A stretch of DNA of 60,040 nt, counting the filler, from Actinomycetota bacterium (lineage in GTDB: Bacteria; Actinomycetota; Acidimicrobiia; Spongiisociales; UBA4744): assembly GCA_013152275.1 (NCBI GenBank). It is 3 parts of 3 records of this genome, joined end to end, with 100 filler letters (N's around TTAATTAATTAA, not from the genome) between each part and the next. Parts side by side here need not be neighbours in the genome. Positions count along the whole stretch, not along the records: positions 1 to 25,338 come from JAADGS010000010.1; 2 more parts are not named here. One strand, written 5' to 3'. Within the stretch, counting starts at the first letter, position 1; each line of letters begins with the position of its first letter. Below the pieces are notes generated by a model, which searched no databases, was not told where the DNA came from, and was given only the letters and a program-made list of their open reading frames with translations. Shown here in pieces: positions 1 to 60,040 of the stretch. Made by a program: the position numbers and the translations under genes.

Positions 1-779
1 AGCGAGCGGGCCATCAACCGTTCATACAGCGCGGGGGCGACGCGAACGAGGAACCGGGTCAGCTTGCCGACCCTTCCGAGCACCACGAAACGACGGCGAC
101 GCTCGACGGCGCGGAGGACCGCGTCGGCGACCTGCTCGGGGGACAGCATCGACCCGACCCGCGACTGGGGATGATCCGTGATCGACCCGTCCCCGTCGAG
201 GGTGCGGAAACGAAACGGGGTGTCGACAAAGGTGGGAGCAACGATCGTCACGTCGACGCCGGTGCCGCGCAGCTCGGCGCGCAGCGTTTCGAGGAACCCG
301 CCGAGGGCATGCTTGGACGCCACATAGCCGCTGCGGCCGAGCAGGGGAGCGAACCCTGCCACCGAACTGATCGCCACGATCGCTCCGTGCCGCTCGACGA
401 TCGAGGCGAGGGCCGCCTTCGTGGCGTGCACCGCCCCGAAGTAGTTGACCTCCATGACGCGGCGCAACACCGAGACCTCGGTGTCGGCGAACGCGCTGCG
501 GTGCGTGAGACCGGCGTTGTTGATCAGCACGTCGACACCGCCGAGGCTCGTGACAACGTCAGCCATCGCGGCCTCGACCTGCTCGGAGTCGGTCAGATCG
601 CACACCACCGTCACGGCGGCCGGCAGCTGCGAACCGAGAGCGGCGAGTCCCGCCTCGTCGACGTCGAACAGGACCGGGCGCGCCCCGGCCTCGGTGAAAC
701 GCCGGGCCATCGCCGTCCCGAGGCCTCCCGCGGCTCCGGTGATCACCACGACGGCGCCGGTCAGGTCACGGCCCGCCAC
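1..779 (-). CDS. Short-chain dehydrogenase/reductase (3' end runs off the window; missing from the ORF track)
   Basis: Manual translation from GTG at 779: MAGRDLTGAVVVITGAAGGLG (TGxxxGxG), NNAG motif, catalytic YVASK. Confidence 0.9.
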   Translation of the reverse strand, partial: MAGRDLTGAVVVITGAAGGLGTAMARRFTEAGARPVLFDVDEAGLAALGSQLPAAVTVVCDLTDSEQVEAAMADVVTSLGGVDVLINNAGLTHRSAFADTEVSVLRRVMEVNYFGAVHATKAALASIVERHGAIVAISSVAGFAPLLGRSGYVASKHALGGFLETLRAELRGTGVDVTIVAPTFVDTPFRFRTLDGDGSITDHPQSRVGSMLSPEQVADAVLRAVERRRRFVVLGRVGKLTRFLVRVAPALYERLMARS

Positions 780-1722
780 GGCGTCCTGCCAGGAACTCGT
801 CGAAGACCTCCGACGTGGTCTTGCGGGGCACGTAGCCGAACTCGTCCTTCAGCCGCCGGTTCGCCAGGACCGGTCGGTAGCAGAGGAAATCGACCTGTTC
901 GGGCCCGTACTGGGTGAGGCGCAGACGCCGCAGCACCGCCAGCGCCGTTCGCACGACCCCGGCGGGCATCGCCACGTAGCGTTTGCCCATCCGTTCGGCC
1001 ATCTCGGCGAGGGTGAGGACCCCGTCGCCGGCGAGGTTGAACACGCCGGTCAGGTCGGTGAAGATCCCGCGTCGCAGGCACCCGACGACGTCGTGGTCCC
1101 AGATGAGTACGAACGGTGTCGCAGCCCCGCGGATTCCCATGATGATCGGCCGGTCGAACAGGTCGGTGATCTGGTTGCGGGTGCCCCGTCCGAGGATGGT
1201 TCCGGGACGGAAGACGAGCTGGCCCAGCTCGGGGTGCCTGGAGCGCCACGCCGCCAGCATCTCCTCCACCTGCCGCTTGTGGTCCGCGTACGCGAACTCG
1301 ACGTTGCCGCGCAGCGCATCGTCCTCGTCGAGCCACTCCGGGTTGTCTGCGTGGTATCCGTAGGCGGCACCGGAGGACGACACGATCACCTTGCGCACCC
1401 CGGCGCCGAGACACGACTCGAGCACGTTCTCGGTGCCGCCCACGTCGATCGAGTACTCGAGGTCCCGATCCGGTGTGCGACCCGGTGTCACGATCGCCGC
1501 GAGGTGCACGACGGTGCCGACGTCGTGTTCGCCGAGGACCTGCCTCAGCGACGGGTCGCGGATGTCCATGGTGACGTAGGTGATGCCGTCGAGCCGCTCG
1601 GCGGGTTCGCGAACATCCATCGCGACGATCGTCGTGAGCCGGCCCGGATCGGCGGCGAGCGATTCGATCAGCAGGCTTCCGACGTATCCGCCGGCGCCGG
1701 TGACGAGGACCGATCGGGTCAT
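766..1722 (-). CDS. Extended SDR / NAD-dependent epimerase-dehydratase
   Basis: MTRSVLVTGAGGYVG, HLAA, YADHK (YxxxK); ATG overlaps the upstream stop. Confidence 0.9.
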   Translation of the reverse strand: MTRSVLVTGAGGYVGSLLIESLAADPGRLTTIVAMDVREPAERLDGITYVTMDIRDPSLRQVLGEHDVGTVVHLAAIVTPGRTPDRDLEYSIDVGGTENVLESCLGAGVRKVIVSSSGAAYGYHADNPEWLDEDDALRGNVEFAYADHKRQVEEMLAAWRSRHPELGQLVFRPGTILGRGTRNQITDLFDRPIIMGIRGAATPFVLIWDHDVVGCLRRGIFTDLTGVFNLAGDGVLTLAEMAERMGKRYVAMPAGVVRTALAVLRRLRLTQYGPEQVDFLCYRPVLANRRLKDEFGYVPRKTTSEVFDEFLAGRRGGP

Positions 1723-2630
1723 GCCGTGGCGGTCTCGATCTCGACCGGTCTGCGGGACCAGAAGCCGGCGAGGGTCAGCCCCGCGATGATGTGCCAGATG
1801 CCCCACCACGCCGCGATGAGTGCCATGCCGCCGAGCCCGTCGAAGAAGTTGAAGATCAGAATCAGCGCGAGGGCGGAGTTCTGCAAGCCGACCTCGATGG
1901 TGACGGCCCGCAGATCACGCTGGTTGAGGCGGGCAAACCGGCCGGCGACGTTGCCGAGGGAGAAGGCCAGCGTGTTGTGGAGGAAGACGGCGAACACGAC
2001 GAACCCGATGTAGGTGACGAAGTTGTTCCAGTTGTTCGCCAGGGCGACGGCCACGAACCCCATGAACACGATCACCGAGACGGTCTTGAACGGTCCCCGA
2101 ACCTTCGCGGCGATCCCGGGCCACCGCCGTGCGATCACCATGCCGACCACGAGGGGGATGCCGAGGATCACGAAGATCGTCATGAACAGGTCGAGTGGCC
2201 CGAGGGAGACCCGCTTGAGGATCTCGGCGGTGTCCGGGTTGAGACCGCCCCAGAACGCGAAGTTGAGGGGGGTCATCACGATGGCCGCCGCGGTGGAGAC
2301 CGCCGTCATCCCGACCGACAGGGGAGCGTTGCCGCCCGCCAGGTAGGTCATCAGGTTCGACAGGTTCCCGCCCGGGCACGACGCCACGAGGATCATGCCG
2401 AGAGCGATCGACGGCGCCGGATGCAGGATCAGGGTGAGCAGGTACGTGAACGCCGGAAGCAGGATGAACTGGGCGCCGAGGCCGATCGCCGGCGGCTTGG
2501 GCTGGCGCACGAGTCGCTTGAAGTCTTCGATGTCGAGGTCCATGGCCATGCCGAGCATCATCAGGCCGATGAGGACGTTCAGCATGAGCAGGCTGCTCTT
2601 GTCGAAGTTCAGGGTGAGCTGATCGATCAC
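1719..2630 (-). CDS. Bile acid:sodium symporter (BASS/SBF) family transporter
   Basis: Multi-TM protein with CPGGNLSN and EVGLQNS motifs. Confidence 0.92.
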   Translation of the reverse strand: MIDQLTLNFDKSSLLMLNVLIGLMMLGMAMDLDIEDFKRLVRQPKPPAIGLGAQFILLPAFTYLLTLILHPAPSIALGMILVASCPGGNLSNLMTYLAGGNAPLSVGMTAVSTAAAIVMTPLNFAFWGGLNPDTAEILKRVSLGPLDLFMTIFVILGIPLVVGMVIARRWPGIAAKVRGPFKTVSVIVFMGFVAVALANNWNNFVTYIGFVVFAVFLHNTLAFSLGNVAGRFARLNQRDLRAVTIEVGLQNSALALILIFNFFDGLGGMALIAAWWGIWHIIAGLTLAGFWSRRPVEIETATA

Positions 2631-2631
2631 G

Positions 2632-4374
2632 TCATTTCCCTTCCGGCTCTTCGTGCATCTTCTTGAAGTGCATCAACCCTGGCGCCCACAGGTGCTTCTT
2701 CGGGTCGACATCGACGTGGACGACCGCGCACCCTCCCACGGCGAGACTCCGCTCGATCGCCGGGCGCAACTGTGCGGGGTCGGCGACCCGCTCGCCGTGC
2801 GCACCCATCGATCGGGCCATGGCGTCGTAGCCGATCTCGCCGAGCTCGGTGTTGATCGTCTCGTCCGGGTCGAGCGACTTGCGGACCAGCATCTTGACCG
2901 GGTGCCGGGCCATCGACTGGGACATCTTGACCATTCCCCACTGGCGGTCGCTGACGACCAGGAACACGATGTGGTTGCCGTTGCGGACCGCGGTCTCGAT
3001 CTCCTGCAGGTGGAACCCGAAGGCCCCGTCCCCGATGATGCAACACACCTGACGGTCGCCGAACGCCTCCGCGGCCCCGAGGGCCTGCCCGAGGCCGGCG
3101 CCCAGCATCCCGAAGTGCGGGGTCGACAGCATCGTGCCGGGGGTGCGCACCCGCAGGAAGAAGTTCGCCCACACCGCCGTGTTGCCGCCGTCGACGACGA
3201 AGATCGCGTCGTCGTCGAAGACCTCCATGCACGTGGCGGGGACGTGTGCGGTGTTCATCGGGACGGAGCGGTCCTCGAGGTGCTTGGCGAGCTTGGCGTC
3301 CTTCTCGGTGCGTGAAGCGATGAGCCGGTCCACTTCGGATCGGCGCGCCTCGACAAGCGTGTCGTCCTGTTTTCCTTCGAGCGCCTTGGCGAGCGCTTCG
3401 AGGAACGCCCCGGCGTCGCTCGATATGGCCAGATCGACCGGCCTGTTCACTCCGAACGCCGCCTCGTCGACATCGACCTGGATCACCTGCTGATCCTGAC
3501 GCCAGTAGGGTGCCTTGCCCCACCAGTCGGTCTCGCCGATGCGTGAGCCGAGTACGAGGACGACGTCCGCGGCGTTGCGCACCTCGTTGGTCGCCTCGAT
3601 GGCGGTGATCGGCCACACGAGCGGGGAGGTCTCCGACATCGATCCCCGCCCGCTCCACGAGGTCGTGACCGGAGCGTGCAGCAGCTCGGCGACGGTGGCG
3701 AGCCGATCGTAGGCTCGGGCATGGATGAGGCCGCCGCCCGCATGGATGATCGGCAGGGTGGCCTCGGCAAGGCGCTGGGCGGCCCGCTCGACGAGTTGGG
3801 GGTCCGGCAGGAGAGGTTCGACGCGCCGGTACCGGCGCGGCTGCCACACGGGTGCCGGCCTGGTCTTGCCGTTCATGATGTTCTGGGGAACGTCGAGGTG
3901 CACGACCCCGGGGCGGCCGCGGAACGACTCGCGCAGTGCGGTGCGCAGGAGCTCCGGAACACGCCCTGCCGAGGATGCGCGTGCGGACCATTTCGCAATC
4001 GTGATCGCTCCGACCTGATCGAAGTACTGGTAGGCGCCGCCCCGGTCGGGGTCGGTGATCGCCAAACGCCGCGAGCTCGTGATCAGCAGGACCCGGTTGC
4101 CTTCCGCGTTCTCGACGGCGATGCCGGGGAGTGCGTTGGCGACGCCGGGGCCGTTGCTCGCGATGGCGACACCGAGTCGGCCGGTGAGCCTGGCGTAGGC
4201 GCCCGCCATGTGCAGCGCGGTCGTCTCGTGCCGGGGCGTCACGAGCGGGATCCCCTTGGTTTCGAGACCGTTGAGCAGTCCCATGTAGGTGCCGTCCGGC
4301 AGGCCGAATACCTTCTCGACGCCTTCCGCGACGAGCACGTCGGCGATCAGGTCGCCACCGGTCACAGAGCCCAT
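2632..4374 (-). CDS. Thiamine pyrophosphate-binding enzyme (acetolactate synthase large-subunit superfamily)
   Basis: VFGLPDG, RHE, GPGVAN, TPP motif GDGAFGF; GGAGG RBS before ATG 4374. Confidence 0.9.
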   Translation of the reverse strand: MGSVTGGDLIADVLVAEGVEKVFGLPDGTYMGLLNGLETKGIPLVTPRHETTALHMAGAYARLTGRLGVAIASNGPGVANALPGIAVENAEGNRVLLITSSRRLAITDPDRGGAYQYFDQVGAITIAKWSARASSAGRVPELLRTALRESFRGRPGVVHLDVPQNIMNGKTRPAPVWQPRRYRRVEPLLPDPQLVERAAQRLAEATLPIIHAGGGLIHARAYDRLATVAELLHAPVTTSWSGRGSMSETSPLVWPITAIEATNEVRNAADVVLVLGSRIGETDWWGKAPYWRQDQQVIQVDVDEAAFGVNRPVDLAISSDAGAFLEALAKALEGKQDDTLVEARRSEVDRLIASRTEKDAKLAKHLEDRSVPMNTAHVPATCMEVFDDDAIFVVDGGNTAVWANFFLRVRTPGTMLSTPHFGMLGAGLGQALGAAEAFGDRQVCCIIGDGAFGFHLQEIETAVRNGNHIVFLVVSDRQWGMVKMSQSMARHPVKMLVRKSLDPDETINTELGEIGYDAMARSMGAHGERVADPAQLRPAIERSLAVGGCAVVHVDVDPKKHLWAPGLMHFKKMHEEPEGK

Positions 4375-4455
4375 TCCCACCTCCTGTACCGGTGCGAGCC
4401 TAACGGGCGGGCGGCGGCGGGGCCCCCGAGAGCCGGGACTAACCTTCGCGTCACG

Positions 4456-4947
4456 ATGATCGAATCGGGAAACCGGGTGCCGGATACACGTCTGCTGGAC
4501 CGCGACGGGAGGCGATATGCGCTGTACGATCTCCTCGACCGGCCGACGCTCGTGATCGTTTTCAAGACCACATGCTCCACCTGCCGGCTGGCGCTGCCGG
4601 TGTTCGATCACTGGCGCCGGTACGAGCCTGCGGTGAAGATCCTGGCCGTTTCGCAGGACCCTCCGGCGCTCACCGATGCGTTCTTCGAGGATCTGGGCGT
4701 CGGTTTCGAGACCCTGTACGACGAGCCTCCGTATGCGATGTCGAACGCGTTCGGTGTGATCGCCGTGCCGTCGCTGGCCCTGATCGAGCATGGGCACGTG
4801 ACCTGGTCGACGCACGGATGGATGCGTGCCAAGGCCGAGGAACTCGAGACGCTGCTCGCCACGCTCGCGGGCAGGAAGCCTGCGCTCGTCGGTGCCGACG
4901 ACCTCCCGGTGCTGAAACCCGGTTGAAGTGGAAAGAACGTCCTCTAG
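4456..4947 (+). CDS. TlpA/peroxiredoxin-like thioredoxin-fold protein, probable selenoprotein (UGA 4924-4926 read as Sec, true stop TAG 4945-4947); ends at 4926 if UGA is a stop
   Basis: FKTTCSTC (CxxC), VSQD, AVPSLALI; C-terminus KPG-UGA-SGKNVL-TAG followed by a hairpin. Confidence 0.8.
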
Positions 4948-4956
4948 GTAGAGGAC
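4939..4956 (+). promoter_or_regulatory. Putative bacterial SECIS hairpin
   Basis: GTCCTCT-AGGT-AGAGGAC: perfect 7-bp stem, G-containing loop starting 19 nt after the UGA. Confidence 0.65.
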
Positions 4957-5003
4957 TCGAGATGGTGGGGGCTGTCGCCTCCGATCGATGAGAGGAGTGA
5001 ATC

Positions 5004-6395
5004 GTGGACTATCGCATCGAGCGGGACTCGATGGGCGAGATGCAGGTGCCCGCCGGCGCCTACTACGGGGCGTCGACCCAGCGTGCCGTCGAGAACTTCC
5101 CGATCTCCAAGCTGCGGTTCGGACGCCGGTTCATCTGGGCGCTCGGGCTGATCAAATGGGCCGCCGCGAAGGCCAACAAGGAAATGGGCCGCTACGACGC
5201 CGAGAAGGCCGACGCCGTGATGCAGGCCTGCGACGAGGTCATGGACGGCAAGCTCGACGCCGAGTTCGTCGTCGACATCTTCCAGACCGGGTCCGGCACG
5301 TCGACGAACATGAACGCCAACGAGGTGATCGCCAACCGGGCGACGGAGATCCTCGGTGGGGAGCTGGGCTCCAAGCTCGTGCACCCGAACGACCATGTCA
5401 ACAACGGGCAGTCCTCCAACGACGTGATCCCGACGGCCATCCATATTGCTGCCACGGGCGCCGTGCGGGAAGACCTCCTTCCGGCCCTGGGCAAGCTCGC
5501 CGCCTCGCTCGACGCGAAGGCCGAGGAGTTCAAGGACGTCGTCAAGACGGGACGCACCCACCTGATGGACGCCACCCCGGTGACGCTCGGCCAGGAGTTC
5601 TCCGGCTACGCCACCCAGATCCACAAGGGCGCCGAACGTATGGAGAAGGTCCTACCCGAGCTGGAGGAGCTGGCGCTGGGCGGCACCGCGGTCGGTACCG
5701 GGCTCAACGCACCGGTCGGCCTCGTGCCGCTGATGATCCGCCACATCGCCGACCGCTCCGGCTATCCGTTCCGTGAAGCCGACAACCACTTCGAGGCCCA
5801 GGCCGCCAAGGACGCGGTCGTGGCGACGTCGGGCATGCTGAAGACGGTTGCGACGTCGCTGTTCAAGATCGCCAACGATCTGCGCTGGCTGTCGTCGGGC
5901 CCCCGCACCGCGATCGGTGAGATCCGGCTCCCGACGTTGCAGCCGGGCTCGTCGATCATGCCGGGCAAGATCAACCCGGTCATCCCGGAGGCGGTCATGC
6001 AGGTCGCCGGACAGGTGATCGGCAACGACGTGTCGGTGACGTGGGGCGGGGCGAACGGCAACTTCGAGCTGAACGTGATGATGCCGCTGATGAGTTACAA
6101 CCTCATCGAGTCGATCGACCTGCTCGCCAACGTGTCGACGGTGCTCGCCGAGAAGTGTGTCGACGGGATCGAGGCGAACGTGGAGCGGGCGACCGAGCTG
6201 GTCGAACGTGACATCATCATCATCACGGCGCTGGCGCCGCACGTCGGGTACGACAAGGCGGCCGACATCGCCCACGTGGCGATGGACACCAACCGCGGTG
6301 TGCGCGAGGTCGCGCTCGAGATGAGTGGGCTGTCCGCCGAGGAACTCGACAAAGTCCTCGACCTGAAAAAGATGACCGAGGGCGGCGTCCTCTAA
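5004..6395 (+). CDS. fumC: Class II fumarate hydratase
   Basis: RIERDSMG, QTGSGTSTNMNANE, signature GSSIMPGKINP; AGGAG RBS. Confidence 0.97.
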   Translation: MDYRIERDSMGEMQVPAGAYYGASTQRAVENFPISKLRFGRRFIWALGLIKWAAAKANKEMGRYDAEKADAVMQACDEVMDGKLDAEFVVDIFQTGSGTSTNMNANEVIANRATEILGGELGSKLVHPNDHVNNGQSSNDVIPTAIHIAATGAVREDLLPALGKLAASLDAKAEEFKDVVKTGRTHLMDATPVTLGQEFSGYATQIHKGAERMEKVLPELEELALGGTAVGTGLNAPVGLVPLMIRHIADRSGYPFREADNHFEAQAAKDAVVATSGMLKTVATSLFKIANDLRWLSSGPRTAIGEIRLPTLQPGSSIMPGKINPVIPEAVMQVAGQVIGNDVSVTWGGANGNFELNVMMPLMSYNLIESIDLLANVSTVLAEKCVDGIEANVERATELVERDIIIITALAPHVGYDKAADIAHVAMDTNRGVREVALEMSGLSAEELDKVLDLKKMTEGGVL

Positions 6396-6403
6396 CCCCC
6401 CAT

Positions 6404-6454
6404 TGAACCCAGGGTTCGTAGGGGTCGTGGCGACCCCCCTGAGCCCTGGGTTCA
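6404..6454 (+). repeat. 51-bp nested palindromic REP-like repeat, copy 1
   Basis: TGAACCCAGGGTTCGTAGGGGTCGTGGCGACCCCCCTGAGCCCTGGGTTCA, just after the fumC stop. Confidence 0.95.
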
Positions 6455-6583
6455 GCGCGCACTGGAAGAGTGTGATCGTTCCATCCGTCAATAGGGTCGA
6501 TGGAGGGGTATGTTGGGATCGTGAGGGCCGGCCCATCGCCGATCCCTCGAGTCGGACACGCATGGCCAACTGCAGGAGGTGCG

Positions 6584-7570
6584 ATGGACATTCCGCGAGA
6601 TCATCTGGTCGACATGTATGAGACCATGGTGAAAATACGACGCTTCGAGGAGCGGATCAGGGAGATCTACTTCGAGGACAAACTTCCGGCATTCGACATC
6701 GCGGCGGGCCTCATCCCAGGAGAGATGCATCTCTCGGCCGGCCAAGAGCCGGTGGCGGTCGGCGTGAAACCGCACTTGAAGGCGGGCGACGCGATCACCG
6801 CCACCCACAGACCCCACCACGTAGCCATCGCGCAGGGTGTCGACCTCAAGAAAATGGCGGCGGAGATCTTCGGGAGAGAGACGGGGTTGGGCCACGGCAA
6901 GGGCGGCCACATGCACCTGTTCTCGGTCGAACCGAACTTCGGCTGCTCGGGGATCATCGGCGAGGGCATGCCGGTCGCCTGTGGTGCGGCGCTGGCGTTC
7001 AGTCGGCGCGGCACCGACAACGTGGCGTTGTCGTTCTTCGGCGACGGCGCAGCCAATCAGGGTGCATTCCACGAGTCGCTCAACCTGGCGGCAACCTGGA
7101 ACCTCCCCGTCGTGTTCATCTGTGAAGACAACGGCTACGCCATCTCGGTGCCCAAGGCCGCCGCCACGGCCATCCCGAACAACAGCGACCGCGCGTGCGC
7201 GTACGGGATCCCCGGCGTCCTCGTCGAGGACAACGACCCCGTGGGCGTGTACGAAGCCGTGGGGGAGGCGATCCGCCGGGCGCGAAGCGGAGGCGGGCCG
7301 ACCCTCATCGAGGTGAAGACCGATCGCTTGTGGGGGCACTTCGAGGGCGACGCCGACGCGTATCGCAGCGACGAGTTCAAGAAGGCCATGGCGGAGCGAG
7401 ATCCGCTGGTCACCTTCGGTCGGCGACTTCTCGACGAGGGGGTCCTGAGCGAATCGGATGTCGACAGTATCCGTGAGCGGATGTACGGCGAAGTGGAGGA
7501 GGCCCTGGAGTTTGCCCAGTCGAGCCCGTATCCGCAGCCCGAGGACGCTCTCAACCACGTCTTCGCTTGA
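6584..7570 (+). CDS. 2-oxoacid/acetoin dehydrogenase E1 alpha subunit
   Basis: HLSAGQE, GKGGHMH, TPP motif GDGAANQG..HESLNLA..W, GHFEGD; GGAGG RBS. Confidence 0.93.
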   Translation: MDIPRDHLVDMYETMVKIRRFEERIREIYFEDKLPAFDIAAGLIPGEMHLSAGQEPVAVGVKPHLKAGDAITATHRPHHVAIAQGVDLKKMAAEIFGRETGLGHGKGGHMHLFSVEPNFGCSGIIGEGMPVACGAALAFSRRGTDNVALSFFGDGAANQGAFHESLNLAATWNLPVVFICEDNGYAISVPKAAATAIPNNSDRACAYGIPGVLVEDNDPVGVYEAVGEAIRRARSGGGPTLIEVKTDRLWGHFEGDADAYRSDEFKKAMAERDPLVTFGRRLLDEGVLSESDVDSIRERMYGEVEEALEFAQSSPYPQPEDALNHVFA

Positions 7571-7583
7571 GAGGGGAGGTCGC

Positions 7584-8603
7584 ATGACAACAGCAACCGA
7601 CCGCAAACTGACCACCCAGAAGGCGATCGCGGAAGCCATCGCCCTCGAGCTGGAACGCGACGAATCGGTCCTCGTCATGGGTGAGGACGTCGGCGTCTAT
7701 GGGGGCATCTTCGGGTCCACCGAGGGTCTCCTGGATCGCTTCGGTCCGCAACGAGTGATGGACACACCGATTTCCGAGACCGGATTCATCGGCGCGGCCG
7801 TCGGAGCCGCCGTCAACGGGCTCCGCCCGATCGCCGAGCTCATGTTCGTGGACTTCTTCGGCGTGTGCATGGATCAGATCTACAACAACATGGCGAAGAT
7901 CCACTACTTCAGCGGCGGCAACGTCAAGGTGCCGATGGTGCTCATGACCGCCGTGGGTGGCGGCTATTCGGACGCCGGACAGCACTCGCAGACGCTGTGG
8001 GGAACGTTCGCGCATCTGCCCGGGATGAAGGTCGTCGTTCCCTCCAATCCCTACGACGCCAAGGGACTGATGATCTCGGCGATCAGAGAGGACAACCCCG
8101 TCATCTACATGTTCCACAAAGGCGTTCTCGGCCTGGGCTGGATGACGAACAATCCTCGGGCCACCGGCCCGGTCCCGGAGGAGGCATACGAAGTCCCGAT
8201 CGGCAAGGCGGCGATCGCTCGGCCGGGCAACGATGTGACCGTGGCGACGGTCGGGCTGTCGGTGCACCGGGCGCTGGATGCCGCCGAACTGCTCGAAGAG
8301 AAGGGGATCTCCGCCGAGGTGCTCGACCTTCGTTCGCTGGTGCCGCTCGATCGTGAAGCGATCGTGGCGAGCGTCCGCAAGACCCATCGTCTGATGGTGG
8401 TGGACGAGGATTACCAGAGCTTCGGGATGAGCGGTGAGGTGATCACCACGGCCGTGGAGGGTGCATTCGACTATCTCGATGCGCCGCCCGTGCGCGTGGC
8501 GACGCCCGACGTGCCGATCCCCTACAGCCACCCGCTGGAGGAATGGACGTTGCCGTCGGTACGGCGGATCGTCGCCGGAATCGAACGATTGACGACGGGC
8601 TGA
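7584..8603 (+). CDS. 2-oxoacid/acetoin dehydrogenase E1 beta subunit
   Basis: GEDVG, DTPISE, ELMFVDF, QHSQ, DLRSLVPLD. Confidence 0.95.
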   Translation: MTTATDRKLTTQKAIAEAIALELERDESVLVMGEDVGVYGGIFGSTEGLLDRFGPQRVMDTPISETGFIGAAVGAAVNGLRPIAELMFVDFFGVCMDQIYNNMAKIHYFSGGNVKVPMVLMTAVGGGYSDAGQHSQTLWGTFAHLPGMKVVVPSNPYDAKGLMISAIREDNPVIYMFHKGVLGLGWMTNNPRATGPVPEEAYEVPIGKAAIARPGNDVTVATVGLSVHRALDAAELLEEKGISAEVLDLRSLVPLDREAIVASVRKTHRLMVVDEDYQSFGMSGEVITTAVEGAFDYLDAPPVRVATPDVPIPYSHPLEEWTLPSVRRIVAGIERLTTG

Positions 8604-8609
8604 GCCCAC

Positions 8610-9674
8610 ATGGCCATCGATGTGCTCATGCCGGTGATCACCGACGCCGGAGAGGATGCCGTCGTGACGGCCTGGTTCGTCGACGAAGGCCAACCATGTG
8701 AGGACGGCCAGCTCATCGCCGAGGTCCAGGCGGAGAAGGTGGCCGCGGAAGTCCGCGCTCCTGCCGCCGGTCTTGTGGTCGACCCGGTCGACATCAATGA
8801 ACCGGTGGCGCAGGGAACGCCGATCTGCCGGATAGCCGCCGCAGGAGAAGGACCTCCTGTGGCGGCGACCCCGACTCGCGTGCCCGAGGCGGTCGGAGAG
8901 GCGCCGCCAACGCTCGCCTCACCCGCCGCACGGCGGCTCGCCAGGGAGCTCGGCGTCGACCTGGCCGGTCTGTCCGGCTCCGGGCCGGGAGGCCGGATCA
9001 CCGAGGCGGATGTGCGTTCTGTCGAAGCCGAACGTGGCGCGCCCGACACCGGGGTCGCGCTCGCGGGCCTTCGCGAAGTCGTCGCTCGCAACATGCGGCG
9101 GGGGCACCTGGAGACGGCCCCGGTCACACTCCATTCGTCCATCGTGCTGAGCGGCGGTGTCCCGGCGCACGTCACCGCGTCCGTCGTGAAGGCGGCGGCG
9201 GTCGCGCTGCAGGAGCATCCCGCGTTGAACGGCGTGCGCGAAGGGGACCGGTTCACCGCGGCTACGACCGCGCATGTGGCCGTGGCGGTGCAGACCGACG
9301 ACGGCTTGGTGGCTCCGGTCGTGAGGAGCCCGGCCGGCCGGACGGTGGGCGAAATCGCCGAAGAGATCGCAGAGTTGGCGGGCCGGGCGGCGGCCAAGGA
9401 GCTGGCGGCAGTCGACTTCGAGGGCGGTACGTTCACGGTGACCAATCTGGGGCGGTGGGGGATCGACGGATTCACACCGATCATCAACCTTCCCCAGGTG
9501 GCGATCCTCGGCGTGGGAGCGGTGCGCACCGGCCCGGGATTCGACCAAGACGGGGCGGTGATCGCCGAGACTCGTGTGGTGCTGTCGCTGACGTTCGATC
9601 ACGCATTCGTGGATGGGGCGCCTGCCGCCGCGTTCCTCCAGCGTGTCGGCGAGCTGTTGGCGGTGCGTAGCTAA
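8610..9674 (+). CDS. Dihydrolipoamide acyltransferase E2 component (compact)
   Basis: Lipoyl domain (VQAEKV), E3-binding ASPAARRLA..GSGPGGRI, catalytic FDHAFVDG. Confidence 0.9.
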   Translation: MAIDVLMPVITDAGEDAVVTAWFVDEGQPCEDGQLIAEVQAEKVAAEVRAPAAGLVVDPVDINEPVAQGTPICRIAAAGEGPPVAATPTRVPEAVGEAPPTLASPAARRLARELGVDLAGLSGSGPGGRITEADVRSVEAERGAPDTGVALAGLREVVARNMRRGHLETAPVTLHSSIVLSGGVPAHVTASVVKAAAVALQEHPALNGVREGDRFTAATTAHVAVAVQTDDGLVAPVVRSPAGRTVGEIAEEIAELAGRAAAKELAAVDFEGGTFTVTNLGRWGIDGFTPIINLPQVAILGVGAVRTGPGFDQDGAVIAETRVVLSLTFDHAFVDGAPAAAFLQRVGELLAVRS

Positions 9675-9719
9675 CAACTCGACCTCTGGGAGTCTGCCGA
9701 GTACGCGCCTGTACTCATC

Positions 9720-9770
9720 TGAACCCAGGGCTCGTAGGGGTCGTGGCGACCCCCCTGAGCCCTGGGTTCA
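9720..9770 (+). repeat. 51-bp REP-like repeat, copy 2
   Basis: Near-identical to copy 1; this copy has a perfect 14-bp outer stem. Confidence 0.95.
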
Positions 9771-9849
9771 GCGCGAGGGGCGGGAGATCGCGAAAACCAA
9801 CTACCCCTTCCCACGACGCGGACGACAATTGCGCGCCACAATATGAAAG

Positions 9850-10479
9850 GTGAATCAGGTCTCAACTTCGGATAGCGTCACACTTCCGCCCACCGCGCGC
9901 GGAAGAGCGACCCGCCAGGCACTGCTCGACGCCGCCGAAGAGGTCTTCGGCGAGTTCACCTACGAGCGGGCCTCGGTCGCGGAGATCACACGGCGCGCCG
10001 GCGTCGCCCAGGGCACCTTCTACGTCTACTTCCCCGACAAGAAGGCGGCCTTCATCGAGCTGGTGAAAGAGCTGAACCACGGACTGCGCAAGGCCATCGC
10101 AATGTCGATCGAGGGCCTCACCGACCGCATCGCGATCGAACGGACGGGCTTTCGCACCTTCTACGACTACGTGTCACGCCACAACGCCCTCTACAAGATC
10201 GTGCGCGAGGCCGAGTTCGTCAGCCCCGAGATCTACCGCTGGCACTACGGGCGCCTCGCCGAAGGCTACGTCAAGGGCCTCGAGGCGGCGATCGCCGACG
10301 GCCAGCTCCGCCCGGACCTCGACGTCCACACCATCTCCTACGTGCTCATGGGCATCGCCGAATTCACCGGAGGCCAATGGGTGCTCGGCGAGGGACGGCC
10401 ACCCCCCGACGACGTATTCGAACAGATCATCGGCTTCGTCGAACGGGGCCTCGACGCCCAGAAGGGAACGACACGGTGA
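9850..10479 (+). CDS. TetR/AcrR family regulator (start approximate)
   Basis: HTH ASVAEITRRAGVAQGTFYVYFPDK. Confidence 0.93.
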   Translation: MNQVSTSDSVTLPPTARGRATRQALLDAAEEVFGEFTYERASVAEITRRAGVAQGTFYVYFPDKKAAFIELVKELNHGLRKAIAMSIEGLTDRIAIERTGFRTFYDYVSRHNALYKIVREAEFVSPEIYRWHYGRLAEGYVKGLEAAIADGQLRPDLDVHTISYVLMGIAEFTGGQWVLGEGRPPPDDVFEQIIGFVERGLDAQKGTTR

Positions 10480-11528
10480 CCAGAGACATTCGTGCGAGCA
10501 CGATCACCACCTCCAGGATCAGGACCAGGGTGCTGACATGCGGCCCCGACGGCGGGACCCCGGTGCTCTTCCTGCACGGCAACCTGTCGTCGGCGACCTG
10601 GTGGGAATCGACGATGATCTCCCTCCCGGCGGGCTACCGGGCGATCGCCGCGGACCAACGCGGGTTCGGTGACGCCGACCCCGACGCGAAGATCGACGCG
10701 ACCCGTGGCCTCGGGGACCTCGCCGAGGACACGATCGCCCTGCTCGACCAGCTCGGCATCGAGCGCGCCCACCTCGTCGGCAACTCGCTCGGCGGCGTCG
10801 TCGCATGGCGCCTCATCGCCGAGCACGCGAGCCGCTGGATCACCGTCACACAGGTCGATCCCGGCTCACCGTTCGGTTTCGGCAGCACCAAAGACGCCGA
10901 AGGGACCCCCTGCTGGGACGATTACGCGGGCTCCGGGGCCGGGCTCATCAACCCCGAGTTCGTCCGTCTCCTCGCCTCGGGCGACCGCTCCACCGACTCG
11001 ATGTTCTCCCCCCGCTCGATGCTGCGCACCGCCCTGCTCGCCGAGCCCCGGGTCCTGGATCGTGAGGACGCCATCGTCGACGCCATGCTCGCCACCCACC
11101 TCGGCGAGCACGACTATCCGGGCGACGCCGTCGAATCGCCCAACTGGCCGTTCGTCGCCCCCGGCGTGTGGGGCCCCAACAACGCCCTGTCGCCCAAGTT
11201 CACCGCGGAGGCGGCCGGCGTCGTCGCAGCCGCACCGAAACCGCCGATCCTGTGGATACGAGGCGCCGGCGACCGCATCGTCTCCGACGCGTCGATCACC
11301 GACCTGGGGACGCTCGGCCCGACCGGGGTGATCCCCAACTACCCGGGCGCCGACGTCTATCCGCCCCAGCCGATGGTGGCCCAGATCCGGCACATGCTCG
11401 ACGCCTACGCGGCGGCCGGCGGCACGTACGAGGAGGTCGTCATCGATCGGGCGGGACACATGCCGTTCCTCGAGCGGCCCGACGAGTTCAACGCCACATT
11501 TCACCCCTATCTCCAATCCCATGGGTAA
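10476..11528 (+). CDS. Alpha/beta hydrolase
   Basis: FLHGN, DQRGFG, GNSLGG nucleophile elbow, AGHMPF; GTG overlaps the TetR stop. Confidence 0.9.
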   Translation: MTRDIRASTITTSRIRTRVLTCGPDGGTPVLFLHGNLSSATWWESTMISLPAGYRAIAADQRGFGDADPDAKIDATRGLGDLAEDTIALLDQLGIERAHLVGNSLGGVVAWRLIAEHASRWITVTQVDPGSPFGFGSTKDAEGTPCWDDYAGSGAGLINPEFVRLLASGDRSTDSMFSPRSMLRTALLAEPRVLDREDAIVDAMLATHLGEHDYPGDAVESPNWPFVAPGVWGPNNALSPKFTAEAAGVVAAAPKPPILWIRGAGDRIVSDASITDLGTLGPTGVIPNYPGADVYPPQPMVAQIRHMLDAYAAAGGTYEEVVIDRAGHMPFLERPDEFNATFHPYLQSHG

Positions 11529-11588
11529 CAACGTTCAACGACACATCTCGCCCCCATCCCCAATCCAGTAGGTAATGAGGAGGAACGA

Positions 11589-12974
11589 ATGAGAATCAAC
11601 CGACTGCGGCTCCCGGCGCTGCTCATCGTGATGGCGGTCATCGCGGTGGCGTGCACGAGCGGGGCCACGACGACCACGACGCAGGCGGCAACGACCACGA
11701 CGCAGGCGGCAACGAGCACGACACAGGCCGTGACGAGCACGACACAGGCTGCGACGAGCACGACGGCCGCGCAGGCGGCGGCCGGCGGTGTCAACTGTGA
11801 CAAGCCCGTCACGGTGGGCGTGATCACCGACCAGACCGGCCCGCTGGCGATCTACGGTGCACACATCCTGCGAGGCGTGCCGATCGGATTCGAGTACGCG
11901 ACCGGCGCCGCCGGGACCGACGGCGTCTACAAGCTGGACAACTGTGAGATCCGTGTCGTCTTCAAGGACGACCAGACCAACCCCGAGATGAGCGCCACGG
12001 ACGCCCGCGAGCTCATCGAGGTCGAAGGCGCCGACATCCTCATCGGGACGGTCAGCTCCGGCGTGACCGCCACGCTGCAGGAGATCGCCCGAGAGAACGA
12101 CGTCATCCTGATCGCCGCACCGGCGGCGGCCAACGACCTGACCGGTGCCAACTTCAACCCGAACACGTTCCGCGTGTCCCGCAACAACTACCAGGACGCG
12201 ATCGCGCTCTGCCAGTACCTCACCAAGGAGTACAGCACGTTCGTGCAGATCGCCCCCGACTACTCCTTCGGGCGTGGTGGCGCCGCGGCGCTGCGTGACG
12301 CATGCACCTTCTACGGCGGGACGTTCCCGGCCGACGACGTGTTCGCTCCGGCCGACACGACCGACTTCACCCCCTACATGGAGCAGATCGCCGACGTCGA
12401 CGCCCAAGCCCTCCTCGTGACCTGGGCCGGCGGCGGGTTCGTCCCGTTGCTCCAGGCCGCCGTGGACCTCGGTGTGCTCGACAACAAGGTGCTCGTGTCA
12501 CCGTTCGTCGACAACGTCGTGCTGCCCGTGTTCTTCAAGAACGCGATCGGCTCGACCTCGACGATCCTGTACCACTACACCCTGCCGAACAACCCGATCA
12601 ACGACTACCTCGTCGATCAGGACCAGGCCCAGTTCTCGACATACCCTGATCTGTTCGACGCCGACGGGATGAACGCGGCGCTCCTCGTCGTTGCGGCACT
12701 CGAGGCCACCGGTGGGGCGGCCGACGCCGACTCGCTACGCTCCGCCATGGAAGGGTTGCAGTTCGACGGCCCCAAGGGCACGATCTTCATCCGTCCCGAG
12801 GATCACGTTGCGATCCAGGACATGTACGTCGTGACGCTCAAGAACGTCGACGATCCGGAGTTCCGCTACTTCGACTACGTGGAGACACTGCGGCCCGAGC
12901 CGCCCTGCCTGCTCGAAGGCGAGTACAAGTCCCGGTGCGGCGATCTGCCGGTGGGAAGCCTGAGCGGGAACTGA
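11589..12974 (+). CDS. Liv-type (branched-chain amino acid family) ABC substrate-binding lipoprotein
   Basis: Lipobox AVAC, Thr-rich linker, KDDQTNP, GTVSSG, PDYSFG, GPKG. Confidence 0.9.
   Translation: MRINRLRLPALLIVMAVIAVACTSGATTTTTQAATTTTQAATSTTQAVTSTTQAATSTTAAQAAAGGVNCDKPVTVGVITDQTGPLAIYGAHILRGVPIGFEYATGAAGTDGVYKLDNCEIRVVFKDDQTNPEMSATDARELIEVEGADILIGTVSSGVTATLQEIARENDVILIAAPAAANDLTGANFNPNTFRVSRNNYQDAIALCQYLTKEYSTFVQIAPDYSFGRGGAAALRDACTFYGGTFPADDVFAPADTTDFTPYMEQIADVDAQALLVTWAGGGFVPLLQAAVDLGVLDNKVLVSPFVDNVVLPVFFKNAIGSTSTILYHYTLPNNPINDYLVDQDQAQFSTYPDLFDADGMNAALLVVAALEATGGAADADSLRSAMEGLQFDGPKGTIFIRPEDHVAIQDMYVVTLKNVDDPEFRYFDYVETLRPEPPCLLEGEYKSRCGDLPVGSLSGN
11670..11765 (+). repeat. 21-bp coding tandem repeat (T[T/S]TTQA[A/V], about 4.5 units), flexible lipoprotein tether
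   Basis: ACGACCACGACGCAGGCGGCA-like units. Confidence 0.9.
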
Positions 12975-12985
12975 TCCGATACGCC

Positions 12986-13016
12986 GGGGGCGGACCGGAC
13001 GGTCCGGTCCGTCCCC
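12986..13016 (+). terminator. GC-rich hairpin after the SBP gene (mRNA stabiliser or partial terminator)
   Basis: GGGGGCGGACCGGAC / GTCCGGTCCGTCCCC inverted repeat. Confidence 0.55.
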
Positions 13017-13031
13017 CACACCTATGGAGAT

Positions 13032-13823
13032 GTGACGGTGGGTGAGGTCATTCTCGAGACGCGCGGACTTCGCAAGGAGTTCGACGCGCTCGTCGCGGTC
13101 GACGACGTGGACATTCGCATCGAAGCGGGTGCCTTCCACTCGATCATCGGTCCGAACGGGGCGGGCAAGACCACCCTGTTCAACCTGATCAGCGGCACGA
13201 TGCAACCCACCCGCGGCCAGGTGCTGTACAAAGGCAGGGACATCACCCGTCTGCACGCCCACCGGGCCATCCACCTGGGGATCGGCCGCTCGTTCCAGAT
13301 CACCAACCTGTTCCCCAACCTCACCGTCCTGGAGAACGTGCGCCTCGCCGCCCAGGCGATGGGCCACGACAACTTTCGAATCCTGCGCTCCCACCGCAAG
13401 TTCACCTCCTATCTGGATCGTGCCGCCGAGGTGCTCGACCTGGTGGAGCTCGCCGACCGGGCGGCGTTCCCCGCACGCGCCCTGCCCCACGGCGACCAGC
13501 GGAAGCTCGAACTCGGCATGATCCTCGCCCCGAACCCGGAGGTGCTCATGCTCGACGAGCCCACCGCGGGGATGGCCGCCGAGCAGGTCCCCGGGCTGAT
13601 GCGCCTCATCGCCTCCATCCAGGAGGCCGGCGACAAGACGGTCGTGCTCGTCGAACACAACATGAATGTGGTCATGAGCGCCTCGGATCGCATCACGGTG
13701 ATGCATCACGGTTCGGTCCTCACCGAGGGGTCCCCCGAAGAGGTCGCCGCCGACGAGAACGTCCAGACCGCCTACCTGGGCAGCCTCTTCGGTGGCGGCA
13801 TGCCGGAAGGCACGACGCCATGA
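13032..13823 (+). CDS. Liv-type ABC ATP-binding protein (LivG-like)
   Basis: GPNGAGKTT, RSFQITNLF, LDEPTAG, VEHNM. Confidence 0.95.
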   Translation: MTVGEVILETRGLRKEFDALVAVDDVDIRIEAGAFHSIIGPNGAGKTTLFNLISGTMQPTRGQVLYKGRDITRLHAHRAIHLGIGRSFQITNLFPNLTVLENVRLAAQAMGHDNFRILRSHRKFTSYLDRAAEVLDLVELADRAAFPARALPHGDQRKLELGMILAPNPEVLMLDEPTAGMAAEQVPGLMRLIASIQEAGDKTVVLVEHNMNVVMSASDRITVMHHGSVLTEGSPEEVAADENVQTAYLGSLFGGGMPEGTTP

Positions 13824-14521
13824 ACCTGCTCGAGCTCCGTGACGTCGACACGTTCATCGGCCAATACCACATCCTCGAAGGCGTCTCCCTGGACGTCCCC
13901 GAAGGGTCCATCGTCGCGCTGCTGGGACGCAACGGCGCCGGCAAGACCACCACGCTGCGCACGATCATGGGACTCACTCCGGCCTCGTCCGGTTCGGTGC
14001 GTTTCGCCGGCGAGGACATCACCGCGCGTCCCGCCTACGAGATCGGGACGCTCGGGATCGGCTACGTGCCCGAGCATCGGGCGATCTTCTCCGATCTGAC
14101 CGTCGAGGAGAACCTGCGTCTCGCAGAACGTCGAAAAGGCGACCTGGCCCGCAAGGCCGACCTCATCTTCTCGCTGTTCCCCGACCTGGAGCGCCTCGCA
14201 CGACACTCCGGCACGAAACTGTCGGGCGGGCAGCAGCAGATGCTCGCCGTCGCGAGGGCGCTGGTTCCCGACAACCGCCTCCTGCTCATCGACGAGCCGA
14301 GTGAAGGCCTCGCCCCCGTCCTCGTCGAACAGATGGTCGAGGCGATCCGGGCGCTCTCGGACCACACGACGGTGCTGCTCGTCGAACAGAACTTCGCGGT
14401 GGCGAGCTACGTCGCCGAGCACTACGTGATCGTCGAGGAGGGCACCAGCGTCCTTTCGGGCGCCATCGCCGACCTCGTCACCGACAAGGAAACGATCACC
14501 CGCTACCTGGGGGTCGCATGA
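13820..14521 (+). CDS. Liv-type ABC ATP-binding protein (LivF-like)
   Basis: GRNGAGKTT, LSGGQQQML, DEPSEGLAP, VEQN. Confidence 0.95.
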   Translation: MNLLELRDVDTFIGQYHILEGVSLDVPEGSIVALLGRNGAGKTTTLRTIMGLTPASSGSVRFAGEDITARPAYEIGTLGIGYVPEHRAIFSDLTVEENLRLAERRKGDLARKADLIFSLFPDLERLARHSGTKLSGGQQQMLAVARALVPDNRLLLIDEPSEGLAPVLVEQMVEAIRALSDHTTVLLVEQNFAVASYVAEHYVIVEEGTSVLSGAIADLVTDKETITRYLGVA

Positions 14522-16086
14522 CCGCCCCGACAGCGTCGTCCAGGCGAGCCGTCTGGTTCCACCGCAACCGGACACGCATCACCGTGCTCGCCGTGCTCGG
14601 ATTCCTGTTCCTCGCCGCGCTCGGAGGCCTGGACCGTGAAGACTGGCTGATCACGATCCTGCGGGGTCTCGCCGTCGGGGCGATCACCTTCCTCGTCGCG
14701 TCGGGACTGTCACTGATCTTCGGACTGATGGACGTCCTGAACCTGGCCCACGGCGAGATCTTCATGCTCGGCGCCTACCTCGGATGGACCGTCTACACAC
14801 GCCCCGACACGGTCGTCGACGTGTTCGTCCCGATGCTCCTGCTCGGAGCGCCGCTGGTGTTGATGCCGTGGCTGCGTCGCGGCGCCGCACGACTGCGCGG
14901 CGGCGGGAGACGTAAGGCGCTCGCCGTGGGGCTGCTCGTCGCCGGTGCAGCCGGGACGGTGGCCGCGGTCGCCCGCTTCCCGCTGGCGATCTGGAACCCC
15001 GGCGTGTACACGCAGAGCCCGATCACCTACTCGCTGGCGATCGACATGGGGACCCTCGCGCCGCTGCCCAGAGGCTCGTTCGCCGGGTCGCCGCTCCTGG
15101 TCGTCGTCGGCCTGCTCGTCGCCGTCGTCGTGTTCGCCGTCGCCCTCCAGGCCCTGGCCGGCAGGCCGGGCGGGACGGCGCGCGTCTCGCCCCGACGTCT
15201 CACCGTCTCGCTCGCGATGGCCGGCGCCGCCGTCGCGCTGCTCGTGGCGCGCGACCCGGTCGTCGGATGGCTGTTCACCCTGAGTACGACCACACGGTTC
15301 CTCCTCGCGATCGTCGTGGCGGTGCTGCTCGGCGGCGGCCTCGGCGCGATCATCGAGGTGACCCTGATCCGCCCCCTGTACGAGCGTCCCATCTATCAGC
15401 TCATGGTGACTCTCGGGCTGGGGTTCGTCCTCATCGAACTGGTCCGCTCCGTGTGGGGACGGCCCGAGTTCACGATGGCGAAACCCGCCGCGTTCGCCGG
15501 GACCGGCGCCGGTTGTCCCGCCGAAGGGTTCCGAGGGCTGTTCAGCGGCTGTTCGACGGTCAAGATGTTCGGGGGGAGGGTGCGGACCTACAACGAGGCG
15601 TTCGTGATCGCGGTCGGGGTCCTCGTGCTCGTCACCGTCGCGCTGATCCTGAAGCGGACCCGCATCGGCATGATCATCAGGGCCGGTGTGCAGGACCGCG
15701 AAATGGTCGAGGCGCTCGGCATCAACGTGCGGCGCGTCTTCACGCTCGTGTTCGCGATCGGGACCGGTCTCGCCGCCCTCGGCGGTGTCATCGCAGCCCC
15801 TTCGATGGGACTGTCACCGCAGATGGGCGGCACCCTGCTGCTGCTGGCACTCATCGCGCTCGCGATCGGCGGGCTGACGAGCTTCCCCGGCGCGGCGGCG
15901 GGAGCCGTGCTCGTCGGGCTCGTCCAACAGTTCATCATCCGCTACGGACAGATCGGCATCGACCTTCCGTTCCTCGCCGAGCCGTTCAAACCGTCTCCGC
16001 CGCTCGTGCCAGCGTCGACGGTGCTGCTCATGGTCGTGATCCTGCTGCTGCTGCCCAACGGCCTGTTCGGAAAGAGCTCACGATGA
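14518..16086 (+). CDS. Liv-type ABC permease (LivH-like) with a large internal membrane insertion
   Basis: GLSLIFGLMDVLNLAHGE, GMIIRAG..DREMVEALGIN; 522 aa. Confidence 0.9.
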   Translation: MTAPTASSRRAVWFHRNRTRITVLAVLGFLFLAALGGLDREDWLITILRGLAVGAITFLVASGLSLIFGLMDVLNLAHGEIFMLGAYLGWTVYTRPDTVVDVFVPMLLLGAPLVLMPWLRRGAARLRGGGRRKALAVGLLVAGAAGTVAAVARFPLAIWNPGVYTQSPITYSLAIDMGTLAPLPRGSFAGSPLLVVVGLLVAVVVFAVALQALAGRPGGTARVSPRRLTVSLAMAGAAVALLVARDPVVGWLFTLSTTTRFLLAIVVAVLLGGGLGAIIEVTLIRPLYERPIYQLMVTLGLGFVLIELVRSVWGRPEFTMAKPAAFAGTGAGCPAEGFRGLFSGCSTVKMFGGRVRTYNEAFVIAVGVLVLVTVALILKRTRIGMIIRAGVQDREMVEALGINVRRVFTLVFAIGTGLAALGGVIAAPSMGLSPQMGGTLLLLALIALAIGGLTSFPGAAAGAVLVGLVQQFIIRYGQIGIDLPFLAEPFKPSPPLVPASTVLLMVVILLLLPNGLFGKSSR

Positions 16087-17153
16087 TCGCGACCCTGCTC
16101 AGACGCCGCCGGTGGCTGATCGTCGTGACGCTCGCCGCGGTCGTGTTCCCGTTCGTCGTGTCGATCCTCGTCGACGGTGCCGGCCCCGGCGCGGTGCTCA
16201 GCAACCAGGACGGCAACGCCAAGTTCCTCGAAGGTCTCGCCATCGAGATCTTCATCCTCGCCCTGTACGCGATCAGCTACGACCTCGTCCTCGGCGTCGC
16301 CGGGCTGCTGTCGTTCGGGCACGCCATGTTCTTCGCCGTCGGCGCCTACACGATCGGGATCATGCTGCGCAGCTTCGACATGGCGTTCCTGCCCGCACTC
16401 GGCGTCGTGCTGATCGCGGCGATCCTGCAGGCCGTCCTGTTCGCCATCGTGCTGCCGCGCGTCAAGGGGATCACGTTCGCGCTCGTCACCCTCGGCCTCG
16501 CGTCCGCGTTCGCGATCATCATCCAGTCGACCGAACTGGCCGACTACGCCGGCGCCGAGATCGGTCTTCAGGGGGTCATCTCGCCCGCCTGGCTCGACAC
16601 GACCACCGAGCGGTTCCGTTTCTACCTCGTCGCCCTCACGATCCTGGTGATCGTCTACGTCGTCTACACGCGCCTCGTCGACTCGCCGACCGGAAAGGTT
16701 CTCGCCGGGATCCGCGAGAACGAGGACCGCGCCTCGATGCTGGGGTACAACACGTTCTGGTTCAAGCTGACCGCCCTGCTCGTGGCGTCCATAACCGCGG
16801 CGTTCGCCGGTGTGCTGCACACGCTGCACCAGCCGATCGTCACCCCCAACATCGCCGGTCTCGGCTGGACGGTCACCGCCCTGCTGGTCATCCTCATCGG
16901 CGGGGTCGGGACGGTGAGCGGAGCGGTCGTCGGCGCCGTCGTGTTCCGCCTCCTGCAGTTCTACCTCGACCGCTGGTTCGGCGGCGCCTCCAACATCCTG
17001 ATCGGGCTCGCCTACATCGCGCTGGTTCTCTACCTGCCGTTCGGAATCGTCGGAACGTGGCGGGCGAGATCGCTCCAGATCGCCGCCGGACGCAGGAGAC
17101 TCCTGTCGCGGCTCACCGGCAGGCACCCCGCCGCCGGGGGAGGGGGGTCCTGA
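16083..17153 (+). CDS. Liv-type ABC permease (LivM-like)
   Basis: GLLSFGHAMFFAVGAY, IRENEDRASMLGY; ATG 16083 overlaps the upstream stop. Confidence 0.92.
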   Translation: MIATLLRRRRWLIVVTLAAVVFPFVVSILVDGAGPGAVLSNQDGNAKFLEGLAIEIFILALYAISYDLVLGVAGLLSFGHAMFFAVGAYTIGIMLRSFDMAFLPALGVVLIAAILQAVLFAIVLPRVKGITFALVTLGLASAFAIIIQSTELADYAGAEIGLQGVISPAWLDTTTERFRFYLVALTILVIVYVVYTRLVDSPTGKVLAGIRENEDRASMLGYNTFWFKLTALLVASITAAFAGVLHTLHQPIVTPNIAGLGWTVTALLVILIGGVGTVSGAVVGAVVFRLLQFYLDRWFGGASNILIGLAYIALVLYLPFGIVGTWRARSLQIAAGRRRLLSRLTGRHPAAGGGGS

Positions 17154-18673
17154 TGCCCCTCGACACGCTGCTCGCGCGCCATGCCCGCTACTACCCGGAC
17201 AAGACGGCGGTCGTCTTCGGGGGCCACCGTCTCACGTTCAGGGAGTTCGACGTTCGGGTCAACCGTCTCGCCAACGCCCTGGGCGGGCTCGGGATCGCCA
17301 AAGGCGACAAGGTCGCGACCGTCCTCGACAACTCCCTGGAGCTGCTCGAGGTCTACCAGGCGGCCGCCAAGACAGGCATCGTGGTGGTCCCGCTCAGCCC
17401 GCTGCTGCGCGCCGGCGGCCTCTCGAACCAGATCGTCGACTCCGACGCCGTCGCGGTGATCACCCAGAGATCGATGGTGCCCCACGTCGACGCGGTACGT
17501 GACCGGCTCGGCGGCGTCGACCGGTTCATCCTCACCGACGCGACCGGTGTGCCCGGCTACGGCTCCTATCGAGAGCTCGTCGCGCACGCATCGGACGGNN
17601 NNNNNNNNNNNNNNACCCCCGACGACCCGTACAACATCATCTACTCGTCGGGAACGACGGGCCTGCCGAAGGGGATCGTGCACACGCACGCGATCCGCGA
17701 GGCGTACTGCACCGGGTTCGCGTCCTCATACCGGATTCACCCGGAGAGCGTCATCCTGCACGCCGGGTCCCTCGTGTTCAACGGGGCGTTCCTCACCCTC
17801 ATGCCCGCCTTCTACCTGGGCTGCACCTACGTGCTGCACCGCTCCTTCGACGCACGGGCGATGATCGACGCCATCGCCGCCGAAGCGGTGACGCACATCA
17901 TGACCGTGCCGTCCCAGCTCATCGACCTGCTCGCCCACGACGACTTCGACGAGGCGCACCTCGGGTCGCTGGAGATGATCTGCTCGGTCGGCGCGCCGTT
18001 GCACCTGGAACACAAACGTGAGATCGCCCGCCGGTTCCCCGCACGCTTCTACGAGCTGTACGGGCTCACCGAAGGGTTCATGACGATCCTCGATCGTGAC
18101 GACTTCGCCCGCAAACCCGACTCGGTCGGTGTGCCGCCACCGCTGTACGAGATGCGCATCGTCGGCGACGACGGGCTCGACGTGGCCGCCGGTGAGGTCG
18201 GCGAGATCGTCGGGCGGGGACCGACCACCATGCCCGGCTACTACCGGCGGCCCGATCTGACCGCCGACGCGATCCGCGACGGATGGCTCTATTCGGGCGA
18301 TCTCGGCTACGTCGACGACGACGGGTTCCTGTACCTCGTCGACCGCAAGAAGGACCTGATCATCTCCGGAGGCGTGAACGTCTACCCGAGGGACATCGAG
18401 GAGATCGTCGTCACCCATCCCGACGTCGCCGACGTCGCCGTGTTCGGCGTCCCCCACGAACGGTGGGGCGAGACGCCGGTCGCCGCAGTCGTCCTGCACG
18501 CCGGCGCGACGTCGTCACGCGAAACGATCATCGCCTGGGTGAACGAGCGGGTCTCGGCCCGCTTCCAGAAGATCGGCGACGTTACGATCCTCGACGCGTT
18601 CCCCCGCAGCGTCGCCGGCAAGACGCTGCGACGGGTCATCAAAGAGTCCTACACGGAAAGGGAGGTCACGTGA
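17153..18673 (+). CDS. Acyl-CoA synthetase (AMP-binding); small N gap at 17599-17614
   Basis: [33 protein letters not shown]. Confidence 0.93.
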
Positions 18674-19521
18674 ACGACCGAGATGTCGACACGAACGGGA
18701 TCCGGCTGCACTACCTCGAGTACGGCACGTCCGGGCCGACGCTGCTCCTGATGCCGGGTCTGACCGCCAACGCCCACTCGTTCGACGGGCTCATCGCCGC
18801 AGGTCTCGCCGAGCGGATGCGCGTCCTCGCCCTGGACCTGCGCGGCCGCGGCCTGAGCGACAAGCCCGACGGTGGCTACCGGATGAGCGATCACGCGGCC
18901 GACGTGCTCGGGCTCATGGATGCTCTCGACCTCGACCGGGTCGTGCTCGGCGGGCACTCCTTCGGGGGTCTGCTCACCTACCACATCGCCGCGTCGCATC
19001 CGGACCGGGTCGAGTCGTGTGTCGTGATCGACGCGCCCGCCGAGGTGGACGAGACGATCCTCGATCAGATCAAGCCGTCGCTGGACCGCCTCGACATGGT
19101 GCTGCCGTCCCGGGACGCCTACCTGGAGATGGTCAAGGCGATGCCGTACTTCGACGGCTGGTGGGATCCGGCCATCGATGGCTACGTTCGCGCCGACGTG
19201 CGGGAACAGGACGACGGGACGGTGCGGGCCCGCTCGCGTCCCGAGCACATCCGCGCCGCCGTCGAGGGCACCCTCGAGATCGACTGGCCCGAGGTGGTCG
19301 CCTCGATCGAACGGCCACTGCTGTTCCTGCGGGCGCCGGACCCGTTCGGGCCGCCCGGCTCCCCACCCCTCGTGGCCGAAGCGAAGGCACACGCCACGAT
19401 GGCCCTGCTTCGCGACGGGCGCCTCGTGGAGATCCCCGGCAATCACATGACGTGCCTGTTCGGGTCGTCGGCGGTGAAGGCGGTCGAGGCCATCGAGGCG
19501 TTCGTGTTGGAGGACCGATGA
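18670..19521 (+). CDS. Alpha/beta hydrolase
   Basis: [26 protein letters not shown]. Confidence 0.9.
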
Positions 19522-20516
19522 AACGGGTCGACCTGCTCGATGTCGGAACGTGGATGCCGCAACGCTGGATGTCCGCCGCGCAGATCGGCGCCGCGGCCGG
19601 TATCGACGAGGAGGTGATCGTCGAACGTTTCGGCCTGGACGGCAAGCACATCGCCGGACCGGACGACCACGTCTCCACGATGAGTGCCGGTGCCGGCGCC
19701 GTGGCGCTGCAACGCGCAGGCGTCGAACCGGACGAGGTCGACGTGGTCGCCTACTTCGGGTCGATGTGGAAGGACTACCTCGTCTGGTCGGCGTCACCGA
19801 AGATCGCCGACCTCGTCGGGGCGCACAACGCGTGGGCACTCGAGATGGGCAACGTGTCGTGCGGGACGCCGGTCGCACTCAAGGCGGTGGGGGACATGCT
19901 GCGGGGCTCGGACGACGTCGAAACGGTCCTGCTGGTCGGTGCGAGCCGAGAGTCGCATCTGCTCGACTACACGAACCGCCGGTCACGCTTCATGTTCAAC
20001 TTCGGTGACGGTGCCGCGGCGGCGGTGCTGTCGACCCGGCGTCGCGGTCACGAGATCGTCGCGTCGGCGGTCATCACCGACGGGCGGTTCGCCGACGACG
20101 TCGCGGTGTACGCCGGCGGCAGCCGCAACCCGGCCTCGCTGGAGACGGTGCGGGAGCGCCGTCACTGCCTCGACGTTCGCGATCCCGCGTCGATGAAGGA
20201 GCGGCTCGACCCGGTGTCGGGAGCGAACTTCGTCGGTGTGGCGCGCCGCGCCTGCGAGCGTGCAGGGATCAGCCCGGCGGATCTGGCGCTGCTGGCGCCG
20301 CTGCACTTCAAACGTTCCCTGTTCGAGTGGACGATCTCCGAGCTTGGCGTGCCCGAGGAGAAGACGGTGTATCTGCGCCGTCACGGGCACATGTCGGGCA
20401 TCGATCCGCTGGTCGGTCTGGACGAGAAGAGAGACGAGCTCGAAGCCGGCGACTGGGTGCTGTTGCTGTCGGCGGGCACCGGGTACACGTGGGCTGCGAC
20501 GGTGGTGAGGTGGTGA
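19518..20516 (+). CDS. 3-oxoacyl-ACP synthase III-like (FabH-like) condensing enzyme, Cys-His-His variant
   Basis: NVSCG, FGDGAAA, LHFK, HGHM, AGTGYTWAA. Confidence 0.88.
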   Translation: MKRVDLLDVGTWMPQRWMSAAQIGAAAGIDEEVIVERFGLDGKHIAGPDDHVSTMSAGAGAVALQRAGVEPDEVDVVAYFGSMWKDYLVWSASPKIADLVGAHNAWALEMGNVSCGTPVALKAVGDMLRGSDDVETVLLVGASRESHLLDYTNRRSRFMFNFGDGAAAAVLSTRRRGHEIVASAVITDGRFADDVAVYAGGSRNPASLETVRERRHCLDVRDPASMKERLDPVSGANFVGVARRACERAGISPADLALLAPLHFKRSLFEWTISELGVPEEKTVYLRRHGHMSGIDPLVGLDEKRDELEAGDWVLLLSAGTGYTWAATVVRW

Positions 20517-20591
20517 GGTGAGTGTGGAGGCGTTTGATCGGGTCGGTGCGGGTGTGCTTGGTGGTGGCAGGTGGTGTTGGGAGGTGGCGAG

Positions 20592-22091
20592 ATGAGTGTT
20601 GATGCCTTCGATTGGATCGGCTACCACGCCGATGTGCGTCCCGGTGCGGTGGCGCTCATCGACGACTACACGAACCGCACGTTCACCTACGGCCGGCTCG
20701 ACGCGCGGGTGCGGGCGATGGCCGTGTGGCTGGCACACAAGGGGGTGGGGGAGGGCGACAGGGTCGCGTTCCTGTCGGCGAACACGACCGACATCTTCGA
20801 CGTCCTGTTCGCGTGCGCCCACCTTCGCGCGATCCTCGTGCCGCTCAACTGGCGGCTCGCGGTCCCGGAGCTGCAGTTCATCGTCGACGATTCGGAACCC
20901 AAGGTGCTGATCTACGAGGACCAGTTCGCCGGCGCCGCGGCGCAGCTGAACGTGGCCGAGGGGCTCGCGTTGGGGGAGCCGTACGAGGAGGCGCTCGACG
21001 CCCACGACCCGGCGGGTGCGCCGGACGTCGTCGCCGTCCACGACGACCCGTGGGCGATCATGTACACGTCGGGGACGACCGGGCATCCCAAGGGTGCGAT
21101 CGTCACGCACGGGATGTTCTTCTGGAACGCGATCAACATGGGCGACGCGGTCGGTCTCACGCAGCGTTCGGGGAACCTCAATGTCCTGCCGACGTTTCAC
21201 ACCGGCGGTCTGAACCTGTACACGACGCCGTGTCTTCGCCTCGGGGCGAGGTCCGTGAACCTGCGCGAGTTCGACCCGCAGAAGCTGCTGTCGTGGCTGA
21301 CGTCGGGTGAGATCACCCATTTCTTCGGGGTGCCGGCCGTCTACCAGTTCCTTGCGGAGGATCCGGCGTGGGCGGACGCCGATCTGTCGAAGGTGACCTC
21401 GTGGGCGAGCGGCGGTTCCGCGCTGCCGGTGGCGTTGCTGGAGCGTTACGCCGAGCGGGGGGTTGTGATCCGCCAGGGGATGGGGCTGACCGAGACGAGC
21501 CCGACGCTGTTCCTCACCGACGAGGAGCACGCCCTGTCGAAGGCCGGGTCGGTGGGCAAGCCGGTGCTGCACACCGCCATCCGCATCGTGGACGAGGCCG
21601 GGCGGGACGTGGCGCGCGGCGAGATCGGCGAGTTGTGGGCGAAGGGTCCGAACGTGACGCCCGGGTACTGGCATCGGCCCGACGCCAACGCGGCGTCGTT
21701 CACCGACGGGTGGCTGCACACCGGCGACGCGGCGCGGATGGACGACGACGGGTACGTGTTCATCGTCGACCGGTGGAAGGACATGTTCATCTCCGGCGGG
21801 GAGAACGTGTATCCGGCCGAGGTCGAGCAGGTGCTGTTCCGGCATCCGAACGTGCTCGACGTCGCGGTGATCGGCGTACCCGACGAGCGGTGGGGCGAGG
21901 TCGGTGTGGCGGTGGTCGTGCCGCGCGACGCCGACGCGTTCGACGCGGACGAGCTGCTCGGCTTTTGTGACGGCAGGCTGGCCCGCTACAAGATCCCGAA
22001 ACGGGCGGTGGTGGTGGACGAGCTGCCCCGCAACGCCGCCGGCAAGGTCCTCAAGCGGGTCCTCCGCGACACCCTCCCCCCCTGCTGTTGA
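20592..22091 (+). CDS. Long-chain acyl-CoA synthetase; stop codon supplied by REP copy 3
   Basis: YTSGTTGHPKG, GLTE, TGD, DMFISGGENVYPAEVE, LPRNAAGK. Confidence 0.94.
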   Translation: MSVDAFDWIGYHADVRPGAVALIDDYTNRTFTYGRLDARVRAMAVWLAHKGVGEGDRVAFLSANTTDIFDVLFACAHLRAILVPLNWRLAVPELQFIVDDSEPKVLIYEDQFAGAAAQLNVAEGLALGEPYEEALDAHDPAGAPDVVAVHDDPWAIMYTSGTTGHPKGAIVTHGMFFWNAINMGDAVGLTQRSGNLNVLPTFHTGGLNLYTTPCLRLGARSVNLREFDPQKLLSWLTSGEITHFFGVPAVYQFLAEDPAWADADLSKVTSWASGGSALPVALLERYAERGVVIRQGMGLTETSPTLFLTDEEHALSKAGSVGKPVLHTAIRIVDEAGRDVARGEIGELWAKGPNVTPGYWHRPDANAASFTDGWLHTGDAARMDDDGYVFIVDRWKDMFISGGENVYPAEVEQVLFRHPNVLDVAVIGVPDERWGEVGVAVVVPRDADAFDADELLGFCDGRLARYKIPKRAVVVDELPRNAAGKVLKRVLRDTLPPCC

Positions 22092-22211
22092 ACCCAGGGT
22101 TCGTAGGGGTCGTGGTGACCCCCCTGAGCCCAGGGTTCAACGAACCACCACCACCCCTGTTGAACCCAGGGTTCGTAGGGGTCGTGGTGACCCCCCTGAG
22201 CCCTGGGTTCA
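22089..22211 (+). repeat. REP-like doublet (copies 3 and 4: 22089-22139, 22161-22211; 72-bp period)
   Basis: Two direct 51-bp units just past the stop of the AbiEi/DUF559 gene. Confidence 0.95.
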
Positions 22212-22220
22212 ACGAAGGTG

Positions 22221-23120
22221 TTACTTCGCCAGGAGAGAACGGACCGTCTCGGCGACCTCCGCGGGGCGGGCCGTGAGGTCGTCCCACGTGAATCGGACGA
22301 GGCGCCAGTCGTGCAGCGTCGCCAGGCGGTTCCGGCGACGGTCACGTTCGAACGCCTCGACCTGGGTATGCCACCGTCGCGAATCCCACTCGATCGCGAG
22401 CTTCTTGTCGGGATACGCGGCATCGAAACGCCGGTGCTCGTCCCACGGAATCGGATACTCGAGCTGGGGATCGGGAAGTCGGGAGGATCGCAGAACGTCG
22501 AGACCGAGCAGTTCGAGCCGGCTCGCGTTCTCGTTGGGGGATTCGGCCCGTTCCCCGAGGATGGTTCGAAGAGATGTCGAGCCGGGTTTGCCTCGCCGCA
22601 GAACAGAGGAGGCGACGTCCCGCACCTCGGCGACGGTCAGCTTCTTGGAGGCGAGGAGATCATCGACGATCGACGCGAGGTGCTGGGGCCGCAGGAGCGC
22701 GGCGAGGTCGACGATCGTTCTGGCCATCGTGGTCACGGGCAAGCCATCGATCGTTGCGATGTGGGACTCGTCGAGGTCGTGGCTGCGGCGGATGGTGACG
22801 TCGGGGAAGTTGTGGGTGGTCCGGCTGTGGACGGTGACGACGGCGAGCCCCCGCCAGACGCGGGGGATCGAGAGCATCTCGGCCGCCGACTCGTGAGAGA
22901 CGACGGCGTCGGGCAGCCCTGCGACGGCGGCACGCAAGCGGTCCATGGGGTCCGTCATGTCGAAGATCCGGTACACCGAACGGGCGATGGATTGCCATCG
23001 GCCCGTGCGGACCCGCCTTCGGATCATGTCGACGGTCATGCCGTATTCGAGCACTTGGTCTTTCCTGATCACACCGCCTTGGCCGGCTGCCAGGTTGAGG
23101 ATGCGTTTGTCGGTCTGCAT
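22221..23120 (-). CDS. AbiEi-antitoxin-domain protein with C-terminal DUF559/Vsr-like endonuclease domain
   Basis: N-terminal AAGQGGVI..GRW..RSVY; VSHESAA; GLPVTT.ARTIVDLA; C-terminal RFDAAYPDKKLAIEWDSRRWH..DRRR..WRLVRFTW. Confidence 0.85.
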   Translation of the reverse strand: MQTDKRILNLAAGQGGVIRKDQVLEYGMTVDMIRRRVRTGRWQSIARSVYRIFDMTDPMDRLRAAVAGLPDAVVSHESAAEMLSIPRVWRGLAVVTVHSRTTHNFPDVTIRRSHDLDESHIATIDGLPVTTMARTIVDLAALLRPQHLASIVDDLLASKKLTVAEVRDVASSVLRRGKPGSTSLRTILGERAESPNENASRLELLGLDVLRSSRLPDPQLEYPIPWDEHRRFDAAYPDKKLAIEWDSRRWHTQVEAFERDRRRNRLATLHDWRLVRFTWDDLTARPAEVAETVRSLLAK

Positions 23121-23163
23121 GGCCCGATCATGAGGCATGGGTGTGACAGATCCCCGCCTCAAC

Positions 23164-23214
23164 TGAACCCTGGGTTCGTAGGGGTCGTGGCGACCCCCCT
23201 GAGCCCTGGGTTCA
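23164..23214 (+). repeat. 51-bp REP-like repeat, copy 5
   Basis: Lies 43 nt upstream of the AbiEi/DUF559 start codon. Confidence 0.95.
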
Positions 23215-23238
23215 ACGTTCGGTGAGTAACGTGGCGGG

Positions 23239-23919
23239 GTGAGTGCCCTGTTCGAGTTCGAGGATGTCCTCGTCGCCGGCGGCGATGGCACGCCGATCCT
23301 CCAGATCGATCACACGGTCGTGCAGGATGAGGGCATCACCGTCATCGTCGGCCCTTCGGGTGCAGGCAAGACGACGCTGCTCAGGCTGTGCAACCGTCTC
23401 GCCGTCCCCGACCGTGGAGCGATCCGGTTCCAAGGCGAGAACCTCTCCGCGATGGACCCTCTCACCCTTCGCCGCAAGGTCGGCATGGTGTTCCAGCATC
23501 CGGTGCTCTTCGGTGGGACCGGCCTCGACAACTTGCAGGTTGCGGAGCCGTCCATCGCCGAACCCGAGGCGAGGGAGCTGTTCCGAAACGTCGGGCTCGA
23601 CGAGTCGTTTCTCAACGCCGCCGTCGACGACCTGTCCGGGGGAGAGGCGCAGCGCCTCTGCCTCGCCCGGACGCTCGCCACCGGCCCACAGGTCCTGCTG
23701 ATGGACGAACCGACCGCGTCGCTCGACCCGGCGGCAACCGAACGTCTCGAGGGCCTCGTCCGAGACCTCGACGGCGTCCCGATCCTGTGGGTCACCCACG
23801 ACGTGGCCCAGGTTCGCAGGCTGGCGGACGAGGTGATGGCGATCGTCGACGGGTGGCTCGTCTCCGATGCCGCTTCGGTCCAGGGTTTCCTGAATGGGGG
23901 GCACCATGGCGAGCGGTGA
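23239..23919 (+). CDS. ABC ATP-binding protein (FetA/YbbL-like)
   Basis: [27 protein letters not shown]; next to a FetB-like permease. Confidence 0.9.
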   Translation: MSALFEFEDVLVAGGDGTPILQIDHTVVQDEGITVIVGPSGAGKTTLLRLCNRLAVPDRGAIRFQGENLSAMDPLTLRRKVGMVFQHPVLFGGTGLDNLQVAEPSIAEPEARELFRNVGLDESFLNAAVDDLSGGEAQRLCLARTLATGPQVLLMDEPTASLDPAATERLEGLVRDLDGVPILWVTHDVAQVRRLADEVMAIVDGWLVSDAASVQGFLNGGHHGER

Positions 23920-24739
23920 TGTCACGACCCTTGGCCTGATCGCGTCGCTCGTACTCATCGTCGTGGCACTCGGCCTGTCGCTCTGGCAGCGCCTTCACCT
24001 CGAACGCGAGATGATCTGGGCGACCATCCGCTCGATCGTTCAACTCCTCGCCGTGGGAGCGGTCCTGGCGGTCATCATCGACCCGACCCAGCCGCTGATC
24101 CTGTCGTGGATCTGGGTCGGCGCGATGCTCCTCTTCGCAGGGATCGTCGTGCAGCGCCGCGCCCGCGAGGTCCCCGACATCCTGCGACTCAGCTTCCTGG
24201 CGCTCGGGATCTCCTCGGTGGTGACACTCGGCGTCATCTTCGGGCTGCGCGTGTTCCCGCTCGAGGCTCGAACCCTCGTGCCGTTGGCTGGGATGATGGT
24301 CGGCAACTCGATGAAGGCGACGATCGTGGCGGCACGCAGAGTCATCGAGGAGATTCGCGACAAACGCCGCGAGGTCGAGGCACGCCTCGCTCTCGGCCAG
24401 TCGTCGACTCTCGCGTCGCGGCCGTACGTGAGGGCTGCGCTGCGCACGGCGTTGACACCACAGATCGAGACCACCAAGGCGGTGGGCCTGGTGTTCCTCC
24501 CCGGGGCGATGACCGGGCTGATCCTGGCCGGGGTCAACCCGGTCGACGCGGTCCTGGTGCAGGCGGCGATCATGTACCTGATCCTGGGTTCGGTGGCGAC
24601 GACCTCGACCGTCGTCACACTCGGCGTCGCACGCCGGCTCTTCACCGACGATCACCGGCTCAAGCGTCTGCCCCGCCCCTCGGACGTGTCGGCCCGCCCC
24701 GGGCTACTCGCGACGCTCGCCGTGCGCCTGCGACACTGA
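23906..24739 (+). CDS. fetB: FetB/YbbM (UPF0014) ABC permease
   Basis: RSIVQLLAVG, GMMVGNSM, VGLVFLPGAMTGLILAG..P..AV..Q. Confidence 0.88.
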   Translation: MASGDVTTLGLIASLVLIVVALGLSLWQRLHLEREMIWATIRSIVQLLAVGAVLAVIIDPTQPLILSWIWVGAMLLFAGIVVQRRAREVPDILRLSFLALGISSVVTLGVIFGLRVFPLEARTLVPLAGMMVGNSMKATIVAARRVIEEIRDKRREVEARLALGQSSTLASRPYVRAALRTALTPQIETTKAVGLVFLPGAMTGLILAGVNPVDAVLVQAAIMYLILGSVATTSTVVTLGVARRLFTDDHRLKRLPRPSDVSARPGLLATLAVRLRH

Positions 24740-24755
24740 ACTCGCGCACCCCCGT

Positions 24756-24877
24756 TGAACCCTGGGTTCGTATGCGTCGTGGTGACCCCCCTGAGCCCTG
24801 GGTTCAAGGAACTCGCGCACCCCTGTTGAACCCTGGGTTCGTATGCGTCGTCACGACCCCCCTGAGCCCTGGGTTCA
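24756..24877 (+). repeat. REP-like doublet (copies 6 and 7: 24756-24806, 24827-24877; 71-bp period), diverged inner hairpin
   Basis: Outer arms conserved; inner GTAGGGGTCG changed to GTATGCGTCG; both preceded by GAACTCGCGCACCCC. Confidence 0.93.
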
Positions 24878-24890
24878 ATGGACTAGGGGG

Positions 24891-24921
24891 AAAGAAAAAG
24901 CCGCCGGGGGTACCGGCGGCT
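24891..24921 (-). terminator. Rho-independent terminator of the RRM gene
   Basis: AGCCGCCGG/CCGGCGGCT stem followed on the minus strand by TTTTCTTT. Confidence 0.8.
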
Positions 24922-24939
24922 CTTCCGATTCGGTTGGTG

Positions 24940-25185
24940 CTAGCGCCGAGGACGGGCCTCGTTGACCTTGAGTCGGCGACCACTGAAATCGTGTCCGTCG
25001 AGCTCCTGGATGGCGGTCCGCGCCTCGTCGGCGTTGGCCATCTCCACGAAACCAAACCCGCGTGAGCGCCCGGTCTCCCGGTCACTGATCACGCTGGCGG
25101 AGGTTACTTCACCGTGTTCCCCGAACAGACGCTCGAGGTCACTCCCGGTGGAGTTGAAGGGAAGGTTCCCTACATAGATATTCAT
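24940..25185 (-). CDS. RNA recognition motif (RRM) RNA-binding protein
   Basis: RNP2 IYVGNL, RNP1 RGFGFVEM, LKVNEARPR. Confidence 0.96.
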   Translation of the reverse strand: MNIYVGNLPFNSTGSDLERLFGEHGEVTSASVISDRETGRSRGFGFVEMANADEARTAIQELDGHDFSGRRLKVNEARPRR

Positions 25186-25338
25186 TCTGGCTCTCGCCCT
25201 TTCCTACTGGCTCCGTCCGCCCCCCGGGTCCTCTGTCCTGTCTGACTCAGCCACACTCAGTTGGGCGGAAAGAGAAACCGGGCGAGTCGCTGCTCATGCA
25301 GCACCGCATAGGTTAGCGGATCCAGGGCCGGGCGGCGC

Positions 25339-25438
25339 NNNNNNNNNNNNNNNNNNNNNNNNNNNNNNNNNNNNNNNNNNNNTTAATTAATTAANNNNNN
25401 NNNNNNNNNNNNNNNNNNNNNNNNNNNNNNNNNNNNNN
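25339..25438. other. Artificial contig-joining linker
   Basis: N-run + TTAATTAATTAA (stops in all frames) + N-run. Confidence 0.98.
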
Positions 25439-26382
25439 GGCTCGTTCGCCGCGTCCGTCCCGATCGCCGAAATCGGCACCAACGGGCCCACCGTGTCAGG
25501 AATCACCACCACCTGGGCACGAAAGTCGGTCTGATCCAACAACCCCACCCACGCCGCGCAGTCGTCGCCGCACACCGACCCGCCATCCGCACCACCCAAC
25601 ACCAAATCCAAACGACCCATCTGCGGCGACTCCACCGCCTCCTGCACCCGAGCCTCCCACACCCCCTCCGGGTACGTCACCTTCACCTCCGCTGCCAACG
25701 GCACCAACGACCGCTGCTCCGGCGACAACGGAATCACAAAGGTCGGATCGGCCGGCACCGTCAAAACGACCTCCTCACCCCCAGACAGACGCGCCCCGAC
25801 CCGAAGACTGTCCGCGAACGCGACCCGCACCGGCAACTCGGGCACGAACACCACATCCCCCGCACCCAGCACCCCGTCGTCTTTGACCCCCAAACTCCTC
25901 TGCCACGCCTTCACCGCCGACTGGGTCGACCGACCGAACACTCCATCTGGCTCCACATCCAGAAACCCCAACGCCACCAACAGCTCCTGCAACTGGGCAA
26001 CATCTGGACCCGCGGCCGCCAACGACATGTCACGAAACGCCGGCACCGACCCCACCGCCACCACCACCGGCCGTAGATCCACGGTGTACAACACATCCCC
26101 CGCCGACACCTCATCTCCCGCCGTGACCGGCATCGATGTCACCACTCCCGCCGCACCATTGCGGCCTGCCGGCGACAACTCCCAGTGTGCGATCGCCGTG
26201 AACGTCAGCGACCTCCCAACCTGGCCCTCCTCCACCGTGTATGTCAACGGCGCCGGAGCCGTCAACGGATTCTCGGGTGACACTAACGCGACACGGCCGG
26301 CCCAAAACCCCATCGCCCCCACCAACACGAACGCCACCCCCGCCGCCACACCCGTCCTCGTCACTTGTGGCATCCGCACCAT
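25439..26382 (-). CDS. Peptidoglycan-binding-domain membrane-fusion/efflux adaptor-like protein (3' truncated by contig end)
   Basis: N-terminal TM, GDVLYTVDLRPV..G.VPAFRD, PG-binding GPDVAQLQELL..LG..DGVFGRSTQSAVKAWQ. Confidence 0.82.
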
Positions 26383-26400
26383 CACACCTCCAACCGAAAC

Positions 26401-26625
26401 CTACCAGCCGACCGTCGTGCGCCGGATAGACCAGACGGAGCGCTCCCGGCGAGGTGGGGGCTGCGGGTCTATACAACACCCGACGCTGTCGATCACACAG
26501 GTGGTTGTGTCCTCTGTTCCGGTCGGTTCCGCTCCTGTGGGCTGATTGCATCCGGCAGCGATCTCGTACTGGCCTGAGGCGGGGGCCTTTTCTCCCGGCC
26601 GATATGCCTTGACCAATGCACTCAC
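26401..26625 (-). CDS. Small protein with YjzC-like N-terminus (possibly decayed; start may be TTG 26616)
   Basis: YRPGEKAPASGQYEI; strong AAGGAGGTGA RBS. Confidence 0.5.
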   Translation of the reverse strand: MSALVKAYRPGEKAPASGQYEIAAGCNQPTGAEPTGTEDTTTCVIDSVGCCIDPQPPPRRERSVWSIRRTTVGW

Positions 26626-27314
26626 CTCCTTTCCGATGCGTTCGAGCGATCGTTAGAACCTGGGCGGCTCAGGTTGGTTCTGCTGGGGTCTGCGGCTGGC
26701 GGGTTGGGGATCCATCCCCATCGTGTTGCTTGGGTGATGGCTGCGTGGGAGCTGGATATGTCCATGTCGTCGAGGAGGTTGTGGAGAAGCCGTCGGGTGT
26801 GACGTTCCGATCTGGCGATGAGGTTGGCGGCCGTCTGGAGGGTTGCGCCTGCGGCGAGTGCGCCAAGGATCGCGATCTGTCGGGGATCGGGCGCTAAGTC
26901 TGAAGGTGGCTCCTCGAGTCGGGTCGCGAGGGCTCTTGCATCGGTGGTGTGAAGCGCAACGCAGCCCCGTAGCGCTGCGTTCACCTGCAGGTGCAGGTGG
27001 TTTGTTGTCGTGGTGGCATCGACGACCGATGCGCCAAGTCGCAGCCAGTACCGGTACTGAGAAGGAGTGGGGTCGTCCGTGAGCACAGCTATCGGCGATG
27101 CTTCGTGGCGTGTGGCCAGGTCGAGGAGGTAGGGATCGGGAAGGTCTGCGCTCAGGAAAATGAAGCCTTGCGGATGCTTGGCGACCCAGTCCGACAGGTC
27201 GTCCACAAGGCTCCAGGCGACTCCGTTCCGGTGGAGGGCGTTGTCAAGTCGCCGCCTGGGGATCGTCGCAAGGCGGTCGTCGACCGCGATTAAGGCTGAT
27301 CTGTCGTCGACCAT
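26622..27314 (-). CDS. LuxR/NarL-type HTH regulator with degenerate receiver-like N-terminus
   Basis: C-terminal RQIAILGALAAGATLQTAA..IARSERHTRRLL..QATRWGW. Confidence 0.75.
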   Translation of the reverse strand: MVDDRSALIAVDDRLATIPRRRLDNALHRNGVAWSLVDDLSDWVAKHPQGFIFLSADLPDPYLLDLATRHEASPIAVLTDDPTPSQYRYWLRLGASVVDATTTTNHLHLQVNAALRGCVALHTTDARALATRLEEPPSDLAPDPRQIAILGALAAGATLQTAANLIARSERHTRRLLHNLLDDMDISSSHAAITQATRWGWIPNPPAADPSRTNLSRPGSNDRSNASERR

Positions 27315-27408
27315 GAACTGGCTCCCACGAGGCCCCTTCGAGTGGCCGTCACGAGGTTGTGTCCGCGTCGTGCTGTATGTCGCGCAGGTTGTAGATGAGC
27401 GCGACAGA

Positions 27409-27424
27409 TGTCCGAATCCGGACA
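27409..27424. promoter_or_regulatory. Candidate operator between the divergent regulator and secreted-protein genes
   Basis: TGTCCG-AATC-CGGACA perfect inverted repeat. Confidence 0.45.
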
Positions 27425-27472
27425 CATCGTGTTGAAAGCCGGGACAGCCGGACCGGGAAAGGAAAGGAGTAG

Positions 27473-28054
27473 ATGATGACCCCAGTTAGGTATTTGAACC
27501 GTCGGCACTGGAGGACGCTACTCGCCGTGTTGGCGGTGGTGTTCGCAAGTGTGCTTGCGGTCTTGGTGCCCGCTGCGGCGGCTACCGACTCGTTGGGAGC
27601 GACAGCACTCTTTGAGGGAAAAACGATCCAGTTGGCTGACGGCTGGGGTGAGGCGACCGCCTGTCTGGTTCGCAGTGATGCTGAGGTGGTGGAATGCTTT
27701 CGTACCGAGGAGGAACTGGATGTCCGAATCGTCCAGCTTGAGCAGAGCCGAGGGCCAGAGGCTCCGCGGAGGCTGTCTTCGTGGTGTTCGGGTTATCTGC
27801 AGCTGTACGACGGGACCGCCTACAGCGGATCGGTGCTGTATGTACGTGACCGGTACCACTGGATCAACCTGGGCAACTACGGGTTCTCGAACCGGACGTC
27901 GTCGTTCAAGATCAGTGCCTGCCCGGCTATCTTTGCCGACGGTGACTATGGAGCCGGTGATTGGTATCCGACATCCCAGACAGAAGCGTGGGATCAATCC
28001 CCGTCGATGGCGCCAGGGTGGGACAACCGGGTTTCTTCCATCTACGTCGGGTAG
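27473..28054 (+). CDS. Secreted protein with C-terminal beta/gamma-crystallin-like (peptidase inhibitor I36-type) domain
   Basis: Signal peptide; LYDGTAYSG, NLGNYGFSNRTSSF, GWDNRVSSI repeated Greek-key-like motifs; AAGGAG RBS. Confidence 0.7.
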   Translation: MMTPVRYLNRRHWRTLLAVLAVVFASVLAVLVPAAAATDSLGATALFEGKTIQLADGWGEATACLVRSDAEVVECFRTEEELDVRIVQLEQSRGPEAPRRLSSWCSGYLQLYDGTAYSGSVLYVRDRYHWINLGNYGFSNRTSSFKISACPAIFADGDYGAGDWYPTSQTEAWDQSPSMAPGWDNRVSSIYVG

Positions 28055-28099
28055 CCAGCTCAAGGTTCGGGCCTCCGCTGCCGGGAAGGTGAGAGTGCG

Positions 28100-28642
28100 G
28101 TGACCGATCCGCCTTTGGATCCGCGGGAGGCCCGGGCTGCGTTTGAAAGACTGTATGCGGACACGTACCGGAAGGTGCTGGTGTACGCGAGGCGCCGCAC
28201 CACGTCGTATGCGGATGCCGACGATGTGGTCGCGGCGACTTTCCTTGTCGCGTGGCAGCGACTCGAAGAAGCGCTCGGTGCCGAGCATCCGCTCGCCTGG
28301 CTGTACGGGGTGGCATATCGGGTGCACGCGAATCAGCGCCGGTCCGCTGCCCGCAAGGCACGCCTGAGGCGGCGCGCGGCCGAGGAGATGGCCAAGTCGG
28401 ACCAGGATGTGGCACCGGTCGTTGCGGAAACGAACGAAACCCTCGGACTGGTACTCGGGGCGCTCGGGACCCTGTCGCGAGCCGACCAAGAGATCCTGCG
28501 GCTCGCGGCGTTCGAGCAACTGTCACATCCAGAGATCGCCGAGATGCTCGACATCCGGGCCGGTTTGGTGAGGAGTCGCCTGTTCAGGGCAAGGCGACGC
28601 CTCCAGGGCACCTACGAACGACTCTGCTCGGGAGACGGCTGA
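28100..28642 (+). CDS. ECF RNA polymerase sigma-70 factor
   Basis: ADDVVAATFLVAW, AWLYGVA, EIAEML..VRSRLFRARRRL. Confidence 0.93.
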   Translation: MTDPPLDPREARAAFERLYADTYRKVLVYARRRTTSYADADDVVAATFLVAWQRLEEALGAEHPLAWLYGVAYRVHANQRRSAARKARLRRRAAEEMAKSDQDVAPVVAETNETLGLVLGALGTLSRADQEILRLAAFEQLSHPEIAEMLDIRAGLVRSRLFRARRRLQGTYERLCSGDG

Positions 28643-28721
28643 TGGCGGCGATGACGCGACGATTCCATTCCGATGGACACACTACGGATGGGCGGATGTG
28701 TTCTGCACGAGGAGGAGGCAC

Positions 28722-29462
28722 GTGAACAGACGCGGTGACGCCTTCGATATCTTGTCGTCTCATGACCCTGTCGACGAGACGCGCCTTGATGATCATCGCA
28801 GCCCTCACGCCCGGCGTCTGTTCGCCTCCATCGTTTCGCAACCTCGCCGTCCGGTACGCACCAGGCGTCGCTATTGGAGGATCGCCGGGATCGCGGTCGC
28901 CGCGCTTGCGGTCATCGCGGCCGCCTGGATCACCCTTCGGCCGATCTCTACGCCGACCGCGATCGGCTGCTACCGGTCGCCGAGCCTCGATAGCGACGTG
29001 GTGGCGGTCGAATCCGGCGGGACCCTCGACCCGTCGGTGTGCACCCCGATTTGGCGGTACGGTCCACTCGTCAACACCGACATCGTCCCGGCCGGATCCG
29101 TTCCCCCATTTGTCGGCTGTGTCACCGACACGGGAAGCCTCGCCGTGTTCCCCTCCGACGACCCCAACCTGTGCGGACAGCTTGGCCTCGCCGTCCCCGA
29201 TGAACAGTCCAAGAGCCCCGGCGAGACCGTCCGACACCTCCAAGACACTCTCGACGCCTACTTCGCAACCCACCACTGCGTACCGCTCGACGAAGCCCAC
29301 AACGCCATCGAAGACATCCTCGCCGCCCAAGGACTCTCCGACTGGACCATCCAAGCCGAACCCCCACGATCCGACCGGCCGTGTACCAGCTTCGGCCTCG
29401 ACCCCCAACACACCACCATTCACCTCGTCCCCATCCAAGAACTCGGCCAGCCCAGCAGCTGA
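28722..29462 (+). CDS. Membrane-anchored Cys-rich protein, probable anti-sigma factor
   Basis: Directly follows the ECF gene; short cytoplasmic N-terminus, one TM, extracellular domain with 6 Cys; GGAGGAGG RBS. Confidence 0.65.
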   Translation: MNRRGDAFDILSSHDPVDETRLDDHRSPHARRLFASIVSQPRRPVRTRRRYWRIAGIAVAALAVIAAAWITLRPISTPTAIGCYRSPSLDSDVVAVESGGTLDPSVCTPIWRYGPLVNTDIVPAGSVPPFVGCVTDTGSLAVFPSDDPNLCGQLGLAVPDEQSKSPGETVRHLQDTLDAYFATHHCVPLDEAHNAIEDILAAQGLSDWTIQAEPPRSDRPCTSFGLDPQHTTIHLVPIQELGQPSS

Positions 29463-29667
29463 CACCTAGGTCAGATGCCGGTGCCATCGCAACCCCATGC
29501 CTGATCGGAGACCCGAGACCGACCGGCATGCGAACCCAGTCATGCAGCGAGGCACGCGCGCGACCTCCAGCGAATACCGGACACAGAGAGGGTGACATCT
29601 CATGTGGGACCGCCCAAGAAGGGAGGGATGCCGTCGGACGGGAGCGTCATGAAGGTGCATCTAGTAG

Positions 29668-30119
29668 TGGGGAACCCTCAGGACATCCCTAACGGTTCGT
29701 AAGCGGTTTAGGACCCTCAGCACATCGCTCACATATGGCGGAGGAGGCTGTGGGCTGCTGGGGGGTAGTAGGGCTGGGTGATGGTGTGGTTGATGGGGTA
29801 GTCGAAGTGGGTGATGGGTTCGCCTTGGTAGCGGATCTCGATGGTTTTGTTGCTGGTGGTGATCGTTGCAGTGACGAGTGCTCCTTTCTCGATAGGCCGT
29901 CCGGTTGGTTGACAGCGGTGTGTCGGTGACTGAGGCTGCTCGCCGTGTCGGCCCGTCGAGGTGGTGGGTGCACCCGTGGCAGACTCACGGCGTCTCTCAA
30001 TCTCAGACCCGAACCCCGAACCAAACACCGCAAGAACCTCCCACATCGCTGGGAAGATTCTCCAACGTGTTAGGGACGTGATGAGGGAAAAGTGTTAGGG
30101 ATGTCCTGAGGGTTCTCCA
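29668..30119. mobile_element. 452-bp non-autonomous IS derivative (MITE / internally deleted IS, IS481-like ends)
   Basis: 26-bp terminal IRs with one mismatch (TGGGGAACCCTCAGGACATCCCTAAC ... GTTAGGGATGTCCTGAGGGTTCTCCA), TG..CA ends, flanking GTAG direct repeat, subterminal IR-like repeats. Confidence 0.8.
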
Positions 30120-30155
30120 GTAGTACTTAGAACGAAGAGCGGAAAGGAGAATAGT

Positions 30156-31164
30156 GTGAAGCCCGTGATGGTTGTCGCACTGGCATTGGCCATGATCGTG
30201 GCTTCGAGCGTTCCTGCTGTCGGCGAGGATCCGGCAATCCCGCAGACTCCCACATTGGTGCAGCGTGTCGCGGTGGAGTCAGGCTATCCGGACGTGGTCT
30301 ACGATCTCACTACTGGCTCGTGGGGTCGATGAGGTGACGATGCCTATTGGCCCGTCGGGTTCCAGCAAGGTTGTTCTGCGGTACGAGGGAAGCGATGGAG
30401 ACACCAAGGGTGTTGTCTCGGCCGGGGGCGTTGTCTCGCCCGACTGGTACATCGGCTTCGGCTGGTACATCTACTTCTACATCGGCCCGCAGGATTGGGG
30501 TTGGTTTACTGGTCTGGCCCTGCCGGCACTGTCCGTGTTCATCTGCGGGGTATTGGAGGCTGGCGGGATCTCGGGAGTCGTGTGTGGCTTGATCGCCGTG
30601 GCGCTGATCTACGTCTTCGCTACATATGCGGCGCCTCCCCCGGCGTACTGTAAGGAGATCAAGTTCAACCACGTGGGCACCCTGAGAAGCGTCAAGAACG
30701 TGCAGATGTCTTGCTGGCAGGAGCGAACGTTGTCTCGTAGGCTCTTTAGGCGTTGGCGGCCCGGCGAGGTACTGGCCCTCGGCGGAGTTGTATTGCTGGT
30801 CTTCGTCGGGATCGGGTGGGTGCTGATGCGCGTGTTCACGCCTACTGTCGCCGCCGACTCGTCGCGACAGTTCTTGACCGGCAGTTTCGCGACGTTCGCT
30901 GTGCTCGAGACGGTTGCGTGGCTGGATCTGCGCCGGATTGTCCGGAGACCTTCAAGAGGTAGATTGCTGTTCTCGGTTGGTCTTGGCATGCTGATCAGCG
31001 AGGGCGTGCTCTTCGCTGGTGCAGCGCTGGTCTTTCCTGACAGCTCTGCATCGGTCGTGGAGTTTGTGACTCGCGCGGTGTGGGTGCCACTGGCCACGCT
31101 GACTGTCGGGGTGGTCGTTGTGATTGCGAAGAGTCATGGGTCATCCGAGGTGGGTGGCACTTGA
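30156..31164 (+). pseudogene. Frameshifted secreted hydrophobic Cys-containing protein, apparently read through into a 4-TM membrane protein (30730-31164)
   Basis: AAGGAG RBS + GTG 30156 signal peptide MKPVMVVALALAMIVASSVPA stops at 30332; coding continues in the +1 frame; internal CAGGAG + TTG at 30730. Confidence 0.55.
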
Positions 31165-31173
31165 CCGACGGGG

Positions 31174-31880
31174 CCCCCTTCGGCTGACGGTGTGATTGCT
31201 TCCGCAGCAAGGTGGACCAGATATGCGGAAGGAGTGGTCGCCGCGGAACGTGCTTCTCAGTGCCAGCCCCCATGTGTGCACACTGCGCATTCGGCACCAT
31301 CAGACAGATAGGGGAGGAGTGAATGAAGAGCCGTCACTTGAGACTGGTGGTCCTGCTCGTCGTTGTTTTTCTGGTCGGCGCCGCATGCACCCCGACCGAC
31401 TCCACCAAGCCGGTTCCTGCGATGACAGCCGCACTCTCGGTGGAGCTGCAGGCAAGAACGTTCATGCGGGCCTGTCAGGACGTTATCTGTGCTGGCGCAC
31501 CCATCCTGGCTCCAGACACCACCGAACAAGCAGTACGGGATGCCATCAGAGGATTCACCGACGAGGTCCAATACGTCGACATGTCCAAGCTTGGTGATTT
31601 GACCGGCCCGGATGGTCGATTCGACGGCGGCGCGATTCTGATTGGAGTCGGCACGGTCCACAGCACCGAACGAGACGACGTGGTAGGGGTCGATGTGTCG
31701 CTCTTGCGAGGATTCAACCAATTCAGAGGGCGAACGTATCTGTTCTTGTGGGACGGAACCGAATGGGTAGACACGTCACCTGATGCTGTAGATGTCACCG
31801 TGACTTCCTCGGTCTCCTGACGCGCACCGGCCTCAGATCGTCGAAACTTGACATCCCATCACACCCTCAGCCGAAGGGGG
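31174..31880. mobile_element. 707-bp IR-bounded cassette with 7-bp target duplication and no transposase
   Basis: CCCCCTTCGGCTGACGGTGTGAT (31174-31196) inverted to ATCACACCCTCAGCCGAAGGGGG (31858-31880), 22/23; GACGGGG at 31167-31173 and 31881-31887. Confidence 0.65.
31323..31820 (+). CDS. Hypothetical lipoprotein
   Basis: GGAGGAG RBS, signal peptide with GAAC lipobox. Confidence 0.75.
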   Translation: MKSRHLRLVVLLVVVFLVGAACTPTDSTKPVPAMTAALSVELQARTFMRACQDVICAGAPILAPDTTEQAVRDAIRGFTDEVQYVDMSKLGDLTGPDGRFDGGAILIGVGTVHSTERDDVVGVDVSLLRGFNQFRGRTYLFLWDGTEWVDTSPDAVDVTVTSSVS

Positions 31881-31923
31881 GACGGGGCATACTGCAAGAG
31901 TGTCCTCTAACCAGGTGCAGAGC

Positions 31924-32496
31924 ATGCTGCGGAGCGTTGGCGCCGTTTACCTTCTCTTGATACTCGCGACGGTGACGGCCTGTAGCCGACCAGATGAATC
32001 GCCGGCAGCACGTGTCGGCACGAACGCTGGGGCCACCGAGGATTCGATTTCTCGGTGGCCCCCGGTATCGATGCTTCCTGATGAGTTCTTCCCGCTAGTG
32101 GTCGAGTGCCTGCAGGACAACGGCTATGCGGTAACGCTGGGACCCGACTACTCGCTGTCTGAGGCCGGCGGCTCGTACGAGAACAGAGGGGCGCTCAAGG
32201 AGACGTTCGATGAATGCGCGCAGCAGATCGATCCCAGCTACCTGGAGGATCCACCCCCATTCACTGAAGCGCAGCTGAAGGCACTGTACGACTATGTCAA
32301 TGCGCAGGTAACGTGCTAGGTGGAGCTCGGCTATCCCCAGGCGAAGGTGCCATCGTTCGACCGGTTCTCGAGCGATCTCAGAGGACGATTCGATCGTGTC
32401 GGGGCACTCGTCGAGGACTTCGGTGTTCGTCCAAGCGATGCGGATATGGTGACCTGTCGACAACGGGACAAGCCGGCATGGTTCGTGGCACCGTGA
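31924..32496 (+). pseudogene. Lipoprotein with paired CLxxxG repeats, interrupted by TAG at 32317-32319
   Basis: Lipobox VTAC; the frame continues C*VELGYPQAKVPSFDRF..., matching CLIDHGFHPSEPPSEEEY in the next gene. Confidence 0.65.
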
Positions 32497-32507
32497 GCAG
32501 CGTTGCG

Positions 32508-33209
32508 ATGGGACGGGCAGCGCGTGTGGCTGTTGCCGCGGTGGTGCTCATCTTGGCCGGGTGTGGAGGAACGGCTGACGTTTCCGCGATCTCTGGAGTG
32601 ACCCCGTCCACTGTGTTGGTGACTTCGACGATCGACCTGGGAACGACTGAGACCACGGGAGGGGTAGTGGTGTCAGGGTGGGCGCCGCCGCCGGTGCCGC
32701 TGCCGTCGTCCCCGGAGTATCGGGAGAAGCTCGGCCCGTACGCGGACATGCTGCTTCGCGGAGGGGTCGTCCCATGGGGCAGTGAGGAGCACGCGTCGTA
32801 CATTGTGTCGTGTCTCGAGTCGGCGGGATTCGATGCCACTGTTGGGTCGGAGGCGGGCCTTTTCACCTATGAAGTGTCGGCCGGCGAACAGACCGAGCGT
32901 CTTCGGCAGGTGCAGGCTGCGTGTGAGGAGGCGGTGATCGACTCGGGACTCGTGACGTATCCCATGGCTGCGTCAAAGGAGGAACTGGGCGTTCGTTATC
33001 GGGCGGACTTGACCATCGATCGGTGTTTGATCGATCACGGGTTTCATCCGTCGGAGCCACCATCGGAGGAGGAGTACATCGAGAGCGGAGGGTCGTGGGA
33101 TCCCTTTGGTGACCTGTCCACTCAGGAGTACTCCGATGCAGGAGAGGTCTGCACCCGGAATCTGGTGACGATCCTCGAACAGATGGTCGCCGACGGCGAG
33201 ACTCCCTGA
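32508..33209 (+). CDS. Hypothetical lipoprotein with paired CLxxxG repeats
   Basis: Lipobox LAGC; CLESAG..C / CLIDHG..WDPF..C. Confidence 0.75.
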   Translation: MGRAARVAVAAVVLILAGCGGTADVSAISGVTPSTVLVTSTIDLGTTETTGGVVVSGWAPPPVPLPSSPEYREKLGPYADMLLRGGVVPWGSEEHASYIVSCLESAGFDATVGSEAGLFTYEVSAGEQTERLRQVQAACEEAVIDSGLVTYPMAASKEELGVRYRADLTIDRCLIDHGFHPSEPPSEEEYIESGGSWDPFGDLSTQEYSDAGEVCTRNLVTILEQMVADGETP

Positions 33210-33378
33210 AAGCTCTCTGACAACACGCCGAGCTTCTTGACGCCATCGTGCTCTCTCGCCCGCCCCGATATCCTCGAATACCTACGATGCCACGACAGCC
33301 GATAGCGACCGACGCTGCCCGGCCCTGAGCGTTTTCATCCCGGCGAAGCCACACAAGGTGCGGTGACGACCGAAAGCT

Positions 33379-33897
33379 TCATTCGGTGTGCCAGACCAGG
33401 TTGCCGTGGCAGTGCTTGTACTTGAGACCCGACCCGCACGGGCAGCGTTCGTTACGCCCCACCTTCGTCCGATCAGCTGCGGGTCGAGCAGCCAGCTTCG
33501 CCGTCATCTCTGCCCGGTACCCCCGGACCCCCAGCTCACCTTCCCAGCCACGGAGGCGCTCACTCCATCCCCGCGACCGTTTCTCTGCCGCCTCCACACG
33601 GGCCTCTCGGCGAGCGACCTCCGCCTCCCGTCGCGTCAACTCCTCTTCGGCCTGCTGGGCCAATACCGGCGAGCCATCACCGCCGGAGTCACCGAACACG
33701 CTCACCAGCTCACGGTCAATGAGCATCACGATCGCCCGGCCCATCGAGACACGAGCCGAGTCGCAGTAGCGTTTCCACGTCGACCACTTCGCCATGGTCA
33801 CCGGTACCCGCACCATCCGGTACGTCTCGTCCTGCCCGAGGCCTGCGAGTAGCTTCCTGTCGATCCTCGTCAGGACACCACGGTCGAGATCCATCAC
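33379..33897 (-). CDS. SEC-C zinc-binding domain protein with RHH-like N-terminus and coiled coil
   Basis: C-terminal [22 protein letters not shown]-terminal [27 protein letters not shown]. Confidence 0.75.
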
Positions 33898-33906
33898 GAC
33901 CTCACC

Positions 33907-33922
33907 TGTCTACATGTAGACA
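33907..33922. promoter_or_regulatory. Perfect 16-bp palindrome, candidate operator
   Basis: TGTCTACATGTAGACA, 9 nt upstream of the SEC-C gene start. Confidence 0.55.
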
Positions 33923-34426
33923 TCAGGCAACTTGTTGCATGTGCGTGTGGTGTTGAAAGGGTTCTGTGCGCGAGTCGCGCTTGTGGCCTGCGATGTCTGT
34001 CGGGTCGGGTCCTCGTGTTGCAGGATCGTTGGTGGGTGTTGCATCGGGTGGTCCTTTCGCTTCAGGTTCGGTTCTTCAGGTTCGGTTCTTTCAGCTTTGC
34101 TGTCGATCGGCCGGCTGGCTTCCCGTGATGGGCGTTGTGACCTTCCGGTTGATTCGTGGTTCCGGTCGTCCCTCCGTGCATGGCAAGCGTTCTGAGCCGC
34201 CGACAGCCCAACCGAGCGACAGAATCTCTTTTTTTTGTCCCCTCTGTCCTCCAAGCGCTGGTCGCACAGGGGATCTCACGGCCTCTCCTGGCCGTCTGGC
34301 AGGACGATGGGGCGGATCCGCCGACCTGGCGAGCGTCGCTTCGTCTCACAGCGGATCGGTTGAGGCGAATGGCTGGGGACATTGCCAAGATCTTTACCGC
34401 CAACCCTGTCGCTGCGATGTCAGCAA

Positions 34427-34583
34427 CCCTCCAATTCGACGCTCATTGACGAGGCCTGGCATCCCACCCTCTCACCAGAGTGTTATCAGAGTGTCAGTAG
34501 CCCTCCAATTGGACGCTCATTGACGAGACGAGCATCCCACCCTCTCACCAGAGTGTTATCAGAGTCTCCGTAACCCTCTCAAC
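34427..34583 (+). repeat. Non-coding 73-74-bp tandem duplication (two units plus a short partial)
   Basis: CCCTCCAATT..GACGCTCATTGACGAG..GCATCCCACCCTCTCACCAGAGTGTTATCAGAGT at 34427 and 34501. Confidence 0.9.
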
Positions 34584-34704
34584 CTGATCTTTTCGGCCCG
34601 GCTGCTCCCCCACCGCCCCTCCGACGTTTCGGGCGGACACGGAAGGGCGGTGTCGACTCGTAGGCGGGTCGTGACAGGGTGGTTGGCATTCTGGTGACAG
34701 GGTC

Positions 34705-34920
34705 ATGCCGCAGCCTGAGGGTATGGAAGCGAATGGCGAGGCGGGTATCGGCCGGCTGGCGAGGACACCGGTCAGGGTCATCATTGATGCGCCGGGACCT
34801 CCGATCCTCAACGAGGCTGCAGCCGCGGTGCTGCTGCGCATCCTGCTACGCGCAGCGAAGCAGCATGCCGGGGCGAATGTCGCACACCTGTCCGCTTCTG
34901 CGGTACGCTCGGTTTCGTGA
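34705..34920 (+). CDS. Small hypothetical protein coupled to the recombinase
   Basis: 71-aa ORF whose stop overlaps the recombinase start; PPILNEAAAAVLLRILL helix. Confidence 0.45.
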   Translation: MPQPEGMEANGEAGIGRLARTPVRVIIDAPGPPILNEAAAAVLLRILLRAAKQHAGANVAHLSASAVRSVS

Positions 34921-36551
34921 TGCGGTTCGCGTTCTACGGCAGGGTCTCCACCGAAGATCAACAAGACCCCGAATCGTCACGCAAGCTCGCCCGGTCCCGC
35001 CAACTCATCGAACCGACCGACGGTGTCATCGTCGCCGAGTTCTTCGATGTGGGTCAGTCCCGCTCCCTCCCCTGGTCACGCCGCCCCCAAGCCTCCAAAC
35101 TGCTCCAGACGCTCGCCGATCCGGACCGGGGGTTCGACGCGGTGGTGATCGGTGAACCCCAGCGGGCGTTCTACGGCAACCAGTTCGGGCTCACGTTCCC
35201 CGTCTTCGTGCACTACGGGGTCGGCCTGTGGGTCCCCGAAGTCGGAGGTGCGGTCGACCCTGGCTCTGACGCGCATGAGATCGTCATGAACCTGTATGGG
35301 GGGATGAGCAAAGGGGAACGGAACCGTATCAAAACTCGGGTCCGTACCGCGATGGCCGCCCAGGCCGCCATCGAAGGCCGCTTCCTCGGCGGACGGCCAC
35401 CCTACGGCTACCAACTCGCCGACGCCGGACCGCATCCCAACCCCGCCAAAGCCGCCGCCGGCCAGACGCTGAAGAAGCTCGAGCCGAACCCGCTCACGGC
35501 CCCTGTCGTCGAGCGTATCTTCACCCAGTTCCTTACCGGCAAGGGGATTCATGCCATCGCCCGCGATCTCACCGGCGAAGACATCCCGTGTCCCTCGGCT
35601 GCCGACCCCGAACGTAACCGTCACCGACTGGCCGCGACATGGCAGCCGACCGCGGTTCGAGCCATTCTCGACAATCCCCGCTACACCGGATATCAGGTGT
35701 GGAACCGCCAACGCCGCGACGAGGTCCTCGTCGATGTTCACGACGTCGGCCTGGGCCACGAGACCCGCATGCGTCGCAACGACCCAACCGAGTGGATCTG
35801 GTCGAAAGAACTCTCCCATGAACCGCTCATCACCTGTGAACAGTGGGATGAAGTCCAGGAGCGGTTCCGCAAGAGTCGACGTGCCTCCACTCGTAAACCC
35901 AAACCGGGCAGGCGCTACCTGCTTGCCGGTCGGATCCGATGCGGTCAGTGTGGCCGACGTATGGAAGGCGCCTGGAACCATGACCGCCCCTACTACCGCT
36001 GCCAGGTCCACCGAGACGACAAGGCCCACCGCAATGGGCATTCCGCCACCATCTATGTGAGGGAAGAAGCCCTACTCCCCGGCCTCGACGAATGGCTCGG
36101 GGAACTCTTCGACGCCCACCACCTCGACGACACCTGCCAGACCCTCGCTGAGGCCGCCCAACCCGACCCGGACGACCAAGCCCGACACGACAAGATCCGC
36201 AAACGGATCGCCAAGCTCGACCGCGAACTCGACGGCTACCGCAGCATCGTCCGTAACGAGCCCGAAGCAGCAGCAACCGTGGGACGATGGATCGCCGAGA
36301 CCGCTCAGGAACGTCGGCGCCTCGCAACAGTCCTCGGCGTCAAAGCCTCCACCCGGCTCACCAAAGACGACATCAAAGCCCTGATCGCCAGCCTGCAAGA
36401 CATCACCGCGACACTCGCTGCCGCCGACCCCACAGACAAAGCCGCCGTCTACGAAGAGATGGGAATCGACGTCACCTACCACCAAGACGGCCGAGTCCTG
36501 GTCGAGTCGAGACCCCGTGTAGTCAACGATGGTGTCGGAGGGGGGACTTGA
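34920..36551 (+). CDS. Large serine recombinase (integrase)
   Basis: FYGRVSTEDQQ catalytic Ser, GGRPPYGY, ILDNPRYTG, Zn ribbon LAGRIRCGQCG..YYRC, coiled coil; last codons (GVGGGT*) lie antisense to the tRNA 3' end. Confidence 0.95.
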   Translation: MRFAFYGRVSTEDQQDPESSRKLARSRQLIEPTDGVIVAEFFDVGQSRSLPWSRRPQASKLLQTLADPDRGFDAVVIGEPQRAFYGNQFGLTFPVFVHYGVGLWVPEVGGAVDPGSDAHEIVMNLYGGMSKGERNRIKTRVRTAMAAQAAIEGRFLGGRPPYGYQLADAGPHPNPAKAAAGQTLKKLEPNPLTAPVVERIFTQFLTGKGIHAIARDLTGEDIPCPSAADPERNRHRLAATWQPTAVRAILDNPRYTGYQVWNRQRRDEVLVDVHDVGLGHETRMRRNDPTEWIWSKELSHEPLITCEQWDEVQERFRKSRRASTRKPKPGRRYLLAGRIRCGQCGRRMEGAWNHDRPYYRCQVHRDDKAHRNGHSATIYVREEALLPGLDEWLGELFDAHHLDDTCQTLAEAAQPDPDDQARHDKIRKRIAKLDRELDGYRSIVRNEPEAAATVGRWIAETAQERRRLATVLGVKASTRLTKDDIKALIASLQDITATLAAADPTDKAAVYEEMGIDVTYHQDGRVLVESRPRVVNDGVGGGT

Positions 36552-36617
36552 ACCCCCACGTCCTATTCGGACACTAGGCCCTCAACCTAGCGCGTCTGCC
36601 TATTCCGCCACTCCGAC
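36530..36617 (-). tRNA. tRNA-Leu (anticodon GAG), CCA encoded
   Basis: GTCGGAG/CTCCGAC acceptor stem, D-arm TGGCGGAATAGGCAGACGCG, CTAGG-TTGAGGG-CCTAG, long variable arm, GGTTCAAGTCC. Confidence 0.97.
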
Positions 36618-36639
36618 ACGTGAGTATACCGTTGCGTGA

Positions 36640-36879
36640 TCAGCCGAAGATGAACGTCAGTGTGACCGTTGTGATCGTGAAGATGATGGCCGAACCCACC
36701 GTGAGCCGGTCGAGGTTTCGTTCCACAACGGTAGAACCCGACATCGCAGAGGGTCCCATTCCACCACCGAACATGTCTGAGAGCCCCCCGCCCCGCCCCG
36801 CGTGAAGCAGGATGAACACGACGAGCGCGAGTGACACGATCACGTGGATGACGACGGTGACGACAGTAAGGATTTGCAT
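36640..36879 (-). CDS. secG: Preprotein translocase subunit SecG
   Basis: ILLHAGRGGGLSDMFGGG..ERNLDRLT; two TM. Confidence 0.95.
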   Translation of the reverse strand: MQILTVVTVVIHVIVSLALVVFILLHAGRGGGLSDMFGGGMGPSAMSGSTVVERNLDRLTVGSAIIFTITTVTLTFIFG

Positions 36880-36963
36880 GGATTCTCCAAGTCGAAGCGA
36901 CACGGCCGTGTCGCGCCGGTAAGTATGCCGGGATCAGCCATCCTAGGTCAAGTTGGAGCTTTC

Positions 36964-37713
36964 TCAACCGGCCTGTTTGGCGACCTCCTCTGCGGCACGC
37001 TTTGCTGCCTCAGGATCTCCCAAGTAGAAACTGTCGACCTTTCGCAGGTCCTCGTCGAGATGGTAGACAAGCGGGATTCCCGTGGGGATGTTCAGTGACG
37101 CTATCTGTTCATCTGTGATCTGATCGAGGTGTTTGACGAGGGCGCGCAGGCTGTTGCCGTGTGCAACGATGAGCACCAGCTTTCCGCTCCGAAGATCCGG
37201 GACGATCTGATCGGACCAATACGGCATCATCCGTTCAACGACATCCTTGAGGCATTCAGTCGCCGGAAGCACATAGGGATCCAGATCCGCATACCTTCGG
37301 TCATGGGATGGGTGCCGGTCGTCGTCCAAGCCAAGCGGAGGGGGTGGCACGTCATAGGAGCGTCGCCACTGGAACACCTGGTCTTTGCCGAGACGCTCGG
37401 CTGTTTCTTTCTTGTTGAGGCCCTGCAGCGATCCATAGTGCCGCTCGTTGAGTCGCCAGTGTCGCTTTACGGGGAGCCACGACAGGCCCATCTCGTCCAG
37501 CGCGAGATTGGCGGTCTGGATGGCCCGCCATAGCAGGGACGTGTGCACGACATCGAACCTATATCCTTCTTTCGCCATCAACTTGCCAGACTCCACTGCT
37601 TCAGCAGTCCCTCTGTCTGACAGGGGCACATCGGTCCAGCCGGTGAACTTGTTCTCCTTGTTCCAGGTACTCTCGCCATGGCGAAGCAGCACGAGAGTGT
37701 ACGGTGCGTTCAT
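36964..37713 (-). CDS. gpmA: 2,3-bisphosphoglycerate-dependent phosphoglycerate mutase
   Basis: [34 protein letters not shown]. Confidence 0.97.
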
Positions 37714-37747
37714 ATCGTTCCTCGTCCGGTTTGGTAAGGACATCGGA

Positions 37748-38515
37748 TCACATCCAGTAGCGAACGATCGCGGCGAACTTGTCGGGATCCAGAGACGCCC
37801 CGCCGACCAGTCCCCCATCGATATCCTTCTTGGCCATCAACGCGGCGATGTTGCCAGGGTTCACCGAACCTCCGTAGAGGATCCTCGTCGTGTCCGCGGC
37901 ATCGCCCCATCCCAGTCTCAGAGTGTCACGGATGAATCCAACCATCTCCTGAGCGTCTTCTGGTGCCGCAGTCCGACCGGTCCCGATCGCCCAAATCGGC
38001 TCGTAGGCGATCACCGCTCCTGCCACTTGTTCTGCGTTGAGGCCCCGCAGGCCTGCAGGAATCTGGGAGCCGACCCGTTCGGAGGCGATCCCCGCCTCGC
38101 GCTCGTCCAGTGTCTCACCGACACACACGATTGGTGTCATGTCGTGGGCGAGGACAGCCTTCACCTTGCGATTCACCGACTCGTCCGTTTCGCCGAACAG
38201 TTGCCGACGTTCTGAGTGCCCGACGATCACGAACCGGACGAACAACTTGGCGAGCATCCCCGGCGCGATCTCTCCCGTGAATGCTCCGGACTCCTCCCAG
38301 TGCACGTTCTGTGCTCCGAGCAGGATTCGCATATGGTCGGCTTCGATGACGGTCTGTACCGACCGCAGCGCCGTAAACGGCGGCGCGATCGCGACGTCCA
38401 CACGGTCGAAGTCGGTCGGATCCAGGCGATAGTGAAGTTTCTGGGTCATCTGGATCGCCTCCAGATGCGTCGCATGCATCTTCCAGTTGCCGACAATCAG
38501 ATTCTTACGAGCCAT
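37748..38515 (-). CDS. tpiA: Triosephosphate isomerase
   Basis: [34 protein letters not shown]. Confidence 0.97.
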
Positions 38516-39692
38516 CAGCCCACCTCTCCAGTGCCGCCACACCCGGCAGCGTCTTTCCCTCCAACATCTCCAAACCGGCACCACCGCCCGTCGACAGGTG
38601 CGACACCGTGTCCGCCAATCCGAGTAGGCGCATAGCGGCCACCGAATCGCCGCCACCGACCACACTGAAACCTCCGAACCCGCTCAGCGAGCGCGCGACC
38701 TGTTCGGTCCCTGCTCGAAAGCGTTCCCACTCGAACACCCCCATCGGCCCGTTCCAGAACACGCTGCCTGAGCCGTGGATGACGGCGGCAAAACGCTCGG
38801 CCGTGTCTGGGCCGATATCGAGTCCTATCCAGTCGTCCGGAATATCGTCGCGATCGACGATCTTGCTCTGCGCATCGGCGGCAAACCGGTCGGCAACGAT
38901 GATGTCCTGTGGCAGGCTGATCCGGTCTCCGTAGGGCGAGGCGAGAATCTCGCGCACCTCGTCGAGACGGTCTTCATCGAACAGGGAGTTCCCAATCTCG
39001 TACCCCTCCGCGGCCAGAAGCGTGAAACACATTCCGCCACCGATGAGCATCATGTCCACCTTCGGAAGCAGTGAACGGATCACGCCGAGCTTGTCCGAAA
39101 TCTTCGCGCCTCCGAGTACCACCGTGAAAGGACGTCCCGGTGCTTCGAGCAGCCTGGTGAGCGCTTCGACCTCCTTGACCAGAAGAGGCCCGGCCACGGA
39201 ACGGAGCCTTTGTGCCACACCGACCGTCGACGCGTGGGCCCGGTGCGCAGTCCCGAACGCGTCGAGGACGAACAGGTCGGCGAGTGCGGCCAAACCATCC
39301 GCGAGTGCCGGATCGTTCTTGGTTTCGCCCGCTTCGAAGCGAGTGTTCTCCAGCAGGATCACATCGCCGGGTCTCGCTCGTTGGACCGCGGCCTGTACCG
39401 AGGGTCCGACCACCGCGTCGAGCTTCTCGACGGGAAAACCTCCGAGCTGGGCCATACGTACTGCAACCGGGTCCATGGCGAACCGGGAATCCCGACCTTT
39501 AGGGCGACCGAGATGGCTGCACACGACAACGATGGCCCCGGCATCTCGCAGACGCACTATCGTCGGGAGACTGGCCCGGATCCGAAAATCATCGGTAACC
39601 GCACCATCTGCGAGCGGCACGTTCAGATCTGAACGCACGAGCACACGAAGTCCCACGACGTCGACGTCGTCCAGAGTGAGGAATCTCGCCAT
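38505..39692 (-). CDS. pgk: Phosphoglycerate kinase
   Basis: DLNVP, SHLGRP, LENTRF, WNGPMGVFE, GGGDS, STGGGA. Confidence 0.97.
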   Translation of the reverse strand: MARFLTLDDVDVVGLRVLVRSDLNVPLADGAVTDDFRIRASLPTIVRLRDAGAIVVVCSHLGRPKGRDSRFAMDPVAVRMAQLGGFPVEKLDAVVGPSVQAAVQRARPGDVILLENTRFEAGETKNDPALADGLAALADLFVLDAFGTAHRAHASTVGVAQRLRSVAGPLLVKEVEALTRLLEAPGRPFTVVLGGAKISDKLGVIRSLLPKVDMMLIGGGMCFTLLAAEGYEIGNSLFDEDRLDEVREILASPYGDRISLPQDIIVADRFAADAQSKIVDRDDIPDDWIGLDIGPDTAERFAAVIHGSGSVFWNGPMGVFEWERFRAGTEQVARSLSGFGGFSVVGGGDSVAAMRLLGLADTVSHLSTGGGAGLEMLEGKTLPGVAALERWADGS

Positions 39693-39702
39693 GGCTTTCT
39701 CC

Positions 39703-40665
39703 TTAGGTCAGCTCGCCGAGTGTTTTTCCCAGCTTGATCGCATCGTGCTGCGGCCAGCCGGCACCGACATCGGCCAGGTCCTCCTGGACCAGATACCAGC
39801 CGAGCGTCTCGACTTCATCTGCCCCGTAAGTGAGTTGTCGAAGCGGTTCGGGCACGTGAAGGTCGCCGCGATGGGCGACGATAACACCCGTTCTGCTGAG
39901 TCCCGTCATCTGCCGGAGCGCCGCGATGTGTCCGATGCCGTCGAGATGCAACGTCTCCCCGTCCTGGGTGGTCAGGTTGGCCACGAAGACGAGCCGTGCC
40001 GATGCCTCATCGAGCGCTTCGACGATACCGGGCACCATCAGCGCCGAGATCAGCGATGTGAACAGGGAGCCGGGACCGAGGATCACCTGATCCGCCGTAC
40101 GTATCGCCCGAAGTGCGTCGACGCTCGCCGGTTCGTCATCCGGTTCGAGGCGCATCGAGGTGATCTTCCCCCGGGTCTTCGTGATCGCCGCCTGCCCATC
40201 AACCCACCGACCGTCGATCTCTGCTCGTAGATGCAGCGAACGGGGCGCCGCGGGAATGACATCCCCGCGGGCGCCCAGCAGGCTCCCCGCGATCCTGACG
40301 GCGGTCGGAAAATCTCCTTCGAAGATATCCTGCAAGGCGGCCAGCATCAGGTTGCCGAGCGAATGCCCCGCAACATCCGTGGCCTCGAAACGGTAGGAGA
40401 ACAACTCGCGCCAGATGGACGGTTCAGGACTGAGTGCGAGGAGACACTTTCTGATGTCGCCCGGCGGAGGAATCTCCAACGTGCTGGTCAGGCGTCCTGA
40501 CGATCCGCCGTCGTCGGCCACGGTGACAACCGCCGCGATGCTTCCTGCGTACAGTTGCACGGCTTCGAGCACCTGTGCAAGACCGTGCCCGCCCCCGATT
40601 GCGACAACGCTCGGCCCTTGCAGGTCGAACCCGAGCGGGTCAAGTGCCACCTCGGGAAGAGTCAT
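39703..40665 (-). CDS. yvcK: YvcK/GlmR family UDP-GlcNAc-binding (gluconeogenesis) factor
   Basis: GGGHGL, VTVADDGGSSGRL, PPGDIR, GHSLGNL, GPGSLFTS. Confidence 0.94.
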   Translation of the reverse strand: MTLPEVALDPLGFDLQGPSVVAIGGGHGLAQVLEAVQLYAGSIAAVVTVADDGGSSGRLTSTLEIPPPGDIRKCLLALSPEPSIWRELFSYRFEATDVAGHSLGNLMLAALQDIFEGDFPTAVRIAGSLLGARGDVIPAAPRSLHLRAEIDGRWVDGQAAITKTRGKITSMRLEPDDEPASVDALRAIRTADQVILGPGSLFTSLISALMVPGIVEALDEASARLVFVANLTTQDGETLHLDGIGHIAALRQMTGLSRTGVIVAHRGDLHVPEPLRQLTYGADEVETLGWYLVQEDLADVGAGWPQHDAIKLGKTLGELT

Positions 40666-41522
40666 CGTTCGACGTCTCGGTGCCGCACCGTCGCCTGGAC
40701 TCCCCGGCCGTCCAACCATCGGGCAAGTGCCTCGGCAATCGCGACCGAACGGTGCCTGCCGCCGGTGCACCCGACACCGATGCTCAGATACGACTTGCCT
40801 TCGTGGCGGAACCTGGGCATCAGAAAGTCGATCAGTCCCTGGACACGCTGGAGGAACTCCTGTGCATCATGCTCGTCGAGAACGTAGTCGCGCACTGCGG
40901 GATCGCGTCCGTTGAGAGGGCGAAGGTTCTCTTGCCAGTACGGATTCGGGAGAAAGCGAACGTCGAACAGCAGGTCGGCATCCCGTGGCGCTCCGTACTT
41001 GAAGCCGAACGACGAGATGGCGACACGCATCGGGCGTTCCGGGCGTGCCTCCTCGAACTGCTCTTCGAGACGACGCCGCAGCTCATGGACGTTCGTTTCC
41101 GTCGTATCGATCACGAAGTCGGCTTCTGCTCGCAGTTCGGCAAGCAACTCACGTTCGGCTGCGATCGATTCGCTGAGTGTTCCCGCGGCCACCGGGTGAG
41201 GACGCCGATTCTCCTCGAAACGGCGGATCAGCGACTCGTCGGTGGCGTCGAGAAACAGGAGCGACGGCTCGACCCCTTCACGTTCGAGATTGTCGATCGT
41301 CTTGTTGATCTCGTCGATCGGATAGCCACCGCGGGCGTCTACGACCACGGCCAGCCGTCGGGGCACCTCGGCCAGGTCGTTGTAGCGGACGACGTCGCTG
41401 ATGAGCGATGGGGGAAGGTTGTCCACAACGAGATAGCCGAGGTCCTCGAGCACCTTTGCGGCGGTGGAGCGGCCCGCACCAGACATGCCGGTGACGACGA
41501 GAACTCGGGGACGTCTAACCAG
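40662..41522 (-). CDS. rapZ: RNase adapter RapZ (YvcJ); start uncertain
   Basis: VTGMSGAGRS, VDNLP, SFGFKYG, FDVRFLPNP, GCTGGRHRS. Confidence 0.95.
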   Translation of the reverse strand: MVRRPRVLVVTGMSGAGRSTAAKVLEDLGYLVVDNLPPSLISDVVRYNDLAEVPRRLAVVVDARGGYPIDEINKTIDNLEREGVEPSLLFLDATDESLIRRFEENRRPHPVAAGTLSESIAAERELLAELRAEADFVIDTTETNVHELRRRLEEQFEEARPERPMRVAISSFGFKYGAPRDADLLFDVRFLPNPYWQENLRPLNGRDPAVRDYVLDEHDAQEFLQRVQGLIDFLMPRFRHEGKSYLSIGVGCTGGRHRSVAIAEALARWLDGRGVQATVRHRDVER

Positions 41523-41988
41523 CGGCGGCCTCCATTTCCAACATGGCACGTTTCAGATCCGAGCCACCCCCATAGTGGCCCACACCCCCAGAGGAGGGTA
41601 CGACCCGATGACAGGGAATGATCGGTGCAAACGGGTTGCGGGCCATCGCCTGCCCGACGGCGCGTCCACCGCCGGGGCTGCCTACGGCCTTCGCCACTTC
41701 GCCATAGGTCATGACCTCCCCCGGTGGAATCCCCGACACAACCTCATAGACCGCACGAAGGAACGGAGTGCGCGCATGGGCGACCAGTGCAGCATCGGGT
41801 TCCCACGCGCTCACATCACCGTTGAAGTATCGTGTCAATCGTGCCACCAGATCCTCCACCTGGACTGGAACATCGGAGTTCGCCGGCGTGTCCGGCGGGG
41901 TCCCTCCAGGCAAGATCATCTCGACGATCGTGTCGCCTTCGAAGGCCACCCAGCCGGTCCCGAACGTTGTCTCGTATCCGAGTCTCAT
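41515..41988 (-). CDS. ogt: Methylated-DNA--protein-cysteine methyltransferase
   Basis: TYGEVA, RAVGQAMARNP, PCHRV active site. Confidence 0.93.
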   Translation of the reverse strand: MRLGYETTFGTGWVAFEGDTIVEMILPGGTPPDTPANSDVPVQVEDLVARLTRYFNGDVSAWEPDAALVAHARTPFLRAVYEVVSGIPPGEVMTYGEVAKAVGSPGGGRAVGQAMARNPFAPIIPCHRVVPSSGGVGHYGGGSDLKRAMLEMEAAAG

Positions 41989-43814
41989 CGCTGCTCCTGT
42001 CCGTGCAGTGCAGCATACAAGTCCGTGGCCACCTGCCGAGGCACTACTTTGGCCAGAGCGTCGACGTCCGCATCCCGCATCTTCTTCAACGACCCGAACC
42101 TGCGCAGCAGTTGCTTTTTCCGGGTCGGACCGATGCCCCGAACATCGTCGAGGGTCGAGTCGACCATGGAACGCGAACGTAGGTTGCGGTGATAGGTGAT
42201 CGCAAACCGGTGGGCCTCGTCGCGGACGCGTTGGAGTAGATGCAGCGCCGCTTCATCTCTCGGGATCCGCAGCGGGTCGGCGACGCCCGGCAGGTACACC
42301 TCTTCCATCTTCTTGGCGAGCCCGGCCACAGGAATATCGAGGGCAAGGTCTTCGAGAACTCGAACGGCGCGTGACAGCTGTCCCGCCCCGCCGTCGATCA
42401 GCACGAGCGACGGCGGGTATGAGAACCGGCCTCGCTCCTCGACCGGGCGCTCCCGTTCGGCCACAAACGCCTCGAAGCGGCGCCGCAGGACTTCCTCCAT
42501 CGATGCGAAATCATCTTGACCTTCTACGGTGCGGATCTTGAAGCGCCGGTAGTCGGACCGTTTGGGAAGCCCATCTTCGAGTACCACCATCGAACCGACC
42601 GTGTTGGTGCCTTGGATCGTGGAGATGTCGTATGCCTCGATTCTCAACGGGGCGTGCGGCAAACCGAGGGCATCCTGGAGGCTGCGAAGAGCTCTTGCTC
42701 TGGCGTTGTGGTCCGATTGGCGACGAAGGCGATGGCGGGTGAAGGAATCGGCCGCGTTCACCCGTGCGGTCTCCATCAGGTGCCGCTTCGCGCCGCGTAG
42801 AGGAACGCGCAACGTGACACGTGCCCCTCGCCTCTCCGAGAGCCATCTCTCCCGAACAGCACGATCAGGAGGCATCTCCTGCACGAGGACGAGTTTGGGT
42901 GGCACCTCATCTCCGTAGATCTCACGCAGCATCTGCCCGATGAGCTCGGCGTTCGAGACCAGCTCGACTTTATCGACGATCGTGCCGAGACGCCCGATGA
43001 CCCTGCCGCGCCGTATCCGCAAGAGCTGCACCGATGCTTCGAGATCGTCCTCTTCGACGGCGATAACGTCGAAGTCCTCGGGTCGGTCGGTCACGACCTC
43101 CTGGCGTTCGAGCGCCTTCGCAACGTCCGCAAGGCGGTCGCGGTACCGGGCTGCCTGTTCGTACTCGAGGTTCGCCGCAGCCTCCTCCATTTCCTGTCGA
43201 AGGTTTCCGACAATGTCATCGGTACGACCTTCGAGGAAGCCGGCGAGACCGTCGACCATCGCTCCATACGTCTCCGGGGTCACTTCCCCGATGCAGGGGC
43301 CCGAGCACTTGTCGATATGAAACAGGAGGCAGGGACGACCCATGGCCTGGTGGCGACGGTACAGACCGTCGGAGCAGGTGCGGATGGGAAAGGTCTTGAG
43401 GAGCAGGTCGAGTGTGGAGCGAATCGCATAGGCATGGGCGTAGGGTCCGAAGTACTGAGTGCCCTTCCTACGCCTGCCTCGCATCACTCTGGCTTGTGGC
43501 CATTCATCGCTGCGAGTGATCGCCAGATACGGGTACGACTTGTCGTCCCGGAGCCTGATGTTGAACCGTGGTCGGTGCTTCTTGATGAGTGAGTACTCGA
43601 GCATGAGCGCTTCGACCTCATTCGCCGTCACGATCCACTCGACGGTTTCGGCTTCGTCGACTTTCGAGGCACCTGGACCGACCTGGCTGAAGTGATTGAC
43701 GACGCGTTTGCGCAGGGATTTCGCCTTTCCGACGTAGATCACTTGTCCGTGTGGGTCACGGAACAGATACGCGCCGGGAAGGTCCGGGATCTCCGATGGG
43801 CTCGGGCGCTGCAT
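41985..43814 (-). CDS. uvrC: Excinuclease ABC subunit C
   Basis: GIY-YIG (PGAYLF..IYVGKAKSLRKR), RIEAYDIS, IDGGAGQ, RDEAHRFA, HhH. Confidence 0.97.
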   Translation of the reverse strand: MQRPSPSEIPDLPGAYLFRDPHGQVIYVGKAKSLRKRVVNHFSQVGPGASKVDEAETVEWIVTANEVEALMLEYSLIKKHRPRFNIRLRDDKSYPYLAITRSDEWPQARVMRGRRRKGTQYFGPYAHAYAIRSTLDLLLKTFPIRTCSDGLYRRHQAMGRPCLLFHIDKCSGPCIGEVTPETYGAMVDGLAGFLEGRTDDIVGNLRQEMEEAAANLEYEQAARYRDRLADVAKALERQEVVTDRPEDFDVIAVEEDDLEASVQLLRIRRGRVIGRLGTIVDKVELVSNAELIGQMLREIYGDEVPPKLVLVQEMPPDRAVRERWLSERRGARVTLRVPLRGAKRHLMETARVNAADSFTRHRLRRQSDHNARARALRSLQDALGLPHAPLRIEAYDISTIQGTNTVGSMVVLEDGLPKRSDYRRFKIRTVEGQDDFASMEEVLRRRFEAFVAERERPVEERGRFSYPPSLVLIDGGAGQLSRAVRVLEDLALDIPVAGLAKKMEEVYLPGVADPLRIPRDEAALHLLQRVRDEAHRFAITYHRNLRSRSMVDSTLDDVRGIGPTRKKQLLRRFGSLKKMRDADVDALAKVVPRQVATDLYAALHGQEQR

Positions 43815-43841
43815 TCCTATCGAGTGTATCGGGCCGCCCGG

Positions 43842-44531
43842 TTACGGCTTGCGCCACCGCACGGCGAGCAGGCGGGGAATCTCCGATTGGGGGGCGAGAA
43901 GAGGATCATCACCAACGACAGCTCGCTCGATCATGCGTTCGAGGATCCAGCCTGCGTCGGCGGCGGTGTTGAGAAGCTTGGAGAGGGAGCGGTGAGAAAA
44001 GGCCACCGTGGCCTCACCTGCGGGCTCGCTGGTCGTTCCGCCGGACAGGTAGTCCCCCCACCGCCAGAACAACTCACCGTCGGTCGGATCGACGATCGGC
44101 CCGGATTGGGGAGCGGTATAGAAAGGGTGATTCATGACTGCTGCGAAGACCCCTCCACGTCTCATCACTCTGGCCACCTCCTCAAACACTCTGCGCAGAT
44201 CGACGAGATGTTCGAACACGAGTGACGCGTACGCTCCACCGAATGACATGGCTCGGGCCCATCCGAGATCCGGCAGCCGGCACTGAACGACGGGTCCCGG
44301 ATCCGCGGCGGCCGAGAGAAGGTCATGGTTCAGATCGCATCCGACGACGTCGACGCCCCGTGCCTGCAATTCGCGCATGACTCGCCCCTCCCCGCACCCG
44401 AGATCGAGGTATCGGGTGCCGGCTTGGGCCACCAAAGCCTCGAGCAGCAACGGAGCGACGACGTCATGGTACGCGGAGTCGCCTTCGAGTTCGCCCCGCC
44501 ACCAGTTGCCGAGGTCAGACCAGGTATCCAT
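43842..44531 (-). CDS. Class I SAM-dependent methyltransferase
   Basis: YLDLGCGEG motif I; ATG 44531. Confidence 0.85.
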   Translation of the reverse strand: MDTWSDLGNWWRGELEGDSAYHDVVAPLLLEALVAQAGTRYLDLGCGEGRVMRELQARGVDVVGCDLNHDLLSAAADPGPVVQCRLPDLGWARAMSFGGAYASLVFEHLVDLRRVFEEVARVMRRGGVFAAVMNHPFYTAPQSGPIVDPTDGELFWRWGDYLSGGTTSEPAGEATVAFSHRSLSKLLNTAADAGWILERMIERAVVGDDPLLAPQSEIPRLLAVRWRKP

Positions 44532-44599
44532 GTCCGCAAGCGTGGCACACGTGTCCGAGAACCGCCACACATCCGGTCTCCCCATGACAGAATGGCACA

Positions 44600-45718
44600 G
44601 TGCAGCAGGACCAGCCTCACGAGTTGACGCGAGCCCGATGGCTGCTCTGGTTCTTGCTCGGAGTCTCGGTTGCATTGTCCCTCCAGACTCTCCAGGCCAT
44701 GGCAACCGGCGGATGGGACGGCCTCGTCAACGTTGGTGAGGACTCGAGTCTCAGACCTTTCATCGAGCAGGAACTAGGACGCGTCGCGACCACTCCCGGC
44801 GGCCATGACGGCCAATTCTCGCTCGTGCTGGCCCTGGATCCATTCGGCCGCACCGGTACACACCGACTGTTCGACCACGACGCGTATCGATACCGTCGCA
44901 TCCTCTACCCATTGCTCTCGGGCGGCTTCGGTCTAGTCCACGGACGCGCCGTCCTCGCCGGACTCGTACTGGTTGCGGCTTTTGGGGTCGGTCTCGCCAC
45001 AGCATCGGTAGCTCGGCTCGCCGGGTTGCTTGGTGCCCGCCTCTGGGTTGTTTTCGGAGTTCTTGCCAATCCGGGCGTCTGGATGTCGGTGCAACTTCTG
45101 ACCTCGGATACGCTTGCGCTCGGGTTGAGCCTCACAGGCGTCGTGCTCTGGCTCGAACGACGTCGCGCGTGGGCGCTCGTGATCTTTGCCCTCGCTCTGC
45201 TCACAAAGGACCAGTATCTTCTCGTACCTTTGGCGATTGCCGGCTGGGCCTGGTCAAGGGGTCTTCGACGGCAGGCTGCACTCGTGGCCGTTGTCCCTGC
45301 GCTGCCCCTCATCGCATGGGCAACGTCACTCGATCTGATACTCGGTGGAGGGTTCGCCACTCGAAGCAACGTTGCCTTGCTTGGGGTCCTGGATTCCGCC
45401 CGCGTCTGGACGGAGACGTTACCGGCTGAGCAAGCCCTCATCGGTGTGACCATTGCCGGACTCTGCATCGCCGCGGTGGCACCGTTTCGCGCGGGAAAGC
45501 TGTTCCGCTGGCTCGCCTGGCCATGGGTCTTGCTTGCTCTGACAACCTCCACTTGGGTCTGGGATCTCGGCAATAACGCGGCGCGGGTGCTGACCCCACT
45601 ATGGGTGTTGGGGCTCTTGGCGCTTTCGGTAGCCATCGAAACACCGCGATGTGCCCGCGTCCCCCGTGACCTGCAGACACGCGGCGCCTCCACTCCATAT
45701 CAAGGGCGGATTCCCTGA
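44600..45718 (+). CDS. Multi-TM GT-C-like membrane protein (cell-surface glycopolymer type)
   Basis: GHDGQF..DP, AYRYRRILYP, LALLTKD; about 10 TM. Confidence 0.65.
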   Translation: MQQDQPHELTRARWLLWFLLGVSVALSLQTLQAMATGGWDGLVNVGEDSSLRPFIEQELGRVATTPGGHDGQFSLVLALDPFGRTGTHRLFDHDAYRYRRILYPLLSGGFGLVHGRAVLAGLVLVAAFGVGLATASVARLAGLLGARLWVVFGVLANPGVWMSVQLLTSDTLALGLSLTGVVLWLERRRAWALVIFALALLTKDQYLLVPLAIAGWAWSRGLRRQAALVAVVPALPLIAWATSLDLILGGGFATRSNVALLGVLDSARVWTETLPAEQALIGVTIAGLCIAAVAPFRAGKLFRWLAWPWVLLALTTSTWVWDLGNNAARVLTPLWVLGLLALSVAIETPRCARVPRDLQTRGASTPYQGRIP

Positions 45719-45743
45719 ATCAAGTGAAGACAGCACTCGACGG

Positions 45744-48524
45744 TCAGCTGCCGCGAGCCAACACCTCACGCAGGAACTTGCCGGTATAGCTCTCTGGCAC
45801 GCCGAGGATCGCCTCAGGTGTGCCCTCGGCCACGACCGAGCCACCCTCGTCACCACCTTCCGGTCCGAGGTCGATGACCCAGTCGGCCGTCTTGACCACA
45901 TCGAGATTATGTTCGATCACGACCACGGTGTTGCCCGAGTCGACGAGACGACCAAGCACGCCAAGCAGTTTACGAATGTCCTCGAAGTGCAGGCCCGTCG
46001 TCGGCTCGTCGAGAATGTAGAACGTACGACCCGTCGATCGCTTTCCCAGCTCCGAGGCGAGTTTCACCCGCTGTGCCTCTCCCCCGGACAAGGTCGGTGC
46101 CGGTTGTCCAAGCTTGAGATAGCCGAGTCCGACATCGTAGATCGTCTGGAGAGTCCTGGCGATCCTTGGCTGGTTCTCGAAGAAGCCGAGCGCTTCCTCG
46201 ACCGACATGGCGAGCACGTCGGCGATCGTCCGGCCCTTCCAGAGTACTTCGAGGGTTTCACGGTTGTAGCGCTTCCCTTTGCACACTTCGCACGGCACGT
46301 ACACGTCGGGCAGGAAGTGCATCTCGATCTTGATCGTACCGTCGCCCTTGCACGCGTCGCATCGACCGCCCTTCACGTTGAACGAGAAGCGGCCCGGTTT
46401 GTAGCCGCGAACCTTTGCTTCGGGCGTGGACGCGAAGAGTGCCCGGATATGATCGAAGACACCCGTGTAGGTCGCGGCGTTGGAACGGGGTGTTCGCCCG
46501 ATGGGCGACTGATCGATATCGATCACCTTGTCGATCTGCTCCACACCGAGCAGTCTGCGATGGCGGCCCGGCATCGCCCGGGAACGGTGCAGCGTATGGT
46601 GCAGGCTCTTGGAGAGTATTTCTTCCACCAGCGACGATTTCCCACTGCCCGACACACCGGTCACGGTGATGAGGAGGCCCAGGGGAAACCGAACGTCGAT
46701 CTCCTTGAGGTTGTTCTCTCGTGCTCCAAGCACTTCGATCGCCCGACCGTCAGCCTGTCGACGAGTGGCGGGAACCGGTATCTGGCGACGTCCCGCCAGG
46801 TAGTCCCCGGTGATTGATCCCGGCTCTTCGATGATCGCCTCGAGAGGACCTTCGGCGACGATCATGCCACCGTGTTCTCCCGCCCCCGGACCGATGTCGA
46901 CGATATGATCCGCGATGCGGATCGTCTCCTCGTCATGTTCGACGACAATCAGCGTGTTACCGAGATCGCGCAATCGGATCAACGTCTCGATCAGACGCTG
47001 GTTGTCCCGCTGGTGCAGCCCGATCGAAGGTTCATCGAGGATATAGAGGACACCAACAAGCCCTGAACCGATCTGCGTCGCGAGACGAATCCGTTGCGCC
47101 TCTCCCCCGGCCAGGGTCGCTGCACTTCGTGACAACGTCAGGTAGTCGAGGCCGACATCGAGCAGGAAGCGCAGACGTGCCCTGATCTCCTTGAGGACAC
47201 GCGCCCCGATGCGTTCCTGGCGGTCGGTGAGGTGCAGACCCTCGATGAACCGTGAGGCGTGACCCAGCGACAGCGACGACAGCTCTGCGATGTTCATCCC
47301 ACCGATGGTCACTGCCAGGGAGACCGGGTTCAGCCTCGCGCCTTCGCATGCGTCACACGGCACCTCCCGCATGAACTCCTGGTAGTACTCGCGGGCAGAG
47401 TCCGATTCGGCGCTCTCGTGCCGCCGGCGCAGGAACGGCAAGACACCCTCGTAGGTCGTCGAGTACCTGCGGCGTCTCCCGAACCGGTTGACATATGACA
47501 CCTCGATCTTGCGATCTCCCGTCCCATACAGAAGTGCCTCACGCTCGTCTTGTGCGAGGTCCTGAAAGGGCGTGTCGGTGGAGAATCCGAGGTGGGCGGC
47601 GACGCCGGCCTGGAGGCGCTGGAAGTACCGGCCACGGTGCCCTGCCCACGGAGCGAGAGCGCCCTGGTCGATGGAGCGCTCGGGATCGGGAACCACCAAC
47701 TCGGGATCGACCTGGTAGCGCGTGCCGATACCTGAACACGCCGTACAGGCCCCGTAGGGACTGTTGAACGAGAAATTGCGCGGCTGGAGTTCATCGAATG
47801 AGACCCCACAGTGCGTGCAGGCGAGATGTTGGCTGAAGTTGAGGACCGGTCCGTCACTCACTTCGACAACGGCCACACCCTGAGCGAGATGCAGCGCCGT
47901 CTCGAGCGACTCTGAGAGACGGCGTTCAACGCCTTGCCTGCGAACCAGACGGTCGACAACAACCTCGATCGTATGCTGGTAGTAACGGTCGAGCCTGATG
48001 TCCTCGGTGAGATCCCGCACTTCACCATCGATGCGGGCCCGGCTAAAACCCTCTCTTCCCAGCTCGGACAGAAGGGCCTCGTACTCGCCCTTTCGACCCC
48101 TGACCACCGGTGCGAGGATCTGAAAGCGCGAGTCTTCCGGCAATTCGAGGATCTGATCGACGATCTGCTGAGGGGTCTGCCTTGCCACTTCGCGCCCACA
48201 GTTCGGACAGTGCGGCGTCCCGATCCGCGCATAGAGCAGGCGCAGATAGTCATGAATCTCGGTGACGGTCCCGACTGTCGACCTGGGGTTCCGCGAGGCG
48301 GTCTTCTGGTCGATCGAGATCGCCGGTGACAGACCTTCGATGAAGTCGACATCCGGCTTGTCCATCTGTCCGAGGAACTGGCGCGCGTACGCCGACAGCG
48401 ACTCGACATACCGACGCTGGCCTTCCGCATAGATCGTGTCGAACGCCAGTGACGATTTCCCCGACCCGGAGATGCCGGTGAAGACGATCAGTTTGTTTCG
48501 CGGCAGCTCCAGCGTGAGGTTCTT
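45744..48524 (-). CDS. uvrA: Excinuclease ABC subunit A (5' end truncated by contig end)
   Basis: [10 protein letters not shown] upstream of the ORF-track start, Zn fingers, [31 protein letters not shown]. Confidence 0.97.
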
Positions 48525-48624
48525 NNNNNNNNNNNNNNNNNNNNNNNNNNNNNNNNNNNNNNNNNNNNTTAATTAATTAANNNNNNNNNNNNNNNNNNNN
48601 NNNNNNNNNNNNNNNNNNNNNNNN
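48525..48624. other. Artificial contig-joining linker
   Basis: N-run + TTAATTAATTAA + N-run. Confidence 0.98.
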
Positions 48625-48731
48625 CTCAGTCGTCGTGCAGGCGCAGCCGGGCGCGGGGCCCGGAGTGCGACCGGGTGCGGGGCCCGGGGTGCGACCGGAC
48701 GGCTCAGTCGTCGTGCAGGCGCAGCCGGGCG
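48625..48731 (+). repeat. 29-bp duplication of the neighbouring gene's 3' end (78-bp period) enclosing two 24-bp repeats
   Basis: CTCAGTCGTCGTGCAGGCGCAGCCGGGCG at 48625 and 48703. Confidence 0.85.
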
Positions 48732-49696
48732 ATCCCACGTTCGACGAGGCTGCCGAAGTACAGGTACCCGCCGGATTGGCGCACACCGGTGATGACCGCA
48801 TAGGCGCCGTTGGGATCCTGCAGGTTGTGCACGACGGTGCCGTGCTCGTCGACACCGAGGACGATCGCGTGACGTGACGGGGCGGGCTGGAAGCGTTCCG
48901 GCATGCCCGCCACCAGCTTGGCCAGCCACGGACGGGGCCCGAGCTTGTCGAGGATCTTGTCCCTGGGGCTCGCGATCGCGATCCAGAACACGTCCCCGTA
49001 CTGCGACACGTTGTCGGGGAAGCCGGGCAGGTTGTCGATCAGGACATCGACCTCGCCCTTGTGTTCACCGGTGAGCCAGAGGCGCGACACCCGGTACATG
49101 CTGGTCTCGGCGACCACCAGGAACGACTCGTCGGCGCTCAACGCGACACCGTTGGAGAAGTACAGGCCGTCGAGGAGCAGCTCGAGGTTGCCGTCGGGGT
49201 GCAGGGCGAACAGGCGCCCCGTGTTCGAATGCTCCATGAGATCCAGCTTGTAGTGCGCCACGTCGAACCGGGTGCTGGACACGCTGAAGTAGATCGTCCC
49301 GTCGGCGGCGATCGACGCGTTGTTCGTCTCGAGGAAGCGTTCGCCCTCGAAACTGTCGGCCAGCGTGGTGAGCGTCCCGTCCGGTTCGAGACGCAGGAGC
49401 CCCCGGTAGGCGTCACAGATGATGAGGTTGCCGTCGACGTCGAGCTCCACGCCGAGGGGTCGCCCGTTCGTGTTGGCGAGGATCTGGGGTGCCCCCCACT
49501 CGGCGTCCCAGCGCAGGATTCGGCCGTCTTCGATGCCGGTGAAGACATGCCCGTGATCGTCGAGCACGACGTCCTCGGGGCCGACACCGGGGCCGGGCCA
49601 GATGTCGACGTCGGCGAGGGCGTTGTTCACCTCGTAGACGCCGACGAGTTCGGGAGCAGCAGGAGGCTGCCATTTCACGGGGTCGATGCGGGCCAT
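48704..49696 (-). CDS. SMP-30/gluconolactonase/strictosidine synthase-like beta-propeller
   Basis: GPEDV, GRPLG, DAYRGLL, LYFSNGV, LPGFPDN. Confidence 0.92.
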   Translation of the reverse strand: MARIDPVKWQPPAAPELVGVYEVNNALADVDIWPGPGVGPEDVVLDDHGHVFTGIEDGRILRWDAEWGAPQILANTNGRPLGVELDVDGNLIICDAYRGLLRLEPDGTLTTLADSFEGERFLETNNASIAADGTIYFSVSSTRFDVAHYKLDLMEHSNTGRLFALHPDGNLELLLDGLYFSNGVALSADESFLVVAETSMYRVSRLWLTGEHKGEVDVLIDNLPGFPDNVSQYGDVFWIAIASPRDKILDKLGPRPWLAKLVAGMPERFQPAPSRHAIVLGVDEHGTVVHNLQDPNGAYAVITGVRQSGGYLYFGSLVERGIARLRLHDD

Positions 49697-49783
49697 CGGG
49701 TCACCTCCAGGGGGTCCACCCTACCGTCCGGGCTCGCCGACGCGCCGGGGCGGCCCGGTGTGCCGGGGTCGGGTCGGGTGGTC

Positions 49784-49945
49784 GGTGTGTCGAGGCGGCT
49801 GCCCGACCGCACAGGATGGACCCAGATCGTCGGCCTCGCCGCCCTCGTCGGCATCGGATTCACCGTGTCGCCGTTCGTCACCGATCTCGCTTCGGCGACG
49901 CAGGACCAGATCGTCCGAATCGTCCAGCGGATCTTGACGTCGTAG
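49784..49945 (+). pseudogene. nhaA: Fragment of Na+/H+ antiporter NhaA
   Basis: LPDRTGWTQIVGLAALVGIGFTVSPFVTDLA resembles the NhaA GIGFTMSLFI motif; rest of the gene absent. Confidence 0.7.
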
Positions 49946-50257
49946 GTTTCGAAACCAGTTTGGTCCCAGGCGACTGCTCCGGAATCCGTACAAGCTCGAA
50001 TGTGGCGGGAGGATCTTGGCGTCATCGTTCCGAATGCCCCCCACCACGGTGCCGGTTGCGCGGTGCGTTCCTTCCGAGGATCCCACCGGACGGTTGCCGA
50101 CACTCACCGTGACTACCCTCGGGACACCACATGGACCCGCACGATAGAGAGGGACATCGATGATTGGACCGGCCGTGGCAAGAGATGTTCCGGGGGGTCC
50201 GGTTTCTACGGCCATGGCCGCTCTCGAGGCCATAGGATCCGACGACAAGGGGAAGTC

Positions 50258-51838
50258 ATGTCTGTGAACCATCCGTACGCACACTTCTTGGGAGACATCC
50301 TGGCGGAGACGGCGAAGCGTGTCCCGGACAAGGAAGCGATCGTCTACAACGACGAACGGGTGACCTGGGCCGCCTTCGACCTGCGGGTCGATCATTTGGC
50401 CAAGGCCTTCCTCGAGATGGGGATCCAGCGTGGTGACCGGATCGGGATCATCTCGACCACTCGCCCCGAGTACCTGTACACGTACCTGGCGGCGGCACGC
50501 ATCGGTGCGATCCTCGTCGGGTTCAACATCCTCAGCTCCCCGTCGGAACTGGCCCGGCTTGCGAACATGACGAGGCCTGCGGCGATGGTGGTGCTCGGGC
50601 GTGTCGGCGACAAGGACGTGGCCGCCGGATTCGAGCCGCTCTTCGACTCGATGCCGTTCGTCGAGCACTACATCACGATCGGTGAGGGGGCACCGGACGG
50701 TGCCACCCGGTTCGAAGAGCTGATCGCCGCCGACCGATCCGACCAGGACACCGCCCTCGCTGCCCGCCGCGCAGAGATGGAGGAAGACGACGGCGTGCTC
50801 ATCGTGTTCACCTCCGGTTCTACCGGCGAACCCAAGGGTGCGCTGCTGACGCACAAGAGCATCATCGACAACATCGCCGTCGAGACGGCGAAACTCGGGT
50901 TTACGGAGGATGACCGGACCCTGCTACATCTGCCGCTGAGTCACGTGAGCGGCGCCACGGAGTTGTCCATACCTGCGCTGATGCTCGGCGCAACATTGAT
51001 CGTCAGGGATCATTTCCATCCGGCCGATACCCTCGACATCATCCAGAAGGAGCGAGTCACGCTGCTCGGCCAGGTCCCGACGATGTACATCATGGAGCTC
51101 AACCTCCCGAACTACGGCGACTACGACCTGTCATCGCTGCGGGCAGCGGTCGTGGCGGGGGCCGCCACACCGCCTCCTGTCATGCGGCAGATGATGGAGA
51201 TGGCGCCAATCGTGATCACCGGGTATGGGATGACCGAGGTCGGAGGTTTCGTCACATACACGGCACCAGATGACGATCCCGAAACGATTGGGCTCACCGT
51301 GGGAGCAATCGCTCCCGAGTTCGGGCTGCGGGTGGTGGACGACAGCCGCACCGAGCTTCCGACGGGCGAAGCGGGCGAGGTCGCGATTCGTGGAACGTGC
51401 GTGATGAAGGAGTACTTCGAGAATCCCGAAGAGACGGCGGCGTCGGTCGACGAGGACGGCTGGTTCTACACCGGAGACATCGGTCGGCTCGATGATCGCG
51501 GGTATCTGACACTCGTGGATCGCAAGAAGGAGATGTACATCACCGGCGGCTACAACGTCTATCCGCGAGAGGTCGAGGAGCAGATCAGCCACCATCCCGA
51601 GGTGGCGCTGGTTGCGTGCCTCGGCACCGACGATGCGGTGATGGGCGAGGTCGGATCCGTCTACATCGTTCCCAAGCCGGGTGCGGAGCTGAGCGCGAAT
51701 GAGGTCCTCGTGCACTGCCGGCAAGGCCTGGCCGAGTACAAGATCCCCCGGTATGTTCACATCCGGGAAGCCTTGCCACTGACCTCACTCGGCAAGGTGG
51801 ACAAGAGGAAGCTGCGCAGCGAGGTCGAGGGGGCATAG
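50258..51838 (+). CDS. Acyl-CoA synthetase (AMP-binding)
   Basis: FTSGSTGEPKG, GYGMTE, TGDIG, DRKKEMYITGG. Confidence 0.94.
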   Translation: MSVNHPYAHFLGDILAETAKRVPDKEAIVYNDERVTWAAFDLRVDHLAKAFLEMGIQRGDRIGIISTTRPEYLYTYLAAARIGAILVGFNILSSPSELARLANMTRPAAMVVLGRVGDKDVAAGFEPLFDSMPFVEHYITIGEGAPDGATRFEELIAADRSDQDTALAARRAEMEEDDGVLIVFTSGSTGEPKGALLTHKSIIDNIAVETAKLGFTEDDRTLLHLPLSHVSGATELSIPALMLGATLIVRDHFHPADTLDIIQKERVTLLGQVPTMYIMELNLPNYGDYDLSSLRAAVVAGAATPPPVMRQMMEMAPIVITGYGMTEVGGFVTYTAPDDDPETIGLTVGAIAPEFGLRVVDDSRTELPTGEAGEVAIRGTCVMKEYFENPEETAASVDEDGWFYTGDIGRLDDRGYLTLVDRKKEMYITGGYNVYPREVEEQISHHPEVALVACLGTDDAVMGEVGSVYIVPKPGAELSANEVLVHCRQGLAEYKIPRYVHIREALPLTSLGKVDKRKLRSEVEGA

Positions 51839-52581
51839 TGGAGACCCTTCGACTCGAAACCGACGGCCCCGTCACCTGGGTGTGGCTCGACCGGCCCGAG
51901 CGTCGGAACTCGTTCGACCAGACCACCCTCACCGAGCTGCGCGAATCGTTCGAGATGCTGGACGCAGACGAGACCGTCGGCGCCGTCGTCCTCGCCGCTC
52001 GCGGACCGGTCTTCTCCGCCGGCTTCGACGTCGAGTGGATGCTGAGACTCACCGCCAAGACGGTCAGACAAGAGCTCGCGGGCATCCGGGCGGTCTACGA
52101 CACGATCGAGGGGTGCTCGAAGCCGTTCATCGTCGCCGTAGACGGCCCGGCCGTGGGCGGCGGGCTGCTTCTCGCCCTCACCGCCGACATCCGGCTCGCC
52201 ACCGAGCGGGCCGGCTTCGGCGCCCCGGAAGTGAAGATCGGGATCTTCCCCTCGCTGGATCTCGTCCCGCGTCTGGAGCGAATCGTGGGGCTGGGAATGG
52301 CAAAGCGCATGGTCCTGACCGGCGACATGATCTCCGCCTCCGAGGCCGAGGGCTCCGGGCTCGTCGGGCGCCTCATCTCACCAGACTCGCTACTCGATGA
52401 GGCGGGAACGTTGGCGAGAGATCTCGCAGACCTCCCTCCGATGGGCGTGCAAACAGCGAAGAAGGCGTTCGCGGCGTCGCGGCGTCCCGGACATGCCGAG
52501 TGGGAGATCGATGCGTTCACCCGTTGCTGGACGTCGCCGGAACGTGAGCCGGCAATGCGGGCGTTTCTGCAATCCAGATGA
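51838..52581 (+). CDS. Enoyl-CoA hydratase/isomerase family protein
   Basis: LDRPERRNS, FSAGFD, AVDGPAVGGG, PEVKIG. Confidence 0.92.
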   Translation: METLRLETDGPVTWVWLDRPERRNSFDQTTLTELRESFEMLDADETVGAVVLAARGPVFSAGFDVEWMLRLTAKTVRQELAGIRAVYDTIEGCSKPFIVAVDGPAVGGGLLLALTADIRLATERAGFGAPEVKIGIFPSLDLVPRLERIVGLGMAKRMVLTGDMISASEAEGSGLVGRLISPDSLLDEAGTLARDLADLPPMGVQTAKKAFAASRRPGHAEWEIDAFTRCWTSPEREPAMRAFLQSR

Positions 52582-52659
52582 CGGCGATACGAACTAGCGC
52601 CGTCACCGCCCCAACAGGGCACGGCGCGACCGGGGCAGCCAGGTCTCGCCCCTTCTTCC

Positions 52660-52965
52660 CCCGGTACGGATGGGCATGCACGGACCCGTACGCGGCCTGA
52701 CTGCCGATCACCAGGATCTCGGATACGCCAAGGACCGCCCCTGTGGCTCGGATGGCATCATCAAACTCGCCCCCTCGTCATGATGCCGACTCGCTCCGGG
52801 CGGACTGCCCACAGATCCGAGCCCGTTCCGTAGCCGTCAAGACGCCTGCGAACGGGGTGACATACGGCAGCTCACGGGCGTGCGGCCGATGATCGACCGG
52901 AACATCGGCAATCTCTTCGACCCGACGCTCGAGAATCAGCACCTATTCGTCCAGCAATCCATGAG
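52660..52965 (-). pseudogene. Decayed toxin-antitoxin pair: antitoxin C-terminal remnant plus N-terminal fragment of a DUF6036-like nucleotidyltransferase
   Basis: Broken frames reading ..HARELPYVTPFAGVLTATERARI, then from ATG 52781 MTR-GEFDDAIRA-..VLGVSEILVIGSQAAYGSV. Confidence 0.5.
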
Positions 52966-53038
52966 CTGTGGGATGCTGCTGCTCCATACGACAGAGCTTT
53001 CGTCGCTCCCGAGGCGGCGCAGCGGCGGGCTCTTGCGT

Positions 53039-53097
53039 TGTCAAGGGCCATCTTGACGTCCTCGCCGGTGGCCGACGGCGATCTCCGCCGGTGGCCA
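53039..53097 (+). mobile_element. Orphan IS21-family-like terminal repeat
   Basis: TGTCAAGGGCCA followed by tandem CGCCGGTGGCC subterminal repeats; no istA/istB. Confidence 0.55.
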
Positions 53098-53125
53098 AGG
53101 ACAACCCGTTTCGAGGCTTACTGTC

Positions 53126-54034
53126 TCATTCCAGCCAATATGCTCGGGCGTGCTGGCGCGAGTAGACAATGACGAGCGCAAGCAGGGTTGCTGCAAACGG
53201 AATCGCCGCGGTAAGTTGCACGGGCAAACCGCTGGTCTGAAGACGTAGTCCCGCCGCGATGATGAACGTAAACGCCGCGCCGATCGTCAGAACCCGGAGT
53301 GTGCTGCCGAAGGCCAGCATCACGATCACCACAGCGATCCAACCGCGTCCGGCCGTCATGTTTCCCGTGAAGAGCGTGACCTGCCCGATGGATAGCTGGG
53401 CGCCGCCCAGACCCGCCAGCAGGCCGGCCAGGACAAGGGCGAGGTACCGCATACGGGTGGCACTGACCCCGAGCGACTCGGCGGCGTCCGGGTGCATGCC
53501 TACGCCGCGTATTCGTAGCCCGATGACGTGGTGCTCGAGGAACCAGTGAGTCGCCGGCACCATGGCTATCGCCAGATAGATGAGGGCTGAGTGGCCGGAC
53601 AACAGCTCGCCAAGGATCGGGATACCGTCGATGAAGGGAATCCGGATCGCATGCAATCCGAGGATCCTGGGATCGTCAAAGCTTCCCCGGGTGTCGAAGA
53701 GCAGTCGCAGCAAGAAACCCGTAATGCCGATCGCGGCAAGGTTGAGAGCGACGCCTGCGACGAACTCGTCACCGTCGAAGCTCACAACGATCACGGCAAG
53801 GAGTAGCGAGTACGTCGCTCCCGCGATCACTGCAACTGCGACGCCGGCCCAGGCGCTCTCGAAATGGTATGAGCCCCACACCGCGGCAAAGGCGCCGATC
53901 AACATGTTGCCTTCGAGAGCGATGTTGAAGATCCCCGCGCGCTCGGAGATGAAGCCGCCGAGTGCGACAAGCAGGATCGGAGCCAGGGCGCGAACGGCCG
54001 TGGAGAGGATTTCCGGATTGAGGAGTGCCTCCAT
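53126..54034 (-). CDS. Nucleoside/sugar (CUT2-type) ABC permease
   Basis: SERAGIFNIALEG, GLRIRGVG..AAESLGV, MTAGRGWIA. Confidence 0.93.
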   Translation of the reverse strand: MEALLNPEILSTAVRALAPILLVALGGFISERAGIFNIALEGNMLIGAFAAVWGSYHFESAWAGVAVAVIAGATYSLLLAVIVVSFDGDEFVAGVALNLAAIGITGFLLRLLFDTRGSFDDPRILGLHAIRIPFIDGIPILGELLSGHSALIYLAIAMVPATHWFLEHHVIGLRIRGVGMHPDAAESLGVSATRMRYLALVLAGLLAGLGGAQLSIGQVTLFTGNMTAGRGWIAVVIVMLAFGSTLRVLTIGAAFTFIIAAGLRLQTSGLPVQLTAAIPFAATLLALVIVYSRQHARAYWLE

Positions 54035-55050
54035 CAGCCAACCGGCTTTGACTTGGCTGCAAGGCCAACCTGCACCGTCATCATCAAGATGATGGTTGCC
54101 TGCAGTATCGCTATGAATTCGAACGGTACGTTGGTCGCTCGCTCGATACCGGCGGCACCAGACGCCAAGATGCCGAAGAAGGCGCTCGTCAACACGAGAA
54201 CCCACGCTCGGCGGCCCGCAAGGATTGCCGCCAAGATGCCAGTCCACGCGACGCCGGCAGTTGTGAGGACACCATCCGCGTAGCGATAGTGGACACCGAG
54301 GATCACGACCGCTCCTGTCAGCGCGGCAATCGAGCCCGAAAGGCCGAGGACGACGTAGGTCGTGCTTTTGATATCGATACCGGATGCTTCAGCAAAATCG
54401 CGATTGGCACCCATCATCCGGAGCCGATAGCCGAATCTCGTCCGGTTCACCAATACTGCAGTTGCTGCCACGACCGCCAAGATGATGAAGACGCCGTAGC
54501 CGAGTGTCGTACCGGCGACCAGGCGAGGAATGCGCACCGATTCCCTGACCGGAATTGTTTGCCCGCCGAGGGATCCGCCTTCCTGGAACGTGAAATTGAC
54601 GAGGTACGACACGGCGCCGACCGCGATGAAGTTCAGCAGCAACGTGCTGATCAGGATCGGAACGCGGTACCGGATCTCCAGGTATCCACCGAGGATTGCG
54701 AGCAGTGCTCCAGCAAGAGCGCTCACCGCAAGTGTCGTCGGGATGGCGACAACTCCAGGCAGGCTTATCGCTGCACCGACCACGGCTGCAGTCAGTCCTC
54801 CCAATGCGAGTTGACCTTCTTGGCCTATGTTGAAGATCCCGGCACGAAGTGAAAGCCAGGCCGCACCGCCAACCCCCAAGATCGGAAGAACCCGTGCTGC
54901 CGTCATGGCAATTCGTTTCCCATCGCCGAGTGACTCGAACAACAGAGCGCGATAGGTGGCCATCGGGCTCTCCCCCGTCACGGCAACGATGAGGATCGCC
55001 AGCGCCAGCGTGACAAGACCTACCGTAAGCAGTCGGAGCGACCGCGTCAC
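54034..55050 (-). CDS. Nucleoside/sugar (CUT2-type) ABC permease
   Basis: RAGIFNIGQEGQ, ISTLLLNF, GYRLRMMGAN..FAEASGI. Confidence 0.93.
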   Translation of the reverse strand: MTRSLRLLTVGLVTLALAILIVAVTGESPMATYRALLFESLGDGKRIAMTAARVLPILGVGGAAWLSLRAGIFNIGQEGQLALGGLTAAVVGAAISLPGVVAIPTTLAVSALAGALLAILGGYLEIRYRVPILISTLLLNFIAVGAVSYLVNFTFQEGGSLGGQTIPVRESVRIPRLVAGTTLGYGVFIILAVVAATAVLVNRTRFGYRLRMMGANRDFAEASGIDIKSTTYVVLGLSGSIAALTGAVVILGVHYRYADGVLTTAGVAWTGILAAILAGRRAWVLVLTSAFFGILASGAAGIERATNVPFEFIAILQATIILMMTVQVGLAAKSKPVG

Positions 55051-56591
55051 TGGAGTGCCATCTCTGCGCCTGGGCCATCCGAACTACCCAGACCTGCCAT
55101 GTATCGACCGATGGTGTATCGATCCGTGCCACTCGGCACCTCGGCGACTATGCGACCATCGAACATGACCAGGATGCGCTGACTCAACTTGGTTATCTCC
55201 TCCAGGTCGGCCGAGATCAGCAGAACGGAGGTGCCCGCTCTGCGGTGCGCTTCAAGCGCGTCGCGGATTTGTTCGGTAGCGCCGATATCGACACCTCGAG
55301 TTGGTTGCTCCGCGATAATGAGTGAACTATCCAGTTCGAGTTCTCGGCCCACGACGAGCCTTTGGGCGTTGCCTCCTGACAAGTCGCGAGCTGCCGTGCC
55401 TCCACCGCGGACGTTGAAGGTCGTGACGACTTGGTCGGCCCAAGATCGCATCGCCGCTCGATCGAGCCATCCTCGTCGGCTCAGGCCATGGCGCTCGAAA
55501 TGTCCCATGGCCACGTTATCCAGCACGCTCTCGCCGCCGGCAAGGCCCCGCCGGAAACGATCCTCGGGAATGAAAGCCAATCCGAGATCGCGGCGTTCCT
55601 TGACCGTTGTGTTCGTGATATCGCGTCCCGAGAGCTCGATCCTGCCACCGAGGCTCCTGCGGAGGCCCACGAGTGCCTCGACCAACTGTTCTTGCCCGTT
55701 TCCAGACACGCCGGCGATGCCGACTATCTCCCCTCCTCCAATGTCAAAGCTGATGTCTTGCAGCGCAACTGCATTCGTTCCTGACGTGGATAGGTTCTGG
55801 ACCGTAAGGACCGGGCTCCCCGGCGAGACAGACGCGACAGGTCCGCGCTTGCCGAGACTGCGACCGACCATCATGTGGATCAGCGCCTCGGCGTCGACGT
55901 CGGCCGTCCTGACCTCGCCGACAACTCTTCCTCCGCGAAGCACGGTGGCGGCGTCGCTGATCGCAAACACTTCGGGCAGGCGATGTGTGATGAAGACGAT
56001 GGTCCGCCCCGATTCGCGCAACGACCGCAGAACGGTGAACAGTTCGTCGGCCTCCTGGGGAGTGAGCACCGCAGTAGGCTCGTCGAGCACCAGCACTTCG
56101 GCGCCGCGATAGAGAACCTTGAGTAGCTCGACCCGCTGTCGTTGCCCAACGGCGAGATCTCCGACCAGAGCTGCCGGATCGACGTGCAGCCCAACTCTCT
56201 CACATAGCTGGGCTACCGCGGTTTCGGCATCCCCCTTGCGGTACCACCCGTGCCGAGCGGGCTCGGCGCCGAAGACGATGTTCTCCGCAACCGTGAGGCG
56301 ATCGAACAGCATGAAGTGCTGGTGGACCATGCCAATCCCCGCTCGCACCGCAGATCTCGGTCCATGGAAATCGACTTCTTCTCCCTGAACAAAGATCTCG
56401 CCTTCGTCGGCCCGTTCCACGCCGGCAAGAATGCGCATGAGTGTTGACTTGCCCGCGCCGTTCTCGCCCACAAGTGCAGTGATTTCAGCTCGACGTGCCC
56501 GGAAATGTGCACCACTCAGCGCAGTAGTGGAGCCGAATCGCTTCGAGATGTCTCGCATCTCGATCCCCAACGGACCAGACGTGTTCGTCAA
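55047..56591 (-). CDS. Nucleoside/sugar ABC ATP-binding protein (two ATPase domains)
   Basis: GENGAGKST, GMVHQHFML, LDEPTAVLT, GVSGNGQ, LSGGNAQR; TTG 56591 overlaps the upstream stop. Confidence 0.94.
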   Translation of the reverse strand: MTNTSGPLGIEMRDISKRFGSTTALSGAHFRARRAEITALVGENGAGKSTLMRILAGVERADEGEIFVQGEEVDFHGPRSAVRAGIGMVHQHFMLFDRLTVAENIVFGAEPARHGWYRKGDAETAVAQLCERVGLHVDPAALVGDLAVGQRQRVELLKVLYRGAEVLVLDEPTAVLTPQEADELFTVLRSLRESGRTIVFITHRLPEVFAISDAATVLRGGRVVGEVRTADVDAEALIHMMVGRSLGKRGPVASVSPGSPVLTVQNLSTSGTNAVALQDISFDIGGGEIVGIAGVSGNGQEQLVEALVGLRRSLGGRIELSGRDITNTTVKERRDLGLAFIPEDRFRRGLAGGESVLDNVAMGHFERHGLSRRGWLDRAAMRSWADQVVTTFNVRGGGTAARDLSGGNAQRLVVGRELELDSSLIIAEQPTRGVDIGATEQIRDALEAHRRAGTSVLLISADLEEITKLSQRILVMFDGRIVAEVPSGTDRYTIGRYMAGLGSSDGPGAEMALQ

Positions 56592-57556
56592 ACCGGTCCC
56601 TTCACTCGCGCAGCGATCCACCTCCCAATGGTGTCCGTGGCGATGGCTGCCATTGGAGTAGGAAACGCGTCGAACGCGTGGATGGAACTGGGATACACAT
56701 GCACACTCGTCGAATTGTCCGCCGCCATCCAACGGGCACCCATGATCAATGTGTCATCGAGGAGCGGGTCGAGGTCACCCACCGTGAAGAGGGCGTCGGG
56801 CATATCACTCAGGTCGGCGTATATGGGCGACACAGCCGGATCCGCTCTATCGCCGACGTAGTCGACGAGAAAATTGTCAATCATGAATTGCACGGTCGCC
56901 AGCGGCAGCACATGCCCGTCGGGTCGCAACCGCAAACTTGGACTCATCGACAGGTCGTAGAGGCCATAGAGTAGATTGGCGCCGCAGAACTCCCTGGCGG
57001 CGTCGTGGTGGTCCCTGAGACGGAGCAACGCCAACGTGGCGAGATGGGCGCCTGAAGACTCGCCACCTATCACCAGTCGATCAACGTTCAGCTCGGATCT
57101 GCCCGTCTCGAGAAGCCAGAGAGCGATACTCTCACAGTCGTCCACCGCCTGCGGGTATGGGTGTTCAGGGGCCAGCCCGTAGCTTGCACAGACAACCGTA
57201 ACCTCGGCATCACACGCCAGCCGCCACATGCGTGTGTCTTGAAGGTCGGGCGCTCCTGACACCCACCCACCGCCATGAATGAACAGATACGCGCCATTGC
57301 TCACGGTCGGCTCGAAGATTCGGACAACCGCCGGGCCGCGACGAGTTTCAACCGTCCGTTGCTCGGCCTGGGCAACATGCGTCGGCGCCGGAAACCCTCC
57401 CCCACCTTCACGGTATCGGCGCCGGGCCTCAGATATCCCCATTTCCTCGAGGGGAGCCTCCGAGAGCTGTTCGTCCATCACCAGCTCATTGACTCTCACG
57501 CTATCGGCTTCGTAGGCGGTGAGTGGGCCATCAGGAATCCAGATCATCTTCGCCAT
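56588..57556 (-). CDS. Hormone-sensitive-lipase-family alpha/beta hydrolase
   Basis: HGGGW, APEHPYP, GESSGAHL, DPLLDD, HAF. Confidence 0.92.
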   Translation of the reverse strand: MAKMIWIPDGPLTAYEADSVRVNELVMDEQLSEAPLEEMGISEARRRYREGGGGFPAPTHVAQAEQRTVETRRGPAVVRIFEPTVSNGAYLFIHGGGWVSGAPDLQDTRMWRLACDAEVTVVCASYGLAPEHPYPQAVDDCESIALWLLETGRSELNVDRLVIGGESSGAHLATLALLRLRDHHDAAREFCGANLLYGLYDLSMSPSLRLRPDGHVLPLATVQFMIDNFLVDYVGDRADPAVSPIYADLSDMPDALFTVGDLDPLLDDTLIMGARWMAADNSTSVHVYPSSIHAFDAFPTPMAAIATDTIGRWIAARVKGPV

Positions 57557-58284
57557 CAAGGCTTCTCCGGCCGTTCGGGGTAGAGAACGACCTGGCCGTG
57601 TTGAATGATGCCCGGACGGTGATAGCTGTGCAGATGCACGACGCGCTGGCCCGTCGACGTGACAAGCACCCCATCGAAAGAAAGGAGGGGGGCCGCGACA
57701 TCGACCTCGAGCATCGATGCGAGCGCCTCTGTGGCAGGCACCGCGTCGACGAGATCAACCCTCCACTGGGGCAATTCGCCGTAGATCTCGTTGACAGCGT
57801 CGCCGACCGGCGCGCTCACGTCGGTATTGATCGTCATGGGCCATTTGGGCAGCAGCAGCGTCTCGACCTCGACCATGACGGGTCTTTCTCCACCGCTCCA
57901 TAGCTTGATCGAGCGTCGCGCAGGTTGGCCCACATCGACCTGAAGCCGATCGGCTACTTCCTTGTCCACCAACACCGGGCCTGATTCGATTACCCGAACT
58001 GAAGGCTCCAGGCCGGCTGCCAAGAGCCTCGCTCGAAAGTCGCTCTGGGGAAGGGCACTCGAAATCTCGACGGCCGCCGGGTTCATGGCTGTCGCGGTGC
58101 CGTGCCGTCGCTTCACCACTCCTTCAGCTTCCAGGCGCGAGAACGCCTCGCGGACGGTGGTACGGCTGACGTCGAGTTCCTCGACGAGTTCGGACTCGGT
58201 GGGAAAGGGCTGCTCATTGGATACCGCCTCGGCCGCCTTCAGCCGGAGGCGGTTGGCAACGCTCTCGACCAGGTACCTACTCAT
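57556..58284 (-). CDS. GntR family regulator (HutC/UTRA subfamily)
   Basis: FPTESELVEELDVSRTTVREA..L..EG..RRHGTAT plus UTRA-like C-terminus. Confidence 0.9.
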   Translation of the reverse strand: MSRYLVESVANRLRLKAAEAVSNEQPFPTESELVEELDVSRTTVREAFSRLEAEGVVKRRHGTATAMNPAAVEISSALPQSDFRARLLAAGLEPSVRVIESGPVLVDKEVADRLQVDVGQPARRSIKLWSGGERPVMVEVETLLLPKWPMTINTDVSAPVGDAVNEIYGELPQWRVDLVDAVPATEALASMLEVDVAAPLLSFDGVLVTSTGQRVVHLHSYHRPGIIQHGQVVLYPERPEKP

Positions 58285-58549
58285 CGGCACGCCCCTCGAG
58301 GCAGCCGCCGATAGTCGCGTAGAACACGCCGCGACGACGCAATCGATCCCCGCCCAGCTCTCGCCCGTATGTCGCTGGGTGGTGAATCAGGCACGCTATA
58401 CATCCTATCACTCCATACATGTGGCCCCCAACTCATAATAGCTCTACTTGATATCCCTACCGTAAGATAGTATACCTTACCTTCACACGAGGTTAGTGAC
58501 ATCATGACTGACCGTCGGTAGCTTCGCGGCCCGTGCGAAAGGAGATCTG

Positions 58550-59674
58550 GTGGCACCAACAAGGCAACTAGTGAAAGTCATGGCGGTCGTAGTCGTACTG
58601 GCGGTCCTCTCGACCGCTTGCGCCGGCAGCAAGGGGGCGGAGCCCACGACGAACACCGTGGAGACTGCGTCCACCGCCGCAAGCACTGCAGAGACCGTAT
58701 CAACCACGGCACCATCAACCGCCACTACCGACGGCAATCAGCCGGCGACAGCCAAGACCCGTGTCTTGCTGCTGACCGAGAATCCCATCGGTGACAGCGC
58801 CTATTTCGGCAGCGGCAAGCGTGGCCTCGAGCGGGCTGCCGCGGATTTCGGGATCGAGACCGGAATCATCGAGGCGGCCAGCGATCCAACCAGCCGAAGC
58901 GACGCACTCCGCGGAGCAGTGCTGGAAGACTGGGATCTCATCGTGCTGATGTCCTTCGCATTCAACGACAGCCTCACAGAGGTTGCGCCCGAGCATCCGG
59001 ACCTCCAGTTCATATGTGTTGATTGCACCGTCGATGCCCCCAACGTCTTGAACCTCGACTTCCGAACACAGGAGGCCGCGTATCTGGAAGGTCTGATCGC
59101 CGGTCGACTGACTGAGACCAACATAATCGGTTCTGTGCTCGCCATCGATATTCCTTACCTGCACCGCTGGGTAGACCCGTATTACAACGGAGCCCTCGAG
59201 GTCAACCCCGACCTCACTCCCCTCGACCCGCTCGTGGTGGGTTCTTTCGACGATCCCGTTACCGCCAAGGAACTCGCTCTCACTGTGGCGGGGCAAGGGG
59301 CAGACATCGTCAACGGTCTGGCGGCAACCGGCAACGTTGGAGTGTTCGAAGCGGCGCAAGAAGCTGACTTCTTGTCGTTCGGCGTCGACGTCAACCAGTG
59401 CGGAGAGGCGCCTGGCCACATTATCGAGAATGTCGTCAAGCGGGTCGATGAGGTTGTATATCGATCAATAGAGAGCTTCTTGAATGGTGAAAAGCTCGGG
59501 ACCTTCGCGTCCTTTGGGCTGGCCGAGAACGGCGTCGGCCTATCGCAGTTCATCGAAGACGGCCCGACCGGTTGCGTGTTCGCAGACCACCCAGAGCTGT
59601 TCGACGAGATACTGGCCGCACAGCAGGCCATTATCGACGGAAGCATCGTGATTCCCGACCCCGCTGCCGGCTAG
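58550..59674 (+). CDS. BMP family ABC substrate-binding lipoprotein (start may be ATG 58580)
   Basis: Lipobox STAC, IGDSAYF, FRTQEAAYL.G, GSFDDP, FGVDVNQ, VKRVD. Confidence 0.93.
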   Translation: MAPTRQLVKVMAVVVVLAVLSTACAGSKGAEPTTNTVETASTAASTAETVSTTAPSTATTDGNQPATAKTRVLLLTENPIGDSAYFGSGKRGLERAAADFGIETGIIEAASDPTSRSDALRGAVLEDWDLIVLMSFAFNDSLTEVAPEHPDLQFICVDCTVDAPNVLNLDFRTQEAAYLEGLIAGRLTETNIIGSVLAIDIPYLHRWVDPYYNGALEVNPDLTPLDPLVVGSFDDPVTAKELALTVAGQGADIVNGLAATGNVGVFEAAQEADFLSFGVDVNQCGEAPGHIIENVVKRVDEVVYRSIESFLNGEKLGTFASFGLAENGVGLSQFIEDGPTGCVFADHPELFDEILAAQQAIIDGSIVIPDPAAG

Positions 59675-59723
59675 AGCGAAAGGCCCGGTCGGTTCCGACT
59701 CGGACGGACACCAGGGGACCAAG

Positions 59724-59750
59724 GCCGACGCAGGCCCGGCATGCGTCGGC
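59724..59750 (+). terminator. Hairpin downstream of the BMP gene
   Basis: GCCGACGCA/TGCGTCGGC 9-bp stem; no clear U tail. Confidence 0.35.
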
Positions 59751-60040
59751 TCAGGCCTTTGGCACCTCGGTCCTGGACGGAGAGCGGCCCGGCAGCAAGC
59801 ACAGAACAATATGCCCACGCCTTGGCGGGTTTGACCGGGAGATCTGGTCACCCCCGCCAATTGGTGTCACACGGTCTGAGAACCGATATGACGGCCCAAG
59901 GCACTGCTCATGGTTTCCCGGCTCCGACACTTGTGAGCATGCGTTGAAGACGAGACGGCCTGGGACCGTCAATCAAGAAGATTGTTCGTACCAGCACGAG
60001 GTCGACCACGGGAAAACCGGCGGCAGCTTCCTCGGGTCGC

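Follow-up and report, generated by a model that had tools for sequence, protein, structure and literature searches.

A palindrome-bracketed AbiEi/Vsr-like nuclease fusion as part of a candidate repeat-maintaining system

The closest described systems to the one discussed here are the REPtrons, in which RAYT (TnpA-REP) genes accompany REP/REPIN palindromes, and the TIRtrons (PMC6006769, PMC3733652 and PMC5581495, in the sections available to us). For dispersed palindromes that do not belong to the GTAG class, no partner enzyme is known so far: CGTC repeats are described without one in the available part of PMC3733652, and that of PMC4666352 reports no mobility genes near BoxC. AbiEi/Rv2827c antitoxins are known to bind inverted repeats (PMC7319586, in part), and the homing endonuclease I-Bth0305I acts as a homodimer, covering about 60 bp and cutting a pseudopalindrome in its middle (PMC3239194, in part).

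The window analyzed here is a stretch of 60,040 nucleotides that joins three unlinked contigs (C95, C98 and C100), and only positions 1-25338 belong to the contig of the gene under study. The product of that gene combines an AbiEi fold with a Vsr-like nuclease, and the gene lies between copies of a palindromic repeat. The fusion protein is likely the partner enzyme of this palindrome, and comparative sequence evidence suggests that the two likely form an undescribed system that would maintain repeats during DNA damage. Our literature searches found no description of such a nuclease/palindrome system.

The fusion gene and its palindromes

Table 1. Features on the contig of the fusion gene, in window coordinates.
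Feature	Position	Strand	Remarks
AbiEi-fold/Vsr-like nuclease fusion gene	22221..23120	-	299 aa
AbiEi-like part (winged helix + nucleotidyltransferase-like domain)	22545..23120	-	residues 1-192; model alignment, PADLOC
Vsr-like nuclease domain	22224..22532	-	residues 197-299; model alignment, conserved residues
Putative PafBC-type promoter box	23127..23148	-	starts 28 nt before ATG; consensus from PMC8635444
Repeat copy upstream of fusion gene	23165..23213	.	hairpin -19.3 kcal/mol, z -5.2
Repeat copy adjoining stop codon of fusion gene	22162..22210	.	
Second downstream copy	22090..22138	.	72-bp doublet; right border of lipid-catabolism block
Repeat copy 3' of fumarase gene	6405..6453	.	synteny breakpoint vs G121
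Repeat copy 3' of dehydrogenase cluster	9721..9769	.	breakpoint vs G151; left border of lipid-catabolism block
Repeat doublet, fetB / RNA-binding-protein gene interval	24757..24876	.	copies at 24757 and 24828
Lipid-catabolism block	9770..22089	+	12.3 kb; repeat copies at both borders

Pfam AbiEi_4 matches residues 6-52 of the protein above its cut-off (E 6e-7), PADLOC AbiEi profiles match residues 4-201 (E 9e-25), and the predicted model aligns with AbiEi (6y8q) over 179 residues (Z 12.0, rmsd 5.5). REase_MTES_1575 matches residues 238-295 below its cut-off (E 1e-6), and the DUF559 profile matches 100 of 121 aligned relatives while leaving the 299-residue protein itself unmatched. The best structural match of the modeled nuclease domain is I-Bth0305I (3r3p; Z 12.3, rmsd 2.5), and NGO0050 (3hrl; Z 12.1) and Vsr (1cw0; Z 10.7) match as well. 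Within the nuclease domain, D233, E244 and R263 are invariant among the 121 sequences, E203, D246, H251 and D260 are kept in at least 90% of them, and the acidic and histidine residues of the nuclease site form the most conserved columns of the alignment. For the gene as a whole, dN/dS is about 0.24 (three orthologs).

An HUH-Y1 transposase domain is absent from the protein by Pfam and by fold comparison, and Y1_Tnp/PF01797 (HUH-Y1, RAYT) has no match in this 100% complete genome (control positive in 6 of 14). AbiEii was matched on contigs C21, C41, C78 and C92, with no match on the window contigs and none adjoining fused genes; the three other, unfused AbiEi_4 matches in the genome all adjoin AbiEii matches. 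Rfam gave 0 matches across 1-25400.

The 49-bp core of the repeat comprises two self-palindromic 13-bp arms, 36 bp apart, with a 23-bp imperfect palindrome between them, and its hairpin has internal mismatches. With the flanking T and A counted, 9 nt separate the second copy from the stop codon and 43 nt separate the ATG from the third. The chromosome holds about 55 copies (57 at up to 12 mismatches, 53 by a strict pattern whose reversed control has 0 matches genome-wide). Interiors differ at 3.4 of 23 positions within this genome, copies close together resemble each other no more than distant ones do (3.2 vs 3.3 mismatches), and recombination among copies freely mixes halves, centers and the A/T position of the arm. 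Among 106 half-interiors, 47 begin GTAG or GTAT and 52 begin AGGG; GTAG is one of several variants inside the arms, not at the element end, and no conserved GTAG/GGAG tetranucleotide stands at the hairpin foot. The repeat is over-represented between convergent genes (22 of 53 vs 229 of 1388 junctions), and scans for sigma-70 and terminator signals gave no hits at its copies. CCWGG, the Dcm/Vsr site, occurs inside the arm; we considered it and then set it aside because other clades lack it.

A sequence-only reading of this locus had described a lone AbiEi/Vsr-like gene between repeat copies at these two spacings, with the same repeat dispersed and with neither an AbiEii partner nor a RAYT. The ORF, Pfam matches, coordinates and genome searches bear this out.

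Bracketing, inheritance and relocation

In a gene set from a simple gene caller, with the coordinates of one paralog corrected by hand, only 3 of 2737 called genes are flanked on either side by the 49-bp repeat at a distance of no more than about 120 nt; when any shared flank element scoring at least 40 is counted, 11 of the 1585 genes in the 600-1500 nt range qualify, three of which are the nuclease paralogs. Each of the fused paralogs in this genome (3/3) is bracketed by a private repeat family, and the stand-alone DUF559 gene is bracketed as well. The third family, which belongs to the paralog on C17, has 15, 13 and 18 copies in three genomes of the genus. Across the wider family, 72 of the 92 loci, and 69 of the 88 that lie in other genomes, have an element common to the upstream and downstream flanks vs 1 of 600 cross pairs in the null, and no common element reaches the threshold at the other 20; another 18 of 20 family loci are likewise bracketed. 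The upstream copy ends a median of 45 nt before the start codon (24-60 nt at 52 of 72 loci). Repeats also bracket stand-alone DUF559 genes that have no AbiEi, and therefore the nuclease, rather than AbiEi, is the common denominator. The small DUF559 protein as a single-protein query yielded 2 loci only.

Protein and repeat similarity co-vary (Mantel rho 0.21, p 0.0005, 71 loci). All 5 cross-genome pairs with more than 60% protein identity have similar repeats, compared with <1% of the 732 pairs below 30% and 2 of 40 same-genome paralog pairs. By a strict pattern tuned to this clade, six genomes with an ortholog hold 16-54 copies, one with a frameshifted ortholog holds 3, and 13 without the gene hold 0-5, the gene-loss genomes being kin (perhaps one or two events) and several of them incomplete (52-97%).

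The family comprises 7,594 clusters at 50% identity (E <= 1e-10) and occurs in 70 of 151 genomes of the class, with up to 9 matches per genome; members are annotated as antitoxin or hypothetical protein. None of 50,697 phage records matches, and 23 of 72,556 plasmid records do, none covering 80% of the protein. The fusion gene is chromosomal, vertically inherited according to trees, and rare on mobile elements.

This gene has relocated once between two repeat-marked sites, in a direction polarized by trees, and the reciprocal empty sites retain one or two repeat copies. No cytosine methyltransferase gene adjoins it at either site, where the neighbors are metabolic, transport or topA genes. The sequence-only reading had pointed to a private family for each paralog, repeat/protein co-phylogeny and empty sites as places to look, and all three came out as it expected; together with the absence of a RAYT, they support its idea of a REPtron-like architecture with an unrelated enzyme.

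A search of the three closest relatives did not turn up the lipid-catabolism block, and eight stretches from relatives with lipid-block genes, examined as possible donors, have no repeat at the block borders. Over all junctions, synteny breaks at 5 of 18 repeat sites vs 41 of 552 (p 0.011). For junctions of 40 nt or more, the comparison is 5 of 18 vs 41 of 316 (p 0.085). Because significance is lost without the short junctions and also within orientation classes, we do not propose the repeats as general rearrangement hot spots. In Logan, contigs are interrupted at the repeats and yielded no empty site at strain level that could be relied on; one joint that skips the fusion gene is probably another doublet copy.

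Repeat centers in sister species and a possible DNA-damage link

Both sister species carry a copy at 31 of the 37 sites in synteny. Among 27 orthologous single copies (27 of 49 copies, in one species pair), 148 of 405 positions in the central 15 bp are identical (36.5%) vs 36.8% when shuffled, and the 8 bp just inside the arms agree at 168 of 216 (78%) vs 60% when shuffled (p 0.0002); ordinary intergenic DNA is 81% identical between the species (154 regions). Positional memory is therefore lost in the central 15 bp of orthologous copies. The arms have 0 mismatches in 390 positions at sites located by synteny (15/15); copies selected by the arm pattern were left unused here because choosing both copies in that way would be circular. 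Retained sites, unchanged arms and the loss of central memory point to in-place short-patch conversion rather than hopping. The sequence-only reading had the enzyme spread or maintain the repeats, and maintenance fits better than spread because 31 of 37 sites are kept in both species and centers appear to be rewritten in place. Two copies with damaged arms in this genome retain old-style centers (alignments L213 and L215).

A second family, that of an intact paralog on C52, is unrewritten here, with orthologous interiors closer than shuffled ones (p 0.001, 7 sites). The C52 paralog lacks the promoter box described below, which may or may not be the cause. G157 has a C52-type paralog yet 10 strict second-family copies, and there are 11 and 7 in two genomes where this paralog was not found.

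The PafBC consensus is tGTCgg-N10-tA-N3-T (PMC8635444). The candidate box at the fusion gene spans -28 to -7 with the local form TGTCAC and a -10 part that begins CA, not TA, and transcripts from it would be leaderless. Such a box is present at 35 of 91 family loci vs 47 of 2719 genes. The best scores belong to comM-like, UvrD/AdnAB-like, SbcCD, RecQ-like, lexA, ruvC and DUF222 genes, and recA, which was left out of training, also has a box upstream. In the genome, pafA is followed by two WYL genes, assigned as pafBC by their WYL domains and position only. The intact ortholog in G154 has no clear box, and six mycobacterial identifiers are not mentioned in the main text of PMC8151990. Overall, these motif matches suggest PafBC control of the fusion gene.

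We put the probability of the following reading at roughly 0.55. DNA damage would switch on the fusion gene through PafBC, the AbiEi part would bind the two fixed arms of the repeat, and the protein would act as a dimer via its nuclease domains, by analogy with I-Bth0305I. The nuclease might then nick or cut near the repeat center, and repair by conversion from another copy would overwrite the central 15 bp. Crossover resolution of such events could occasionally move or delete repeat-bounded blocks, the fusion gene included.

It is also conceivable, if unlikely, that a RAYT-like mobilizer cuts out or copies entire palindromes and places them at new sites, with whole-element turnover keeping them homogeneous. 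The REPtron architecture suits such an enzyme, as does the fact that the repeat families arose and dispersed at some time. Moreover, 3 of 37 syntenic G121 sites lack a copy here, including a clean 69-bp presence/absence between overlapping stop codons (L211), one family has been replaced by another at some sites, and outer flank letters are common to distant copies above chance (12 pairs vs 3.6, p 0.003). However, replacing whole elements would wipe out the positional memory still present in the inner 8 bp, the occupation of most sites in both species argues against mobility, and no target-site rule is seen. In addition, we know of no strand-joining step for a Vsr-type hydrolase.

Less probable is an operator-binding or chromosome-organizing factor that holds the arms without cutting, with hairpins serving gene ends and host recombination alone homogenizing the copies. 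For AbiEi and Rv2827c, binding to inverted repeats in the promoters of their own genes is described (PMC7319586, in part), the upstream copy ends a median of 45 nt before the start codon, convergent junctions are favored, and structural matches to the Vsr fold include non-cutting RAP-type proteins. Against this, autoregulation has no need of a downstream copy, nucleases without AbiEi are bracketed as well, the nuclease site is conserved as described above, and passive conversion leaves a center-confined tract unexplained.

We give a slightly lower rank to mismatch or cruciform surveillance, whereby mispaired bases would be nicked in an extruded or heteroduplex palindrome and the patchwork centers would be a by-product of very-short-patch repair. 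Vsr nicks at T:G mismatches, and the fold, the apparent DNA-repair regulon, the hairpin mismatches and the free recombination of repeat parts are all compatible with this. A general repair enzyme, however, would have no need of a private repeat family per paralog, genomes have as many as nine family matches each, and a methyltransferase neighbor is missing at both sites. Finally, an orphan toxin-antitoxin or defense gene lying by chance among unrelated repeats is hardly credible despite the PADLOC match, given the bracketing and co-variation, the lack of adjoining AbiEii, the phage and plasmid results, and vertical descent.

Comparison with described systems

With a RAYT-unrelated candidate partner, a predicted damage-inducible promoter and a 15-bp footprint, the origin and concerted evolution of repeats become directly testable, and nature supplies many pairs of protein and site whose modular binding part makes them candidate site-specific nickases or nucleases. 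Perhaps, and we offer this tentatively, there is a widespread undescribed class in which Vsr-like nucleases retargeted by AbiEi keep private palindromic recombination sites and cut under the PafBC response. Centers would be rewritten by gene conversion, and the sites would serve as landing points for gain, loss and movement of the gene and of host blocks, with an integron-like build-up at this locus. Stand-alone DUF559/YcjD with BoxC would then be the same system minus the module.

The repeat that brackets small DUF559 genes is of a C-run/G-run type. E. coli ycjD has such an element, which we take to be BoxC, on its 3' side, and it is dispersed at a median of 16 places per E. coli genome. In the available part of PMC4666352, the terms ycjD, nuclease and DUF do not occur.

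Like REPtrons, as described in the available sections of the papers cited at the outset, the system comprises a chromosomal gene, present once and inherited vertically, whose flanking palindromes also occur scattered at the ends of other genes, and there are several paralogs per genome with a repeat family each. Unlike REPtrons, its protein has no HUH-Y1 domain and its repeat has no GTAG/GGAG at the hairpin foot. With I-Bth0305I and other EDxHD homing endonucleases (PMC3239194, in part), it has in common a predicted N-terminal DNA-binding part, a C-terminal Vsr-like nuclease and conserved EDxHD-type catalytic residues (acidic and His). In contrast to these enzymes, there is no intron or intein, and the target is uninterrupted: intact putative targets adjoin the gene and number about 55 in its own chromosome. 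The modeled residues 1-192 appear to have the whole two-domain fold of the AbiEi/Rv2827c type IV antitoxins, but here a nuclease is fused, an AbiEii partner is lacking, and repeats lie on either side of the gene and throughout the genome. The same nuclease fold is found in E. coli Vsr and DUF559/YcjD (PMC3424549 and PMC4666352, in part). The fusion gene differs from very-short-patch repair in having no linked cytosine methyltransferase gene, and DUF559/YcjD with BoxC-type repeats differs from the fused genes in having no AbiEi part and one conserved repeat type.

The gene, its repeat and their partnership

The sequence-only reading had likened a lone gene to a REPtron: an AbiEi-nuclease fusion bracketed by copies of a palindrome that is also dispersed elsewhere, paired with an enzyme other than a RAYT. 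Inspection of the sequence agrees that three copies bracket the gene, with gaps of 9 nt and 43 nt, and the genome of the window (G000; 3.07 Mb, 100% complete) carries 53-58 copies depending on the pattern used. The repeat folds with a z-score of -5.2 and has no match in Rfam. None of its copies lies within a called gene of G000, and copies are enriched at convergent-gene junctions (22 of 53 internal copies vs 229 of 1388 junctions). Some copies form 36-bp tandem arrays because neighbouring units have each arm in common. Further long composite dispersed repeats (families F11/F15/F26 and F13/F22) occur on several G000 contigs, many at contig ends, and no partner gene was identified for them.

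Features of the window and of other G000 contigs (C-numbers)
Feature	Position	Description
Gene	window 22221..23120 (-)	299 aa
Repeat		49 bp; two 13-bp arms, each self-palindromic (GAACCCWGGGYTC), 36 bp apart, 23-bp imperfect palindrome between
Copies past stop	window 22090-22138, 22162-22210	
Copy before ATG	window 23165-23213	
Middle domain	window 22545-22960	residues 56-192; nucleotidyltransferase-like fold
Lipid block	window 9770..22089	12.3 kb
Tandem arrays	C62:35317-35440; C64:26364-26451; C3:29769-29856	also at locus L098
Family differences	C3:55053; C26:70184	palindrome of one family vs another at same intergenic site in sister species
Flank-sharing copies	C29:16001-16123; C86:14560	outer flank letters in common with gene's upstream copy
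Bracketed segment	C90:10985-11949	219-aa gene between two identical repeat copies, ~19 nt of flank also in common
Strongest PafBC-type boxes	C90:95136; C23:4780; C15:40615; C94:40735	three DUF222 genes and a lone tyrosine integrase
Artificial spacers	window 25339-25438; 48525-48624	C95, C98, C100 unlinked
Genes broken by short N runs	near window 17614; 26340	

The supposed absence of a RAYT holds genome-wide: the Y1_Tnp profile has no match in G000 or in five directly searched relatives. Of 151 class genomes, 12 have a match, and none of these is among the six with the repeat pattern. Among six AbiEi_4 matches in G000, three adjoin AbiEii matches and three are nuclease fusions, all without an adjacent AbiEii match, as had been said of the gene.

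Each of these three fusions is bracketed by its own, different dispersed palindrome, so that the private families proposed for the paralogs are indeed found, and a stand-alone DUF559 gene is bracketed by a fourth. Homologs were found in 70 of 151 class genomes. We examined 93 loci (four from G000 and 89 from the top of the homolog list, one of them without upstream DNA), scoring as bracketed those whose upstream and downstream flanks have a common element at an alignment score of at least 40. This was true of 72 of 92 loci, against 11 of 1585 G000 genes and 1 of 600 cross pairs, and of 18 of 20 additional family loci; 49 of the 72 elements fold with z of -2 or below. Repeat similarity climbs with protein identity, the covariation anticipated for such a partnership, and paralogs in one genome rarely have repeats in common.

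Copy number was compared among 20 family genomes, which are kin and in some cases incomplete. The repeat pattern occurs 54, 49, 35, 16, 18 and 24 times in the six with an ortholog (split over two contigs in the 24-copy genome), 3 times in one with a frameshifted ortholog, and 5, 3, 0 and ten times 0 in the 13 where no ortholog was found. At L097 (G155:C26) and L339, ~900 bp of other DNA separates a frameshifted ortholog from its upstream repeat. Stand-alone DUF559 genes have C-run/G-run repeats on both sides in a Bacteroidia bin, in one further bin and in three actinobacterial genomes besides G000 (7 loci inspected, 5 at a score of at least 40); in E. coli, just one side of ycjD carries such an element.

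Relocation of the gene and fate of the copies

The gene moved once between two repeat-marked sites. At site A, the fumarase/fetA interval of the window, three members of the genus carry the gene and the relative G157 has a bare doublet. At site B, the topA/phosphatase-gene interval, the gene is present in G157, G154, G155 and G158, and there is a gene-free doublet in G000 and one copy in G151 and in the sister species, G121. Empty sites of the kind sought by the sequence-only reading therefore exist at both places. The gene tree agrees with a quick topA tree, and site B is placed as ancestral. Site A has grown stepwise, each added block ending at a repeat copy: four more distant genomes have neither repeat nor fetAB after fumarase, G157 has fetAB between copies, and then come the gene, a dehydrogenase cluster and, in G000, the lipid block, which was not found in G121, G151 or G157. 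Genome-wide, enrichment of block borders at repeats is only a trend.

The sister species has 49 copies, 37 of them placeable by synteny on both sides. G000 has a strict copy at 31 of these 37 sites, and therefore the sites are mostly old; it has a damaged copy at 3 and none at 3. At 15 of 15 sites located by synteny in 780 kb of G121, the arms have 0 of 390 mismatches. One-to-one comparison used 27 pairs; 22 G121 copies were left out because they lacked synteny, lay in doublets, were damaged or absent, or had changed in length. Interior mismatches average 11.3 of 23 between orthologous pairs vs 3.4 among copies within G000; repeat-free intergenic DNA is 81% identical (154 regions). The central 15 bp are 36.5% identical, the same as shuffled pairs, and the A/T position of the arm, which agrees in 31 of 54 cases, does not exceed shuffled pairs either. 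Immediately inward of the arms, 8 bp are 78% identical, clearly more than in shuffled pairs (p 0.0002).

Short conversion tracts around the repeat axis fit this pattern. Replacement of whole elements would erase the memory of the inner flanks, yet these 8 bp keep it, and independent mutation would not make some 50 copies come out alike. Two G000 copies with damaged arms retain centres of the other style. A second family counts against rewriting, having kept positional memory (p 0.001) despite an intact gene in G000; in G121, 6 of its 11 sites are intact and its gene was not found. The shared outer flank letters hint that tracts might sometimes extend past the arms. The C90 segment, whose gene has what resembles a nuclease-related, NERD-type motif, is missing in G121, a pattern as expected from integration of a circle through one repeat copy.

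The predicted enzyme and its promoter

The AlphaFold2 model (pLDDT 95.5) joins an AbiEi part, residues 1-192 (6y8q, Z 12.0; Rv2827c, Z 9.0), to a Vsr-like nuclease, residues 197-299 (I-Bth0305I, Z 12.3; NGO0050, Z 12.1; Vsr, Z 10.7), which a sequence profile also finds. Across 121 aligned relatives (built from 120 full-length matches among the best 150), D233, E244 and R263 are invariant and E203, D246, H251 and D260 nearly so; dN/dS is ~0.24. The middle domain, in which S75, T130, R134, T135 and D138 are kept, may bind a nucleotide.

A box that begins with TGTCAC 28 nt ahead of the ATG and has a T 21 nt further on agrees with the PafBC consensus, tGTCgg(N10)tA(N3)T (PMC8635444, PMC5656591). 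With a profile trained on 31 loci from other genomes, the gene ranks 4th in G000, around comM-like, UvrD/AdnAB-like, integrase, PD-(D/E)XK, SbcCD, RecQ-like, lexA, ruvC and DUF222 genes. The recA gene also has the box, which precedes 35 of 91 family loci vs 47 of 2719 genes, and pafA is followed by two WYL genes; its product, the Pup ligase, identifies the organism as an actinobacterium. We infer PafBC control of the gene.

Proposed mechanism and relation to known systems

The predicted nuclease very probably acts on its own repeat in some way. Our best reading, to which we give a probability of about 0.55, is that DNA damage would induce the enzyme, its AbiEi parts would recognise the repeat arms, a cut would be made near the repeat centre, and repair would proceed through short conversion with rare crossovers.

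The gene-repeat system is real and widespread, its enzyme activity being putative, and is undescribed in the literature searched: a search of mostly open-access full texts found no paper in which DUF559/MTES_1575 or AbiEi fusions are connected with dispersed repeats. The gene falls outside the RAYT and Vsr-repair families, and outside the AbiE (PMC7319586) and homing-endonuclease (PMC3239194) families. Its layout is like that of REPtrons (PMC6006769, PMC3733652, PMC5581495), and the geometry of I-Bth0305I (PMC3239194) parallels the proposed arrangement of arm reading and central cutting.
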